A stretch of 64,000 nt of DNA, taken from Zootoca vivipara (lineage: Eukaryota). The DNA is taken from assembly GCF_963506605.1 (NCBI RefSeq), contig NC_083290.1:15314001-15378000 (forward strand), read 5' to 3'. The notes beneath the pieces were generated by a model. The model saw only the letters and a list, made by a program, of their open reading frames with translations. It had not been told where the DNA came from and did no database searches. How positions within the stretch are numbered: position 1 is the first letter of the stretch; each line of letters opens with the position of its first letter. This document shows positions 1 through 64,000 of the stretch, in pieces. A program made the position numbers and the translations under genes.

Positions 1-1034
1 CCTCTTCTCACACTGACCAATCAGGTGCCAAACCCGCAAGCAGGATTTGAGCGTAACAGCACTCCCCCATCCTGGAGTTTCCAGCAACTTGTATTCAGGA
101 GAATTGGTGCCTTCAACTGTGGATGCAGAGCAGAGCCATCCTGGCTAGTAGCCCTCTCCCTGCAATGAATTGCTCTAATCCTGTTTTAATGCCATCGAAA
201 GCGGGGGGTGAGTTCAAGACTGTATCAAAGTTCTACTCAGGGGAGACCTATTGAAATTAGTGGCTCTACATTCACCACTTCTATTAACTCCAGTAGCTCT
301 GTGACTAAAACTGGATACGACCCTTGGCCCTCCACTGCTGCCTGAGCTGGTCTTGAGGATAAGGATCCTGCGGCAATCCGCTAGACTGTATTGCTATCCC
401 ACTGGTGCACATTGTACATATGTGTTCAGGCCAGATTCCATCAAATTTACTGAGTGTCCAGCTACATTCCAAGCTTGCATGCATAGAGGATGATTGGGAT
501 CAGAAGGTGCCCTGGAGTGAGGATGCAACATAAAGTGCTGCAGCTTGGTGGTAGAGCACCTGCTTTGCAGGTTTCAATGGAGGAGATAAAAGTTACTAGC
601 CATGATGTGTCTCTGAATACTGGTGGCTAAGAATCACAAACCATGGAGGGTGGTGTTGCAGTCAGGTCCTGCCTGCAGACTCCCCACTGAGGCATCCGGC
701 TGCCTGCTGTGGGAACAATACGCTGGACTAATACGCCCCTTTTGGCCTGATCCAGCTGTAGGGCTTTTCTTAGGTTCCAAGTGAATGAGTGCCTAACTTT
801 AAGGAAGGCTTCCTGTACAAGGTAAGGATTTTCTCACACTCCCATTTAAATTTCACCCACATTACCCAATTCCAAACCATGCCAATTCCAAACCCAATTC
901 CAAACCATGATGTGTTGGGGGGGGGAATCTTCTAAAACATTTCACAACTTCAGAAAACATTTCACCTACAGAAGGTACGACTGCTGGCAAATATTTCAGG
1001 AGAATGTGCATGGAGCTGCCAAGGTTAAACACCT

Positions 1035-1035
<1 letters not shown>

Positions 1036-1067
<32 letters not shown>
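1036..1067. repeat. (AC)n microsatellite
   Basis: Direct reading. Confidence 0.95.
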
Positions 1068-1068
<1 letters not shown>

Positions 1069-2169
1069 AGAAATTCCATATGTGATTAATGCAAAGTCCA
1101 CCAACTTCAATTGTAGCAAAGGGCCGAAAACAATCACTTGCCTGGTCCCCTATGATGAACAGTCTCATCTCTAGGCCACCACGCAGAGACAGCTTGGCTC
1201 CTTTTAAGCCCACAAATGGCTAACATACAGCATGTGTGGAGAGGAAGGCTAGTAACTTTCCTACACTTACACCTGCTAGGTTGACCTCCTTTTTTCCAGC
1301 AAGTATCCAGCTTTACCTTGAACATAGTGGAGTTGGCAGCAATTCAGGCAGTATTTTTTAAGGTCCCATACAGTACTTCTACAGTTTAATTGTGAAACCT
1401 TGTATGTTTAAATCTAGCACACCTGCTCTGGGAGCCAGCTTCCAAATAATCATTTAAAAAGGATTGATTTTCCAGGAACTGGGCAGAAGACACGACACGA
1501 AAAATTCCACTGTTTCTAGAAAATGACACACCTGGGTCTTCTCCAGTCCCAAATGAGAAGCAAGACATCTTTGTGTGCCATCTGAAAAAGTTGGAGGGGG
1601 ATTCTGAACAGAAGACCTCCTTACACAGTATAATGAAGGAGGACTTAAGAAATAGATAAATCAAGCATTCCTTCTGGTTTTCCAGTCTCCAGATTACTGA
1701 TTCCCTTTAGTTGTGCCATATTGCTGCTAATTATTACCAGGGCATCAAATTTCAGATCTGGCTGCAATTAAGGTGAAAAGAAGAATGATATTTGTCCAGC
1801 AGGGCACAAGATCTCCTGCTTGGCTCTGCCAGAGGAGCATAGCTTGACCTGTGACCCCTGCAATGTTCAGGGAGTTCCCTTGCAGGAGCAACAATGTGCT
1901 TCAAACACATCAGCTAATGAGATGAATGAAAATGTTCATTCTTGGGGTGGGTGTTGGGACAATAGTGACACAGCAAACTGCCTTATGTCGAGTCACACCT
2001 CTGGTCCATCCAGCTCAGTACTGTCAACAACGACTGGCATTTCAAGTTAGGTGTTTTCCCAGGTCTACCTGGAAGTGCTGGGGATTGAGCCTGGGACCTT
2101 CTGCGTGCAAAGCAGATGCTCCATCCCTGTGTTATGGCCCTTCCTCAGAGCCTGTATCTTTGCCAAGCT

Positions 2170-2312
2170 ATATCATAGAATAGTAGTTGGAAGGGACCCT
2201 GAGGATCATCTAGTCCAACCCCCTGCAATGCAGGAATATGCAGCTGTCCCAGATGGGGGATTGAACCTGCGATCTGGCATGATCAGCATCGTGCTCTAAC
2301 CAACTGAGCTGT
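2170..2312 (-). mobile_element. tRNA-Ile/CR1-tail SINE
   Basis: Reverse complement of the 41154-41300 family. Confidence 0.7.
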
Positions 2313-5300
2313 TCTTCCTCCAGTCTGCTATCTTCTCTTTTGTTTCAGCCACATCCCAGCTGTCTTTAGATGTGCTTGCTGGGCCAGCCCCTGACCTGGC
2401 AGTGCTCTAGCTTTCAACTGACCCTCTGGGTGGACTCTACATTGTCCTGCATGCCAAGCTAATCCAACTGTGCCAAGACTCACTCTATCAGTTGTCTACT
2501 GGCCAACTATGAGAAACAACAGCTAGGAATCAAGCAATACTCAATAAGTAGGGCAGCAGGGAAAGATGTGACGGGAAAAGAGGCAGGAGAGGTCAATCAG
2601 AAAGGTCAGGAAGCCTAGCAAATAGGAGAGGTCATCATGGCAATGGGTTGGGAAACTCAGTTCAAAGTATAACTAAAAAGATAAAACAGCACACTATTGT
2701 TAAGGAGTGGAGAAAATATGACGCTTTCCCAGCTTTTACTTGAGGGATTTGTTCGACTAAACAAACCACAGGGTCCCTACCCTGTACCAACAGGAATGAG
2801 CTGTCAATCCAGCCTCCACACAACACAGGCAAAAAAAACCTAGCTGCTGCCTGCCAAACTATCAGCAAGTCAACATGATAAATAGCAACAGCGCAAAACT
2901 GAGACTTTCTGAGGCTGCTAGTGTACTGATGAAAATCTTTCACACAAATAAGATTTCCTCGGGGATTTTATGATGTTTAGTAAGCCTCTTGTCTGACAAC
3001 ACTCCCCATTACCATAAGACAGACACAGGGCTTTAAAACCAAGTTGCACAGGCTATGTCTTTTTTAAAAAAAGTGAATCTATTTCACTGAATTTCTCAAA
3101 ATGTGGTGAAAACTGTATCTGAATATTGCAAAATCTATAGCATGTCTGATAAAAGTCCATGGTATTAGGGAACATGCACAAAACTTCTGGCTCTAAGAAG
3201 TGGATCACAATTCCCTATGAAAGCACAAGGAATTTACAAAATCTTTTTGAAAAGGATTAAAGTATTATGACACCAAGCAAGCCAGCACTGTGGCAAAATG
3301 CAGAGTGTCAATATACAGTAATGCACCGGACTTTGGTGCAGAACCTGGGGTAGATCTGCATAAAATAGGAAAAACCACTCGCCTGCAAAAGTATGTACTA
3401 GCCTGGGGGAGGAGGCCCTGGAAAGCTCTGTTCTGCTTGCACTGGCCCATTGCATAGTTGTGCTTCCCAATGGGAGGCGAGTCAAAGCGCACTGTCCCTC
3501 TTCCTCCCATCTGCTCACTGAAAATCACCCACATATAGCTCCTTGTGATCTCCAAGAGAGCCAAAGGCTTAACAATGCCTCAATCTGCCCTGAACTGGGG
3601 CCTCTTTCACCAGTGGAGACCAAGATAGAACTGAGTTCTCTTACTATTGGGTAGGAAATGCTGGTGTAGGAACACAGACTGCATCTGCATAATAAACAAG
3701 GTTCTTTGACATTATCTGAATAAGTGCATTTAATTCATCCCTCAATTTGACAAGCTCCTATCTCCGTGTTGCTTGCACAAACCCACACTCCACAATAAAC
3801 CTTTCCAACCTTACCTCCCAAACATTTCCCGCACCCAACCTCACCCCACCTGCTAGCTTCTGAGACACCATGCAAGTTCCGGCTTTAACAATGATACACA
3901 TGGTTACTGCGGAACTTGGTCTCAGTCCAAATAAATCTGTCAGCTGACACCTCCTGCTTCCTCCCCACAGCCTAATTTCTGTCAACGGTCACTCAGTCCA
4001 TCCAGTGAGGCCTGCTGGATGTTGCCTGTCATGACATTCTAAACCCACACAGTAGATCAAAGCCGAAATCAAAACAGTCCAAGACACACACCCGTCAGCT
4101 AACACAGCCTCACCCATTTTTTTTCCTTCTCTGCTTCCACCCTGCACTCATTCACTGCCACTCCCTCTCCTACTCAAAAATGTTGCTCAACACATACAGA
4201 TTCCTGGCATGCACAGCTCTTATCCTGGAGCCCAAGCCTCTTTGCAAAAGAATTTCTTCCAAGGGTCAGGAGAGAAAACAAGTGGCTACATTCAGCCAAC
4301 GGTCTAGATCTAGAACACTTGTTCAAATACAACAACCCGAACACACAGAGAGCCTTCCCTCTCCTCCTCACTCTCTGCTGGAGAAAGTTCCCAAACAGGT
4401 CCAACACATCTTGGTTCAGTAACTGAATCTTCCAACATTTGAAGCCTTTTATCTCACTCTTTAGTTAAAAAAGGCTCCCATAATTAATTACAAATATCAG
4501 TAAAGTAGATCAGAAGAACTACAAAGACCAGTCCCTGTCCTCAGGTTAAAAGTTTTATCAATTTACTTAAGTTCCTCCACAAAAAGCACACCCTAAAACC
4601 ACTCCCTGTAGGACAGAAACTCTTCATGCTAATCTTAGGGGTTATTTGACTATAATGTGGCTGCAGATTTGTCACCAAATGACCTCAGCAGAAATTCCAG
4701 AATGCAACACACTATTTAGGTGTTAGCAGATATTGTTCATCTTATGGAAAGCTACACCCACTCTGACTGGGTATTTTACTCTTCTGACAGCTTCTCTTCT
4801 TCCTATGTGATATGTACAGTATCCTCTCTCATGTACACAGGTGGCCTTTTGGCCTCACACTCTTGTAATATTTATCTTCCCTAAACTGTCTCTGTGTCTG
4901 GTAACTAAGACCACTTCACATATCTGATGAAGCACACTCTTGACCACAAAACCTCTCCCACAATATCCTATGATGAGCTAGAGCTCTTAGGTAGAACAGT
5001 AGTGACCAAGATTTGCTCCAAGACCTGTCAGCTGCAATCCTGTACGGTAGGTAGACTGGTCAGCATTAATCACCCCCATAGGGCAGTTATATAGTGGTGA
5101 GTCCCAATATTTTTTATTTACTTATTGCAGTTATTTTCCACCTTCTTCTTCAAGGCGCTCAAGGTGCCATAAATGGTTCCCCCTCTCCTCATTTAATCCC
5201 CACGCCAACCCTGTTAGGTAGGCCAGGCTGAGAGGCAGTGACTGGCACCCAAGGTCACACAATGAGCTTCATGGCCGAGTTGAGACGCGGACCCTGGTCT

Positions 5301-5666
5301 CCCAGTCCGACCCTCTACCCACAGCTAACTCCTCCCACTCTTTTATCACCCAAATTCATTGATGTTATCAGTCCCCCTTAAGTATGGGCAGAATGGGAAC
5401 TGCACCCTCTGCACCTGCCCAGCAAGACCCGAAACCACCCAAGAAGGTGGAAGCAGCAGGAGATACGCGTCGGGGCATTACTGGCGAGAGAGAAGGGGCA
5501 GGGGCAGTCTGTACATGCTCAGGGACCCTTCCGCACCGTGGAGGGAAATAACTCAGGCCACCTCAGGTCCTCGCGGGGGGGGGCGGGGGAGTAAGTCAGA
5601 CGCGCTCTGCACACCTTCGGGGACACCCTCTCCCCCCGAGCGGGTCTCCTCCCCGGCCCGCCTGAC

Positions 5667-5860
5667 CTGGAGGCGATGGCGGCGGAGCAGCGGACGCGGT
5701 CGCTAAGGTCGCAGAGGGCCCGGTAGTGGAGGTCGCGGCCCTTCTCACGCTCCAGGTGGCAGGCGTAGAGCGAGAGGGCGATGCCGGCCAGGCACACGGC
5801 ATAGCGGGCCACCCGCTCCCAGCGCGGCACCGAGACTCGCAGGAGGACGGGCGCCGCCAT
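5667..5860 (-). CDS. VKORC1L1: Vitamin K epoxide reductase complex subunit 1-like 1, coding exon 1 (remaining exons not seen in the window)
   Basis: Translates [65 protein letters not shown], the VKORC1L1 N-terminus with both loop cysteines. The 194-bp phase-2 exon ends at AG|GTCAGG (GT at 5666-5665) inside a CpG island. Confidence 0.96.
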
Positions 5861-6270
5861 CTTAGCCCAGCCCTCGCCTAGGCGGACCCGGCAGGAGACT
5901 TCTCGCCCCTGCGCGCGCGCAAGCTCACGCCACGACGCAAACCACGTCGCGCCACGCCCGCGCGTGTTGCCTCCCACCCACCTATTGGCTGAGATGAGCC
6001 ACGCCCCCTCCCCCTCACGCCCCTCGGCCTGGGTTCTTATTGCGGCTTCTCCTCCTCCTCCTCCTTTCTATCTCCTCTCTGAACGTGGCGCTCTCAGACG
6101 CGGAGCCAGCCGGCCAATCAGAACCACGGGCGCGTGTATTCTCATGGCCCCGCCCACTCTCATCCTACCGTCCGGCCCTACCCACCGCACCTCTAGCAGC
6201 GCTTACCGGTAGATAGGAGGATATCGCGAGGCTTGTGCGTGGCAAGGGAAGGCAATGGGCGTGGTCCTCC
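5861..6270 (-). promoter_or_regulatory. CpG-island promoter of VKORC1L1
   Basis: CpG-rich. Contains a GCGCGCGCGC NRF1-like run near 5911-5920, CCAAT boxes near 5984 and 6114, GC boxes, and a YY1-like GCCGCCATCTT overlapping the ATG. Confidence 0.75.
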
Positions 6271-6445
6271 ACTGCTACATTCTGCCCGGGCTGAGAGTTC
6301 GAATCCTGTGTTAGACAATTCCTGGCAGGGGGTTACTTTAATTTTTTTTGTATTACAGTATTTTTATTTCACTACAGTTTTTAATTATTTTTTTAATCCG
6401 TTTTTAGCTTTTCCTATTTTATCTGTGTTGTTTTAAATTGTGTAA

Positions 6446-6535
6446 CATAGCTGCCAAGTTTTCCCCTTTCTCGCGAGGAAGCCTATTCAGCATAAGGGAA
6501 AATCCCTTAAAATAAGGGATAACTTGGCAGCTATG
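6446..6535. mobile_element. 90-bp hAT MITE (CATAGCTGCCAAGTT TIR)
   Basis: TIRs plus 8-bp TSD TTGTGTAA. Confidence 0.85.
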
Positions 6536-8488
6536 TTGTGTAAGCAGCATAGATTCCCATCTGGTAAATATATGGGGTATGCAGTAAATAAATATGATAA
6601 TGATCTTATTTTGAAAATAACAACCACTTAATCCAGCAAGTGTGTGGCCCGATTAGATTATTATCTCTTGATGCTTCTGATAGTGGGCTGTATCCAACCT
6701 AAATTAGTCAGACATTCATTTTAATTGATCTGCTCTTGAGTTTTATTTTTATTTTTATTAATAAATGTATCAGCCACTCTTCAACAGCAGGTCCCAAGGC
6801 AAGTTGCAACAATTTGAACATTATAAATTAAAAACAGGCAGAACCCCTATGTCTTAAATACTTTTAATGTACTTTTTTATTTGAATGTATAAATTTGTGA
6901 TTTCATAAATATTGTTTTGTAGAGTTCTTATTGTTTAACCAATTTTATTTATTTCCAAACCCAAATTCCAAGACTTCCCAAGGCTGCTTACATTGAGAGC
7001 AAATCTGTAATGTCTCTATAACATACTGTTTCAATCACAATAATTCAGTCACTTTAAATGTAGTCAGTAGTACTGTAAAACAAAATGCAGCAGTCACCTT
7101 TGCAGTTAAAAGCCATGGGAAACAGGAGGTTGACTAGATGACCCTAAGAGTCCCTTCCAACTCTGCAATTCTATTGTTCTGTATTTTCTAGGTCAAACTT
7201 TCTCCCCTCTCCCACCATCCAGTCTTTATATTAACTCATACTGAAAGGACAGAGCATTCAAAGACATCAGACATAGTTACTACGGTATCTACATATTGGA
7301 TCCAGACAGTAGGTCCCCTGTTTATTCGGCTCTATCTGGGGCTTGCTGGACGGCCGTTCCGCATTATGAGTCCCTTTTGTTCAGAGAAACAAAGAGGGTC
7401 CTGATGACATCCTTTGGAGCCATGAATGCTACCCTTGTGCGACTTTATTGTCCCTTGGACCACAGGAAGAAAGATGGGAGTGGATATTCTATGGACGCAC
7501 TGCAACGCCATCCGCTAAGTATGACCAACCGTGCCAAGGGAATTGTCATGGGGGGGGGAGGGAGAATCTAAAATTAGACTTTAAGCCATCAGTTCATGGT
7601 ATACTATTAAACTGCATATATTAGGCCTCTCTGTGGTCTACCCCTGCACACAAAATAATTCTCCCGGAACAACAGGCGAAGGATGTTGATTGCCAATATT
7701 CTATATCATATGCCCATAGAACTTGCTCTCCGATATATCTTGATTCTACATTGGAATTTCCTAGGTATGCTAGATATCTGAATAATTTGACTATCCCCAA
7801 ATATCACCAGGCCTTTTGTATCTAAATAATCTGACAATCCCCAAATATTGCCAGGCCAGATTTAACAGTCTCCCTTCCACAATATTGGAAAGGTGTTACT
7901 GAGCTGTCCCATAGGAGGGTCATCTGTGTCCCTGTAGAGGTGAAGTTGTCAAAACTTTGGGTCACATCTTCTGGTAATCTCCATAGTGAGGAATGTACAG
8001 TAATAGGCTCTTTTGCCAGTTTTTGGCCAGGGAATTCCTGGCCACTGCTAACAGTTTGAATGATTCTTGACTACTGTACTTTTTGTGATATTCACCACTT
8101 TAAGTGGCTTATGCTCCCCACCGCCAATAAATAAATGTTTTATGTTTTTAGCTGAATGATTTTGCATCATTAATTGTGAACCACCTTGGAGTTATTCTTA
8201 ATGAAAGGAGAGATGACAATGGCTTTAAAATAAAGTTTAAAAGTTCATCTCCTACTTTAAAAAAATGTTAAGAATTGTTCTAAATAGATCAATGTTTTAT
8301 GTCTTCATTGAATTGTTATCATTGTAAACCACCTTGGGGTTATTTCTTAATAAAAGGTGGTATCAAATGGATTTAAATAATTAAACAAAATTAAACAAAA
8401 AAACATCATATATAAATATATTCAAATAATAATAAATGTAATGATAATATGTAATCATAAAAGTACATTTTATTTTCTGAGTCAGACA

Positions 8489-8491
<3 letters not shown>

Positions 8492-8527
<36 letters not shown>
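8492..8527. repeat. (AT)n microsatellite
   Basis: Direct reading. Confidence 0.95.
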
Positions 8528-8530
<3 letters not shown>

Positions 8531-8789
8531 TAATTTCATTTATCTCATCTATCATGCAAATATGTAATGATAATATAGAATAATAAAATAAAAATTATTT
8601 ATTTGCAATGTTTATAAGCAGCTTTTTATATGATATATATAGCCGATCTGCTATGACAGCACAGGCCCAGGGTAGCTAACGTGATGTCCCCCTCCAGGTG
8701 TTTTGGACTGCGAGGTGGCTGGTGGGAACTGTGGTCCAAAAACACCTGGAGGGCACCAGGTTGGCAAAGGCCGGGCCGGCTTCACACTA

Positions 8790-8895
8790 GGCCTTGGCAA
8801 CGCATTGCTATGGTAACGCTGTGGCGAGGGAGGGGGTGATGGCTCTATGACGCAACCCGGGGGAGGGCTGTATTTGCGCCGCGTGCCGCCAATAG
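8790..8895 (+). promoter_or_regulatory. Proximal promoter of the NUPR2-like gene (RFX X-box, CRE/ATF-like site, CCAAT box)
   Basis: CCTTGGCAAC (8792-8801), ATTGCTATGGTAAC (8804-8817), TGACGCAA (8848-8855) and GCCAAT (~8888), all within about 170 bp upstream of the ATG. Confidence 0.55.
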
Positions 8896-8957
8896 CGAAG
8901 CAGAAGCCGGGCAGCTCGTGGAGGAGGAGGAGCGCAGAGCAGGAGGGCGGCGCCAAG

Positions 8958-9530
8958 ATGCGGCGTGAGCGCAGCCGGTCCAGGGTTGCTCTTTCGACAG
9001 TGTCGGCTGATCCCCCTGCCGGCGCGGACGACGAAGAGCAGGAGTCGGTCCGTTCCTCGTCGCCTTCGGAGGAGCGCGTGGACCGGCTGCGGGATCGGAC
9101 GTACCGGGGCGGCCCGCGGGGGCCCGGCGCGGGCGGGAAGGGCCGGAGCCGCCGCGAGAGGGAGCAGCGCACCAACTGGACCTCCCCGTCCGGCCACGAG
9201 CGCAGGATCGCCGCCAAGATCCGCGCCAGCATCGCCAAGCGCCGCCGCCAGCAGCAGAGCGGGCCCCGATCCTCCCAGAACCGGAGCCGCAGCAGGGGCC
9301 GGCGCCGCACCGTCACCGCCACCTCCTCCCCGGGGCCAGAAGCAGCGGCAGACCCCGACTCTGCTGTCCAGCAGCAGCTGTGCCCGTCAGGAGCATCGGA
9401 GAGCGAGGAAGCCTCTTCACCCTGTTGTGACCAACGATGCGCCTCCTGCCCTGTACGCATGTTGTGGCTCCCCACCCCCCTTGCAATAGCTGAACCCACA
9501 TGCACACACGTGGCCCCCTCTATGCAATAA
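8958..9530 (+). CDS. NUPR2: NUPR2 (nuclear protein 2 / p8 family)-like intronless protein, 190 aa, Arg-rich with C-terminal extension
   Basis: ATG in GCCAAGATG context. Residues 61-97 KGRSRREREQRTNWTSPSGHERRIAAKIRASIAKRRR match the p8 core (recalled NUPR2 KGRTRREQALRTNWPAPGGHERKVAQKL...RKRR). CpG island, AATAAA at 9628-9633, adjacent to VKORC1L1. Confidence 0.78.
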   Translation: MRRERSRSRVALSTVSADPPAGADDEEQESVRSSSPSEERVDRLRDRTYRGGPRGPGAGGKGRSRREREQRTNWTSPSGHERRIAAKIRASIAKRRRQQQSGPRSSQNRSRSRGRRRTVTATSSPGPEAAADPDSAVQQQLCPSGASESEEASSPCCDQRCASCPVRMLWLPTPLAIAEPTCTHVAPSMQ

Positions 9531-9836
9531 TACACCCTTTCCCGTACACACACTTTCCCCTTTCTATTCAACACTGCACCCTCATACACATACTTTTTTA
9601 TCCCCTCTAGGCCGGGGTGCCAACTTGAATAAAACATTGGGAGGCCCAGGTAAGCCCCACCCTGCATAATCAATCACATGATGTGGCACACGCATACTAT
9701 TTGAATGGCAATGCCCATCAAGTTTTGGGTGGCCCACCCCTTCATTTATTTCATGGAGCAATGGGACCTCAGTCCCCCGGAGTTGGTTGCTATGCTCTAT
9801 GCAGTAATGCACACTTGATTCCATACCCCAATAGAT

Positions 9837-10180
9837 AAAGGTAAACTGACCATTAGGTCCAGTCGTGACTGACTCTGGGGTTGTGGCGCTCATCTCACGG
9901 TATTGGCTGAGGAAGCTGGCGTACAGCTTCTGGGTCATGTGGCCAGCAGGACAAAGCCGCTTCTGGTGAACCAGAGCAGCGCACGGAAACACCGTTTACC
10001 TTCCCGCTGTAGCGGTACCTATTTATCTATTTGCACTTTGACGTGCTTTCGAACTGCTAGGTGGCAGGAGCTGGGACTGAGCAACGGGAGCTCAGCCCCG
10101 TTGCGGGGATTCGAACCGCCAACCTTCTGATTGGCAAGCCCTAGGCTCTGTGGTTTGACCCACAGCGCCACCCACGTCCC
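9837..10180 (-). mobile_element. Sauria SINE, full length
   Basis: GGGACGTGGGTGGCGCTGTGG head with B-box GGTTCGAATCC, core gcaaatagataaataggtacc, (ACCTTT) tail. Flanking repeat CCATACCCCAA. Confidence 0.9.
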
Positions 10181-10616
10181 AGTCCCATACCCCAACACAT
10201 CCTTAGAAATATGGATGTGCCCCTCAGTATTCTACAGTGCTCCACCCCACCCATCTTTGAGAGGCACCTGGTCAATGGGGCTAAGAACATAAGAACCCTG
10301 CTGGATCAGGCCAAAGGGGGCGCATCTAGTCCAGCATCCTCTTCTCACAGTGGCCAACCAGATGCCCCAACGGGAAGCCGAAAAGTCAGAGCAGCAGCAC
10401 ACTCCCCACTTGTGATTCTGAGAAACTAGTATTAAGAGCCCTACGGTCTCTGACAGTAGAGGGAGAACATAGCCATTGTGGCTAGTAGCCGTCAATAGCC
10501 TGCTTATCCTCCCTGAATTTCTCTGATCCTCTTGAAGGCATTAAAGCTGGTGGCTGCAACTCATAGGAAGATAGGAAGCTGTATGAGTCAATCCATGATT
10601 GGATCATCTTTTACAC

Positions 10617-10802
10617 CAGGGGTTGTCAACCTGGTCCCTACCGCCCACTAGTGGGCATTTCAGGATTCTAGGTGGGCGTTAGGGGGTTCTACGGCACAAG
10701 CTGAATCCTCCTTCCATCGAGCACTGGTGGGTGGTAAGGAAATTTTACCATCAAGAAAGATGCATTAGTGGGCAGTAGGTATAAAAAGGTTGACTACCCC
10801 TG
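10617..10802. mobile_element. hAT MITE
   Basis: CAGGGGTTGTCAACCT...AGGTTGACTACCCCTG termini; degenerate TSD ending TACAC. Confidence 0.7.
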
Positions 10803-11354
10803 ATGTACACTAACTGGCAGTGGCTGTTTGGAATTTCAGGCAGGAGTCTCTCCCAATCCTACCTAGAGATGCCAGCGGGGATTGAACCAGAGATCTGCTT
10901 GCAAGGCAGATGCTATACCACTGAGCAATAATCCTTGGGGGTTCAGACTTGGCTTTGCTGCATCAGGTGTCCAAATAGCTGGGACAAGTTAATCCGAAGT
11001 AGAATCAGCCTTCCCCAGCCTACTGCAATTCCTAGCAACTGCTATTCATAAGCACAGCTCAGAGATAGAGCATCTCCCTCGCAACTGCCTATGTTCTGGC
11101 ATCTCCATTGTGACTACTGTACAGTACTAGGTATTGATTACCCTTCATGGATTTGTTTAATCCTCTTTCAAAGCCATCCAAGTTGGTGGCCATTTCTACA
11201 TTTTGTGGTTGTGAATTCTGTGTGTTCAGATATGCCCAAATGACTCCACTGAGTCTTGGTGCGATCTGGAATCCCAAATGCAATAATACCCCTCAAAGGC
11301 CAAAATAGCTCCCCCTCTGTGGCTTTTCAAGATTAGAAGCTCTACCATCAAGTA

Positions 11355-11580
11355 CAGTGGTACCTCTACTTACGAATGTTTCTACTTACGAACGGAGCTC
11401 CATCCGCCATCTTGGATGCGGTTTAGATAGGATTTTTTCTACTTACGAATTTTTGATAGGATTGCTTCGACTTACGAATTTTTTCTCCCAATGCATTCCT
11501 ATGGGATTCGACTTACAATTTTTTTCGACTTGCGAATGTGTGTTCGGAACGCATTAAATTCGTACGTAGAGGTACCACTG
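11355..11580. mobile_element. Tc1/mariner (Tigger-like) MITE
   Basis: TA|CAGTGGTACCTCTAC...GTAGAGGTACCACTG|TA. Confidence 0.85.
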
Positions 11581-12209
11581 TAGGTTCATAGGGACATCAT
11601 CACCTCAATTGCCCTCTACTGGAGAGGTTTGTAAAACATATTCAGGCCACCAAGTTGGTGAAGGCTGCTGTATGCCCACAGATTCCAATCGTAGGACTTC
11701 CCCCTTCCAAGGCTCTGGAGAGGTATCTGCATCATAAGTGCCCATAGCATCTGGGGTCAGGGTGAGAGAGATCCTGGATCCTGCTTCCAAAGGCCAGCTT
11801 CCAAGTAATACCGGTACCCTACAGAACTTAGGGTTGACTGTGCCGAGCCGGAGAGCCTCTTGTCCCGACGATTCAAGGCCCTTTTTTGTTATCTTGCAGG
11901 TTGAAGAAATGACCACCTACTGAGGGCTTTCCATCGCTGCCATCCTGGATGTCAGCTCCTCTGTAGCCAAAAACACCTTGGGCAGAGTTTGCTGCTGTGC
12001 TGCAGAGTCCCTTCACACCACTGGGTTCTCATCCTCCAGGGCTGTTTCGGTTAAATAACACAAAGGTTCTCGGGCAAAATTTAGTTTCATGATCTGTCTG
12101 GCACTTCCCAAGATCACACACAATTGGAAAAGGTGGGATATGTATGGACAGCCTTTGCCCAACCTCCCTTCAGATGTTTTGGATTACAACTCTTGTTGGT
12201 TCCAGCCAT

Positions 12210-12336
12210 GCTGATGGGAGTTATAGTCTGAAGCACCTGGGGCTGATGGGAGTTGTAGTCTGAAACACCTGGGGCTGATGGGAGTTGTAGTCTGAAACAC
12301 CTGGGGCTGATGGGAGTTGTGGTCCAGAACATCTGA
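12210..12336. repeat. 32-bp minisatellite (~4 units) inside a hAT MITE
   Basis: GCTGATGGGAGTTGTAGTCTGAAACACCTGGG starts at 12210, 12242, 12274 and 12306. Confidence 0.85.
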
Positions 12337-13068
12337 GGCGAGTGGAATACATGCTCCAAAACATCAGGGGCAATGGGAAGTTGTGGTCTGAAATATCAGA
12401 AGTACCGGGTTGGGGGAAGGCTGGTGCACATGACATCACCCTTCAGAACTGAAACGGGGGCCATCACCACTGAGTTATCATGCACTGTGGTCCCTAGACT
12501 GTCCTGGAGTAGATTTCCTTGTCCACACAGCTCTGGGCTCATTAGAGTCCAGCTGGGCTGGACCAAAGGCCTATCTCCACCTGCATTCCCATGAGGTCCA
12601 GCCAGATACCTCCTGTCAACTGGAGAGACTTTGCATGCAAAGCAGAGTTGGGTGGGGATTTGTTGCTACACCACATAGAGGTAGCAAAATGTTTTTGGAC
12701 ACCACATAAACAGGGAAATGGTTTGCAGAGGCATCCTCAAGCATGACCTGCAATTTAAGACTCTAATTATGGCCCCTAGCCAGCTCCCCCTGCCTGGAAC
12801 TCCTGGTCAAATATGCCCCCCCCGCTGTGTCCCATCAAATATGGCATCAACATTCTGACTCCCTGTACAAATGATATGGGATGGTTGCCATGGAGAGTGG
12901 TACCCTGGTTGCCATGGGAGTCCTGTTATCCCAGCCTCCAAAGATGCTGGGCTGAACAGCCCCCATTTCTGCAATTTCTCAGATCGAAAAAACACAGCCA
13001 ATTTAGGGGACACACACAAAAGACGGCTGTCACGGCACTCAGTAAATTCAGTGCTGAAATGCCATATA

Positions 13069-13484
13069 CAGTGGTACCTCGGTTTATGAACACAATTGGT
13101 TCCGGAAGTCTGTTCATAAACTGAAGCGTTCATAAACTGAAGCGAACTTTCCCATTGAAAGTAATGGAAAGTGGATTAATCCGTTCCAGACGGTCCACGG
13201 AGTAACCGTTCATAAACTGAAGCGAACTTTTCCATTGAAAATAATGGAAAGTGGATTAATCCGTTCCAGACGGGTCCGTGAAGTACTTAAACTGAAGCGT
13301 TCATAAACTGAAACATGGGTGTAATTGGTTCCGGAAGTCTGTTCATAAACTGAAGCGTTCATAAACTGAAGCGAACTTTCCCATTAAAAGTAATGGAAAG
13401 TGAATTAATCCGTTCCAGATGGGTCCGCGGCGTTCATAAATGAAAATTCATAAACCGAGGTGTTCATAAACCGAGGTTCCACTG
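13069..13484. mobile_element. Tc1/mariner MITE with internal tandem amplification
   Basis: TA|CAGTGGTACCTCGG...CCGAGGTTCCACTG|TA; the internal block aactgaagcgaactttcccattgaaagtaatggaaagtggattaatccgttccag occurs three times. Confidence 0.85.
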
Positions 13485-14118
13485 TATATGGCATCCCTAA
13501 AATCCCGAGAGTGTGGCCACGGGAATGAATAGGGGACTGGGCTGCCAGAAGTTGTTATAGAACCATAGAATTGTAGAGTTCTAATCCAATCTCGTGCAAT
13601 GCAGGAATCTTTTGCCCAACGTGCATGGACATAGCCAGGGTGGGCAGGGAGGGGGAAGCTGCCCCCATCAAGTAAATCAATAGAACTGAGGTTCTGCCCC
13701 TCTAACATGAAGCCTGCCCCCCCCCCCAGCAAAAATCCAGATTAAGCCCATGTCGACGTGCGGTTGGAACCCATGAGCCTGGGATCCAGAGTCCCATGCT
13801 CTGCCAACTGAGCTATCCGCTTTTACGGTATTATACCCCACCTTTCCCCCAAACTTGGACTCAAGGCGACTTACACAAATTAAAACGGCATATAGGCACA
13901 AAAACAGAATGCGAAAAGCATGTGGAAGATAAAACACAACTAGCAAAAAACAGCGCAGCACAAGTTAAAAGGCGACTCCTTAAGAAACAGTTCCCCAAAG
14001 CCTGCCGGGGGAAGGACAAGGAGAGAGGCGGTCGAGAGAGGAGGAGCCGGGGAGGAGGCGGCCGCTAATGCTGCTGCTCTGGGGCAGCCACTGACTCGCG
14101 GAGGGGCGGATATCGGAC

Positions 14119-14247
14119 ATGGCTGATGACCGCGCAGACAGCAGCCGCCTAGCCGAGGTTCAGCGCCGCGTCGCCCAGGTGCACCACGAAGGCGATCCGG
14201 AGCAGCAGCTCCGTTTCTACGACGGCTGGGCCCCGGAATACGAAGAG
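14119..14247 (+). CDS. METTL27: Methyltransferase-like 27 (WBSCR27), coding exon 1
   Basis: MADDRADSSRLAEVQRRVAQVHHEGDPEQQLRFYDGWAPEYEE, with the FYDxWAPxY motif. 129 bp, donor GAG|gt at 14248, GC-rich start. Confidence 0.9.
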
Positions 14248-14347
14248 GTTACTACTACTCCACCCCCTCCTTACCCCGCTTCGCTTCCGCCCGTAGTTCG
14301 TCCCCTCTGCCTCCTGGGAGCTTTCTTCCCTTGCATTCCCTAAGGAC

Positions 14348-14456
14348 AAAATAAAAAACATTCTTTCCAGTAGCACCTTAGAGACCAACTAAGTTTGTTT
14401 GGAAGGATTTTTTTAATATTTTGATTCGACTACGGCAGACCAACACGGCTACCTAC
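14348..14456. mobile_element. Penelope-like remnant lacking the hammerhead core, METTL27 intron 1
   Basis: ccagtagcaccttagagaccaactaagttt followed by ttcgactacggcagaccaacacggctacctac, as in the other copies. Confidence 0.65.
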
Positions 14457-15289
14457 AAGCACACCCTTTTCTCCACTCATCTCCCATGTACTAAGAACTT
14501 GCTGGATTCAGCCAATGACCCATGTGGTCTAGCATCCTGTTCTTACAGCAGACACCCAGATGCCCCAATGAAAAACCCTCAAGCAGGACCTGAGCACAAG
14601 TGTCCTATCCTGTGGTTTCCAGAAACTGGTATTCAGAAGCATCGCAGCCTCTGACTCTGGAAGCAGAGCCATAGATCTCTCTTCCATGAATTCCTCCAAT
14701 CCTTTCTTTAAAGCCATCCAAGTTGGTGGCCCTCACTGCTTCCTGTGGCAGTGAGTTCCATAGTTTAACTATGCCTTCTGTGAAGGATTTTCTTTTCTCT
14801 ATCCTGAAACTTCCAACATTTGGTTTCCTTGGGTGTCTATGATTAGGCGAGAGGGAAGAAAACTTTCCTCTGTCCATTCTCTATCCTATAAACGCCTAAT
14901 CGTGTCTCTTCTGGCTCACATTTTCTCTAGACTGAAAAGTCCGAAACGCTGGTAGCTTTTGCTCCACCTTGCCAGCCGCTCCCCAGGCCCAACCTGTTTG
15001 GGGCAAGGAGGATTTTATTACCGCAAATGTCTCCATCTCAGCCAAGGTTCCCTGGAGCTGGGAAGAGCCCAAGATACCGTACCTGCTCTCCAACTGCCCT
15101 GGAATACCTGGAGCAATAAAATTGGGGTGGCAGGGGGAACTGAATGTTCTCTTCAGATGTGAAAAGGCCAAAAGTACAATTCCTAGCAGAGCCATAAGTT
15201 CTGTGTGTGACAAACCTTCCTTATACTTCCTGCAGCCAACACGATATTTTATTAAACGTATGCTGCAAGGGGTTAAAAGTACCCATGCC

Positions 15290-15640
15290 AGGAGGTTGGA
15301 AAAGGTTCAGAAAGAGGCCACCAAAATGCTACAGGGGATGGAACAACTTCCCTATGAAGAATGGTTGCAGCATTTGCAACTTTTTAGTTTGGAGAAAAGG
15401 CAGGTAAAAGCTGACATGATAGGAGTTTATAAAATTACACAGGTCCAGGAGTAAGTGAGTAGAGGAAAGTTTGCCTCCCTCTCTCATAGCACTAGAACTT
15501 GTGGACCAGTGAAGGCAAATATTCGGAGATTCAGGACTCGTCAAAGAAAGGACTTCTTCAGGCAATGCATGGTTAGACTATGGAACTCCCTCCCACAGGA
15601 GGCAGCAGTGGGCACCAACTTGGATGGCTTTAAAGGAGGC
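15290..15640 (+). mobile_element. CR1 LINE fragment
   Basis: LEKVQKEATKMLQGMEQLPYEEWLQHLQLFSLEKR; RFRT...FF...VRLWNSLP. Confidence 0.85.
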
Positions 15641-16076
15641 AGTAATGCTTCTGAATTCAGCCCAGACACTGAGGTCCAGCTGCGAGGGCCTTCTGGTGGT
15701 TCCCTCGGCACTGCGAGAAGTCGAATGCCCTCCCCTCAGATATCGAGATAAATGACTATGCAACTTTTAGAAGACATCTGAAGGCAGCCCTATATAGGAG
15801 GGTTTTTTTGAACATTTGATGTTTTATTATGTTTTTTTTATATCTGTTGGAAGCAACCCAGTCAGATGGGTGGAGTACAAACTAATAATAGCAACAACAA
15901 CAACAACAACAACCTGTTGCTGGAAACCACAGAAGGGGGAGGGGGCTCATGTGTTTGTGTTGGCCACTGTAAGAACAGGATGCTGGACCAGATAGGCCAT
16001 TAGCCTGATCCATTGGGCTCTACTTATGAAGTTCGGTCCCCACCCTGTTCCTGACTAGACCTCTTTTCCCCTGTAG

Positions 16077-16205
16077 GATGTTGCTGTCTTGCAGTATCAA
16101 GCCCCTCGACTGGCTGCTGCCTGTTTGGCCTCTGTTTTCCAGGAACCCCTCCAGGACGCTCTAGTGCTCGATGTGGCCTGTGGCACGGGACTAGTGGCCA
16201 AGGAG
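16077..16205 (+). CDS. METTL27: METTL27 coding exon 2 (SAM-binding motif I)
   Basis: ttttcccctgtag|GATGTT...; DVAVLQYQAPRLAAACLASVFQEPLQDALVLDVACGTGLVAKE; donor GAG|gtaact; 129 bp, phase 0. Confidence 0.95.
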
Positions 16206-16464
16206 GTAACTGGGGTGCCCCAGCCCAATCTCAGCAGAGGGCACCGTGGGGGTGTGTCTCCACCTGTGTCTTTGGCCAGGCCTGGGGGCCGTCAGCTGAT
16301 GTATCAAGTTATTTGGGGCACAGTGATCTCACCCTGCTGTGAACTGCCCCAATTTGATGGTGCTCTCGTCTCTGGTGTAGCAGATCAGGGAAAGGCGGGC
16401 ATCTTAGGAAGGCTGCCACTTGAGTCATGGGTCTTATTTCATTGAATCTAGTTTTTAATGGCTG

Positions 16465-16815
16465 AAAGGTAAAGGTAAAGGGACCCCTGACCGTTAGGTC
16501 CAGTCGTGGACGACTCTGGGGTTGCAGTGCTCATCTCGCTTTATTGGCTGAGGGAGTTGGCGTACAGCTTCTGGGTCATGTGGCCAACATGACAAAGCCG
16601 CTTCTAGCAAACCAGAGCAGTGCACGGAAACGCCGTTTACCTTCCCACTTGAAGCGATACGTATTTATCTACTTGCACTTTGACGTGCTTTCGAACTGCT
16701 AGGTTGGCAGGAGTAGGGACCGAGCAACAGGAGCTCACCCCGTCGCAGGAATTCAAACTGCCGACCTTCCGATTGGCAAGGCCTAGGCTCTGTGGTTTAG
16801 ACCACAGCGCCACCC
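16465..16815 (-). mobile_element. Sauria SINE
   Basis: Same consensus with (TTTACC)n tail; flanked by TTTTAATGG. Confidence 0.9.
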
Positions 16816-16974
16816 ACTCCTTTATTTTAATGGATTAGGAGGTTCATTAATATTTTTGTGCTGCTGTTAGGAGTTGATCCATCGGTTAAACTTGGGCAGG
16901 GAATATTTTGCAGCCCGGGGGCCACATCCCCTGTGGAGGCAGAGCATAGACATTGTGGTCAGTAGCCATTTAAA

Positions 16975-17317
16975 AGGTAAAGGGACCATTTAAAAGGTAA
17001 AACGTGACCAACTCTGGGGTTGCGGTGCTCATCTCGCGTTATTGGCCTAGGGAGCCGGCGTACAGCTTCAGGTCATGTGGCCAGCATGACAAAGCCGCTT
17101 CTGGTGAACGAAAGCAGCACACGGTAACACCGTTTACCTTCCCGCTGTAGCGGTACCTATTTATCTACTTGCACTTTGACGTGCTTTCGAACTGCTAGGT
17201 TGGCAGGAGCTGAGACCGAGCAACGAGAGCTCACCCCGTCGCAGGGATTCAAACCGCCGACCTTCTGATCAGCAAGCCCTAGGCTCTGTGGTTTAACCCA
17301 CAGCGCCACCTGCGTCC
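16975..17317 (-). mobile_element. Sauria SINE
   Basis: Same consensus; flanked by CCATTTAAA. Confidence 0.9.
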
Positions 17318-17952
17318 CCATTTAAACCCTTATTATCCTCCACGATTTTGTCTAGTCCTCTTTTAAAGTATCCAAGTTGGTAGCTATCCCTGTCTCCAGT
17401 CGGAGAGAGTTCTGTTAGAATGTCAGAGGAGCCAACTGGGTCTGCCCAATAGCCCATCTAGCATGGTATTCTGTTCTCACCGTGGCTGACCAGGTGTCTG
17501 TTGGAAACCTGCAAGCAGGATCTGAGCACTAAAACACTCTCCCCTCTTGTGGTTTCTAGCAACTGGTACTCAGAAGGCTGTGCTTATATTGTCCAAAATC
17601 AGTTTGAAGTCCATAGGATTATATAATTTTCTTAATTTTTCACCTGGCAATATATTGCAAATCATGAGATGTTTGTGTAAATCACGGGAAAAACTGTGAA
17701 GCCAGCCAATGCCTCTACAGAGCTCCATCCTTTATTCAGACATTGTGATATACTGTATCGGTATATCACGATGTTTAGCTGGTGATCTATTGTGATGTTG
17801 AAAACCAGATATTGCCCAGCTACCCCGACACCATCCCCATCTGGGTCCTGCGGGTGTCGCTTGTGGTGTCCAGTAAGCTCGCGTTTGATTGGCAGGCAGG
17901 AGTGGGTGTGGTTCTGGGCTGATGTCATGCGACTTAAGCTGCACCTTCTAAG

Positions 17953-18088
17953 TTGCAGGCAAAAGGTTTCTGCTGCCTCCACGGCCTGGATGGCAGTCAG
18001 GGGATGCTGGAACACGCGTGTCGCAAGGGGATCTACCAGGATCTGAAGAGGTGCCTCTTGGGGCAGGAAGCCTTACCAGCTCCTGAAG
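17953..18088 (+). CDS. METTL27: METTL27 coding exon 3
   Basis: LQAKGFCCLHGLDGSQGMLEHACRKGIYQDLKRCLLGQEALPAPE (motif II GxDGS.GML). Acceptor ttctaag|, donor G|gtaaca, 136 bp. Confidence 0.92.
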
Positions 18089-18865
18089 GTAACAGGGCCA
18101 AGGGGTGCATCACTTCCTGAGAAATGGGTTGAGTGGGTGTGGCTTAGGGTGCAGGGGGTGAGGCTGGGATGGACAAGGCGATGCTGCTGCTTCTTTCCTG
18201 CATTGACCTCTGGAACTCTCCCCGAAGGATCTGCTGCATCGTCTGGGGCTACTCCGAGAATGACAATAGTCTGTCACTTGTCAGGTGTGGGTCAGCAATA
18301 AATCACATGGAGCAAGTGAAGTTAACTCTTTATGAGAAGAAACAAGGTCTGCTCAGTAGTGCCAGGCCTAATGAGCACAGCAAGTAGATCTTGCCCCTAC
18401 GAGTCAGTTGTGGGGACTGAAGGTCCCTGCCTTCCCACAGCTGGCTAAACCTCCTCCTCTCCCGGGTCCTTCCCAAGCAATCTGAGACTCCGCCAGTGCA
18501 TCCGTCTCTACTCCTCCCTCTTCATACCTCTTATGGTTCCGGGAGACCAGAGGGGAAGGGAGCTGGTTGCAGCAGGAGGGGAAGACACCTGTGCCTCTTA
18601 ACCAACCTGCCTGGTGTCTGCCTCTTGGCCTCCCTCCTCTCCTGCTTCAGCTTCTGTCTCTGATTCTGGACTTCTCTCTGCCACAGACTCTTCCTGTTCA
18701 CTAAACCCTGTTACCTCTTCAGCTTCTGACACCACCTCATCCCAGTCTTCCCCCCTTCTCCCTCTGAGCACTCAGCATAATCCCACCCCCAATCCCCTGG
18801 CTCTGAGCCTTCTTCCCTGGGGAGTTCCCCAGCTGGTTCCTCCCACCATTCCTCTGCATCTAGCC

Positions 18866-19001
18866 CAGGCTTCCTCCACCTCGGCCCTCCAGATGTTTTT
18901 GGCCTACAACTCCCATGATCCCTAGCTAGCAGGACCAGTGGTCAGGGATGATGGGAATTGTAGTCTCAAAACATCTGGAGGGCCGAGGTTGAGGAAGCCT
19001 G
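18866..19001. mobile_element. ~136-bp hAT MITE (CAGGC...GCCTG)
   Basis: Palindromic ccctccagatgtttt...aaaacatctggaggg; TSD ATCTAGC(C/G). Confidence 0.8.
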
Positions 19002-19180
19002 ATCTAGCGAGTCCATTATCACTTGAGACCCAAGTGGGATCAGTAATGCAGAGTGTCGTTTTCTCAGTTCTGTCTGGTTTGCCAGTGCAAACTGTTCCTG
19101 GGCACTGTCGTTCATGCTGTAGCAAAAACAAAATGACAACCTCCCCAATCTGGACTGCTCTAATTCTCTCTACATGGGGC

Positions 19181-19525
19181 CATAGCTGCCAAGTCTCCCG
19201 TTTTCCCCGGGAAACCCCCGTTTTCCCAGCTGTCCCCAGCTGAAAAAATTGATTTTTTTGTTTTCCCCCGGTTTATTCTGGTGTGGCGGCCATTTTGGAA
19301 CTGGGCGGAGCATGCTCAGAAGCGACTTTTGGTGCTGCTCTGCCCAGTTCCAAAATGGCTGCAGCGCGACTTCTGGTGCGGCGGCCATTTTGGAACTGGG
19401 CACAGCAGCATCAAAAGTCACTTCTGAGCATGCTCTGCCCAGTTCCAAAATGGCTGCCGCGCTACTTCCGGTATGCTACTTCCAGTCCGGTCCCTTATTT
19501 TTCAGAGAGGAACTTGGCAGGTATG
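19181..19525. mobile_element. 345-bp hAT non-autonomous element with the same TIR
   Basis: CATAGCTGCCAAGT...ACTTGGCAGGTATG; 8-bp TSD CATGGGGC; internal direct and inverted GCCATTTTGGAACTGGGC repeats. Confidence 0.85.
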
Positions 19526-19704
19526 CATGGGGCTGCCCTTGAAGATGGCTTGGAGACTGCAGCTGCTTTTCTGCACATGTTATACCTGTCCTTACAGACC
19601 TGTTCCATTTGCCTGTTCATCCCTGAGCCCCAATTCAAAGTGTTAGGCTATTTTTTAAATTTTAAAAATACAAATAAATAACCAGTGCTGTTGCTTCTGA
19701 CCAG

Positions 19705-19797
19705 GGTGCTATGATGCTGTTCTGATCGTGGGAGCGCTCAGCAAGGGACAGGTGCCCACCAGCGTGGTTCCGGAGTTGCTTCGTGTCACCAGGCCAG
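19705..19797 (+). CDS. METTL27: METTL27 coding exon 4
   Basis: ccag|GG TGC TAT GAT...; (G)CYDAVLIVGALSKGQVPTSVVPELLRVTRP(G); donor G|gtgggg; 93 bp, phases fit exons 3 and 5. Confidence 0.93.
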
Positions 19798-19889
19798 GTG
19801 GGGCTTTTGCAGGAGATGCCCTGTTGCAGTGGGGGTTGTGTGTGTGAAGCATCACCTAGGTCCATCACTGTTCATCACTGGAATGTGTG

Positions 19890-20290
19890 CAGAGGAGAAG
19901 CGACCGAGAGGATCAAGGGCCTGGGAAATTAGCCTGATTAGGAACAGTTGAGGGAGTTGGGTCTCTTTAGCCCGGAGAAAAGAAGACTGAGAGGTGATAG
20001 GATAACCGTCTTCCAATCCCTGAAGGGCTGTCACATGGAAGATGCAGCAAGCTTGCTTCTGCTGCTCCAGTGCGGAGGACCCAAACCAATGCCTTCAAAT
20101 GGCAAGGAAGGTGATCCCTACTAAATATTAGGAAGAACGTCCTGACAGCTAGAGCTGTTTGGCAGCGGAATGGGCTCCTTTGGAAGGTGATGGAATCTCC
20201 TTCAAGGGGGGGGGGGTTAAACAGAGGTTGGGTGGAGGTCTGTCAGGGATTCTTCAGCTGTGATTCCTGCACTGCAAGCGGTTGGGCTGA
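19890..20290 (+). mobile_element. Degenerate CR1 3' fragment
   Basis: gagaaaagaagactgagaggtgatag..., ctaaatattaggaagaac. Confidence 0.75.
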
Positions 20291-21265
20291 TCCACCAAGG
20301 GAGCACCCATGAATCTGTGGCCGCTAGATGGTGCTGGGGGACCTTTTTAACCAGCCGCAGCTAAGGAGATCTACTCCAGTGGAGCTGGGGAAGAGGAATA
20401 CTGGTAGTTCGCTTGGATTTGGTTGTTCGAAAAAGACTTCCTTGAATTCAGACAAGTCACATTGAACCACCTTTAAGCCCCTCCCGTGCTCTTCAAGTGA
20501 ATGTATGAAAGGCAGAAATGCCTTTTAACGTGTTTATATTGGAGTTTTTAAAACGGTTTTGACAGCCAGGAGTGAGGATTGACAGCCATGTTTCTTAAAT
20601 TTTGTTGTGGGATTTTGGGGTTGGGTTTTTGTTTTTTTTGTAAATGCGCTGTCCCTGAAATTCATGTTCAGTCCTCCACCACTTTCCCCGCAGGATTGGA
20701 CACATTTAGCAATGGTTCCCTGCTTCCCCCACCCCCCGCCCTCCACATTTCCATTCTGAAAGTCAGGATCAATCCATCCACTGGTTGAATGTCAGGGGCG
20801 GGTGCCAGGACTCACAGGTCACCAATTTATCACGTGGCATCAATGAAGCTAACTCCTTATTCATGCCGACTCTTCCCCAGGGTCTTTTTCAAGCGATCTG
20901 AGACTCTGTCAGTGTCTATCTATGCTCCACCCTCTTAACACCTCTTCTGGTTCTGGGAGACCAGGGGCAGGGAGCTGGTCAAGTCATAGCAGGAGGGAGA
21001 GACCCACTGGCTTCTTCACCAGCCTGCCTCATCTCTGCTTTTGCCCCTGGAAGTGTGATGGAGAGAGGCCGTCTTCGTTTAGCCAGTGCAGATTTCCTTC
21101 TACCTCCCTTCATCCTGTCCTCCAACGAATCTGTCCAGATGAGGATTTTTTTTTTTTTGGCCAGTTTCACCAATGCTTGTGCGGGGAGGGGAGGAGTGTG
21201 GATAAGCCCCTGTGATGCTGACAGGGCTTTCCCTGGACCTGACCAACGGCCTCCTTTCATAACAG

Positions 21266-21489
21266 GGGGCTACGTGTGCCTGACCACCCGGAGCAACACG
21301 GGCAACCTGGAATATAAGGCCCAACTTCAGCAAGTCCTGAACGAGCTGGAGCAGCGGGGAATGTGGCGAAAAGTCGTGGAGCAGGAAGTCGAGGCGTGGG
21401 AACGGGCGACATCGGAGAAGGAGTCTGCACAAGGTCTGGAGTATATCCCTGGCGTGGTGTACCTGTATCAAAAGAACCCTGTCTTGTGA
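21266..21489 (+). CDS. METTL27: METTL27 final coding exon
   Basis: ttcataacag|GG GGC TAC...; GYVCLTTRSNTGNLEYKAQLQQVLNELEQRGMW...YQKNPVL*; AATAAA at 21566-21571. Joined CDS is 711 nt, 236 aa. Confidence 0.93.
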
Positions 21490-22745
21490 GGAAAACCTGC
21501 CTTTCCTTTACTTGTGGAGAGACCCCTCAAGGCTGGAATTTTGCTGTCCAATGGGCGGAGCATTGAATAAAGCAGTCTGTGCCTTTGAGCATGTGCAGAG
21601 TGCCTTTGGACACTAAATAGTCACCCTGAAACCTCCCCACCCCCACCCCCACCCCAGGCTTGTGCTTCTATGGCCTTGGGACCTTAATATAGCTTAAAGG
21701 CAAATTTCCCTAGGCTGGCCTTTTCCAACTTGGTACATACACACATAGACGTCGTTTTGGACTACAACTCCCATCAACCCCAGCTAGGACAGGCAGATTT
21801 CGGTTTTTCACTAGGTCAGCCTTCCCTCAACCTTCTGCAGTGGCTCAGATTCAGAACGTGGCGGTAGAAATTGGGTTCAGTTTGCATTTAAAGCCCAGCT
21901 TATCGATGTCGCGTTTTCCAAAACAGTGAGAACCGAAGCACAGCTATCCTTAGAAACCTGCACTTCTCTGAGTTTTGCAATGAAGCCATGGCTTTCTCCC
22001 AAAGAATTATGGGAGCTGTAGTTTGTTAAGGGTGCTAAGAGTTGCTGGGAGAGGCCCCTATTCCCCTTTCCCAGAGCTACAACTCCCAGAGCGGTTTAAC
22101 AGTCAACCTCTCTTCCCTGGGAACTATAGTTCTCTGAGGGGAATTGGAGGTCACCCAACAATTGTCTGGACTCATAACGAACCAAAATTCCCAGTATTCT
22201 TTGCGGGAAGCCACGAGAGTTTAATGTGGTATTGTAGTTCTTTAAATAAATTGTATGAATGGGGCATGGGGTTTCTGAGCAAAATCAGTTTTCGGTGCAA
22301 TAAAAGGAAGTGTGTGGTGGTGAGGTTTTTCCCTTCATTGTTCCTCATTTGTAGCTCAGGCAATATACGCTTTGTTAGTTTGGCCCTGGTATTGCTTCTC
22401 CTAGCAACCAAAATAAGCAAACTTTTGTAGCTGGAAGAATACCTGGTTAAGGATCTTAAAAATGAACAGGAGAGCGGAGAGTCATTGAGAAGGCAAGGAG
22501 GGCACCAGCCTTAAGAACATAAATGGAGCCTGCTGGATCAGGCCAATGGCCCATCTAGTCCAGCATCCTGTCCTCACTGTGGCTGAACAAATCCCTGAGG
22601 GAAAAGCTGAGAGCAGGATTTGACCACAAGAGCCCTTTACCCCTCCTGTGGTTTCCAGAAAAGGGTATTCAGAGGGTTTACTGCCTCAAACTGGGGACGA
22701 AGAGTATAGTCATCATGGCTAGTAGCCACTGATAGCCCTTTCCTT

Positions 22746-23935
22746 TTTTTTTTAAATATATTTTTATTAATTTTCCAATTAAAACCAATTATATCACATT
22801 CATTATTTCAAATTATACACATATATATATATATCAATCAAACCGAATGTTATGCCAAATCGTCTAAAGAATTTTTTATTTGGGTTCCCATGCTTCAAGA
22901 AATTGGGGATTCCTCGCAACCGTCCACTGCCGTCTTTTTTCTAAAGTTCAAATCGTCCTCCAAGTTCATAATAATCCAGATCTTCCCCTTACAGTCACAT
23001 AGATGTTTTCCACTTTCAACCGATTGTTTCCCAGCTGCTGAGATAAATATCAAACAAGGTTTCACAAATGTTCTTTCTCCTGTGTGGGTTAATCAGTCCA
23101 GCCTCCCCATAAATCTTCTTAGTCTGGAGCTCCCTGTTGCGTCGAAGCAGCGCCATCTTAAAAAGCTCAAATCACTTTTCTTTTCTCTCATAGCCATGAA
23201 GATTAACGATCTTTATAAAATTTACAGCTTTTCCAGGCAGAAGACCCAAACATCAAACCATAAACTCTTGGTAAATTAATGGATCTCCTTGCCCTATAGC
23301 TGAACTTAGCTTCAGGTCGCTGCTCCAATTCAAAGTGCGTCACAGCTCATCCTCCGAACGCGTCCAGGACTCCTTCCGTCCGACTGGGGGGGGGGGCTTT
23401 TCTCATCGGCAACTCCACATCTTTAAAAAATATGCTCAGTAACAACAGTTTATAAAGTTCAACTCACACAGTCTTTTGCTTCTCTTTCACTCCAAACAAG
23501 CCAGGACATCGCGTCTGGGAAGGTACGAAGTAACTCATATGAAGAAGAAAAAAACTCAATTCCCTTATCGCTCCATCCCCATCAATCCTTCTTCCAGATG
23601 ATATACAGCCTTTGACTCCTCTCCCTCAGCAGCATAAATTTCTCAGCAGTAAACAGCGCTTCTTCCCCTCCTTCTGAAGTATGTCCATAGATTTAAGCCT
23701 AATTATCTTCTTTAACCATGGAAATCCCCGCCATGCAGATTAGCGTCCGGGAGTCCTGGCCCTCGTAAGTGCTTTTCAGCCCAAGCTCCCCCCACTCCAA
23801 AAACAGTCGGAGTGGGTCTGGGGGCATCGCGGGCCAGCGGCCCCTCTCCGTAACCCCCGGAGAGGGTAGGGGGTTGCCATTTACTCCCCTAGCAACCGCC
23901 AAATTCCTTACGAAGGTCAGAGGGATGGAAAACAG
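22746..23935 (-). mobile_element. ~1.2-kb poly(A)-tailed non-autonomous retroelement (L1-type mobilisation)
   Basis: Poly(T) plus tttatt at the left end, GC-rich right end, direct repeat GCCCTTTCCTT at 22735-22745 and 23936-23946. Confidence 0.6.
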
Positions 23936-24321
23936 GCCCTTTCCTTCTCTGGTCGGCCACTGTGAGAACAGGATGCTAGAATAGATGGGTGATTGCGTGA
24001 ACATTATTTTATGTTGGAACTACATGGGGCATTGGCCTCATCTAGCAGGCTCTTCTTATGCTCTTAAGATGTTCGTAGACAGTTTCTGTTGTTGGCATTT
24101 GTCTGTCTCAAGAGACAATGGAGTGCACCTTCTGGGGTGAAGTCAAATGGCTGCGTTAGCACCTGGGGCACACGCCTGAGCAGTGTGTATGGAGGTCCTA
24201 GGCTGCCTGTATGACAATACCCCCCACCCACCCACCCTCAGCCTCACTGATGTGGTCCAAAGGAAAGCAGAGCAATATGTTTGGCACCAGCTTGGCTGCA
24301 GGAATCATAGAATCATAGAGT

Positions 24322-24411
24322 CACAGCTGCCAAGTTTTCCCTTTTCTCGCGAGGAAGCCTATTCAGCATAAGGTAATTTCCCTTAAAAAAAGGGAGAACT
24401 TGGCAGCTATG
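24322..24411. mobile_element. 90-bp hAT MITE, same family
   Basis: Near-identical to 6446-6535; inserted in the CR1 tail. Confidence 0.8.
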
Positions 24412-24950
24412 TAGAGTTGGAAGAGACCACAAGGGCCATCCAGTCCAACCCCCTGCCAAGCAGGAAACACCATCAAAGCATTCTTGACAAATGGCTGTCA
24501 AGCCTCTGTTTAAAGACCTCCAAAGAAGGAAACTCCACCACACTTCTTGGCAGCAAATTCCACTGCCGAACAGCTCTTACTGTCAGGAAGTTCTTCCTAA
24601 TGTTTAGGTGGAATCTTCTTTCTTGTAGTTTGAATCCATTGCTCCGTGTCCGCTTCTCTGGAGCAGCAGAAAACAACCTTTCACACTATTCTATATGACA
24701 TCCTTTTATATATTTGAACATGGCTATCATATCACCCCTTAACCTTCTCTTCTCCAGGCTAAACATACCCAGCTCCCTAAGCCGTTCCTCATAAGGCATC
24801 GTTTCCAGGCCTTTGACCATTTGGGTTGCCCTCCTCTGGACACGTTCCAGCTTGTCAATATCCTTCTTGAACTGTGGTGCCCAGAACTGGACACAGTATT
24901 CCAGGTGAGGTCTGACCAGAGCAGAATACAGTGGTACTATTACTTCCCTT

Positions 24951-25163
24951 TACAGGTAGGTAGCCGTGTTGGTCTGGATCGAAGTAAAATAAAAAAATTC
25001 CTTCAGTAGCACCTTAAAGACCAACTAAGTTTTTATTTTGGTATGAGCTTTCGTGTGCATGCACACTTCTTCAGATACCTGAAGAAGTGTGCATGCACAC
25101 GAAAGCTCATACCAAAATAAAAACTTAGTTGGTCTTTAAGGTGCTACTGAAGGAATTTTTTTA
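24951..25163. mobile_element. Penelope-like element remnant with inverted pseudo-LTRs
   Basis: Perfect 85-bp inverted repeat (24990-25074 / 25079-25163). 13-bp TSD TATTACTTCCCTT (24938-24950, 25164-25176). Inserted in CR1. Confidence 0.8.
25040..25079 (-). ncRNA. Minimal type I hammerhead ribozyme within a Penelope-like element
   Basis: Minus strand reads GGUAU-CUGAAGA-A-GUGUG-CAUG-CACAC-GAA-AGCU-C-AUACC: stem I GGUAU/AUACC, core CUGAnGA and GAAA, stem II hairpin, palindromic AGCU stem III, UC cleavage site. Confidence 0.72.
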
Positions 25164-25974
25164 TATTACTTCCCTTGATCTGGATGCTATACTCCTATTG
25201 ATGCAGCCCAGAATTGCATTGGCTTTTTTAGCTGCTGCATCACACTGTTGACTCATGTCAAGTTTGTGGTCTACCAAGACTCCTAGATCCTTTTCACATG
25301 TACTGCTCTCAAGCCAGGTGTCACCCATCTGTGCCTTTCATATTTATTTATTTATTGCCCAAGTGTAGTACTTTACATTTCTCCCTGTTAAAATTCATCT
25401 TGTTTGCCTTGGCCCAGTTGTCTAATCTGTTAAGGTCATTCTGAAGTGTGATCCTGTCCTCTGTGGTATTAGCCACCCCTCCCGATTTGGTGTCATCTGC
25501 AAACTTGCTCAGGATGCCCTCAAGCCCATCATCCAAGTCATTGATAAAGATGTTGAATAAGACTGGGCCCAAGACAGAACCCTGTTGCCAGAAGGAGGCG
25601 TACAAGGCGCCATCCAACTTGGGGACTCCACTCCAGATTTGAGTATACTCCAGTCTTTCTTTTCCCGAAGATATCCTGCAAGACAGCAGAGGTTTAGCAC
25701 CAGAGTTTTCCTTCTCCTAGATGGGCTCCCTTCCCAGGTTGACGAGTCTTATCTGCTCCTCACTTTCTTCTGCAGCACGTTCAGAAACTGCCTTCTTGAC
25801 CATTGGTCACAAGACTGGTCTCGTCCGTTCAATCTTCTGGAGCCTGTCATTGCATGCAGGAAAAGCCCCTAACCCACCAAGGGTTTTAGACCCACCAGAT
25901 ACCCTCATTTGGCATAGCCAGCCAGTCGAAGCCATTGCAGGGGTGTGGCTGCTGTCACATGCTGACAACTTTTA

Positions 25975-26778
25975 GGCGAGATGACCCCCCCCCGGCCAAT
26001 CATATTTCAAACACGGCACCGGCCCCCCAGGGGTGCCCCAGCGGGCGTAGCCCCGCCGGCGGCCTCCCCCCTCCCTGCACACCGCCAGATGACCGGTGGG
26101 GCGCAACCAGCTACCAACCCCACAGCTCTGCCGTCGCCACCCCCCGCCCCAATTGGCGCATGCCCCCCTCCCCAACCCTCCTCGACCTGCCCCCCCGTGG
26201 GCAGCTGGGCATGGCGGTGGCGGCGCTGCCACCTCTGCCACTCCGGGTGGGCCGTGAGCCTCCCGTCCCGTGCGGGGAGTCCCGAGGCAGGCAGGCAGGT
26301 GCGAGGGTCTACAACCGGAGCGCTGGAAGGGCGCGCAGAGTCTTGCTCTGCTCCAGCGCTGCGCTTCTCATCCCCCGCTCGCTTTCCCACCGTCGCCCCG
26401 AGGGGCGGCCAGCGCGGGAGGTAGGCGGCCCCAGAGGCAGAGAGGTGCGAAGGTGGCCCTGCCTGCCAGGTCCCTTCCCCAGCCCCGGGTGGGGTGGCGC
26501 GGGTGGTGGGGCGTGGCGCTCCCGGCCTCCGCGAGCGCCTGTTGCAGCCCAGAGCTTCCGGGCGCCACGGCAGGCACTCTCCTGCCTGCCTGCAGCCCTG
26601 GCGGCGCATTGTCGCGCTCTTGCTTGCTGTGCTGGTGGAGAGGGAAGGTGCTGCTGGAGCCCTCTCCCTGCCTTCAGGGCACGGCGGCAGGGGGGTGGGG
26701 GGCAGGCTGGCCAGCGCCCCCTCCATTTTGGCGCCCTAGGCAACTGCCTAGTTTGCCTTAATGGACGCGCCGGCCCTG
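25975..26778. mobile_element. GC-rich hAT-like non-autonomous element (one clear terminus)
   Basis: Ends ...GGCGCCCTAGGCAACTGCCTAGTTTGCCTTAATGGACGCGCCGGCCCTG. The overlapping ORFs are low-complexity. Confidence 0.55.
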
Positions 26779-28568
26779 GTCACAGGTGAGGGCTGAGTGG
26801 ACGGGTGGGGACCAAAGGTGGACAAGCTTCCCTGGAAGGAGCACAATCTGTTCCCCACCAGAGGTGCTCCCCCCACCAACATCCTATATACCCAGGACAG
26901 TCTCTACAAACCCTCAGAAAATGGTGGAACTAGAGAAATATTAAATCCAAATGGGGAAGGGGGGGGGAAGAAAGCCCAAAATGTGTGAATGTTTTCCCCT
27001 TCTCTCTCCAAACAATCTGAAACAAGGGTCTTGAAAGCGGCAAATCCTTGCAGAAATATGGATAAGGGTGAGTTCCGTGTTGCCCAACTGGGTTCCCCAG
27101 TGGGCAAAAGAGGGTTATAACTCAGTTTGGCAGGTTTGCAAGGGAGGAAGGGATGGCCGAGACAGAGAGAGAGAAAATGCTTCTTTCTGTAAAGGACCTA
27201 ACTAAAGTTGACTTAGCCTAATGGAGAAGAGAAGGATATAAAAACAGGTCCTGGTGATTTAATAAGACGTGCATGCATGCCATCTAGAGAACAATGGGTG
27301 TGGGCCATTTAGAGATCAAGGCTCCAGATAAATACCGACTTCCTGCCCACCATTAATGGAGTCGCAGGACCTCTTGGCTTCAACAGCTTCCTTGTGGGCA
27401 GAAAAGCCCCAGCTTGGGAGTCTCCCCGGCCAAATGGGATTCTTGCCTTCAAGGCAAGATTGCCACAGCTCACAGCCCTGCGGGTGAAACATCGATGCTC
27501 CATTAAAGTTTTATTTTTATTTGCATTTTGCACCTGGTTTACAACCTGCACCAACTTCCTTGTGCTCTTTTTTAAGGAGTCACTGTTTATTTTAAAACAC
27601 CAAAGTTTACACAGAGAGGGCACCTCCCTCTCTCTTTTTACAGGACGAATGTGGGTGGGGTTTGCAGAAGCTGAACAAAGGTGTATAAGCACAGATTTAC
27701 CGGTATGCTTTTGGAAATGTTACATAGCTTCATGCTAGCTTGGGTTGATGGAAGTTGGGCGTCCAGCAACATGGAACTGACTCCCTCAGAAAGGCTCTAC
27801 TTTATTGAAGGTTTTTAAGCAGAGGTTGGATGGGGGGCCTGTCAGGGATTATTGAGCTGTGTCCTCTGTTGCTACCAGCCGAATAAAGAGCATGAAATTC
27901 ACTCTCGCCTCCAAGTATATTTCACTGTGGCTCCTGGATAGCAGGGGGGTTGGACTGGAGGAGGCCCCTTCCAACTCTATTTCGGTGATTCTGTAATTCC
28001 ATGATTCCATATCCTCCGACATTTCTCTGACATTCTCTTCCACATCAATTAGCTTCTCCTGCGTTTGATCTCGCTGCAAACATATACATCATATTCACAT
28101 CTACATCAGTCACCTTGAGCAGCAGCGGAGCTTCATGCTCCGTCACCGGGGGCGGAGAGCAGGTGCGCTGCCCCCAGTGATGTGGCGCGTGTTCTGGGGG
28201 CGGGGGGGGGGCACCATGCGCAATGACATGGTGCACATTTTGGGGCAGGGTATGCCATGCGCAGTGACGTGGTGCACGTTTTGGGGCGGGGCGCACCACA
28301 CGCAGGGGCGGAGCGCACGTTTTGTGGGCGGGGCAGGCAGCGGCGATGGCGCCCCTGGGATCACGTCACTCGGGGCGCACCACCCCCACCACCCCTATCT
28401 TCCTACACCCCTGACCTTGAGCCAATTACAACCTCTCAGTTGAACCTACCTCACAGGACTGTTGTAAAGAAAAAAATGTGCGAGCGAAGGGAATGTGTGT
28501 AATACCTTCAACATATAAATGGATTTTTTTTAAAAAATTAAGCTGTAAGCTGCCTTCAGTCCCTGTCA

Positions 28569-29102
28569 GCAGCTAGAATTGTATTAGCAAGGAATTGGAA
28601 ATCCGAAGATATACCTACGGTGGGTGACTGGCAGATGAAGCTGATAGAATTCATGGAACTGTCTGAACTGACTGGGAGACTCCGGGACCAGGGAGAAGAA
28701 TCAGTGGAAGGAGATTGGAAGAAATTGAAAGTTTATTTAGAAAAGAACTGTAAGATTAGTAATATTCAATAAAGGATTTGGAAGTATAAGGAGGTTGCAG
28801 AAGTAAGTTAGATTAATGTATTATGCGTTAAGGTTTTGATATATGATAAGATGTTATTTAGCTCTTAAGACTAAAATTAGATCATGAGGTTTTGAAAATT
28901 TTTGATTGAAAAGGGGTTAAGAGTAATATTTAGAATTGATAATTAAAAAAATAGAATGTTATTAAGATTTAGAAAGTGCTAAATAAGTGATATATAGAAA
29001 CGTAGAAGGGAGGGAAAAGAGGAAGTCGACAAAGATATGGCTTATAAGATTGAGTGATGCATTTTTGTGTCTGTAATTTTCCTGTTTTTGTTGTTTGAAT
29101 AT
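28569..29102 (+). mobile_element. L1-clade LINE 3' end (ORF2 C-terminus plus AT-rich 3' UTR), runs into a gap
   Basis: Translates AARIVLARNWKSEDIPTVGDWQMKLIEFMELSELT...DWKKLKVYL*, a typical squamate L1 ORF2 tail. Confidence 0.75.
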
Positions 29103-29249
29103 NNNNNNNNNNNNNNNNNNNNNNNNNNNNNNNNNNNNNNNNNNNNNNNNNNNNNNNNNNNNNNNNNNNNNNNNNNNNNNNNNNNNNNNNNNNNNNNNNN
29201 NNNNNNNNNNNNNNNNNNNNNNNNNNNNNNNNNNNNNNNNNNNNNNNNN
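29103..29249. other. Assembly gap (N run)
   Basis: N bases. Confidence 1.
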
Positions 29250-29986
29250 GAACGTACCAGAGAGTAAATCCCATTGAACTCAATGGGACTTAGATCTGAG
29301 TAAAAATGCTTAGGATTTCAGCGTGAAGCTGCACAGTCTTTACCCAGTTACCTGAGAGTAAGCTCCATTGAATACAGTGGGACTGACTTCTCAGTAGACA
29401 GCGTAAGGCTCCATTTACAAAAAAGGAATAAACACGTTTCCTAAAAATGGCCGGCTGCCGAAGCATTGCAATTTAAAGTGGATTGGTGACATTTTCCTTC
29501 AAAATTATAGGAAAGGCTTCATACGCCAGCTTTTCACCATGTCTTTCATTTGGTGCAGGAATTTTATTTTCAGTATAAACAGGACTCTATTTTTGCAACT
29601 ACACACACACGCCACTTTTAATTGTTCTCCGAGATGTGGAGGGGAGGGGAAAGGGAAATCGTGACATTGTGGGATCAAAACAGAAACTGGGACTGCTTCT
29701 GTAATTTTGGGACTGACCCTGGAAAACAGGGATACTTGGGAGGGTACGTGATTTGATCTGCCAAAGGTTGATATATATGGCTGGAGAACCGGTGGACTTC
29801 CAGATCTTGCTGGACTGACTGCAATTCCCACCATTTAGTACCAAACGCCCCCCTGAGTTTATACTCCGGCAAGGAGTGACTTGCAAGAAGCATCCTGCAA
29901 CTTCTTTGTTCTCCCCGTATACGAGTCCTATAGAAGTGAGAAACCTTTCCCCTCCTGAAGTGAGAGGTGCGCCCCCCACGTAGCAG

Positions 29987-30637
29987 TCAAACATAGTCTT
30001 TCCGGGCATAGCTGCCTGGGGTGGAGTGCCTCCCCCCGGCCCAGTATCTCACCGGGTAAGGTTTGGTGCTCCCCTTCTGTGGGCAGTGGCAGCACAGCAT
30101 GGCCCCTCCGAAGACCAGGAGGGCACTGGCTGCCCAGCCCACATAGAGCGAGATGCCCAGCTCTCGCTTCAAGGCCTCGGGCACCAGGGGGTTGTAGAAA
30201 TTGCTGACGATGGTGCTGGCGGACCAGGAGATGGGGATGAGCAGAGCCAGTCCGGCCAGGATGAACCCCCCACCGGCCACTGCCGAGACTCTCCCCTTGG
30301 CCTCTGGGTCCTCCACGCAGCGGGTGCACTCGGCTCCGGTGATGGCCACGAGCAGGGCCAGGGCGGAGATGGCGATGGAGACTACCACCAGGGCGCGGGC
30401 CGCCTGAAGGTCAGCGGGGAGGTCCAGCAGGGAGTCGTATACCTTGCACTGCATCTGGCCGGTGCTCTCGTAGACGCAGTTCATCCACAGCCCTTCCCAG
30501 AAGACCTGGGCTACAATGATGTTGGAGCCAATGAAGGCCGTCACTTTCCACATGGGCATGGCACAGGCCAAGATGGTACCCAGGAAGCCCAGGACTGACA
30601 GCACCAGGCCTCCCACCTGCAAGGCCAGGACCGCCAT
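29987..30637 (-). CDS. Additional classic claudin (claudin-3/4/6/9-like paralogue), 216 aa
   Basis: Single-exon ORF with W-(x)-GLW-C-C ECL1 signature, four hydrophobic segments, ECL2 [13 protein letters not shown] and PDZ tail -DYV. Strong acceptor just upstream of the ATG. AATAAA (minus) at 29563-29568. Confidence 0.95.
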
Positions 30638-30825
30638 CGTGCTCCCACCTGCTGGGGAAACAGCACAGAGGGGGGTTAGGTTGGAAGCAGGAGCCTTGGT
30701 GTCAGGAGAATGCCAGATGAAGCTTCCCAGTTTTTTTGAGGGTCTGGATTGAGGGGGTTCTGAATACAGTGGAACCTCAGTTTTGGAACATAATCCGTTC
30801 CGGAAGAACGTCCGACTTCCAAAAT

Positions 30826-31049
30826 AAAAAATTCCTTCAGTAGCACCTTAAAGACCAACTAAGTTATTATTTTGGTATGAGCTTTCGTGTGCATGCACAC
30901 TTCTTCAGATACAGTACACAGTGAAGAAGTGTGCATGCACACGAAAGCTCATACCAAAATAATAACTTAGTTGGTCTTTAAGGTGCTACTGAAGGATTTT
31001 TTTAAATTTTGCTTCGACTCAGACCAACACGGCTACCTACCTGTAACTA
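30826..31049. mobile_element. Penelope-like element remnant with inverted pseudo-LTRs
   Basis: Same family. 13-bp TSD CGACTTCCAAAAT (30813-30825, 31050-31062). Inserted in a Tc1/mariner MITE. Confidence 0.8.
30875..30912 (-). ncRNA. Minimal type I hammerhead ribozyme, second copy
   Basis: Same core as 25040-25079 with a 4-bp stem I (GUAU/AUAC). Lies on the sense strand of the extra claudin's 5'-UTR intron. Confidence 0.62.
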
Positions 31050-31313
31050 CGACTTCCAAAATGTTTGAAAGTGGAAGCGTTTCCGTCCAGAAAACTCAAT
31101 ACCGAAGCTGTGTGGCATTTTTGGCTTCCGAAAAGCGTTCAAAAACAGAAGCAGTTATTGCTGGGTTTTGGGCATTCAATAGCCGAAATGTTAGACTTCC
31201 GAGACGCTCAAAAACGGAGGTTCCACTGTATATTGTCAGGAGCTGGAGTCAGGAGTAGGTCAGCAATAAAATACCTGGTTTCAGTGAAGTTGACTCTTTA
31301 TTCAAAGAAGCTA

Positions 31314-31448
31314 NNNNNNNNNNNNNNNNNNNNNNNNNNNNNNNNNNNNNNNNNNNNNNNNNNNNNNNNNNNNNNNNNNNNNNNNNNNNNNNNNNNNNNN
31401 NNNNNNNNNNNNNNNNNNNNNNNNNNNNNNNNNNNNNNNNNNNNNNNN
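31314..31448. other. Assembly gap (N run)
   Basis: N bases. Confidence 1.
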
Positions 31449-32604
31449 CATTTGAGCTCTGCCCTTTAGATACTTTTAGCTAATGAGATACCTTTTCAAG
31501 AAGGGCAATTTGCCAAACCCTAGAGCGCCAGCAATCATCCAAATTATTAAAGGTTTTCCAGGATTCGGCAACACAGCCCCAGGCTGCCGCCAAGAGATGA
31601 ATATTAAGTTATTTACTTCTCATATCCCGCTCCATTTTTGTATACAGGTTCAAATTTGCCAGGTGGGAAGATGGAGCAATCATTTGCTGAATTATCAAAG
31701 AGATCTCAGCAAACACCTCCACCCCAAATGCCTGTTTTTCTGGCCGCCACACCTGGCAGGGAGCGGGTGCGAGGGGGTGTAGCTCAGGGGGTGTAGCTCA
31801 GCTGCTGCCGGCCCTAGGAGACCAGTCTCGGCTTCTGTCTCAGAGAGGAGGAGGCCTAAGAGCTCCCATGGAGTCTGTGTTGCATTGCCACCTCTTGAGC
31901 AATGGTGCTGGCCATGAGGGAGGAGTGCTTCTATTTGCCCTCCCCACCCTAGATGGCGGCCGATGTGAAGCCATGAGGTGGCCTGAGGCAAGAGACTGCC
32001 AGCCTGCCTGCCTCAGCCCTCTCGTGGGAACAGTGGTGTTCAAAAACATCTCCACTTAAGAAAGAAGCTGTAGGTGTGAGGAAAGAACTTGCTGTCACTC
32101 CAGAATGATGTTGCTAGACCGTGGCTCTCACCATTTCCCCTGCTGGCTGCTGGGAGTCTCCAGAAGGCCGCAGGGCCCTGCGGATAGTATGGAACTGTTT
32201 ATGTGAGAAGGATGGAGACAGACTAATTGATGCATCCCAACCAGAGACTTGCCTGGCCTCCCCTCCACACAGCTCCAAATGGCTTATATTTTATAGAAAC
32301 ACGGACTTCTGTGGCCCCCACTATAATGCTGAAGCGAGACATCCCAACCAGTATAAGACCGGCATCTGCTGACCATGCCCCATTGACTGGTCAGGATTTC
32401 TACCGTGAATGTTTAGAGCTTCAAAAAGAGAGAGAAGGGGAGGAGAAAGTAAGAGAGAAAGCATTTCCTTTCGAGCATTTCCTTTGCTTAATTTCTCATC
32501 TGGTCTGCTGATGTGGCTTGACTGGAATGTGTAGAAACACATAATTGACTCGAGATTCGGTGAGCATCGTTAAGCTATGGAACTTGCTGCCACAGGAGGC
32601 AGTG

Positions 32605-33160
32605 AAAAGGGTATAGTGAAAAGGTTCAGAAAAGGGCATCTGGAATGATCCAGGGGTTGGAGTGGCTCCCCTATGAGGAAAGGCTGCTGTGTTTGGGGCA
32701 TCACGGAAAAGGCGAGTGAGAGGTGGCAGGATAGACGCTTATGAAATTGTGCATGGCAAGGAGAAAGTGACGAAAGGCCATCTAATCCAACCCCATGCAA
32801 TGCAGGATAGAGAAGTGGATTGAGGGGGGAAATTCTCCCTCTCTCATAATGTTGAAACTCAAGGACATGTCATGAATCTGAATGCTGGAAGATTCAGGAC
32901 AAAGAAAATAAAGTCCTCCACATCACAAACAGTTAAACCATGGAACTCATTTCCACAGGAGGTGGTGATGGCCACCAACTTGGATGGCTTTAAAAAAAGG
33001 ATTGGACGAATTCACGGAGGATGAGACTATTGGTGGCTACTAGCCACGGCGGCTGTGATCTGACTCCAGCAAAGCTTCTGAATGCCAGTTGCCGGAAACC
33101 CCAGGAGGGGAGAGGGCTCTTGTGTTTGGGTCCCGCTTGCTGGGTTCCCCCAGGCACTTG
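32605..33160 (+). mobile_element. CR1 3' fragment and UTR
   Basis: aaggttcagaaaagggc...gattcaggac...ggccaccaacttggatggcttta. The same CR1 3'-UTR recurs near 1-200, 10280, 14490, 22510, 39700, 45520, 48350, 60365 and 62645. Confidence 0.7.
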
Positions 33161-33288
33161 GATGGCCACCAGCTGGAGCTGATGGGAGCGGTTGTCTGCC
33201 AACTTTTGGAGGTTCAATCGCCAATGACATCTCCAGGGAGGGTTGTGAGAGACGACTGCAGTCTAAAATCCTGCCCATCACTTTAGAC

Positions 33289-33669
33289 CAGGGGTGGCCA
33301 ACTCCAAAGAGACTGCGATCTACTCACAGAGTTAAAAACTGGCAGTGATCTACCCCCTTTTGGGGGGTTCAGGTCAAAGTTGTTAAGCTTTTTTAGGGAG
33401 GAGGAAAGCCCCATTTTTTAGGGGTTCAGGTCAAAGTTGTTGAGATTTTTTTAGGAAGGAGGAAGGCCCATTTTTAGGGATTCAGGTCAGAGCTGTTGAG
33501 CTTTTCTGAGGTGGGAGGAAAGCCCTCTTTTGGGGGGGTGAAAGGCTAAAATGTTGAGCATTTTTTAGGGGAGCCAAAGTTGTTGAGCTTCTTTGGGGGG
33601 AGCCAGTGATCTACCACAGATGTCCAGTGATCTACCGGTAGATCACGATCTACCTGTTGGACGTGCCTG
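33289..33669. mobile_element. hAT non-autonomous element with internal ~58-bp tandem repeats
   Basis: CAGGGGTGGCCAAC...GTTGGACGTGCCTG; TSD CTTTAGAC. Confidence 0.8.
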
Positions 33670-33684
33670 CTTTAGACCATAGAC

Positions 33685-33820
33685 CAGGCATCCCCAAACT
33701 GCGGCCCTCCAGATGTTTTGGCCTACAACTCCCATGATCCCTAGCTAAGAGGACCAGTGATCAGGGATGATGGGAATTGGAGTCCAAAACATCTGGAGGG
33801 CTGAAGTTTGGGGATGCCTG
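33685..33820. mobile_element. ~136-bp hAT MITE
   Basis: CAGGCATCCCCAAAC TIR; same family as 18866, 35283 and 46748. Confidence 0.8.
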
Positions 33821-34439
33821 CTTTAGACAGTGCCAAGCTAGATGAGCCCATGACCTGATTCCATACAAGGCAGCTTCTGATGTTCCTCTGGGCAGCCTGC
33901 AAACTCAAAACTTCCCCTCTTCTTGCTCAAGAGACCTATCTCAGCACTTTACCTCTCAAAACCAGTTCTATCCCCACCCCTGGCACACACGACGTGCCCC
34001 AGTCTGGTATACAGTGTCTTCTTCCTCTTCCTTGGAATTACCAATGTGCCAACACAAAGGTGGCAGAGCAATCAGGTTACTAAAAGACCCACCCGCCTCC
34101 CTGCCCGCCCACCCGCTAAGCACCCGGAAAGGTGGTTCATTCCAATTAGGAATATTTACCTGCAGTTCTTGTTGCCCCACCTAACAGAAAGGATATTGTG
34201 GAGGTGGGGGAAGTAGCTACAAAATGATTGGGGAATAATAGAATTGTAGAGTTGGTAGGAACCTCAAGGGTCATCTAGTCTAACCCTCTGCAAAGCAGGA
34301 ATTGCAACCAAATAATCATTGGCCAAAGCAGGGGAGAGGGTGTTGTGGAAGGAAGAGCGAAAGTGTTTGAGGCCTATAGAGGTTCTAAACTTGATGATAC
34401 AAAATGACAACTAAGGTTTATACACTCTGTGAAGAAGTA

Positions 34440-34598
34440 AAAAAATTCCTTCCAGTAGCACCTTAGAGACCAACTAAGTTTGCATGCACACGAAAGCTCA
34501 TGCCAATGACAAACTTTGTTGGTCTCTAAGGTGCTACTGCAAGGATTTTTTTTATTTTGTTTCGACTACGGCAGACCAAAACGGCTACCTACCTGTAA
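34440..34598. mobile_element. Penelope-like remnant, internally deleted
   Basis: Shares ccagtagcaccttagagaccaac, gaaagctcat and cggctacctacctgtaa. 13-bp TSD CTGTGAAGAAGTA (34427-34439, 34599-34611). Confidence 0.75.
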
Positions 34599-35282
34599 CT
34601 GTGAAGAAGTACTTTTGCCTAATATACACATCTTGGCAATCCACCCACCCCAATATAATGCATTTTAATATTATTTACATGAATGTTGGCATTTTTTAAC
34701 GTGCCACTACACCACAGCTGGCTCCCTTAACAGGCTAAACGCCACAGCCCCAGAGGATCCTGCAACCATTAATGGGAAGGTGAATCGTTTCCCCCTCGGC
34801 ACCTAAACGATGTAAAGAAATTGCATGAAAGGAGTATGTGGAATGGAGAAAGGACAGAAAGGTATATTTCTTTTTTGTTATTTATTCAAAGCATTTCTAG
34901 GCTTCTGGATGGAATTTACAATCCAATAAAAGGAAATTTGAAAATGCAAAAATAAAATACTGAAACACACACGCACACACACACCAGAATGCCTAACTTG
35001 AGACTCTCTGTCTCTCTCCCACCTCTCTCCCTCTCTTCCTAATCAGGCATCCCTGATTCAGGCAGAGGCGGAATGTTGAAAGCCTGGCTGCCAAAGGAGA
35101 GAGCAACCTCAGAGCATCGCTTGGGCCACGGAAAACAGGAGAGTTGGATGTTACCGTAGCTGATGGGAGCACACAGCCCTGCTGGCTGGGGGCACTGGTG
35201 GAAGGGTACCACACTGAGAAGGCCAGCATAGGTCAAAACACCTACTTCCCCAAAAAGATACTGATTGAATAATGGGCTAGAG

Positions 35283-35420
35283 CAGGCATTCCCAAATTCG
35301 GCCCTCCAGATGTTTTTGGGACTACAACTCCCATCATCCCTAGCTAACAGGACCAGTGGTCAGGGATGATGGGAATTGCAGTCCCCAAAATATCTGGAGG
35401 GCCGAGTTTGGGGATGCCTG
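35283..35420. mobile_element. ~138-bp hAT MITE in the probable CLDN4 3' UTR
   Basis: TSD GGCTAGAG; lies between the CLDN4 stop and the minus-strand AATAAA at 34881. Confidence 0.8.
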
Positions 35421-36158
35421 GGCTAGAGTCACTAACCAGAGGGAAAGAGGTTCAGAAATTGACCCGGAGCATCCTTAAGAGTCTCTCTGGAGGTCCCTAG
35501 CCCCAGATACAATGTTTCTGGCAGCGACTGGTCCCTAAGCTTGCACCCTGTGAGCTTCGTGCCCAGGTGGGGATTTGAACCCTGGTCTCTCCCAGTTCCT
35601 AACCTGTCGCTCTAACCACAACGCCACAGTGCAGAGTCTTAGCACCCAAACTCTCACTGGCTTCCCCCTGCCACTCCACAGTTCCAAGCCAGGTAGCGAG
35701 ATGCAGGTTCCAACGCTAGGCAAAGCCAGAAATGCTCCTGGAACACAGACACACACACACACACACACGAACCCTCAACCCCTGCCATCCCGGGGCTGTC
35801 GGTCCCATCCCTTTGCGGCTGTGAGTTGTTTCAAAGGCACAAGGAAGCTTCCCTCAAAAGCTGCAGTCCAGCTCAGCGAGCTAACATCCGCCGGATAGTT
35901 TGGAAGCTCACTCTGCTTCTGCAGCTCAAAGGCGGTGTGACGGAAGCCAGTTCCCGGCCTGCTTTGGGTAGGTGGGTGGTGGTCAACCTAGCCGCGTTCC
36001 CGTTTTAGGATTCAGTGGGCACAGCAAACAAAGGCCTGCTTCCAGAGTCAAGACACAAAAGTGTAGGGTGGGGGGAGGCTCAGGCAGCGAAGGAGGGTCC
36101 CTCTCCATCTGCAGTTGCCTTCATGGTGGAAAGGTCCCTCAGGAGAAGGGGACAGTCC

Positions 36159-36788
36159 TTAGACGTAGTTACTGGCAGGCCCTGACCGCGCCGCCATGTA
36201 CTTTGCTGAATACGTCTTCTCGCTTTTCGGAGGGCAGTTGAGGCAAAGCAAGGCCCCGCCGATGATCAGGAGGCTGCTGGAGGCCCAGCCGATGAACAAG
36301 GAGGGTCCGAAATCCCGTCTCATGTTGACGGAGAGCAGGGGGTTGTGGAAGTCCTGGATGATGGCATGGGTGGCCCAGCAGAGGGGGATGAGGAGCAGGA
36401 ATCCCGAGATGATGAAGAAGACGCCAGCTGCAACGATGACCCGGGCCTTAGGGACTTCCTCCTCCACACAGTTGGTGCACTTGCCGCCCAGGATGGCAAA
36501 GCAGGTACCCACCAGCGCCAGCACGATGGCGATGACCACCAGGGCCCGGCCGGCCTGAATGTCCTGCGGCAGGCCCAGGATGGCCTCGTACTGCGTGCAC
36601 TGCATCTGCCCGGTGCTCTGCATCACGCAGTTCATCCACAGGCCCTCCCAGATGCGCTTGGAGAGCAGGATGTTGTCTTCCTGGGAGATGGCCACTTTCC
36701 ACATGGGGAGAATGCAGCACACCAGGGAGCCCAGCCAGCCGATGATGGAGAGGGAGATGCCCAGGACTTGGATGCCCATGGAGGCCAT
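36159..36788 (-). CDS. CLDN4: Claudin-4 orthologue with divergent extracellular loops, 209 aa
   Basis: MASMGIQVLG start, GGKCTNC, HAIIQDF, tail YSAKYMAARSGPASNYV; 209 aa as recalled for human CLDN4; position between CLDN3 and METTL27; AATAAA (minus) at 34881-34886. Confidence 0.85.
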   Translation of the reverse strand: MASMGIQVLGISLSIIGWLGSLVCCILPMWKVAISQEDNILLSKRIWEGLWMNCVMQSTGQMQCTQYEAILGLPQDIQAGRALVVIAIVLALVGTCFAILGGKCTNCVEEEVPKARVIVAAGVFFIISGFLLLIPLCWATHAIIQDFHNPLLSVNMRRDFGPSLFIGWASSSLLIIGGALLCLNCPPKSEKTYSAKYMAARSGPASNYV

Positions 36789-36879
36789 GGCTTCTGGAAC
36801 TCCGGTCTCCCTCGCTGCGCACCTGCAGCCGAACGGTGAGCGGGAATAATTGGGAGTGCTAGGCAGGTGGGGAAATTTG

Positions 36880-37085
36880 GGAAGATTATAGGCTGCAATA
36901 GTGGGTGGAGTTTCCTGGCTCCATCCTGGCTGAGAGGACCCGGAGGCTCAAACCTGTTCCCCGAGATTCCTCTGCATCATCTAGGCTGGGATCGTTGCTG
37001 CTCATCTGGGACGAGAGGGCTGAGTTTCCCTGTTCCTGTATCGCTTGGGGAAACCAGCCAGGGATAAGATGGGGCGGGACGGGGG
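36880..37085 (-). promoter_or_regulatory. CLDN4 proximal promoter candidate
   Basis: TATAAT on the minus strand (36885-36890), GRHL-type AACCTGTT (36951-36958), GC box GGGGCGGG (~37071). Confidence 0.5.
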
Positions 37086-38053
37086 AAAGAGGCTGGCCAG
37101 AAAAGGTGTTGCAGAGTTGGGGCATATGGCTGGCCACTGCAAGAACAGGATGCTGGATTAGATTGGCTCGATCCAGTAGGATATTCTTATGTTCTTAGGT
37201 TAACTTCTTGAATAGTTTGATTCGATACATTCGGGTCTGAATCAAGACAGCAGTTTCCTATCCCACTCCAGGGGCTGATTTACTCAGCAGTGCTAAGGTG
37301 ATTCTCTTGGGTTTTGAAGGTCCACCGGGTTCATTTTACAATCATTTCAGCTCTGGCTCTATTTTCCACCACATAAAAATGATTTCTGTTGTCACAAATT
37401 ACAGCTGCTTCAAATGGTCTTTTTGCTGACGTTTCGGCTCTGATCGACTTGCCACGGACCGCACCTGTTGCATGTCATTGCCATTTTGCTTCCTTATCAT
37501 CCATTTGTGCATAGAGAGAGATACACCCGACAATAGAGGAACGTGTTCCTTGCCTTAGGTAAAAGTGGGCTCTAATCCACAGGAAAGCTTCTGGCAGGAG
37601 CCAGCCAGGTGTGTAGTTCAGGGGCAGAAGATTTGTTTTCAGTAAGGAAAGTCCCAGAATCGATCTCCATATCAAAAAGAATAACGTAGGAGATGATGGA
37701 AAGGCGGAGGACTGCAGCTCTGTAACTGAGCTCCTGTTTTGCATGTTGCCAGTCAGTGACTGTTGTAAGCAATACTGAACTACAGTAGATGGGAAGTTGG
37801 ACTGACTCGTTCTAAGGCAGCTGCTTTCTCCATTCCTGATTGGGAAGGACTTGTGCTCTGTGACAAAAGCATCAGATTGCTTGCAAAAGCTCCCAGGTTC
37901 AATTAGGAAAAGCAGGAGCAATTTGGATGATGAAGCAGGGCGGGACAGAGCGTCTCCTTTGCATGCAAAGAGCCCAATCCCTGCTGGCATCTCTGAGTAG
38001 AACTGGGAAAAGACTCCCTAAGACCTTGGAGAGCTGCTGCCAATCAGCATAGA

Positions 38054-38143
38054 CATAGCTGCCAAGTTTTCGCTTTTCTCGCGAGGAAGCCTATTCAGCA
38101 TAAGGGAAAATCCCTGTTAATAAGGGATAACTTGGCAGCTATG
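38054..38143. mobile_element. 90-bp hAT MITE, same family
   Basis: 8-bp TSD AGCATAGA. Confidence 0.85.
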
Positions 38144-41100
38144 AGCATAGATAATATTGAGCCAGATGGATCAGTGGTTTCACTTGGTGAAAGGCAGCTT
38201 CCTGTGTTAAACCTTTAGTCAGAATAATGAGGACTGGAGCCTTAGGCTGTTTGTAGAGGAAAGGCTGCATGCAAGAGGTCCTGGGTGCAATCCCTGCTGA
38301 TATCTCTAGGTAGAGCTGGGGAATAGACTCCCTGCCTAAAACCCCAGAGGAACATTGCTGCTGCCAGCCAGTGTTACAATAGCAAGCTATCTAGGTCAAT
38401 GGCCCTCCCACTTCCATGCAGGCTGCTCCAGACATCCTCTTGTCATCCTTGGAGGACGTGAGGTCCACAAGCAGCAGGGCCACGCCCCTGCCACTGAAAG
38501 CACCAAACCGGTCTGGGCAGTGAATGTTACCAGACACACCACGCAACAGCAGCAGCAGCAGCCAGCAAGCCGTCATCTCAGAGGTCTGTGGAAATACAAG
38601 CCAGGGAACACGGAGGGTGGCTCCACTCAAGGCAACCCGCTGCCATTCACTCCTTCCCTTGTAAACATCTTTAGGATCACAGCCCCCAAAGTGACACAGT
38701 GAATCGGATAAGATCTCTTTAATCAAGCGACCGCCCTAATAAGGTGAAGCACATTGTTAAGCTCACAAGCGGAGTACTGAAAAGATCTCTGCCCCCCCCC
38801 CCCCGGTATTCTCATAGGAGAAGGCTAGCAATGACTGCTACGGTAGCCCCCATGGCTCTGCTCTAGATCCACAGCTAGAGGCTTCGAACATCAGCTGCTG
38901 GGAACTGCTACGGGGGGAGAGGGCGCTTGTGCTCAGGTCCTGCTTGCGGGTTTTGAATCTGGGTCTCCACAGTCCTAGACCAACACTCTCATGCTCTAAC
39001 TCTGCACATTTTCATGGAGCGACATAGACCAAGTAGATAACATTGGGGAAGGGGCTGCCCAGTATCCCCACCCACCCTCTTTGGGTTGCCTGGTTGATGT
39101 TGACCCATGACAGGGCATTTTCAGTGGTGGCTCCCTGGTTGTGAAATTATTGACTTTCAGGAGGATTTTAAAAAAAACAAAACCGTTTTACCCAGGCTTT
39201 GGCTGGCAGAAAGACACTGTCCCAGACAACACTGAAACTACTGGTTGAGTGAATGCAATTGTTTAAAGCTGTTTGCATGATGTTTTCGAACGATGTTGTT
39301 GTTGATCAGTTTCCTGCCCGCGGCTCCTTAGGGAGGAAGGGCGGGATGTACATTGAATAGATGATAAAGATAAAATAAAGGTAATGCATTCAGACGCCTG
39401 GCGAAAACAGTGTGTGGCTCACGCAGGGTGCATTAAGTGTGCCACACTCTGTTGGGGAGATTTATTTGCAAGAGCAAATGTGCGGGTGTTCCTTTCGAGG
39501 AGGCCAATTCTCAGGTATTCAAGGCACACCTATCTAGGAACATACTCCGGCAAAGGAATGTGAAGGGCAAGGGCCGAGAATGAAAAGTTCTTTGTCATGA
39601 AAGACTGGACGAGGGCCAGCGAGGGATCTGCACAGTTTGTTGGCTTCCAGAGATCTCTGCTCGGCGTTGCCTTCCATGCTTACGGCATGCAGGCGATGGA
39701 ACTAAGAGCATAAGGAGAGCCTGATGGATCAGGCCAGTGGTTCATCCAGTCCAGCATCCTCTTCTCACAGTGGACATTTTCTCCGGGACCCTTGAAGGGT
39801 CTGAGGTTATCAAGGGCTACGAGCCACGATGGCTGTGCTCTGCCTTCACAGCTGGAGGCAGCAATGCTTCTGAATCCCAGTTGCTGGAAACCATAGAAGG
39901 GGAGGGGGCTCTTGTGCTGCAATCCTGCTTGTGGGTTTCCCATTGGGGCATCTGGTTGGCCCCTGTGAGAACAGGGTGCTGGACTAGATGGGCCATTGGC
40001 CTGATCCAGCAGGCTCTTCTCACATCTTTATGGGCTGTTTAGGGAGGTTCCCTCTCCCTTAGGGGTTTATTTTCTAAATATTTGTCATACTTTTGCAAAA
40101 CTGGAGGTTCATGCAAGCCTGCTGATACTTCCCCGCTTGGGCTTGGGCGGTGTAGTTTTTGCTCTGAGAACCAGTTAGCAGCTAGTAGTCATCATACACC
40201 AGTAATGGTGACACCGTCCTGAGAAGGCCCATGCCGTCAGTTCTGCTTGCAAAACCACAGAGCTGAGCTAGTTATTCATTTCCATCTGTATGCAGAGTTC
40301 CCAAGGCCTTAGAACAGGCACTTTCCACAACTCAATAGGTTTTCGAAAGTTCTGCAGCACTTGTCGAGCGTGAGCTGAATCGATCCAGGCAAAGTGGTTC
40401 GCAACGCAGCTCAGGTCTAGCAAACACAGCATCTGAACAGCTTATCTTAGCAGCCAGGAAGATTGTCAACAGGAAACAGCACCAAAAGTGGAACTGTCCC
40501 ACAAAAAGATAAACTGGAGAGGTCAAAGGTCAGGAAAGGAGATCAATGTGTAAGACCAGGTCACTGCCATCACTTCCACCTGACCAAGGCTAAGTCAACC
40601 AGGACAGCGCCAGGCCTAAGAGCCAGCAGCAAATCAAGGGTGCTGTCTCAGGAAAACAAAAGTGGGATTTGAGTTGGAATCTCCGTAGATCAAGAAATGT
40701 AGCTGAGCAGTAGAGCATCTGCTTTGCATTCAGAAGGACCCAGGTTCAATCCTCAGTGACATCTCAAAATAGGACTGGGAAAAAGACTCACTGCCTAAAA
40801 CCTTGGAGAGCTGCTGCCAGTCAGTGCAGACAGAGGGACCAAGGGTCTGCTGAAGTATAAGGCAGATTTCTACAATCCTCTATAAAGCAGATCTTGGTTT
40901 GGAACTGGAATCTTAGCTCGGTTGTTGAGCACCTCCTTTGCACAGGTTCAATCCCTGGCATCTTCAGACAGGGCTGGGAGACCCTCCCTGGAGACACCCC
41001 TGTTCCTGAAAACCCAAGGAGCAGCTGCCAGTCGCTGTAGACAGTATTGAGCTAGATGGACCCAAGGGTCTGACTTGGTAATTCGCAGAACAAAGAAAGA

Positions 41101-41153
41101 CTACCTGAACACACAAATGCTGATCTGGGAGAAATGACACTGGGCATTATATC

Positions 41154-41300
41154 AGCTGGATAGCTCAGTTGGTTAGAGCATGGTGCTGATAATGCCAAGG
41201 TTGCAGGTTCTATCCCCATAAGGGGCAGCTGCATATTCCTGCATTGCAGGGGGTTGGACTTGATGATCCTCAGGGTCCCTTCCAACTTTAAGAATCTATG
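41154..41300 (+). mobile_element. tRNA-Ile-derived SINE with CR1-type tail
   Basis: TAGCTCAGTTGGTTAGAGCATGGTGCTGATAATGCCAAGGTTGCAGGTTC head fused to ggggttggac...cccttccaac CR1 3' end. A reverse copy lies at ~2170-2312. Confidence 0.75.
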
Positions 41301-42044
41301 TGAGCATGTGGAAATATCCCTGTGGGGTGCCAGTCTCTCTCTGGTGGGATCCCAGCCTGTCTCAGGCAGCATTTGACCCAACCCACAACAGCTGGGCCCA
41401 TGGCACCAATGCCCAGAAACCTCTTCTTCCTTTGCAAAGGCAATCTGGGGTGCTTCAGGCAAACCGAAGGTTAGTCCCCTGTTTGCTGAGCCCCTGAAAT
41501 GCCAAGCTGGGCCAGGACATGGCTGGGGTGGGGAACCAGGGCGAAGTCCACTCACCTGCGGAGCTCTCTGCGGCCTCCAGCGAGCGAAGGATAAAGCAAT
41601 CCCAGGAGATGGCAGGGGGAGGGAGGGGACGGGAGGGAAGGGGCGGCTGCCAGGGGTCTCTCCCTGGGCATGGAGTGGAGCTGCGGAGTGAGCTCCTTGA
41701 GAGGGGAAGGCTGGGCCAGGCAGGTCGCCAGGGGAGGCGGAGAAAGCCACAGGGGATCAAGAGCAGGTGTGCGGAATGTGTGCCTGGAATCAACAGCCCG
41801 TCCTGGAGGGGAAGGGAAGGAGGCAGCTTTGGCTAAGGAGGCCCAGCGAGGACGTGAGTGCAACCAAAGACCTGCATGGCTGAGCTCCTGCTTCCCAACA
41901 CATCCTGGGTTGCAACAGTGAATCCTGGAGAGAGGGGAGAGAATGTCTGTGCATGCTCAGGAATTCCTGCAGCAGCTGTCACGGAGAGTAACTCCCACCC
42001 CAGATACCTCTTTGATTATTTTGTATTTTGTGACTGATATCTTG

Positions 42045-42260
42045 CATTTATTTCCCACTTTGTTCTCCAAGGAGCTCAAGGTGGCATGCACGGTTCTCGC
42101 CCTCCTCGTTTAATTCCCACAACAGCCCTGTGAGGTGGGTTAGGCTGAGAGGCAGTGACTGGCCCAAGGTCACCGAGTGAGCTTCATGGACAAGTGGGGG
42201 ATTTGAACCCTGGTCTCTCCCAAGTCCTAGTCTAGCACTCTAACCACTGTACCAGGCTGG
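42045..42260 (-). mobile_element. MIR/CORE-like SINE
   Basis: aaccctgtgaggt...ggctgagaggcagtgactggcccaaggtcacc...gaaccctggtctc; also at ~5110-5330 and ~56240-56430. Confidence 0.6.
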
Positions 42261-42616
42261 CTGAAATAATAATAATGGTGAAATAATAATAATGGTGAAA
42301 TAATAATAATAATAATAATAATGTTTAGAAAATAGGTAAGAGCCGGGAATGTGATATATATTGTTACATGCAGGCCAATCTCTGAGCAGCAAGAGAATCT
42401 AGGGGTTCCAGCACTTACTCAGACTTTGGTTTCTGTGGAATGAAGGTACCGTAGGTGGAGGCTGTGGTGTCATTAGGATTATACGGCTTTATTTACACAT
42501 ATATACATCCTGAGCATGGGATGGAAGGGCTCATACTTCCTCCTCCAGGAAACATAAGCCCACTTCTGACACCAGTGTTGCATGCTCCCCAATCTCTGAG
42601 CAGCAAGAGACTAGGA

Positions 42617-42868
42617 CACGGGTAGGCAAACTAAGGCCCGAGGACCGGATCCAGCCCAATTGGCTTCTAGATCCGGCCCATGGTCTGTGAATCAGTGTGT
42701 TTTTACATGAGTACGTAGAATGTGTGCTTTTAGTTAAAATGCACTTCTGAGTTATTTGTGGGGCACATAGGAATTCATTCATTCCCCCCCAAAAAATATA
42801 GTCCGGTCCCCCACAAGGTCTGAGGGACAGTGGACCAACCCCCTGCTGGAAAAGTTTGCTAACCCCTG
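42617..42868. mobile_element. hAT (Charlie-like) MITE
   Basis: CACGGGTAGGCAAACT...AGTTTGCTAACCCCTG; TSD GACTAGG(A/G). Confidence 0.75.
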
Positions 42869-43765
42869 GACTAGGGGTTCTAGCACCTATCCAGGGTCAG
42901 TTTCCTTGGGGAAAGGGTCAGCAGAGACTGCAGTGTCTTTAGGATTATATAGTTTTATTTACACATATATACAACCTGAGCATAGGATGCAGGGACTCGC
43001 AGCATTAACATCCCAGCAGATCTGCCCTCCCCATTAGAGTTCTAGGGTGATCCCCAAGCCATAGCTTTTGAAAGGTCATCCAGATTGACACCCCCCCAAG
43101 CCTATAACATTATGTACAGTGGGGAGAAAGATAAGGGTTTTTTCCGCCCCTTCTCTCATATCGCTAGGATTTCAAAGGACGGTGGCATTTCGGCTTGCAA
43201 GTTATTTCACAAAACACAGATTTGCTAAGTTCTTCTTCAAATATGAGTGGGGTCAAATTTCTCCCCCATCCCTAGCAGTGACTTATAGCCCACATGGCCA
43301 CTCCCCGAAAGAGAGTTCCAAAATGCTGGCAGATGTGTTGATCCTTGGTAGCCACACCCACCCACCCACCCCAAATAGCAGGTGGGCCCACTAGGAGGTC
43401 CGCTGCATACACACAATGTTGGGACAGGGCTTTTAGTGTGGTAGCACCTGCCCTCTGGAATGCCATGCAGTTACGTTTCAGACAAGTTCTTATTGTCTTT
43501 CTGGTTTCTATTCAAGACATTCCTGTTCCAACAAACTTTTCCAGTGGGGATTCTTTATCCCAGTCTGAACTCGTATTCGTTTTGAAATTGTTCTCTTATA
43601 TGGAATTGTCTTGATCTGATATATGTTTGTGTGTGTATGTGAGTGTATGAAAATGTCTTAATTGCCTTTATACATAAAATTGTTTCATATATGTTTTATT
43701 TCTGAGAGTTTTTCATTGTTGAGGTGCTCCAGGATGTTTCACAAGAAGTGATTCATAAACAGATA

Positions 43766-43795
43766 CAAACAAACAAACAAACAAACAAACAAACA
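43766..43795. repeat. (AAAC)n microsatellite
   Basis: Direct reading. Confidence 0.9.
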
Positions 43796-45064
43796 GGATA
43801 ATACCCAAATCAATTCAAATCTTTATTGCTGTGGTCAATGAGCAGGACCAAGCATCATATCTAATTTGTTTAGCCCAGCTGACAGTCATAAGATTGTAAA
43901 CCATTCCCCTACTTCCTCTTTGATAAACTGTTTCAAACCAACTTGATAGCCTTGTTATCTCCCCAACCATTTGCCAGAGCATGGAGGGTTTCTCAGTCAC
44001 CCCACTTTGGCAGAATGTTATTGTTCCTCCTCAGTAAGAATGTCTTGAACTTGCTTTCCCAAATAGCCCTCCTCCAGTAAAAGACAAAAACTGCTACTTG
44101 AGCATGTCAAGAGTGCCTTAATTGTTCGTTCAGTGACCCAGAGTTCTGCGGTGGCAATGGATTGCCACGCTCTGATGTCCTGAAATCATTTAAGCCCGCT
44201 GACGAGGAGGGATTTCCCTGCCCTCTTTCTCCTAGGCTTCTTTACCAATAAGGGAAATTACTCTCTAGACAAAACCAAACACACAAGGTGTGTCCACATG
44301 ATATCTTTAACAAGTGTACAATATGTGCGCCTTTGTATACCCTAGTTGAACTGACACCTGTACAGTTATTCCCAGGTAATCGTCAATGAGTGTAGTGTCT
44401 GTGGTCCTCTGTAATCAATAGCTGAGCTGTACAACGATTTTGCACCCTTTCACACAAAAGCTTGCAGATGTGTATAGAGAAATGGCTTGTCCAGTGTCCA
44501 CGAGTGAACAGGCCTACACACAAACATGCTTTTCCTCCCAGGCATGCTTTTTCCGCAGCCATCTTTCAACGGGTTGCTTTCTGCAGACCTGCCCATTTGG
44601 GTCTCCACCTCCCATAGTTACCTCCCTCGCTCAGTCCCCACATGTCACAGAACCACAGCTGGTGAGGAACACACACGGCCACGTGGGGGATGTTTGTTCT
44701 AACTGCTGCTAGTCCTCATGAATCCTCATGGGGTTCAGGGAGGTGAACCAGAACGTCCCTTTCTCTGTCCCAGTGCCTGTCTCTCTGCCATCGGTCTTAA
44801 GCAACAGCAAATCAGCCGTTACGAAAGAGTGACAGACGCAATGTTTGCAAACCAGCGCTCTAGTGAAGAAATTCGAAACCCAGGAGCAGCCGTCATGACT
44901 CAGGTCCTGGCTCTCTCATCTCCCAAATATGATACATGAAAGGAGCAGCGCTCAGAAATTCCCGTTGGGAAAACGGTGAAGTGAAACCAGGTGGGGCCTC
45001 CAGATTTCAAGAGAGGGAATGTCTTGAGTCACATTCATACTACAGATTTAAAGCCCCCTTAAAA

Positions 45065-45409
45065 CGGTGCTGTGGGTTAAACCACAGAGTCTAGAGCTTG
45101 CCGATCAGAAGGTCGGCGGTTCGAGTCCCTGCGATGGGGTGAGCTCCCGTTGCTCGGTCCCAGCTCCTGCCAACCTAGCAGTTCGAAAGCACCTCAAAGT
45201 GCAAGTAGATAAATAGGTACCACTACAGCGGGAAGGTAAATGGCGTTTCCGTGTGCTGCTCTGGTTCGACAGAAGCGGCTTTGTCATGCTGGCCACATGA
45301 CCTGGAAGCTGTACGCCGGCTCCCTCAGCCAATAATGCGAGATGAGCGCCGCAACCCCAGAGTCAGTCACGACTGGACCTAATGGTCAGGGGTCCCTTTA
45401 CCTTTACCT
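45065..45409 (+). mobile_element. Sauria SINE
   Basis: gctgtgggttaaaccacagag...ggttcgagtccc...ggtcaggggtccctttacctttacc. Confidence 0.9.
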
Positions 45410-46747
45410 AAAGCACTTTAACATAAAGAAAAAAGAGACTTCCCTAGGAGGAAAGGTTGCCGCATTTGGGACTTTTTAGCGTACAGAAAAGACAAGTACT
45501 GTATGAGGCAGCATGATAGAAGCTTGGCATGGTAGAACTCATGCACATCCCATGAAGCTGAATGTTGGAAGATTCAGGACAGATAAAAGAAGGGACTTCT
45601 TCACACATTGCATAGTTAATCTATGGAACTCACTCCCACAGGGGCCAGTGATGGCCACCAACTTGGATGACTTTAAAAGAGGCCTGGACAAATTCACAGA
45701 GGGTCATAGGGCTACCAGTGGCTACTAGCCATGACAGCTGTGGTCTGCCTTCACAGTCAGAAGCAGGTGAATCCCAGTTGTTGGAAACCACAGGAGGGCT
45801 CTTGTGCTCGGGTCCTGCCTGAGAGTTTCATACAGTCATGTGGTTGGCCACTGTAAGAAGAGGATGCTGGACTAGGTAGGCCACTGGCCTGATCCTGAAG
45901 GCTCTTCTTATGTTCTTAACAGTCATGGAGAATCTTGGGAACCGTGGTTTGGATACTGGGAACTGTAGGTCTGTGAAGTCGGCCCCCTTAACAAACTGCA
46001 GCTCCCGGGATTCTTTGGAGGAAGCCATAACTGCAAAATGTATGGTGTGGATGTGGCCTTAGTTTGAAGCAGCAATAAGCCACCGAGAGTCCTGTAAACA
46101 CCAACAAGATGTTGCAGAAAAGGGCTTGGGAAAGGGATAGGATCACTTTAGCCTCATTTGTGCTTCTCTCCCCATCCCTTCTGGAATTCCCTGAGCTCCC
46201 ATTGGTGTCTTCTAAATTTACAGAGCAAGAAGTCACCACCATGGAGGAGGAGGTTAGTTTATAAGAGACCTATGCTAAGCACACAAGATACTACTGTATT
46301 TGGAAGCTTTACTTATTTATGCATTTATTCATTTTTTAAAAAATTGATACTGCTTCAAATAATTGCAATATCTCAGCGGTTTACAATAAAATATTCGACA
46401 GCGGCAATTAAAATGCAAACAACGTCCAATGCAATTACCTTGAAAACCAGATTAATAATAAGATTAATAAACTACCACTGCATATATCTCAAATGGAAAC
46501 TGAGCAATGTAGAAAAAGGAAGAGTCAGAGTCCAGGAAAGCTTGGGTAAACATACAAGTTTGTAAGAAGTGTTTAAAGGTCAGGACTGTCTCCGCCTCGT
46601 GACCCACTGAAGGGTGGGCGTTCCAGAGGGGTGTGTGCGGTGACTGAGGAGAACCGCTTCTCTTTTACCACCGAGGAATGATCCTCAGGTCATGAAACAG
46701 CCGCATGGTCTCCTCGGGAGACCTAAGGGCACACTCACTCCATAGAC

Positions 46748-46883
46748 CAGGCATGCCCAACTTGCGGCCCTCCAGATGTTTTGGACTACAATTCCCACCA
46801 TCCCTGACCACTGGTCCTGTTAGCTAGGGATAATGGGAGTTGTAGGCCAAAACATCTGGAGGGCCGCAAGTTGGGCATGCCTG
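46748..46883. mobile_element. ~136-bp hAT MITE
   Basis: TSD CCATAGAC. Confidence 0.8.
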
Positions 46884-46901
46884 CCATAGACAAACTGGCC
46901 T

Positions 46902-47266
46902 AATAATAATAATAATAATTATTATTTATACCCCACCCATCTGGGTGGGTTTCCCCAGCCACTCTGGGCGGTTTCCAACAGAAAAATGAAATAAAATAAT
47001 CTATTAAACATTAAAAAGCCTCCCTAAACAGGGCTGCCTTCAGATGTCTTCTAAAAATCTGGTAGCTGTTTTTCTCTTTGACATCTGATGGGAGGGCATT
47101 CCACAGGACGGGTGCCACTACCGAGAAGGCCCTGTGCCTGGTTCCCTGCAACTTGGCTTCTCGCAATGAGGGAACCGCCAGAAGGCCCTCGGCACTGGAC
47201 CTCAGTGTCCGGGCAGAACGATGGGGGTGGAGAAGCTCCTTCAGGTATACTGGACCGAGGCCGTTT
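46902..47266 (-). mobile_element. L2-like LINE 3' end
   Basis: (AAT)n tail, cagggctgccttcagatgtcttctaaaa, gaaggccctc. Related pieces at ~15655-15910 (+) and ~63690-64000. Confidence 0.7.
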
Positions 47267-49067
47267 AGTCAAGCCTTCTTCCCAGGCAACTGTGAGAATT
47301 GTAGACCTGTGAGGGAGATAGAAATCCCCTGACAATTCCTAGCACCCATAGCAGACTATAGTTCCCAGGATTCCTTGAGGGAAACCATGACTGTTCAAGT
47401 GGTATACAATTGATATAAATATATAGTGAAGCCATACACCATCTGAAGAGAGGGGGCCCATAAGACCGTTAAGTCCCAAGATGACCACATACATGGGTCT
47501 GACAAAGACCCATCCCAACCAGCGAGAACTACAACACCCAGCTGGTAATCATCGGTCCACCAGAAAAGGGCCTGGGTCCAGTTTGGCCCATGAATTAATT
47601 GTATTGAATCCCCCCCCCAAAAAAACCCACCACCATACACTTGTCCCATACATGACATAGTATATCAGGCTCTGTGGGTGAGCAGACCCTCCAAGCATCC
47701 CTGTTTTCTAGGGACGCTCCCAGATTCATCTCAGTTTCTGATCTGATGGCCCGCTTTCTCTTAGGACACACCAATTTTTACCGGAGAAATGTTGAAGGGT
47801 ATGAACTAGGACGTCCCTATTTTTATCTGATAAATGTTGGCTGAAAAACACCTTTGCCCTACATTTAGAAAACTATCCCTTACGCCCCAGATTGTAAAAT
47901 GTTTTTTTTTATAAGGTATCGCTCGGCCTTTCCATAAAACTCTTGGCCATGTGATGCGGAGGGTGAAACTCACTCACTTCCTGGTTCCCCACCTCAAACA
48001 AGTTGCCGTGGGGCGAGGGAACGGTTCCAGCCTCGTAAGAAAAACGGACATGGGTCATCGCCTTCTCTCCGTTTCCTGGTCCTAAGGAGGCAACGAAGCT
48101 ATAGAGAAACCAAACTGTTGATAAGAAACCGCCTGGGAATATGTACTCAAGGATAGAATAAAAGCAACTGCAAACAAACAGTCTTTGCTTGGGCTGCTTT
48201 GTTAAACAAGGCTGCTGCACAGGTCATCGTTGCTTACATAAACTCCGGGGCAGAGCAGGAAAGGCTTTGTGGTCCAGTATGTTGTGACTCCAAGAATGGC
48301 CAGCCAGTTGCCTCTTAGAGCTGGGGATGGACCATAGATCACCTAGTCTCTTCCCATGGCTACCAGCCACAATGGCTATGTCCTCCCTCCATTGTCAAAG
48401 CAGGCATGCCTCTGAATACGAACCGGGAATCACAAGTAGGGAGAATTGCTGTTGTGTTCAGGTCATGCTTGTGGGCATACCATTGGGGCATCTGGTTGGT
48501 TGCTGCGAGGGTGGGATGCTGGATTAGATGGGCCACTGACCTGATCCAGCAGCCGCTTCTTATATTCCTATGCATTCCATCATGCATCTTTCTATTTCAG
48601 TTTTTATGCACTTTTTTAAAAATAAAAAATACATTTAAATTGTCTTGTGCTCATAACTAACTAAATAACTGGCAAATACGGATGCCCCGAAGTCTACCAC
48701 TCGAGGTGGCAACTTCCCTTCTCCTTGTGGAGTCGGAAATGCAGCTAAATAAAAGAAAAAGAAAAATGCAACCCAATCCGGAGACCTGAAGATTGGGGAA
48801 AATCTCAGAGAAACTAAAATGGACAGATTTTGCCCATCCATACCTGGGCCTTGAATCTGGAGCCTCTTGCATGCCAAGCAGACACCCTATTGCCCTGAAC
48901 TGTGGCCCTTTCCCATAGCATGCATGCGTGGGTGGGGCGGGGCGGGGGAACACCCATACTGCTGCTACCCTATTCTGTGGCATGTGGTTGCTGTTCCAGG
49001 ATTTTTCTGCCCCTGCAAATGCTCCCTAGGTATGGTGTGTGAAGTAGATTGAGGGGCCAGTTGGTAT

Positions 49068-49751
49068 TATAGAATCATAGAGTTGGAAGAAACCAAAAGG
49101 GCTATCCAGTCCAACCCCCTGCCAAGCAGGAAACACCATCAAAGCATTCCTGACAGATGGCTGTCAAGCCTCTGCTTAAAGACCTCCAAAGAAGGAGACT
49201 CCACCACACTCCTTGGCAGCAAATTCCACTGCCGAACAGCTCTTACTGTCAGGAAGTTCTTCCTAATGTTTAATGTTTTCTTGTAGTTTGAATCCATTGC
49301 TCTGTGTCCGCTTCTCTGGAGCAGCAGAAAACAACCTTTCTCCCTCCTCTATATGGCATCCTTTTATATATTTGAACTTGGCTATCATATCACCCCTTAA
49401 CCTTGTCTTCTCCAGGCTAAACATGCCCAGCTCCCTAAGCCGTTCCTCATATGGCATCGTTTCCAGGCCTTTGACCATTTTGGTTGCCCTCCTCTGGACA
49501 TGTTCCAGCTTTTCAGTATCCTTCTTGAATTGTGGTGCCCAGAACTGGACACAGTACTCCAGGTGAGGTCTGACCAGAGCAGAATACAGTGGTACAATTC
49601 ATTCCCTTGATCTGGATGCTATACTCCTATTGATGCAGCCCAGAATTGCATTGGCTTTTTAAGCTGCTGCATCACACTGTTGACTCATGTCAATTTTGTG
49701 GTTTACCAAGACTTCTAGATCCTTTTCACATGTACTGCTCTCAAGCCAGGT
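49068..49751 (-). mobile_element. CR1 LINE 3' fragment, same subfamily
   Basis: [32 protein letters not shown]; highly similar to 24302-25584. Confidence 0.92.
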
Positions 49752-50204
49752 ATGATGCAGCCCAGAATTGCATTGGTGTTTTTAGCTGCTACATCACACT
49801 GCTGGAGGAGTTTTTTGTGGCACCCATTTGGGGTTAGCATCCATAAAGGTGTCTCATTCCCCAGGCTTTCTATAATCAGGGATTATATGTGTACGTAAGA
49901 TTTCTAGCCTTTGGGAAATTCCCTTGACAGCGCTGATGCCTTTCGGTGAGTGAGTCAATCAGAGACTGACTTCTGACCTGTTTAGTTTTTTTTAAAAAAA
50001 AGAAAGTATCACTAAACGTGTGGGTGTGCATATGATGTAAATATGAACCTTTATTTATTGGCCATCTATTAAGGTCATATGCTTTGAAATCTTATTGATT
50101 CCAACGGTTTAATGTTTGAAGGCAGGGCAGGGAATACCTCTGAGCCTCTATACGGTAATTGGACTCCCATAACTCCCATCAGCCAGCATGAGCAATAGCA
50201 GGGG

Positions 50205-50295
50205 CATAGCTGCCAAGTTCTCCCTTTTTTTTAAGGGAAATTCCCTTATGCTGAATAGGCTTCCTCGCGAGAAAAGGGAAAACTTGGCAGCTATG
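50205..50295. mobile_element. 91-bp hAT MITE, same family, opposite orientation
   Basis: 8-bp TSD AGCAGGGG. Confidence 0.85.
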
Positions 50296-51239
50296 AGCAG
50301 GGGATGGTGGGATATGGAGTCCAGCAACAGCTGGAGGTTCCCCATCCTTGTGCTAAATGATCTCTCAGTGCAACAGGCTCTGTAGGACAGACAAAAAGAG
50401 GATGAGGCTGGCAGTATTTATACCAGGGATGGGGGAACTTTTCAAACTCAAGGGGAACATCCCCTTGTAGGACACTTTCCATAGTCACATGCCCATGTTG
50501 GGTATGATCACCAGAGGCAATTGTGGGCAGAACAGCTCTTGTATTGTACGCAATGGTCCAGCCAGACAAAACCAGAGCTTTCTGCATCTTTCCATCGTCT
50601 ATCGGGGCAAACAGGAGCTATGATTACAGTTCAAGGATGCGTTCTAGCCTGGAAAAGGTACTCAAGGGGAGCATGGAACAGGGCGGGTGAGGTAGTGGGC
50701 ATGGAGAGAGTCCTGCAGGCCAGAAAGAGAAGCATGGAAGGCCAGCTTTGGCCCACGGCCTCAGGTTCCCCATCTCTGGTTTATATAGGAAGCCGAGATG
50801 AGTGAGTGGCTTCCTACTGCCTGCCAATCAGGGTGGCCAATGTGGCACCTCTCTCTATTTGCACCCATGCCTGAAGAGGGCTTCGAGTTGTTCATCTTCT
50901 AGCACAAGGCAAAAGACGTCCCTGATAGATCAGCAGCTCTGGGAGCCACATGACATGAAACAGCCCAGAAGCACACCTTTAGCAACATCCGCTTTGAAGC
51001 TGAGGTTCAACAAAGGAAGACCCACAGATGAAGAGCCGCCCCCTCCCCGACAGGTATGGCCTCTGCCTTCTGCTGCAAATGGGTCCTGCCCTTGCCTGCC
51101 AGCCAGAGCGTCACGGCAAGCAACCAGCTGGAATTCAGGGCCCGTTTCCAGCTTTGCCCTCCTTAGCAAAGCACCATCTTTCAAGCATGCCATTTCTACA
51201 AACAAACAAACGCAGAAAGAGGATGTTCACAGCATTGGA

Positions 51240-51330
51240 AAGGGCAGGCGGAGAGTCCGTTAGGGACGCCACGCCCCTGCCTGAGCTAACACACCCCGCC
51301 CTGGCTCCAGAACTGTTATAAATCCACCCT
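51240..51330 (+). promoter_or_regulatory. CLDN3 core promoter
   Basis: TATAAA at 51317-51322, preceded by Sp/KLF boxes (CCACGCCCC ~51269, CACACCCCGCCC ~51290), about 120 bp before the ATG. Confidence 0.7.
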
Positions 51331-51438
51331 GATGAGCTTGGGCTCCTCAAAGGCTCTGCCCGAAACCAAGAGAGCAACAGGCCGCCGCCACCGCAACACT
51401 GTGCTTGGAGAAACAGCGACTGACTCCGCAGCAGCAAC

Positions 51439-52086
51439 ATGTCGATGGGCCTGGAGATCGGGGGCATCTCCCTCTCTTTCTTGGGCTGGGTGGGCTCCAT
51501 CTTGTGCTGTGGGCTGCCCATGTGGAGAGTCACCGCCTTCCTTGGCTACAACATCGTCACCTCTCAGTACACCTGGGAGGGCCTGTGGATGAACTGCGTG
51601 GTCCAGAGCACCGGCCAGATGCAATGCAAGGTCTACGACTCCATGCTGGCTTTGGGGGCAGACATGCAAGCCGCCCGAGCCCTGATAGTCATCGCCATTG
51701 TCCTTGGGGCGTTTGGGGTGCTCCTCTTCCTTACTGGGGCTCAGTGCACCCGCTGCATCGAGGAAGAATCCGTAAAGGCCAAAGTCACCATTGTCTCCGG
51801 GGTGCTCTTCCTGCTGGCCGGCATCGTGACCCTCATCCCAGTCTGCTGGTCGGCCAACAGAATCATCCGTGAATTCTACAGCGTTTTGGTTCCCGAACCC
51901 CAGAAGCGAGAGCTGGGAGCGGCTCTCTACATCGGCTGGGCAGCCTCCGCCATGTTTCTCTTTGGGGGCGCCTTGCTTTGCTGCTCCTGCCCCCCCAAGG
52001 AGGACAAGTACAGACCCACGAATGTGGCCTACACTGCAGCACCCAGGTCAATAGCAACCAGCTACGACAAGAAGAACTACGTGTGA
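51439..52086 (+). CDS. CLDN3: Claudin-3, 215 aa
   Basis: MSMGLEI start, [29 protein letters not shown], tail APRS...YDKKNYV. Divergent from CLDN4 as in mammals. AATAAA at 53264-53269 and 53470-53475. Confidence 0.92.
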
Positions 52087-55000
52087 AGTGGAAGGGCAGC
52101 CCTGTTCGGGGGTGAAGTTTGAGGTGCCCACCGGGACTCTCCTGACCTTCACCTTTGCTTCCTCCAGGAAACAGGGAGGATAGATGTCCAGAGACATTGC
52201 TCAGCTTGCCCTTTAGGGACCGGACTTGCACCTGAGGACCTGAAAGGCGTCCTCGGGAGAGGAATGGACTTGGCTACCTCCATCGTCCTCTCCTTTTTTT
52301 GTGCGGATGTTGTTTGCTTATGAACTGAACACTCCTTGCTTCCCTTATTGGACTTCGACCCCACCCTTGGCAGACTGGACCCCCAAACCCCATGGCTCAG
52401 ACTTTGCCTCTAGTCCCCATCGAGTCCAGCATGGGGCCAGGGCATAACCGTCTACGGTTTGTACAGCCTGGGAGATTCCTAGCAGATGGCTTGCCTCATG
52501 CCGTTCCACCCTCATGTTAGACCTCCATTTTCTCTACCATGGATTGTTTTGTGTGGGTTTGGGGTTTTTTTTGTTTTGTTTTCCATGGAGGGGTAACTTG
52601 AGAAACCAATCAAGGGGTGGGGGAGGGCTGTGATAATTTTCTGGCGCAGAAAGAGGACCCCCCCCCCGAAATCTGTTCCTGAGCCGACCTGTGTTGGGAA
52701 ATGGTCCAATGAAGGTCGGCAGTTGTTAAGAAAACAGGCTTTGAGAAGATAAAATAGACCATCTTTGGGGCGGGCACAGGAGGAGGCTGCTGAACTGGTC
52801 TCAAAAACGGCCAGTCTTTTCCCGTAAGCAAAATGGCAGAAGGTTAGTGGCTGCAGACCTCTTCCTCTCTCTCTCTCTCCCCTTCAGGGATTAGTTTTGA
52901 AGGTGTCCACGCTGCCATCTCTTGCCCTGAGGTAATGAAGAGAAATGCAAGAGAAAACAAACAGTCCTGCTGAAGAAAAGCAGTTGCTATGAGGCAAAAA
53001 AACCAAAACAAAACAAAAAGAGAGAGGCTGCGCCTGAGCACTTGAGGCATATAGGGAAGCTCGCTGTAGGTTGCCGAGCTGAGGGGTAAAGATGGCCGGC
53101 AGCCTTTGCCTCGTCACGCCACACCCTCCTGCCCTTCACAGCGAGTTCCCTTCGGCCGCAAGGGAACAAGTGGCCCAGTAAGTCCGGCTCCTTGAGGATG
53201 CCCAGCGGTGGCCACCGTCTGCAGGGAGAGGGCAGAGGGGTGCATAAGAAGCTCCTTAAGCCAAATAAAATTCACCTTGACATGTGGTGGATCCCTGTGA
53301 CCTTTCCCCCCTCAACCCTCCCCTGGAAAGGAGACGCAATGTTTTTGGTGGTGAACTTTGTTACACGTGCACGAGCGCAATTGTGCTCCCCTCTTTTGCT
53401 TTGTGATATGCTAAGTTATGTGGTATTTTCTGTCTCTCTTTCGTTCCCCCGTCCCGCTTTCTTCGCGCCAATAAAACTCTGGTGTACTTGACAATCCAGG
53501 ACTGGCAAATTCCATTCTTCCGAGAACGGCGAGCTGGGCTGGCCACATTCCCAGAGCTCCCCTGTCGTTCTTTTGCTCCAACTTTGTTTTACTATTATTA
53601 TTATTGCTGTTGCAGCTGTTGTCAGTGTGTTTTTATTAATTGGGTTTCTTAGCTGCCCTCCACTGTGAGATGCTAATACTAAAACCAATAATAAGAATTT
53701 AAAATCAGAAGAAAACGGTGGGTCCGCCTGGAAATATTTATTTTATTCACAAAATGTACATACCGCTTGATTGTATAAAAACAAATAACCCTCAAAGCAG
53801 TTTGCAAAAAGAATAAAGCAATGCAATGAGCAGGGAAAACCATAAATCAACTCTTTGGAACATTCAAAAGATAAAATTAGCAATAAATGCAAAACAGAAT
53901 AAAACATGCATCTGCATTCTACATGTCTGGGTAGGCTTGTCTGAACAAAAATGATTTTAGCAGTCGCCGAAAAGAGTATAGTGGAGGCGTCTGCCTGATG
54001 TCAAGAGGCAAGGAGTTCCGGGGCTGCCATACTCAAATATCAATTTAATGCACATGCAGAAGGGGTCGTACGTGGCACCTGTAGCAGGGCCACCTGCGTC
54101 TCTTGGGTGTCAAAGGTCAGGGTAAAAAATGTGCATCTTCAGCTCACGATGAAAGCTATACAGTCATTGGGCCAGAGGCACTTTTATGTATGTGCGTTTG
54201 GTGAGGGGAGAATTATGCAGAAACAAACAAACAAAAATGTCCTCTATAGGGTCATCACCCCAAACTTCTGAGGGCTGTAGAACTACCAAGAGGATCTCCT
54301 CTGTCCCAAGAGGATATGTGGGGATCAGTGCTAAGCATAACTATAACTGTTGGGGAATTGAGGGAAACCAGACCCTCGCCCAATACTACTATAAGCAGAG
54401 TACAATGATGAGTTTTGAGTGTCCACAATGAAATATTCCAGTGCTAGGGATAAAAATCGGTGCACGCTGTTCACCACCTTTTACAAATGATTTAGAAATT
54501 GCAGCTTTGAGTATCCATGATGACGTATTCTGGCCCTGTTTTGCAAACAATTTAGAAATCATAAATTTGAGTGGCTATGATGAAATATTCTGATGCCGAG
54601 GAAAGAAATTGGTGTACAGTACCCACCAACTTTCACAAAGGGTTTAGAAAGTGCAGGTCTTATTTGCTATCTTGTAATCCAGCCGTAATCCAGCTCTCAA
54701 TCAGGGGAGGTGGCATTGTGAGGACTTTACAGTAAGTTAAGGGTTGTAGAGTGAAAAGCCTTCAGGTCTGATCCATAGGGCATAAACCATTGCAGCCTTC
54801 CCAGCCACTGCGCCCTCCAGATGTCCATACTACAACTCCCATCGTCCCTGACCATCGACCGTGCTGACTGCGGCTAATGAGAGTTGTAATCCAAAATATC
54901 TGAGCTTCCAGAATGTCCAGTTTGAAGCAAAACTGGAGCTTTGTAAGAAGATGACCGAGGAATGTTTTCCGCCCAAAGGAAGTCAGTTTGCAAGAGGTTC

Positions 55001-58000
55001 AGGATAGTCATTCTCCACAGGAGGTGTAATTAACATGAGGGACTCACTGCCACATGATGGGAGGTGAGAGAAAAAGAAATTAGACAAAATACAGTGTGGG
55101 CAGGGGAAGGAAAGGGGGCTATCGGACACAACAGATAATTAAACAGATGAATGTCTCTATTTGTCAAGGATGGTTCTGAGTACCAGATGTTTGCTCATAC
55201 CCTGCTTGTGGGATCCAGAACCTACCACTGGGCCAAGAGGACCCAGGATGCCAAAATGGAGCATGCATGCCCAAATGCAGTCTACCTCTGAATATTAGAT
55301 GTCTGGGAATAGACACTGATGGAGGGGCCGTCACTGTCATGCTGCACTTGGAAACTTCCCAGAGGCATCTCAGTTGCCACTCTTTGGAAGACATGTTTAG
55401 TCAGAGGAGTGGAGCTTCTCAGACCCAGGGGACAAATACGGCCCCCAGGCCTCTCTATCTGGCCCTTGGGACTCTCCCCAGGCCACCACACTTCATGCCT
55501 TCCTTGAGGGTTTTGGCCTGACTGGAGTGTGTCCTTGAACTCTGACCATGCTTCTCGGTTGCCTAGAAGTAGAAAAGAGAGAGAGGTGTGCGAGTGGAAA
55601 CAAGCGGAATGTACAAAGGTAAACATCTTCATTCTTTGCCCGACCCCCTTTTGCTATTGGCCACACTCTCCCCTGGAAGGTTTCTGAGGACATGAGGCCC
55701 TTGGGATTAAAAGGGTTCCCCATCCCCGAAATACCACCCCAGTCAGGCAATTCGTACATTTTGTGTGTGTGAGATGCTTTGCGGGCCAGAATCCTTAGTC
55801 TGGGTCATGGGAAGTCCCTGAATTCAAAGTTCGTTGCCTGTTGTCAGGGTGACGTGAGATATGGCTCAACTGCAGCCAACCTTTATCCTTTGAGGAGGAA
55901 GTGGCAGTGGGGTCAACGATTATATAACAAATGAAAACAGGAGCTAAATGGGTGAATTGAAGCAAGACTTGGTGGATTGGTCCCACTGTAAGTGTGAGAG
56001 GCAGAAAGGCAACTGTCTACGTCTGTTTATCATTCCAGGACTGAGCCGTGTTATATCAGAAATAGATTACAAACTGCATCCTATTAAGCCCGGGGCTTTG
56101 TTTCTCAAAATAAGAGGTTCTGGGGTGAGAGGTTGAGAGCAAGGAAATGAAAAAGGGGTGTGTGTGAAACTTTTTGAGCTCCGTACTTGTGTGTCTACAG
56201 TACACTTAGCACATGATCAGAGGCACTCTTCCCCATATTATTATTGCAATTATATCCCGCCTTTTTCTCCAAGGAACTCAAAGTGGTGTGCATGGTTCTC
56301 CTGTTTAATCCCCACACAACAACCCTGTGAGGTAGGACAGGCTGAAAGGCAAGGTCACAAATAGTGAGCTTCATGACTGATTAGGGATTCGAACCCTGGT
56401 CTCCCAGCACTCTTAAACAGCTACATCACCAGTGGCTCTATGTAATGTGATGCAATAGTATTATTTTCCCCATTCCATCCCAAATGCTGAATGCAGGTTC
56501 TCAAACAAAAGGCTCCCGCAAATGGCAATCTCGACAGCTGAACCAGGACGTGAATTGTTGGCAATATATGTCCGTTCCTTGTTTTCCTGCAGAGGGTGGC
56601 TTAAACCTGCATAGTTTCAGCCGGGACGAGGAAGAGAAGCAGCCCCTGGCCACCTTTCGCTGGTGTGTTCCCAGACGAGAGTGGGTTGAGCAAGCTTCTG
56701 TTTATATCCTTCTGTTCCTTGCGCAGGGAGATTGATGCATGATGGCTCCCACACCCTCCTCCTTGGATCAGCACACTTGCATGAGGCAATCATTGCAAGG
56801 GGGACACTGCGGAGTTGAGGGTGGGGAGAGAGAGGCAGGTGGGGCTGGGAATCCTCGGCAGAAACAGAAGCAGGGTGGAATGGTTCGGGGAGTGAAATTG
56901 CCCAGCCCCTTGTTCACTCACATTTCTTTGGGGTGGGGTGTCCATACATCACCAGTGCCAGGTTTTATTTTGGGGGGGGGGAGTGGAGTTGAGCAAGGGA
57001 GCCTCCATCAGGTTCCCCACCCCACCCCCAATCGTAGAATTGTAGAGTTGGAAGGGATCCCCCAGAGGTCATCCAGTCCAACCCCCTGCAATGCAGGAAT
57101 CGCCGCTGAAGAATCCCTGGCAAATGGCTGTCTAAGCTCTCCCACGTCCCACCCTCTCTCTCACACACAAATATGCACAAAACTGTGGAGCTTCAGAGAA
57201 TTCCAGTGCCCAGCCCCCCACCCCTCAAGGCAGCGGGTCTTGGCACGCACCCAGTTATGCCCACCTCTCACACCGGCCGCCTGGCATCCTTCTGCAATCT
57301 TCCCATAATTCCCCAGTGCTGCTTCTGGGGGGGCCGCCAATGTCAGCCACTCCTCAGAGGACAAACACTGATATAAATGGACTTAAGGAACTTAGCAGTC
57401 AATCAGATGATGATTTGGTAGGATAGCACCCCCTGTATTTTCTTCTTACTGTATGAAGTCTAACTTTCGGGGTTTTTTAGTTAGCCTCCATTCAGTACAG
57501 CCTGCACCAACTCCATGCCCTCCAGATGTTTTGGACTGCAATTCCCATCAGCCCCAGGTTGGCAAAGGCACTACTTTCCCTTTTTTTCTGAGAGGCCTGG
57601 TCTTTATCTGATTCTTTAGTTGCAATTTCTGCATTGCCAGGGGCTGGACTAGAGGACCTTTCTGGCCCCTTCCAGTTCTTCAATTGATTCTATGAAGTGG
57701 GCAGTGATGCTATTGGGCAATTGAACCCCTCACAGCTCAGCGTACGTTTCAAGGTGTCACCTTCATTTTTTTTAATAAAAAAAATTAATATTAAAATTAA
57801 GTCATTAATCACTTCCTAAACCACCTTCTCAATGCCCTTTACACATAAGATAATGAAACACACACACCCCCCCAAAAAAACACCACAAAAGCAAGACTAA
57901 AAACCTAAAAAGTGGACATTTGTATTTTTGGTGGAGTTTTTTTTTTACTATCACTATTTTATGAGGTCCTGAAAATACTTTTCAGGCTTTTTAAAAACAA

Positions 58001-58003
58001 ATA

Positions 58004-58191
58004 CAGTGGTACCTCGGTTTAAGTACACAATTGGTTCCGGAAGTCTGTACTTAACCTGAAGCGTACTTAACCTGAAGCGAACTTTCCCATTGAAAGTAAT
58101 GGAAAGTGGATTAATCCGTTCCAGACGGGTCCGCGGAGTACTTAAACTGAAAGTACTCAAACTGAAGCGTATTTAAACCGAGGTATGACTG
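58004..58191. mobile_element. Tc1/mariner MITE, single-unit relative of 13069-13484
   Basis: Same TIR and a single internal block; TA TSD. Confidence 0.85.
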
Positions 58192-58279
58192 TAAAAAAAT
58201 AGCAATAATTATCATACTGCTTAACCAAAGGCTCTGGAGAACTATAACAGCTAAACTCTATTTTTAAATATATATATAA

Positions 58280-59160
58280 CTAGCTGGCCCTGCACGCGTT
58301 GCTGTGCGTTAGTCTGTCAAATGGAGGGTAATAAGCCCCCTTCAGATCCCCCTGAGCCTCAGAGTCCCCCTGTTTTACAGGATCTCGTGGCGGAGGCTGG
58401 GTTTGTGGGTGTGGCGCGTTGTTGTGGCTAATCCCTGTGACTGTCCCGTGTCCCGATCCATGATCTATTCTGTTTGTCCCTGTTTGGTATTTATTTTTGT
58501 CTTGTGGTTATTTGGGGGGGGGATTTGGGGGGGTAGTGGTGCTAAATTTTAAAGTAAAAACCCCTTGCCGTGCCCCCAAGTGCATTACTGTGGGTTATCC
58601 CCCCCCCGGGCCTAGTGGGGGCCTGGCAGGGGCCTACATAAAACAAAGGCCGTGCTGCGGCCTGCGACCCGGGCGGTTGTCCTTCCGCCCCCCCCCCCAG
58701 GCCTAGTCGGGGCCTGGCAGCCTGGCAGGGGGCTACATAAAACAAAGGCCATGCTGCGACCTGCGATCCGGGTGCTCGCCCTCTCCCCCCCCCCCGGGCC
58801 TAGTGGGGGCCCAGCAGCCTGGCAGGGGCCTAGGGGTCTGATAATGGCCGCCTTGGTGGTTTCAGTTGCTTGGTTGATGATGTCATTATTTGGTTTGTGG
58901 GTGTGGTGTAGATTTCACAGGAAGGGAGGGGGTGTAGGAGGAGGAGCTGAGGGAATAACGCCACTTGAGGGCGCTGTTTGACTTGGTGGAAAGCCAGGAT
59001 TATATCTGCCCAGGTGTGAGATTTGAGGGATTTTCTTTTCCAACAACGCTTGGGGAGTGGCCTGGATCGTTGTGTCAAAATTTCAGGACAATCGGTCAAG
59101 CGGTTACGGATAAAAGTGGAACACTCACTTTCACGATCTTTACATTTTTTTATATATAGA
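58280..59160 (-). mobile_element. Non-autonomous Helitron (881 bp)
   Basis: Minus strand starts A|TCTATATATA and ends GCACAGCAACGCGTGC hairpin...CTAG|T. No TSD. Internal GC-rich tandem repeats at ~58600-58830. Confidence 0.78.
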
Positions 59161-59619
59161 TGAAAAAATAAGGCTCGCTTATCACCATTTTAGCACCTGT
59201 TTCCCCGGCCTAATTAATATCCCTTCCAATCCAAAGCAAACATTTAACACCATGTTGTTGACATTTAACAGACAATAAAGGATGATCACTCTTAAATCAA
59301 TAAGCACTTTGTGACAAATAAGTAACAGGATTTAAGTGCTTTTTGAAAAAACGAATACTCAGATTTCCCACCCACTTTACAAATATCCACTCTGGTGAAT
59401 TGGATCCTCCCCATCGATCTCAGCTCCACCACAAATTACTGCTCATAGTGAGTAAAATGTACAATAAGGCACTATATCCCTAATAGTTAGGGTGACCATT
59501 ATCCTAGTTCACAGAGGATAGTCCTCTATTTGAACGTGTCCTCCATTTGAGTCAGGGACGTCCTGTTTAAAGTCCTGTTTAAAGAACCCTAAGAGCGGTG
59601 GGGATAACTTGATGGAGAT

Positions 59620-60341
59620 GTTGTTGTTTAGTCGTGTCCGACTCTTTGTGACCCCATGGACTAGAGCACGCCACTGCCAGGACTCCTGTCTGGCACTCCA
59701 GGAGTTCAAGGAAACATTCCAGCCAGGTTGTTGTTGTTGTTGTTGTTTAGTCGTTTAGTTGTGTCCGACTCTTCGTGACCCCATGGACCATAGCACGCCA
59801 GGCACTCCTGTCTTGCACTGCCTCCCGCAGTTTGGTCAAACTCATGTTCGTAGCTTCGAGAACACTGTCCAACCATCTCGTCCTCTGTCGTCCCCTTCTC
59901 CTTGTTCCCTCAATCTTTCCCAACATCAGGGTCTTTTCCAAGGATTATTCTCTTCTCATGAGGTGGCCAAAGTATTGGAGCCTCAGCTTCAGGATCTGTC
60001 CTTCCAATTAGCACTCAGGGCTGATTTCCTGAAGAATGGATAGGTTTGATCTTCTTGCAGTCCATGGGACTCTCAAGAGTCTCCTCCAGCACCATAATTC
60101 AAAAGCATCCATTCTTCGGCGATCAGCCTTCTTTATGGTCCAGCTCTCACTTCCATACATCGCTACTGGGAAAACCATAGCTTTAACTATACGGACCTTT
60201 GTCGGCAAGGTGATGTCTCTGCTTTTTAAGATGCTGTCTAGGTTTGTCATTGCTTTTCTCCCAAGAAGCAGCCGTCTTTTAATTTCGTGACTGCTGTCAC
60301 CATCTGCAGTGATCATGGAGCCCAAGAAAGTAATATCTCTC
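59620..60341 (-). mobile_element. Bov-B (RTE) LINE 3' fragment with a second short 3' end
   Basis: FLGSMITADGDSSHEIKRRLLLGRKAMTNLDSILKSRDITLPTKV...MYGSESWT; EKTLMLGKIEG.RRRGRQR.RWLD; (CAA)n tails; TSD ACTTGATGGAGAT. Confidence 0.93.
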
Positions 60342-61611
60342 ACTTGATGGAGATACCCACCCCAAACATAAGAAGAGCTTGCTGGATCAGGCCAATGGCT
60401 CATCTTGTTCTCAGATCAGTTGCCTGTGGGAAGCCTGCAAGCAGGATCTCAGCACCAGAGCACTCTCCCCTCCTGTGGCTCCCAGCAACTGGTATTCAGA
60501 AGCATTGCTGCCTCCAACCATGGAGGCAGAGCGGAACCATCATGGTGAGCAGCCTCTTCTCCATGAATATGTCTAAGCTTCTTACAAGAAGGATCTACAG
60601 CGAGCACCGCCTGGGCAACAGACCAAGCAGGTACACAGCACAGCACCTGGGCACAGGTCTTCCCCACTAGGTTTGAGAGGGATGGTATTTCTATTGAAAT
60701 CATAGTTGCCATTTCTAAATGTGCAGCAATTCTTACGAAGGAGGACATGCAGAATCCACGCAAATCCGAGTCTTCATGCTCGGCAAGCAGTCTGCGCAGT
60801 CACCCTACTGATGGGGCAGAAAGCTATTTGCAATTCTGCTTGCAATTCAGAGTGGAGGAGCCATAAGCTTACTAGCACTAGGAGTTGCCTGTCTGGGAAG
60901 CAGCTTAGGACGCCAGCAATCGTAGAAGTGTAGAATTGGAAGGGACCCAAAGGGTCTTCCAGCCCAACCCCCTGCAATGCAAGAATCACAGCTAAAGAGG
61001 GAATTTGTAGGCTGCAGAGGTCAGTTTGATCTTTTCTGCTCCACTCTCAAACACCCAGGGGAGCGAACTGCCCTCTGCCCTTCATGACCCCATGTTTGCT
61101 CTCAAAGCAAGCAGGGCACAGCGTGTTCCCAAAGACCTCACCCTCATCATAAAAGATCTAGTCCCTGGCTAAGCCCATTTAATGCCGATCGACAGCTAGT
61201 AAAATGCTGCAAGGTTGACCGGGAGGACTCCAGCTCAGGTTGGAAGACATGCTTTCAGTTATTCATGGCAGGTCTGCGCATCCATAAAGCACATCCTACA
61301 CACACATTTAAAGCTCCTGGCTTCACCCAAAGACTCCTGGGAACTGTAGTTTGTTAAGGACACTGGGAATTGTAGCTCTGTGGGGTGTAAACTACAGTTC
61401 ACAGGATTTTGAGGGGGGGGGAGTCTTGTGCTTTAAATTAGGATTTGATGGGCTTTAAATATATAGTGTGGGTCAGTTGTTCAGGGCAGAAGGTGGCCAA
61501 AAAGTCTGGAAAACGTTTTCCTGAGAATTTCTCTTAAAGTCAAGTCCTTCCCTGGAGACTATTGGGTGGCCTCAACTTCTCAGTCCTCTGAACAGAGTGG
61601 ATCCAACTCAC

Positions 61612-61613
<2 letters not shown>

Positions 61614-61661
<48 letters not shown>
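61614..61661. repeat. (TG)n microsatellite
   Basis: Direct reading. Confidence 0.95.
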
Positions 61662-61663
<2 letters not shown>

Positions 61664-61930
61664 GTTGATGAAGGGTCCAGTGGTGTCCAAAAGACAAACC
61701 ATTTTTATGAAGGCATGAGCTTACGTGCGTAGAATCCGTAACACGGCTCCCCTCCCCCCCAAAAAAAATATTGTTGAAGATACGCCCCCATCACACACTT
61801 TTTATTCCTCTCTTCCTTAGCCTGTCACTTTCTTCAAAGGTAGCATGGTTCAGCATTCCTCAGAAGGATTTTCTGAGGGATGTGCTGATCACCTTCTTCT
61901 TCCCTTGGAGGGCAGGATGTTCAGTGTGAA

Positions 61931-61932
<2 letters not shown>

Positions 61933-61974
<42 letters not shown>
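61933..61974. repeat. (AC)n microsatellite
   Basis: Direct reading. Confidence 0.95.
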
Positions 61975-61978
<4 letters not shown>

Positions 61979-64000
61979 ACCGTTCCACCACCCATAAACA
62001 GGGCAGAGAATCTGAGGAGGCCATTTTCGTCTAGCCAGATTGCACTCTGCACGTACTCAGCAAAGCTCCGTTGCTGCACACTTTTGTTAAGAGTGCTCCC
62101 CGGCAATCGCTCTTCGTCCCACGTGTTGCCTTTAAAATACAACAAGCACTTGGCTATCCTGCCTGTCTCTGCTTAGGAGCGCTTGGGTAGTGCAGGAGTT
62201 GTGGCTTTGGCCAAAAGAGCAAAGGCATCTATAGGGTGGGGGCTGCCATGTGGATGCACCCTAATAAACACACCGTAGCAGGCTAACGGCGGAGGACACA
62301 AGGACTGCTCTGTGCGACTGAGTGCAGAACAAAGAATGGGTTTGTGCGACCGTCACACCCCAAAGCACATGACCGATACCTGTGATACTGAGAGAGGTGC
62401 AAGATACTTGGCCCATTGCCACCCTCTCTGTGCATGCCGCTTCAGTTTAACCCTTTCCTGGGCCCAGCAATTCCTTCTAGGAAGAGCTGGGTGGTGCTGG
62501 CTGAAGATTAGCTGATAGTGCAGGCTACGATGCGAGGAGGAGAAAGACATCCAGCCCCCATTCTGCCCCACCTCACTGGATAAATACGCCACTGGCTTCT
62601 TTCCATAACCCAAAACACAGCAAGCTGTGGCTTACTCTGCTATTAAGAACAGAAGAAGAGCCCTACTGGCCCATTGAGCCTAGCATCCACCAGATATCTC
62701 TTCTGGAAAGCCTACAAGCAGGATCTGAGCATAAGAGCACTCTCCCACTGTGGTTTCCAGCAACTGGTATTCAGAAGCACACAATGAAGCCGGTGGAACA
62801 TAGCCATTGTGGTTATTCTCTGTGCCGTGGATGATGTCCCTGGTTTTAGAACGACTGGGGGGGGGGATTTAGCCAGTTACACCAGCACAGCTTGTCACTG
62901 GTTATGCATTCCTCTTGCGCGTAAAGTTGACAGTGTGATGCAATGCCCACAAGCTGTATCTCAGCTTGACCGCCTTCCCAGTGTTGTAAAGATGGGGTGG
63001 GGGGGGGGAGGACATGTATGGTCCCTGAGCTCCTTGGATGAAACATGGAATAAATATATAAGAAATGACCTATGGCAGGTATTACACAGTGGTTTGGGAC
63101 AGGCACATGGCGCATGATCAGAGGCAAACTCATTGCTCTTCACATGCCACAATGATTCTCATAGCTGAGTCTTGGCGCATATTAAGTCCCGGGAATGGGA
63201 ATGGCAGAGTTTTGCGCTGAATTCATAGTTGGAGGGGACCAAATGGGAATTCAGTCAGTCCACTACTGCTCCACCCAATCCAAAGGGAAGACAGTCTACG
63301 AACCAGCCCAGACAGATCCATGTGGTCCCAACCACCAGAGTGTACAAGAAGTTGTTGCACCACAAAATAGCTCCAGGTGACTTAAGGAAGCGAGCCAAGC
63401 GGCGTTGTGAATGGGAAGATAAAAACATCCCAGACGGATCGGGCCACAGAGGTCTCTCTGGTCCAGCAGCAGCCAAATGCCTCCTGGGAGCTCACAAGCG
63501 ATGGAAATGCACATTGATTGCTCCCGTCATCTGCCTTGCTGCTTCTGCACATGCAGGCTGCATTTTGCTTTTCCATCAGCTTCGGCTCACGGCCTAGCTG
63601 CGCCCCTATCTGGACAGGGATAGCCTAACTTCCATCGTGTATGCTCTGGCAATTTATAGGTTAGATTACTACAATGTGTTATATGTGGGGCTGCCTCTGA
63701 AGATGGTTTGGAAACTTCAGCTGGTGCCACATTCAGCAGCCAGGTTGCTCTCCAGGGTAAAAGGGTTTGAGCATATAGTGCCAATCCTGGCCTGACTGCA
63801 CTGGCTTTCAATTACTTTCCAAGCCCAATTCAAAGTGAAGGTTTTGACCAATGAAACCTTAAATGGTTCAGGACAGCAATATGTCAAGGGCTGCCTTTCC
63901 CCATAAGGACCAACCCAGACCCTGTGATCATCATCTGAGGCCCTTCTTTGTGTGCTTCCTTTGTGGCAACAGGAGACTGGGCCTTTTCTGCATGGGCAAC

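Follow-up and report, generated by a model that had tools for sequence, protein, structure and literature searches.

The DNA stretch examined here (hereafter called the window) comprises 64,000 nucleotides from the lizard Zootoca vivipara and carries an ORF on its forward strand (8958-9530) that codes for 190 amino acids. The predicted protein begins with MRRERSRSR, has 30 Arg among residues 1-120, includes a second RS block at residues 109-117, and ends in a tail of 70 residues with six Cys at positions 142, 156, 157, 161, 164, and 182. These features, all of which we reproduced, led a preliminary description of the locus to propose an intronless gene of the NUPR2/p8 family, rebuilt to resemble a protamine and possibly recruited as a sperm nuclear basic protein. 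The locus thus raises the question of what this gene is and where its unusual ends came from. The sequence from 8742 to 9668 shows 0 differences to a DNA-like contig of Z. vivipara, which may be the source sample.

Identity of the gene

The ORF is the lizard NUPR2 gene, a member of the NUPR/p8 family (for the family definition see PMC4139591), as the preliminary description had claimed. This assignment follows because a p8 profile match, adjacency to VKORC1L1, and placement in a tree agree, and because NUPR1 exists as a separate gene. The Pfam profile Phospho_p8 scores 36.4 bits against a cut-off of 25, which upholds the p8 core noted earlier. The match spans only profile positions 21-58 of 58, so that the Tyr-rich acidic first third of the domain is unmatched. 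Annotated squamate NUPR2 proteins also lack the Tyr-rich part, and therefore its absence is a trait of the clade and family membership stands. When the Pfam scan was carried to E values up to 1, Phospho_p8 was the sole match, and no protamine or transition-protein family was returned.

VKORC1L1 lies upstream of the ORF and adjoins it (Table 1). The lizard gene shares this neighbourhood with pig NUPR1L, for which the gene order given in the source is GUSB, VKORC1L1, NUPR1L, CHCHD2 (PMC4207639). Protein searches return NUPR2 of geckos, a cordylid, an anguid, an agamid, snakes, turtles, and mammals. Two such searches (99 and 43 matches) plus cluster members supplied hand-picked rows (16 squamates, 7 turtles, 11 mammals, and 7 fish) for a midpoint-rooted tree of 65 core columns; Phrynocephalus, whose model ends within the core, was excluded. 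The lizard ORF falls inside a 15-row squamate NUPR2 clade with support of 100/100 and a long stem branch (0.57). Turtle NUPR2 is placed next to this clade (99/98), and the lizard's own NUPR1 groups with fish rows. The terminal branch of lizard NUPR2 is 0.23, compared to 0.25 for Elgaria, and its core is 75% identical to that of boa NUPR2 over the 65 columns.

The other p8 match in the genome is a NUPR1-type gene on C13 (L002, 408-1670). This paralogue resembles lizard NUPR2 in its p8 core and its net charge of 0.07 per residue. However, it is located on another chromosome and codes for a Lys-rich protein of only 81 amino acids that has kept the aromatic motif. It has one coding intron, located in the N-terminal half, and a donor about 10 nucleotides past the stop. 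The protein collections searched contain neither the exact lizard NUPR2 sequence nor a close relative of it. A length-limited search (proteins of 30-103 amino acids) gave 0 matches among 20 candidates, and the length-limited searches covered proteins of up to 333 amino acids.

Table 1. Features of the NUPR2 locus (window positions).
Feature	Position	Strand	Remarks
VKORC1L1 first coding exon (synteny marker)	5669..5860	-	VKOR-like E=2.1e-18 vs VKOR E=7e-9
RFX X-box-like 14-bp near-palindrome	8804..8817		start codon lies about 140 bp downstream
CRE-like site	8848..8855	+	1 match vs 2.93 expected by chance; overlaps in-frame upstream ATG 8847
NUPR2 residues 1-57	8958..9128	+	N-terminal RS block, acidic/Ser spacer, squamate Arg/acidic segment
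p8 core, residues 58-95	9129..9242	+	basic half of the domain; Trp and GHER motif; PF10195 E=7.9e-9
Basic linker and second RS block, residues 96-118	9243..9311	+	GC3 0.95; likely end of ancestral exon 1
Residues 119-165, acidic Ser/Pro/Ala, five Cys	9312..9452	+	GT 9312 scores -3.9 bits as donor, GC3 0.64, single copy; likely exonised intron
Candidate phase-0 donor	9453 (9453..9530)	+	strongest donor of the ORF past the p8 core (2.4 bits, 7/11 U1 matches)
Interspersed repeat with AATAAA (9628) and strong donor (9650)	9614..9760		40 scored matches of 2781 candidates, 82-91% identity
Predicted exon 2 (VEEMTTY, TGA) with preceding polypyrimidine tract and acceptor AG (11898-11899)	11880..11923	+	likeness to Heteronotia exon

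Features shared with other NUPR2 proteins

The N-terminal RS block had been listed among the features of a NUPR2 proposed to be enlarged in one lineage. An RS-type start, as defined by a loose pattern, is present in 15 of 16 squamate NUPR2 proteins and in 0/7 turtles and 0/11 mammals. The 25 residues before the core likewise hold 0-1 Tyr in 16/16 squamates, compared to 2-3 in 7/7 turtles and 3-5 in 11/11 mammals. The RS start and low Tyr content common to squamates point to an N-terminal rebuilding of NUPR2 that is old and clade-wide rather than peculiar to Z. vivipara. Residues 1-57 can be aligned with gecko, cordylid, anguid, agamid, and snake NUPR2, and the Arg/acidic segment therein replaces the Tyr-rich motif of other NUPR proteins. 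As judged by alignment and tree, the first 118 residues represent the normal squamate form, consisting of an RS start, an acidic spacer, and a basic p8 half-domain. The Tyr-rich acidic half of p8 is gone from all 16 squamate NUPR2 proteins examined (models P0002-P0009, P0014, P0049-P0056, and P0131-P0139 underlie this observation) and is kept in turtles, mammals, and NUPR1.

Comparison with annotated squamate NUPR2 models (Python XP_007429741.1, Heteronotia XP_060115274.1, Elgaria XP_063002875.1, and Hemicordylus XP_053131246.1) reveals the same RS-type start, acidic spacer, Tyr-poor segment, and basic p8 core. These models also have a seven-codon last exon, for which we predict a counterpart in the lizard DNA, and contain 16-22% Arg. 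The lizard protein is unlike them in carrying 47-72 additional residues past the exon end deduced for relatives, the second RS block, and five or six Cys. At 172 or 190 amino acids, depending on splicing, it exceeds the 110-133 amino acids seen in most of the 12 squamate models with a seven-residue end, the exceptions being one of 228 amino acids with a long N-terminal addition and one 69-residue partial model. Thus, the part of the earlier claim that concerns enlargement holds, in that the protein is longer than its relatives and has no close relative in the protein collections, whereas its RS start is squamate-wide.

Human NUPR2/NUPR1L (97 amino acids) has a p8 core whose Trp and GHER motif recur in the lizard protein. 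The human protein is described as disordered and nuclear, with chromatin partners and an importin-binding NLS (PMC7583046), and by analogy lizard NUPR2 is likely disordered and nuclear as well. The 11 mammalian NUPR2 proteins compared, a set that does not include human, have 3-5 Tyr ahead of the core and 49 residues from the core start to the C-terminus, whereas the lizard protein has 1 Tyr before the core and extends 112-130 residues from the core start.

A predicted second exon

Although the gene had been called intronless, a segment at 11900-11923 consists of seven codons and TGA in an intact frame, and matches the last exon deduced for relatives. It agrees at 15 of 24 nucleotides with an exon deduced from two Heteronotia isoforms, places its stop at the same position, and has a second AG 7 nucleotides in, as proposed for the Heteronotia exon. 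The two isoforms diverge only past residue 113, and a 7-nucleotide acceptor shift is the sole offset among 1-21 that reconciles them. With cut-offs that were chosen after the candidate was seen, it stands alone among the window's 88 strong acceptors in combining likeness to Heteronotia with that stop. By nucleotide identity alone the segment ranks 2nd among 318 AGs (15 versus 16 of 24). It also ranks 2nd by peptide likeness to eight relatives, among the 255 AG sites for which codon 8 is a stop, where one unrelated site is higher.

The phase, length, and stop of this segment fit the last exon deduced for gecko and snake NUPR2, where snake proteins end in VPEMVSC or TPEMVTC. Of 25 squamate models, 12 have seven residues after a Lys, 5 have a Val-Arg run-on as a read-through GT would give, 4 have a shifted frame, and 4 have other ends; the exon structure of these relatives was deduced from protein ends. 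We take the segment as the homologous exon 2 of NUPR2, with its coding use predicted, and lizard NUPR2 likely has two exons. In turtle models, too, a comparable stretch is optionally inserted ahead of the final residues (P0140 versus P0143). The public NUPR2 models of Hemicordylus (P0009) and Naja (P0051) have long tails that resemble intron read-through.

Probable loss of the donor and proposed origin of the tail

The distance from the AKRR motif to codon 118 is 26 residues, and 20-30 residues separate this motif from the deduced exon end in 11 relatives. Codon 119 begins with GT (9312), but this site has a donor score of -3.9 bits and 3/11 U1 matches, below all eight reference donors (3.8-10.5 bits; scores are based on a general donor frequency table). 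No GC donor pattern was found near codon 119. GC3 is 1.00 for residues 61-97 and 0.95-1.00 across residues 41-118; beginning with codon 119 it drops from 0.95 to 0.64. The two parts of the tail have GC3 values of 0.64 and 0.60, with no codon periodicity, and the number of CpG dinucleotides declines from 9 in 141 nucleotides (9312..9452) to 2 in the following 75.

The tail gave no Pfam match and no Atlas match. An origin from a repeat or another gene was rejected, since a genome search with the tail DNA matched only itself. Duplication of the N-terminus was rejected at the DNA level, where 960/1000 codon shuffles score as high; at the protein level only 8/1000 shuffles do so, and this score rests on the common RSR. 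The frame remains open across codons 119-190 in 945/5000 base shuffles and across codons 119-165 in 1751/5000, and thus the openness of the tail frame is no greater than expected by chance. Given the lack of a usable donor at 9312, the drop in GC3, the single copy, the lack of an N-terminal duplication, and an openness like that of shuffles, residues 119-165 are likely an intron segment drawn into exon 1 in either predicted mRNA.

In the mechanism we propose, the ancestral donor at codon 119 decayed and exon 1 came to run on into the former intron. Splicing might then have shifted to the weak donor at 9453, whose score is equalled or exceeded by 20% of the 3229 GT sites in the window, and this would join codon 165 to exon 2 to yield 172 amino acids with the ancestral seven-residue end. 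Alternatively, a donor or poly(A) signal contributed by the repeat past the stop would yield the 190-residue form, as donor 9453 must be skipped for residues 166-190 and the TAA stop to belong to the coding sequence. The repeat-borne donor scores 11.3 bits, the highest among the 3229 GT sites, and is located 119 nucleotides past the stop; 4 of 5 repeat copies checked carry both AATAAA and the donor. We judge the two outcomes to be near even in likelihood and both may occur, with residues 119-165 and their five Cys common to the two products. The acidic tail would most likely be a tolerated disordered appendage and not a DNA-condensing module. Neutrality of the tail is offered as a proposal.

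Upstream elements and possible expression in male germ cells

Several reports link human NUPR2 to spermatogenesis. Its transcript is weighted with PRM1 and PRM2 in spermatogenesis pseudotime (bioRxiv 2020.10.17.343335), is lowered in azoospermic germ cells across three azoospermia classes (PMC10265083), and is among the most abundant in sperm (PMC7035312); it can be measured in somatic tissues as well (PMC13031714). A boar study comments that there is no literature on a role of NUPR2 in sperm (PMC7700223), and among the papers listed in our literature searches we found none on reptile NUPR2. Because human NUPR2 is already linked to sperm, no fresh recruitment is needed in the lizard. A spermatid role of lizard NUPR2 is plausible by analogy, but would be inherited. 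The lizard protein likely acts like mammalian NUPR2, as a disordered chromatin protein that enters the nucleus by means of its basic segment and reaches its highest abundance in late spermatogenesis.

RFX2 is reported to drive spermiogenesis genes via X-boxes (PMC4498915), and a site upstream of the lizard gene bears a resemblance to such a box. It is the only one in the window (2 matches over both strands, compared to a shuffle mean of 0.36, with 8/100 shuffles reaching 2), under a general consensus that was loosened after the site was seen. Nupr names are absent from four supplements of this mouse RFX2 study, where an older alias could hide the gene. The start codon at 8958 has a strong context. 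The upstream ATG (a 227-residue ORF) was set aside due to its weak context and because relatives mostly start at a Met matching 8958. Several relatives' models start upstream as well (P0050, P0053, P0060, P0134, and P0139). Read in another frame, the stretch containing the CRE-like site codes for LYDAT, which also occurs in the turtle model P0060 with its upstream extension, a weak match (E=0.79). In 3/3 Z. vivipara RNA runs, depth is 0 across both the bins of the ORF (8804-9535) and those of exon 2, which fits restricted expression but weakly, as the runs carry no tissue label, about 7.5 million records (roughly 6%) of each were used, and the filter can remove reads, making the result weak either way.

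Weighing of alternative explanations

Overall, we consider it probable that the locus holds a squamate NUPR2 of the ordinary kind, which serves late male germ cells as a disordered chromatin protein of the nucleus and to which a tolerated, intron-derived acidic tail has been added. That the gene is intronless and was remodelled into a sperm nuclear basic protein resembling a protamine is, in our view, highly improbable. Protamine P1 and transition proteins do have Arg-Ser dipeptides near the N-terminus and spermatid expression is possible for the lizard gene; its RS start is similar to the N-terminal block that PMC13756071 depicts for marsupial protamine 1, 25% of residues 1-118 are Arg, and the AATAAA of the repeat could yield an unspliced mRNA. 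However, net charge per residue is 0.07 for lizard NUPR2 (0.16 for residues 1-118, and -0.08 for the tail), roughly eightfold below the 0.53-0.61 given for protamines (PMC13756071), and equals that of the lizard's own NUPR1. The protein includes 22 Asp plus Glu as well as a p8 domain, and a conserved exon 2 is predicted. Its Arg content of 17% is ordinary, with values of 16-22% in other squamate NUPR2 proteins, 19-22% in turtles, and 15-23% in mammals, and its charge is lower than the 0.11-0.18 of 14 other squamate NUPR2 proteins with a whole core. Arg and RS richness was nevertheless correctly noted, as 30 Arg in the first 120 residues and 12 RS/SR dipeptides exceed the 20-26 and 4-7 found in 8 other squamate proteins counted, although overall composition is not that of a protamine. 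The earlier suggestion that RS repeats plus Cys form a protamine pattern also fails, since the reptile protamines examined in PMC13756071 are free of Cys, whereas the lizard Cys residues sit in an acidic tail. A search for a protamine gene in the lizard's own genome gave no match, but is uninformative, as a control query was equally silent.

The tail might instead be a functional gain, in which intron-born sequence is now a selected Cys-based module, binding zinc or forming disulfides, and the protein assists in remodelling spermatid chromatin much as a transition protein would. The clustering of four Cys in nine residues (156-164), the highest RS count among the squamate proteins counted, the X-box-like site, and the late appearance of human NUPR2 in spermatogenesis are in its favor, yet we regard it as unlikely given that the tail has a net charge of -6, no codon periodicity, a frame often open in shuffles, and no family match of the kinds searched. 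We find it slightly less credible still that the gene is decaying or poorly expressed, with donor loss leading to a 190-residue mRNA whose stop precedes the junction by 119 nucleotides and which is subject to nonsense-mediated decay, so that little protein is made. The strongest donor does lie past the stop, reads are lacking in the 3 RNA runs, and no close relative appears in the protein collections, but the core is intact with a GC3 of 1.00, the terminal branch is no longer than that of Elgaria, and the exon 2 frame is preserved. Moreover, mouse Upf2-null spermatocytes and spermatids are reported to show no global rise of premature-stop transcripts (PMC4858225). Finally, the tail could be an artefact of ORF calling if splicing still takes place at a non-canonical donor near codon 119, producing an ordinary protein of about 125 residues. 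This is very unlikely in light of the poor score of the 9312 site and the failure to find a GC donor pattern, even though that GT occurs at the expected place and phase, and read-through models with spurious tails are known for Naja, a gecko contig, and likely Hemicordylus.

Neighbouring genes

A multi-exon methyltransferase-like gene, which we take to be METTL27, occupies 14119-21489 on the forward strand, where the Pfam match is weak and limited to one exon (E=0.05-0.09). Three single-ORF claudins (PF00822, E from about 1e-27 to 1e-29) are present at 29987-30637 (-), 36159-36788 (-), and 51439-52086 (+). The methyltransferase-like gene and the claudins thus follow NUPR2 (window 5860-14119) at the place where pig has CHCHD2 (PMC4207639), suggesting a rearrangement downstream of the lizard gene. 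Turtle models named CHCHD2 (P0146-P0148) cluster with NUPR2. A GC-rich island (68%) at 26001-27000 has overlapping ORFs on both strands, and the ORF scanned gave no Pfam match; the island is likely a promoter or first exon.

Implications

These analyses provide a model for a GC-rich NUPR2 gene that has no close match in the protein collections searched. It is a likely example of intron DNA that was turned into coding sequence once the donor had shifted, perhaps through the action of a transposon. Of wider significance is the loss of the Tyr-rich p8 half from every one of the 16 squamate NUPR2 proteins examined. Drawing on this loss, the protamine-1-like RS start, and the long stem branch, one could propose that squamate NUPR2 was rebuilt as a phosphorylation-controlled spermatid transition protein, to which the lizard added a Cys-cluster tail from an intron after a transposon seized the donor. 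We hold this combined scenario to be unlikely, but if true it would offer a case, open to dating, in which a transposon gave a protein of sperm chromatin a new module for binding metal or forming disulfides. According to PMC13756071, the question of how sperm DNA is compacted in reptiles, which lack Cys protamines, is largely unanswered. If squamate NUPR2 is a spermatid chromatin protein, it would bear on this process.

What the first reader, a model, noticed from the sequence alone, without database searches (positions are those of the whole stretch)
24951..25163. Penelope-like palindromic insertions carrying minimal, dimer-type hammerhead ribozymes
Seen: a perfect 85-bp inverted repeat whose minus strand reads GGUAU CUGAAGA A GUGUGCAUGCACAC GAAAGCUC AUACC, a complete type I hammerhead with palindromic AGCU stem III. 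Four family members lie in 64 kb (14348, 24951, 30826, 34440), three with 13-bp TSDs. The inversion point sits at or near the ribozyme in each copy that retains it. Known: Penelope-like elements encode minimal hammerheads that cleave as dimers and often have inverted 5' pseudo-LTRs. Inference: a recently active ~200-bp ribozyme-bearing non-autonomous family whose ends are set by self-cleavage.
Basis: partly seen in the sequence, partly recalled or inferred. Interest (0 to 1): 0.7.

Follow-up and report, generated by a model that had tools for sequence, protein, structure and literature searches.

The report
Head-to-head Penelope stubs ending at cap
This 213-base DNA palindrome is two short end-pieces of an intact Penelope-type jumping gene from the same genome, joined head to head; such pieces stop just in front of the ribozyme rather than at its predicted cut site, with one extra G that likely copies the RNA cap, so they are probably dead-end by-products that record how these elements copy themselves.

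Summary
Observation confirmed: a perfect 85-bp inverted repeat, a minimal type I hammerhead motif and a 13-bp TSD; empty sites exist in paralogous host repeats. The genome holds an intact 3,030-bp parent (RT + GIY-YIG, CX4CxxC linker) whose end matches arm 1 at 128/128 bases. Arms do not stop at the cut: 14,387 read through it, about 69 stop there, about 65 at a control base. They pile up at the first base of stem I (18 of 129 ends), followed by a G absent from the parent (15 of 18 versus 22 of 85 elsewhere, p=8e-6). A TATA-like box sits at -29 to -32 in 17 of 19 upstream variants. Best reading: both target strands are primed on uncleaved, likely capped sense RNA at the two Penelope RT start sites, and the short cDNAs join head to head, anew each time. 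The inverted pLTR + tail + TSD anatomy is published. I found no paper on the cap signature, but this scan noted it before in other genomes (AI notes, not evidence). Cap, promoter and cleavage are untested.

The parts
24938..24950 (+). Left target-site duplication TATTACTTCCCTT (13 bp)
   Evidence: single copy at empty paralogous sites
24951..25078 (-). Arm 1 (tailed arm): first 128 nt of the parent's putative transcript, from +1 (25078) to near the tail end (24951); identical to parent positions 4-131
   Evidence: 128/128 identical to L062:1533-4562 unit
24951..24984 (-). PLE 'tail' (34 of 37 nt), present on one arm only
   Evidence: tail defined in PMC11167929 and PMC3846280
25041..25078 (-). 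Minimal type I hammerhead motif: 4-bp stem I, CUGAAGA, extra A, palindromic stem II, GAAA, AGCU; predicted cut between 25045 and 25044
   Evidence: sequence; anatomy matches PMC4209133; cleavage untested
25075..25078 (.). Unpaired centre of the palindrome (ATAC); the same junction type occurs in 31 of the first 50 of 206 genomic loci
   Evidence: hand count
25079..25079 (+). Extra C on the cDNA (G on the RNA strand), absent from the parent; likely cap copy, also the 1-nt overlap with arm 2
25079..25163 (+). Arm 2 (short arm, no tail): parent positions 127-43, inverted; its hammerhead core lacks the 5' strand of stem I
25164..25176 (+). Right target-site duplication
24412..25319 (-). Host repeat interrupted by the insert: 3' part of a LINE RT reading frame (CR1-like by recalled motifs); paralogue at 49078-49751
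30826..31049 (.). Second two-armed stub, tail on the right, 13-bp TSD (30813-30825, 31050-31062), 13-nt centre; related subfamily
34440..34599 (.). Third two-armed stub, older, only the 3' half of the hammerhead; 12-13-bp TSD
14348..14456 (.). Fourth, degraded two-armed stub without hammerhead; no TSD found

Best explanation
The insert is two short pieces of the end repeat (pLTR) of an intact, autonomous Penelope-like retrotransposon of this genome, joined head to head inside a 13-bp target duplication, and it was likely made in one insertion event in which both cut target strands primed reverse transcription on uncleaved, probably capped sense RNA. Inferred steps: a TATA-like promoter in the 3' end of an upstream copy starts the RNA at the first G of hammerhead stem I. 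The RT/GIY-YIG protein makes a 12-13-bp staggered cut. One strand is primed at the tail end (+131) and the other at the short end (about +92 to +94). When priming happens on the 5' copy of the pLTR, each cDNA reaches the RNA's 5' end after 90-130 nt and gains one C opposite the cap. The two cDNA ends then join through 1-6 bases of overlap. The ribozyme is copied whole, so it had not cut. The product has no promoter and no ORF, and as RNA would fold into an 85-bp hairpin that buries the ribozyme, so it is probably a dead end.
For: Shown: parent with a 901-aa open frame from its ATG, RVT_1 E=3.8e-12 and GIY-YIG E=5.9e-05, in ~3-kb tandems. 86 copies chosen by a tail 36-mer only: 34 short two-armed, 12 long two-armed, 20 short single-armed, 17 longer single-armed or other, 3 open. 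Of 129 arm inner ends, 43 lie at parent positions 127-132, 18 exactly at 131 (first base of stem I), 1 at 95-99 and 0 at the cut (97). Base after 131 is C in 15 of 18, versus 22 of 85 elsewhere, Fisher p=8.3e-6. Genome-wide 3,764 arms leave the parent base there; the first 100 are 69 C, 17 T, 14 G (hand count). The C is single in 13 of 14 cases. 14,387 arms read through the cut; about 69 stop there (7 of 30 checked, of 295) versus about 65 at a base 4 nt away (20 of 30, of 97). TAYATARR begins at -29 to -32 in 17 of 19 upstream variants, occurs once in the 3,030-bp unit, and base -1 is a pyrimidine in 19 of 19. Short ends fall at 38-40 in 28 of 46 two-armed copies; TSD of 11-17 bp found in 33 of 46. 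With the same ATAC junction the extra-C arm is the short arm in 16 and the tailed arm in 11 of 27, and untailed arms can be longer than tailed ones (L031, L045, L057): neither arm is a simple fold-back copy of the other. Published: the Anolis PLE protein cuts and extends both strands, starts RT at two internal sites that bound the tail, and uses uncleaved RNA (PMC11167929); an extra 5' G marks the cap in full-length L1 insertions (PMC11702581).
Against: No direct 5'-end data: three RNA-seq runs were dominated by host read-through (50-92% of laid reads run on into unlike sequence) and showed no pile of starts at +1. An untemplated C added at any blunt RNA end would look the same as a cap copy. 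The TATA pattern was chosen after seeing the sequences and the 19 variants are related. 36 of 129 ends fall short of position 127 and 50 extend beyond 132, so the pile-up is a mode, not a rule. 206 loci share one junction position, which a replicating palindrome would also give. 3 of 45 palindromes carry the same variant in both arms (L050, L099, L142) against 3 clear cases of one-arm variants plus 2 junction-edge cases, so one template used twice, or later arm homogenisation, is not excluded. D. virilis Penelope uses a TATA-less internal promoter (PMC2377424), so the promoter reading may not generalise.
Confidence: 0.72

Rival explanations
1. Same two-cDNA by-product, but the discrete inner end is not a capped start: it is a processed or structural RNA end (or an RT stop behind stem I) and the C is untemplated.
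For: RTs can add untemplated bases (recalled). No cap data. In D. virilis the 5' end of helix I coincides with an intron end (PMC4209133).
Against: C is not enriched at other stop positions (22 of 85) and is single (13 of 14); TATA-like box at -30 and Y/R at -1/+1; no AG before +1 in the parent.
Confidence: 0.14
2. A non-autonomous palindromic mini-element that is transcribed and re-inserted as a unit by the parent's protein.
For: 206 loci share the junction position and 31 of the first 50 share the ATAC form; at least 38 places are 100% identical over the 94-nt query; a few copies share a variant in both arms.
Against: The tail lies on either side of the same asymmetric junction (16 versus 11); short ends range from 34 to 53; junction forms are diverse in the unselected sample, where only 1 of 86 shows the clean ATAC junction (L110); stubs lack the upstream TATA-like box; a continuum runs from 100 bp to kb.
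Confidence: 0.06
3. Ends are set by hammerhead self-cleavage.
For: The motif is conserved across subfamilies while upstream sequence diverges; the inner ends lie within 35 nt of the cut.
Against: 0 of 129 sampled ends at the cut; genome-wide about 69 stops there versus about 65 at a control base and 14,387 read-throughs. A cleaved 3' product could not carry the core.
Confidence: 0.03
4. Self-priming (snap-back) of one cDNA or of an antisense template makes the mirror arm, as proposed for Adineta PLEs (PMC3846280).
For: Junctions favour local palindromes (GATATC in 15 of 50; centre of stem II in L070, L077); occasional variants shared by both arms.
Against: Both arms can end with the sense-strand extra G; the extra-C arm is often the untailed one, whose copy could not supply a tail; untailed arms are often the longer.
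Confidence: 0.05

Closest known systems
EN+ PLE insertion unit with inverted 5' pLTR, one-sided tail and TSD (Pen2a_Av, PMC3846280; general scheme in PMC8557442)
   Same: Head-to-head inverted pLTR, 37-nt one-sided tail, TSD, palindrome at the junction, TATA-like box in the pLTR.
   Different: Here the unit is often only 180-250 bp with no ORF, occurs in thousands of copies, and its inner ends pile up at one base with an extra G. That paper inferred self-priming on an antisense template; these data point to a sense template.
PAc (Poseidon) of Anolis carolinensis (PMC11167929)
   Same: Two adjacent RT start sites bounding the tail, both strands cut and extended, uncleaved RNA as template.
   Different: The parent here has a CX4CxxC linker (Neptune/Nematis type), its ATG lies just after the tail rather than at stem II, and the hammerhead is at the very 5' end of the inferred RNA.
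Minimal hammerheads of metazoan PLEs (PMC4209133)
   Same: 4-bp stem I, long stem II with G10.1-C11.1, extra base between 9 and 10.1, palindromic 15.2-16.2; the paper notes opposite-strand pairs 100-700 bp apart in Schistosoma.
   Different: Activity not tested here; stem II is itself a perfect 14-nt palindrome.
Non-LTR retrozymes (10.64898/2026.07.22.740005)
   Same: PLE-derived, non-coding, type I hammerhead.
   Different: Retrozymes are direct tandem repeats with a hammerhead per unit; this is an inverted pair with a TSD.
L1 twin priming and 5' extra G (PMC11702581)
   Same: Second target strand primes a second cDNA; discrete TSD; microhomology at the inversion; extra G at full-length 5' ends.
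   Different: L1 twin priming copies two non-overlapping parts of one RNA; here both arms copy the same region from two fixed start sites.

Membership tests
EN+ Penelope-like element (parent) | Single ORF with RT and C-terminal GIY-YIG | tested here: met
   P0001: RVT_1 435-579, GIY-YIG 801-842, DKG and RYIDD motifs
EN+ Penelope-like element (parent) | Tandem or partial-tandem copies forming pLTRs | tested here: met
   3,030-bp and 3,000-bp spacing of pLTRs in L062 and L061
EN+ Penelope-like element (parent) | RT groups with PLE RTs in a tree | not tested
   No reference PLE proteins were fetched; PDB sequence search gave 0 hits
Neptune/Nematis-type PLE | CX2-5CxxC linker between RT and EN | tested here: met
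   CNKPRCQLC at residue 763; definition from PMC8557442. Neptune versus Nematis not resolved
PLE inverted-pLTR insertion unit | Inverted 5'-truncated copy, one-sided 30-40-bp tail, TSD | tested here: met
Minimal type I hammerhead of PLEs | CUGANGA/GAAA core, stems I and II, extra base after A9, palindromic stem III remnant, UH cut site | tested here: met
   sequence; stems I and II appear in the MFE fold of the 40-nt motif. Rfam models did not match
Minimal type I hammerhead of PLEs | Self-cleavage as a dimer | not testable with these tools
   No genomic or RNA-seq trace of cut ends
Non-LTR retrozyme | Direct tandem repeats, each unit with a hammerhead | tested here: not met
   The finding is an inverted pair. 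Two other loci, L064 and L065, are direct tandems
Non-autonomous element replicating as a unit (SINE/MITE-like) | Fixed ends and fixed internal structure shared by descent | tested here: not met
   Variable junctions, short ends and arm lengths; tail on either side of one junction

The most novel reading that the evidence does not exclude
In Neptune-type PLEs the hammerhead is the capped 5' end of the mRNA, driven by an upstream TATA promoter laid out like U3-R of an LTR. It normally does not cut during retrotransposition; its palindromic stem II and AGCU may instead pair two RNAs so that a protein dimer primes both target strands at once. The thousands of stubs would then be integrated 'strong-stop' cDNAs that show a sense, capped, uncleaved template and settle the sense-versus-antisense question left open in PMC3846280.
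Probability: 0.35. Interest if true: 0.65.

Novelty: new member of a known kind. Interest (0 to 1): 0.43.

Why it matters
How Penelope-like elements integrate, why they make inverted ends, and what their hammerheads do are open questions (PMC8557442, PMC11167929, PMC3846280). This family gives a large natural record with base-level signals: two outer start sites, one inner end with an extra G, no ends at the ribozyme cut. It names a single base to test by CAGE and a simple capped-versus-uncapped in vitro experiment. The element itself is not a new kind, and the same reading has been noted by this scan in other genomes.

Tried and rejected
Rfam scan: no hammerhead match; the miRNA matches are hairpin artefacts below gathering scores. 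Self-cleavage ends: rejected by counts (a looser first pass called 9 of 30 stops, the stricter one 7 of 30). RNA runs: no listed holder is on record as RNA; three raw RNA runs of the same species label showed host read-through and no start or end pile at +1 or at the cut, ORF-start depth 0-5; inconclusive. PDB search with P0001: 0 hits. A weak BLAST match at 61690-61727 (77.5% over 40 nt) was looked at and not counted. Arm-concordance test: too few variants to decide. One forced structure was mis-specified and is not used. Co-folding two 40-nt motifs gives the 14-bp stem II duplex (-32.2 kcal/mol), not the AGCU dimer (-2.5 for AGCU alone), so folding does not support the active dimer over alternatives. 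Paper searches with no paper on a PLE cap signature or on these stubs: (searches returned 0 papers); the library lacks most subscription journals and Repbase reports, and no supplements were read. Sequence look-up in earlier findings returned nothing.

Full report
1. Observation. The window is G000:C15:15314001-15378000 in a 1.44-Gb genome of 48 contigs; an earlier scan note calls it a lizard, which I did not check. At 24951-25163 there is a perfect 85-bp inverted repeat (24990-25074 / 25079-25163) around ATAC, flanked by TATTACTTCCCTT on both sides. The insert interrupts a LINE fragment; three fetched paralogues of that LINE carry the 13-mer once, so the duplication arose at insertion. The hammerhead string is there on the minus strand. 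Rfam has no matching hammerhead model, but the anatomy fits the minimal PLE motif of PMC4209133 (read: abstract, results, discussion).

2. The parent. An exact 36-mer from the tail side of the arm occurs 1,702 times, reversed control 0. Two loci show the arm repeating at 3,000-3,030 bp. L062 holds an open frame of 901 residues from its ATG with RVT_1 (E=3.8e-12), GIY-YIG (E=5.9e-05) and a CX4CxxC linker, the mark of Neptune/Nematis-type PLEs (PMC8557442, passages read). Arm 1 of the finding is identical to this parent at 128 of 128 bases; arm 2 is parent positions 43-127 inverted. The ATG follows the tail end directly.

3. Where arms end. I fetched 90 of the first 100 listed matches (10 left out: 3 of one tandem, 3 of the parent locus, the last 4) and dropped 4 of a second tandem array, leaving 86. 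Classes: 34 short two-armed, 12 long two-armed, 20 short single-armed, 17 longer single-armed or other, 3 open; second arms needed an exact 20-mer, so two-armed copies may be undercounted. Numbering runs from the tail end; the predicted cut is at 97|98 and the first base of stem I is 131. Of 129 inner ends, 43 lie at 127-132, 18 at 131, 1 at 95-99, none at 97; 36 are shorter than 127 and 50 longer than 132. Genome-wide, 14,387 arms read through the cut; 295 have another base there, of which 7 of 30 checked are real stops, about 69 in all. A control base 4 nt away gives 97 matches, 20 of 30 real stops, about 65. Self-cleavage does not set these ends.

4. The extra base. After position 131 the cDNA strand has C in 15 of 18 arms, versus 22 of 85 at other stop positions (Fisher p=8.3e-6). 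Genome-wide 3,764 arms have a non-parent base there; the first 100 are 69 C, 17 T, 14 G, and some of the G belong to a subfamily with native G (hand count). 1,049 arms match a 58-base exact pattern ending in this C. The C is single in 13 of 14 cases. A contig of run X1 also shows an inversion joint at this place with one C between. Upstream, 17 of 19 distinct variants from several subfamilies have TAYATARR starting at -29 to -32, one at -24, one none; the motif occurs once in the whole parent unit; base -1 is a pyrimidine in all 19. The pattern was chosen after seeing the sequences. In L1, an extra 5' G reflects the cap (PMC11702581, passages read). Inference: position 131 is a capped transcription start and the hammerhead is the first 38 nt of the RNA. 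RNA-seq could not test this.

5. How the palindrome forms. Outer ends are the tail end and a short end at 38-40 in 28 of 46 two-armed copies; TSDs of 11-17 bp were found in 33 of 46, mostly 12-13. These match the two RT start sites that bound the tail in the Anolis PLE, whose protein cuts and extends both strands and uses uncleaved RNA (PMC11167929, main text read). 206 loci have the same junction position as the finding; the first 50 are 31 ATAC/GTAT, 15 ATAT, 4 single-base variants, 0 GTAC (hand count). Two cDNA ends GATACC can pair antiparallel at 4 of 6 bases, which would give these forms (inference). Among 30 loci found with the finding's own right half, 27 have the clean junction; the extra-C arm is short in 16 and tailed in 11 (the finding itself is one of them). 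Untailed arms are often longer than tailed arms. A unit-replicating palindrome or a simple snap-back does not give this; two priming events do. Against: 3 of 45 palindromes share a variant in both arms, which allows one template used twice or later homogenisation.

6. Fate. The stub lacks the upstream TATA-like box and the ORF. As RNA either strand folds into the 85-bp hairpin (about -150 kcal/mol), burying the motif. Reads over the arm are mostly host read-through. It is probably inert.

7. Comparison. Inverted pLTR, one-sided tail, TSD and a TATA-like box in the pLTR are described (PMC3846280, passages and discussion read; PMC8557442); that paper proposed self-priming on an antisense template and left the question open. 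D. virilis Penelope has a TATA-less internal promoter (PMC2377424, passages read). Retrozymes are direct tandems (10.64898/2026.07.22.740005, introduction, methods and passages read). PMC5753468 and PMC5110153 (passages) added nothing decisive. Searches found no paper on cap-ended PLE stubs; supplements were not read. Earlier AI notes of this scan report the same stubs in other genomes and, in two of them, the extra G and cap reading; they are not evidence.

8. Verdict. Real feature, a new member of a known kind. Interest 0.43, for the testable mechanistic signal rather than the element.

Noticed in passing
L064 (G000:C1:2776500-2781500) and L065 (G000:C1:22262000-22264500): Direct tandem arrays of the same pLTR region with units of 598 bp (4 hammerheads) and 263 bp (2 exact hammerheads, 3 tail matches): retrozyme-like in arrangement and the natural place for dimer cleavage.
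   Followed up: partly
window 25053-25066 (stem II): Stem II is a perfect 14-nt palindrome; two RNAs could pair through it (-25.2 kcal/mol), and some junctions fall at its centre (L070, L077).
   Followed up: partly
L128, L130, L137, L145: A subfamily with U instead of C at the cut site (GAAAGCUU) and C at -1; still fits UH and Y/R.
   Followed up: no
L041, L054, L055, L099, L105, L117: Junctions with short repeated re-copies of the RNA 5' end, suggesting repeated template jumps at the end of the RNA.
   Followed up: no
L061, L062, L063: Full-length tandems with large inverted copies at the 5' side; L061 has frameshifted frames, L062 one intact frame.
   Followed up: partly
window 18896-18971, 33715-33790, 35314-35389, 46778-46853; 19285-19458: Other hairpin-shaped repeats that give weak miRNA-model matches; probably short DNA-transposon or SINE-type repeats.
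   Followed up: no
window 26000-26800: GC-rich, CpG-island-like stretch about 1 kb from the insert.
   Followed up: no
L062:4850-5100 in run X21: The 3' end of the parent ORF is covered at depth 100-500 in one RNA run with many variant letters, probably from embedded copies.
   Followed up: no
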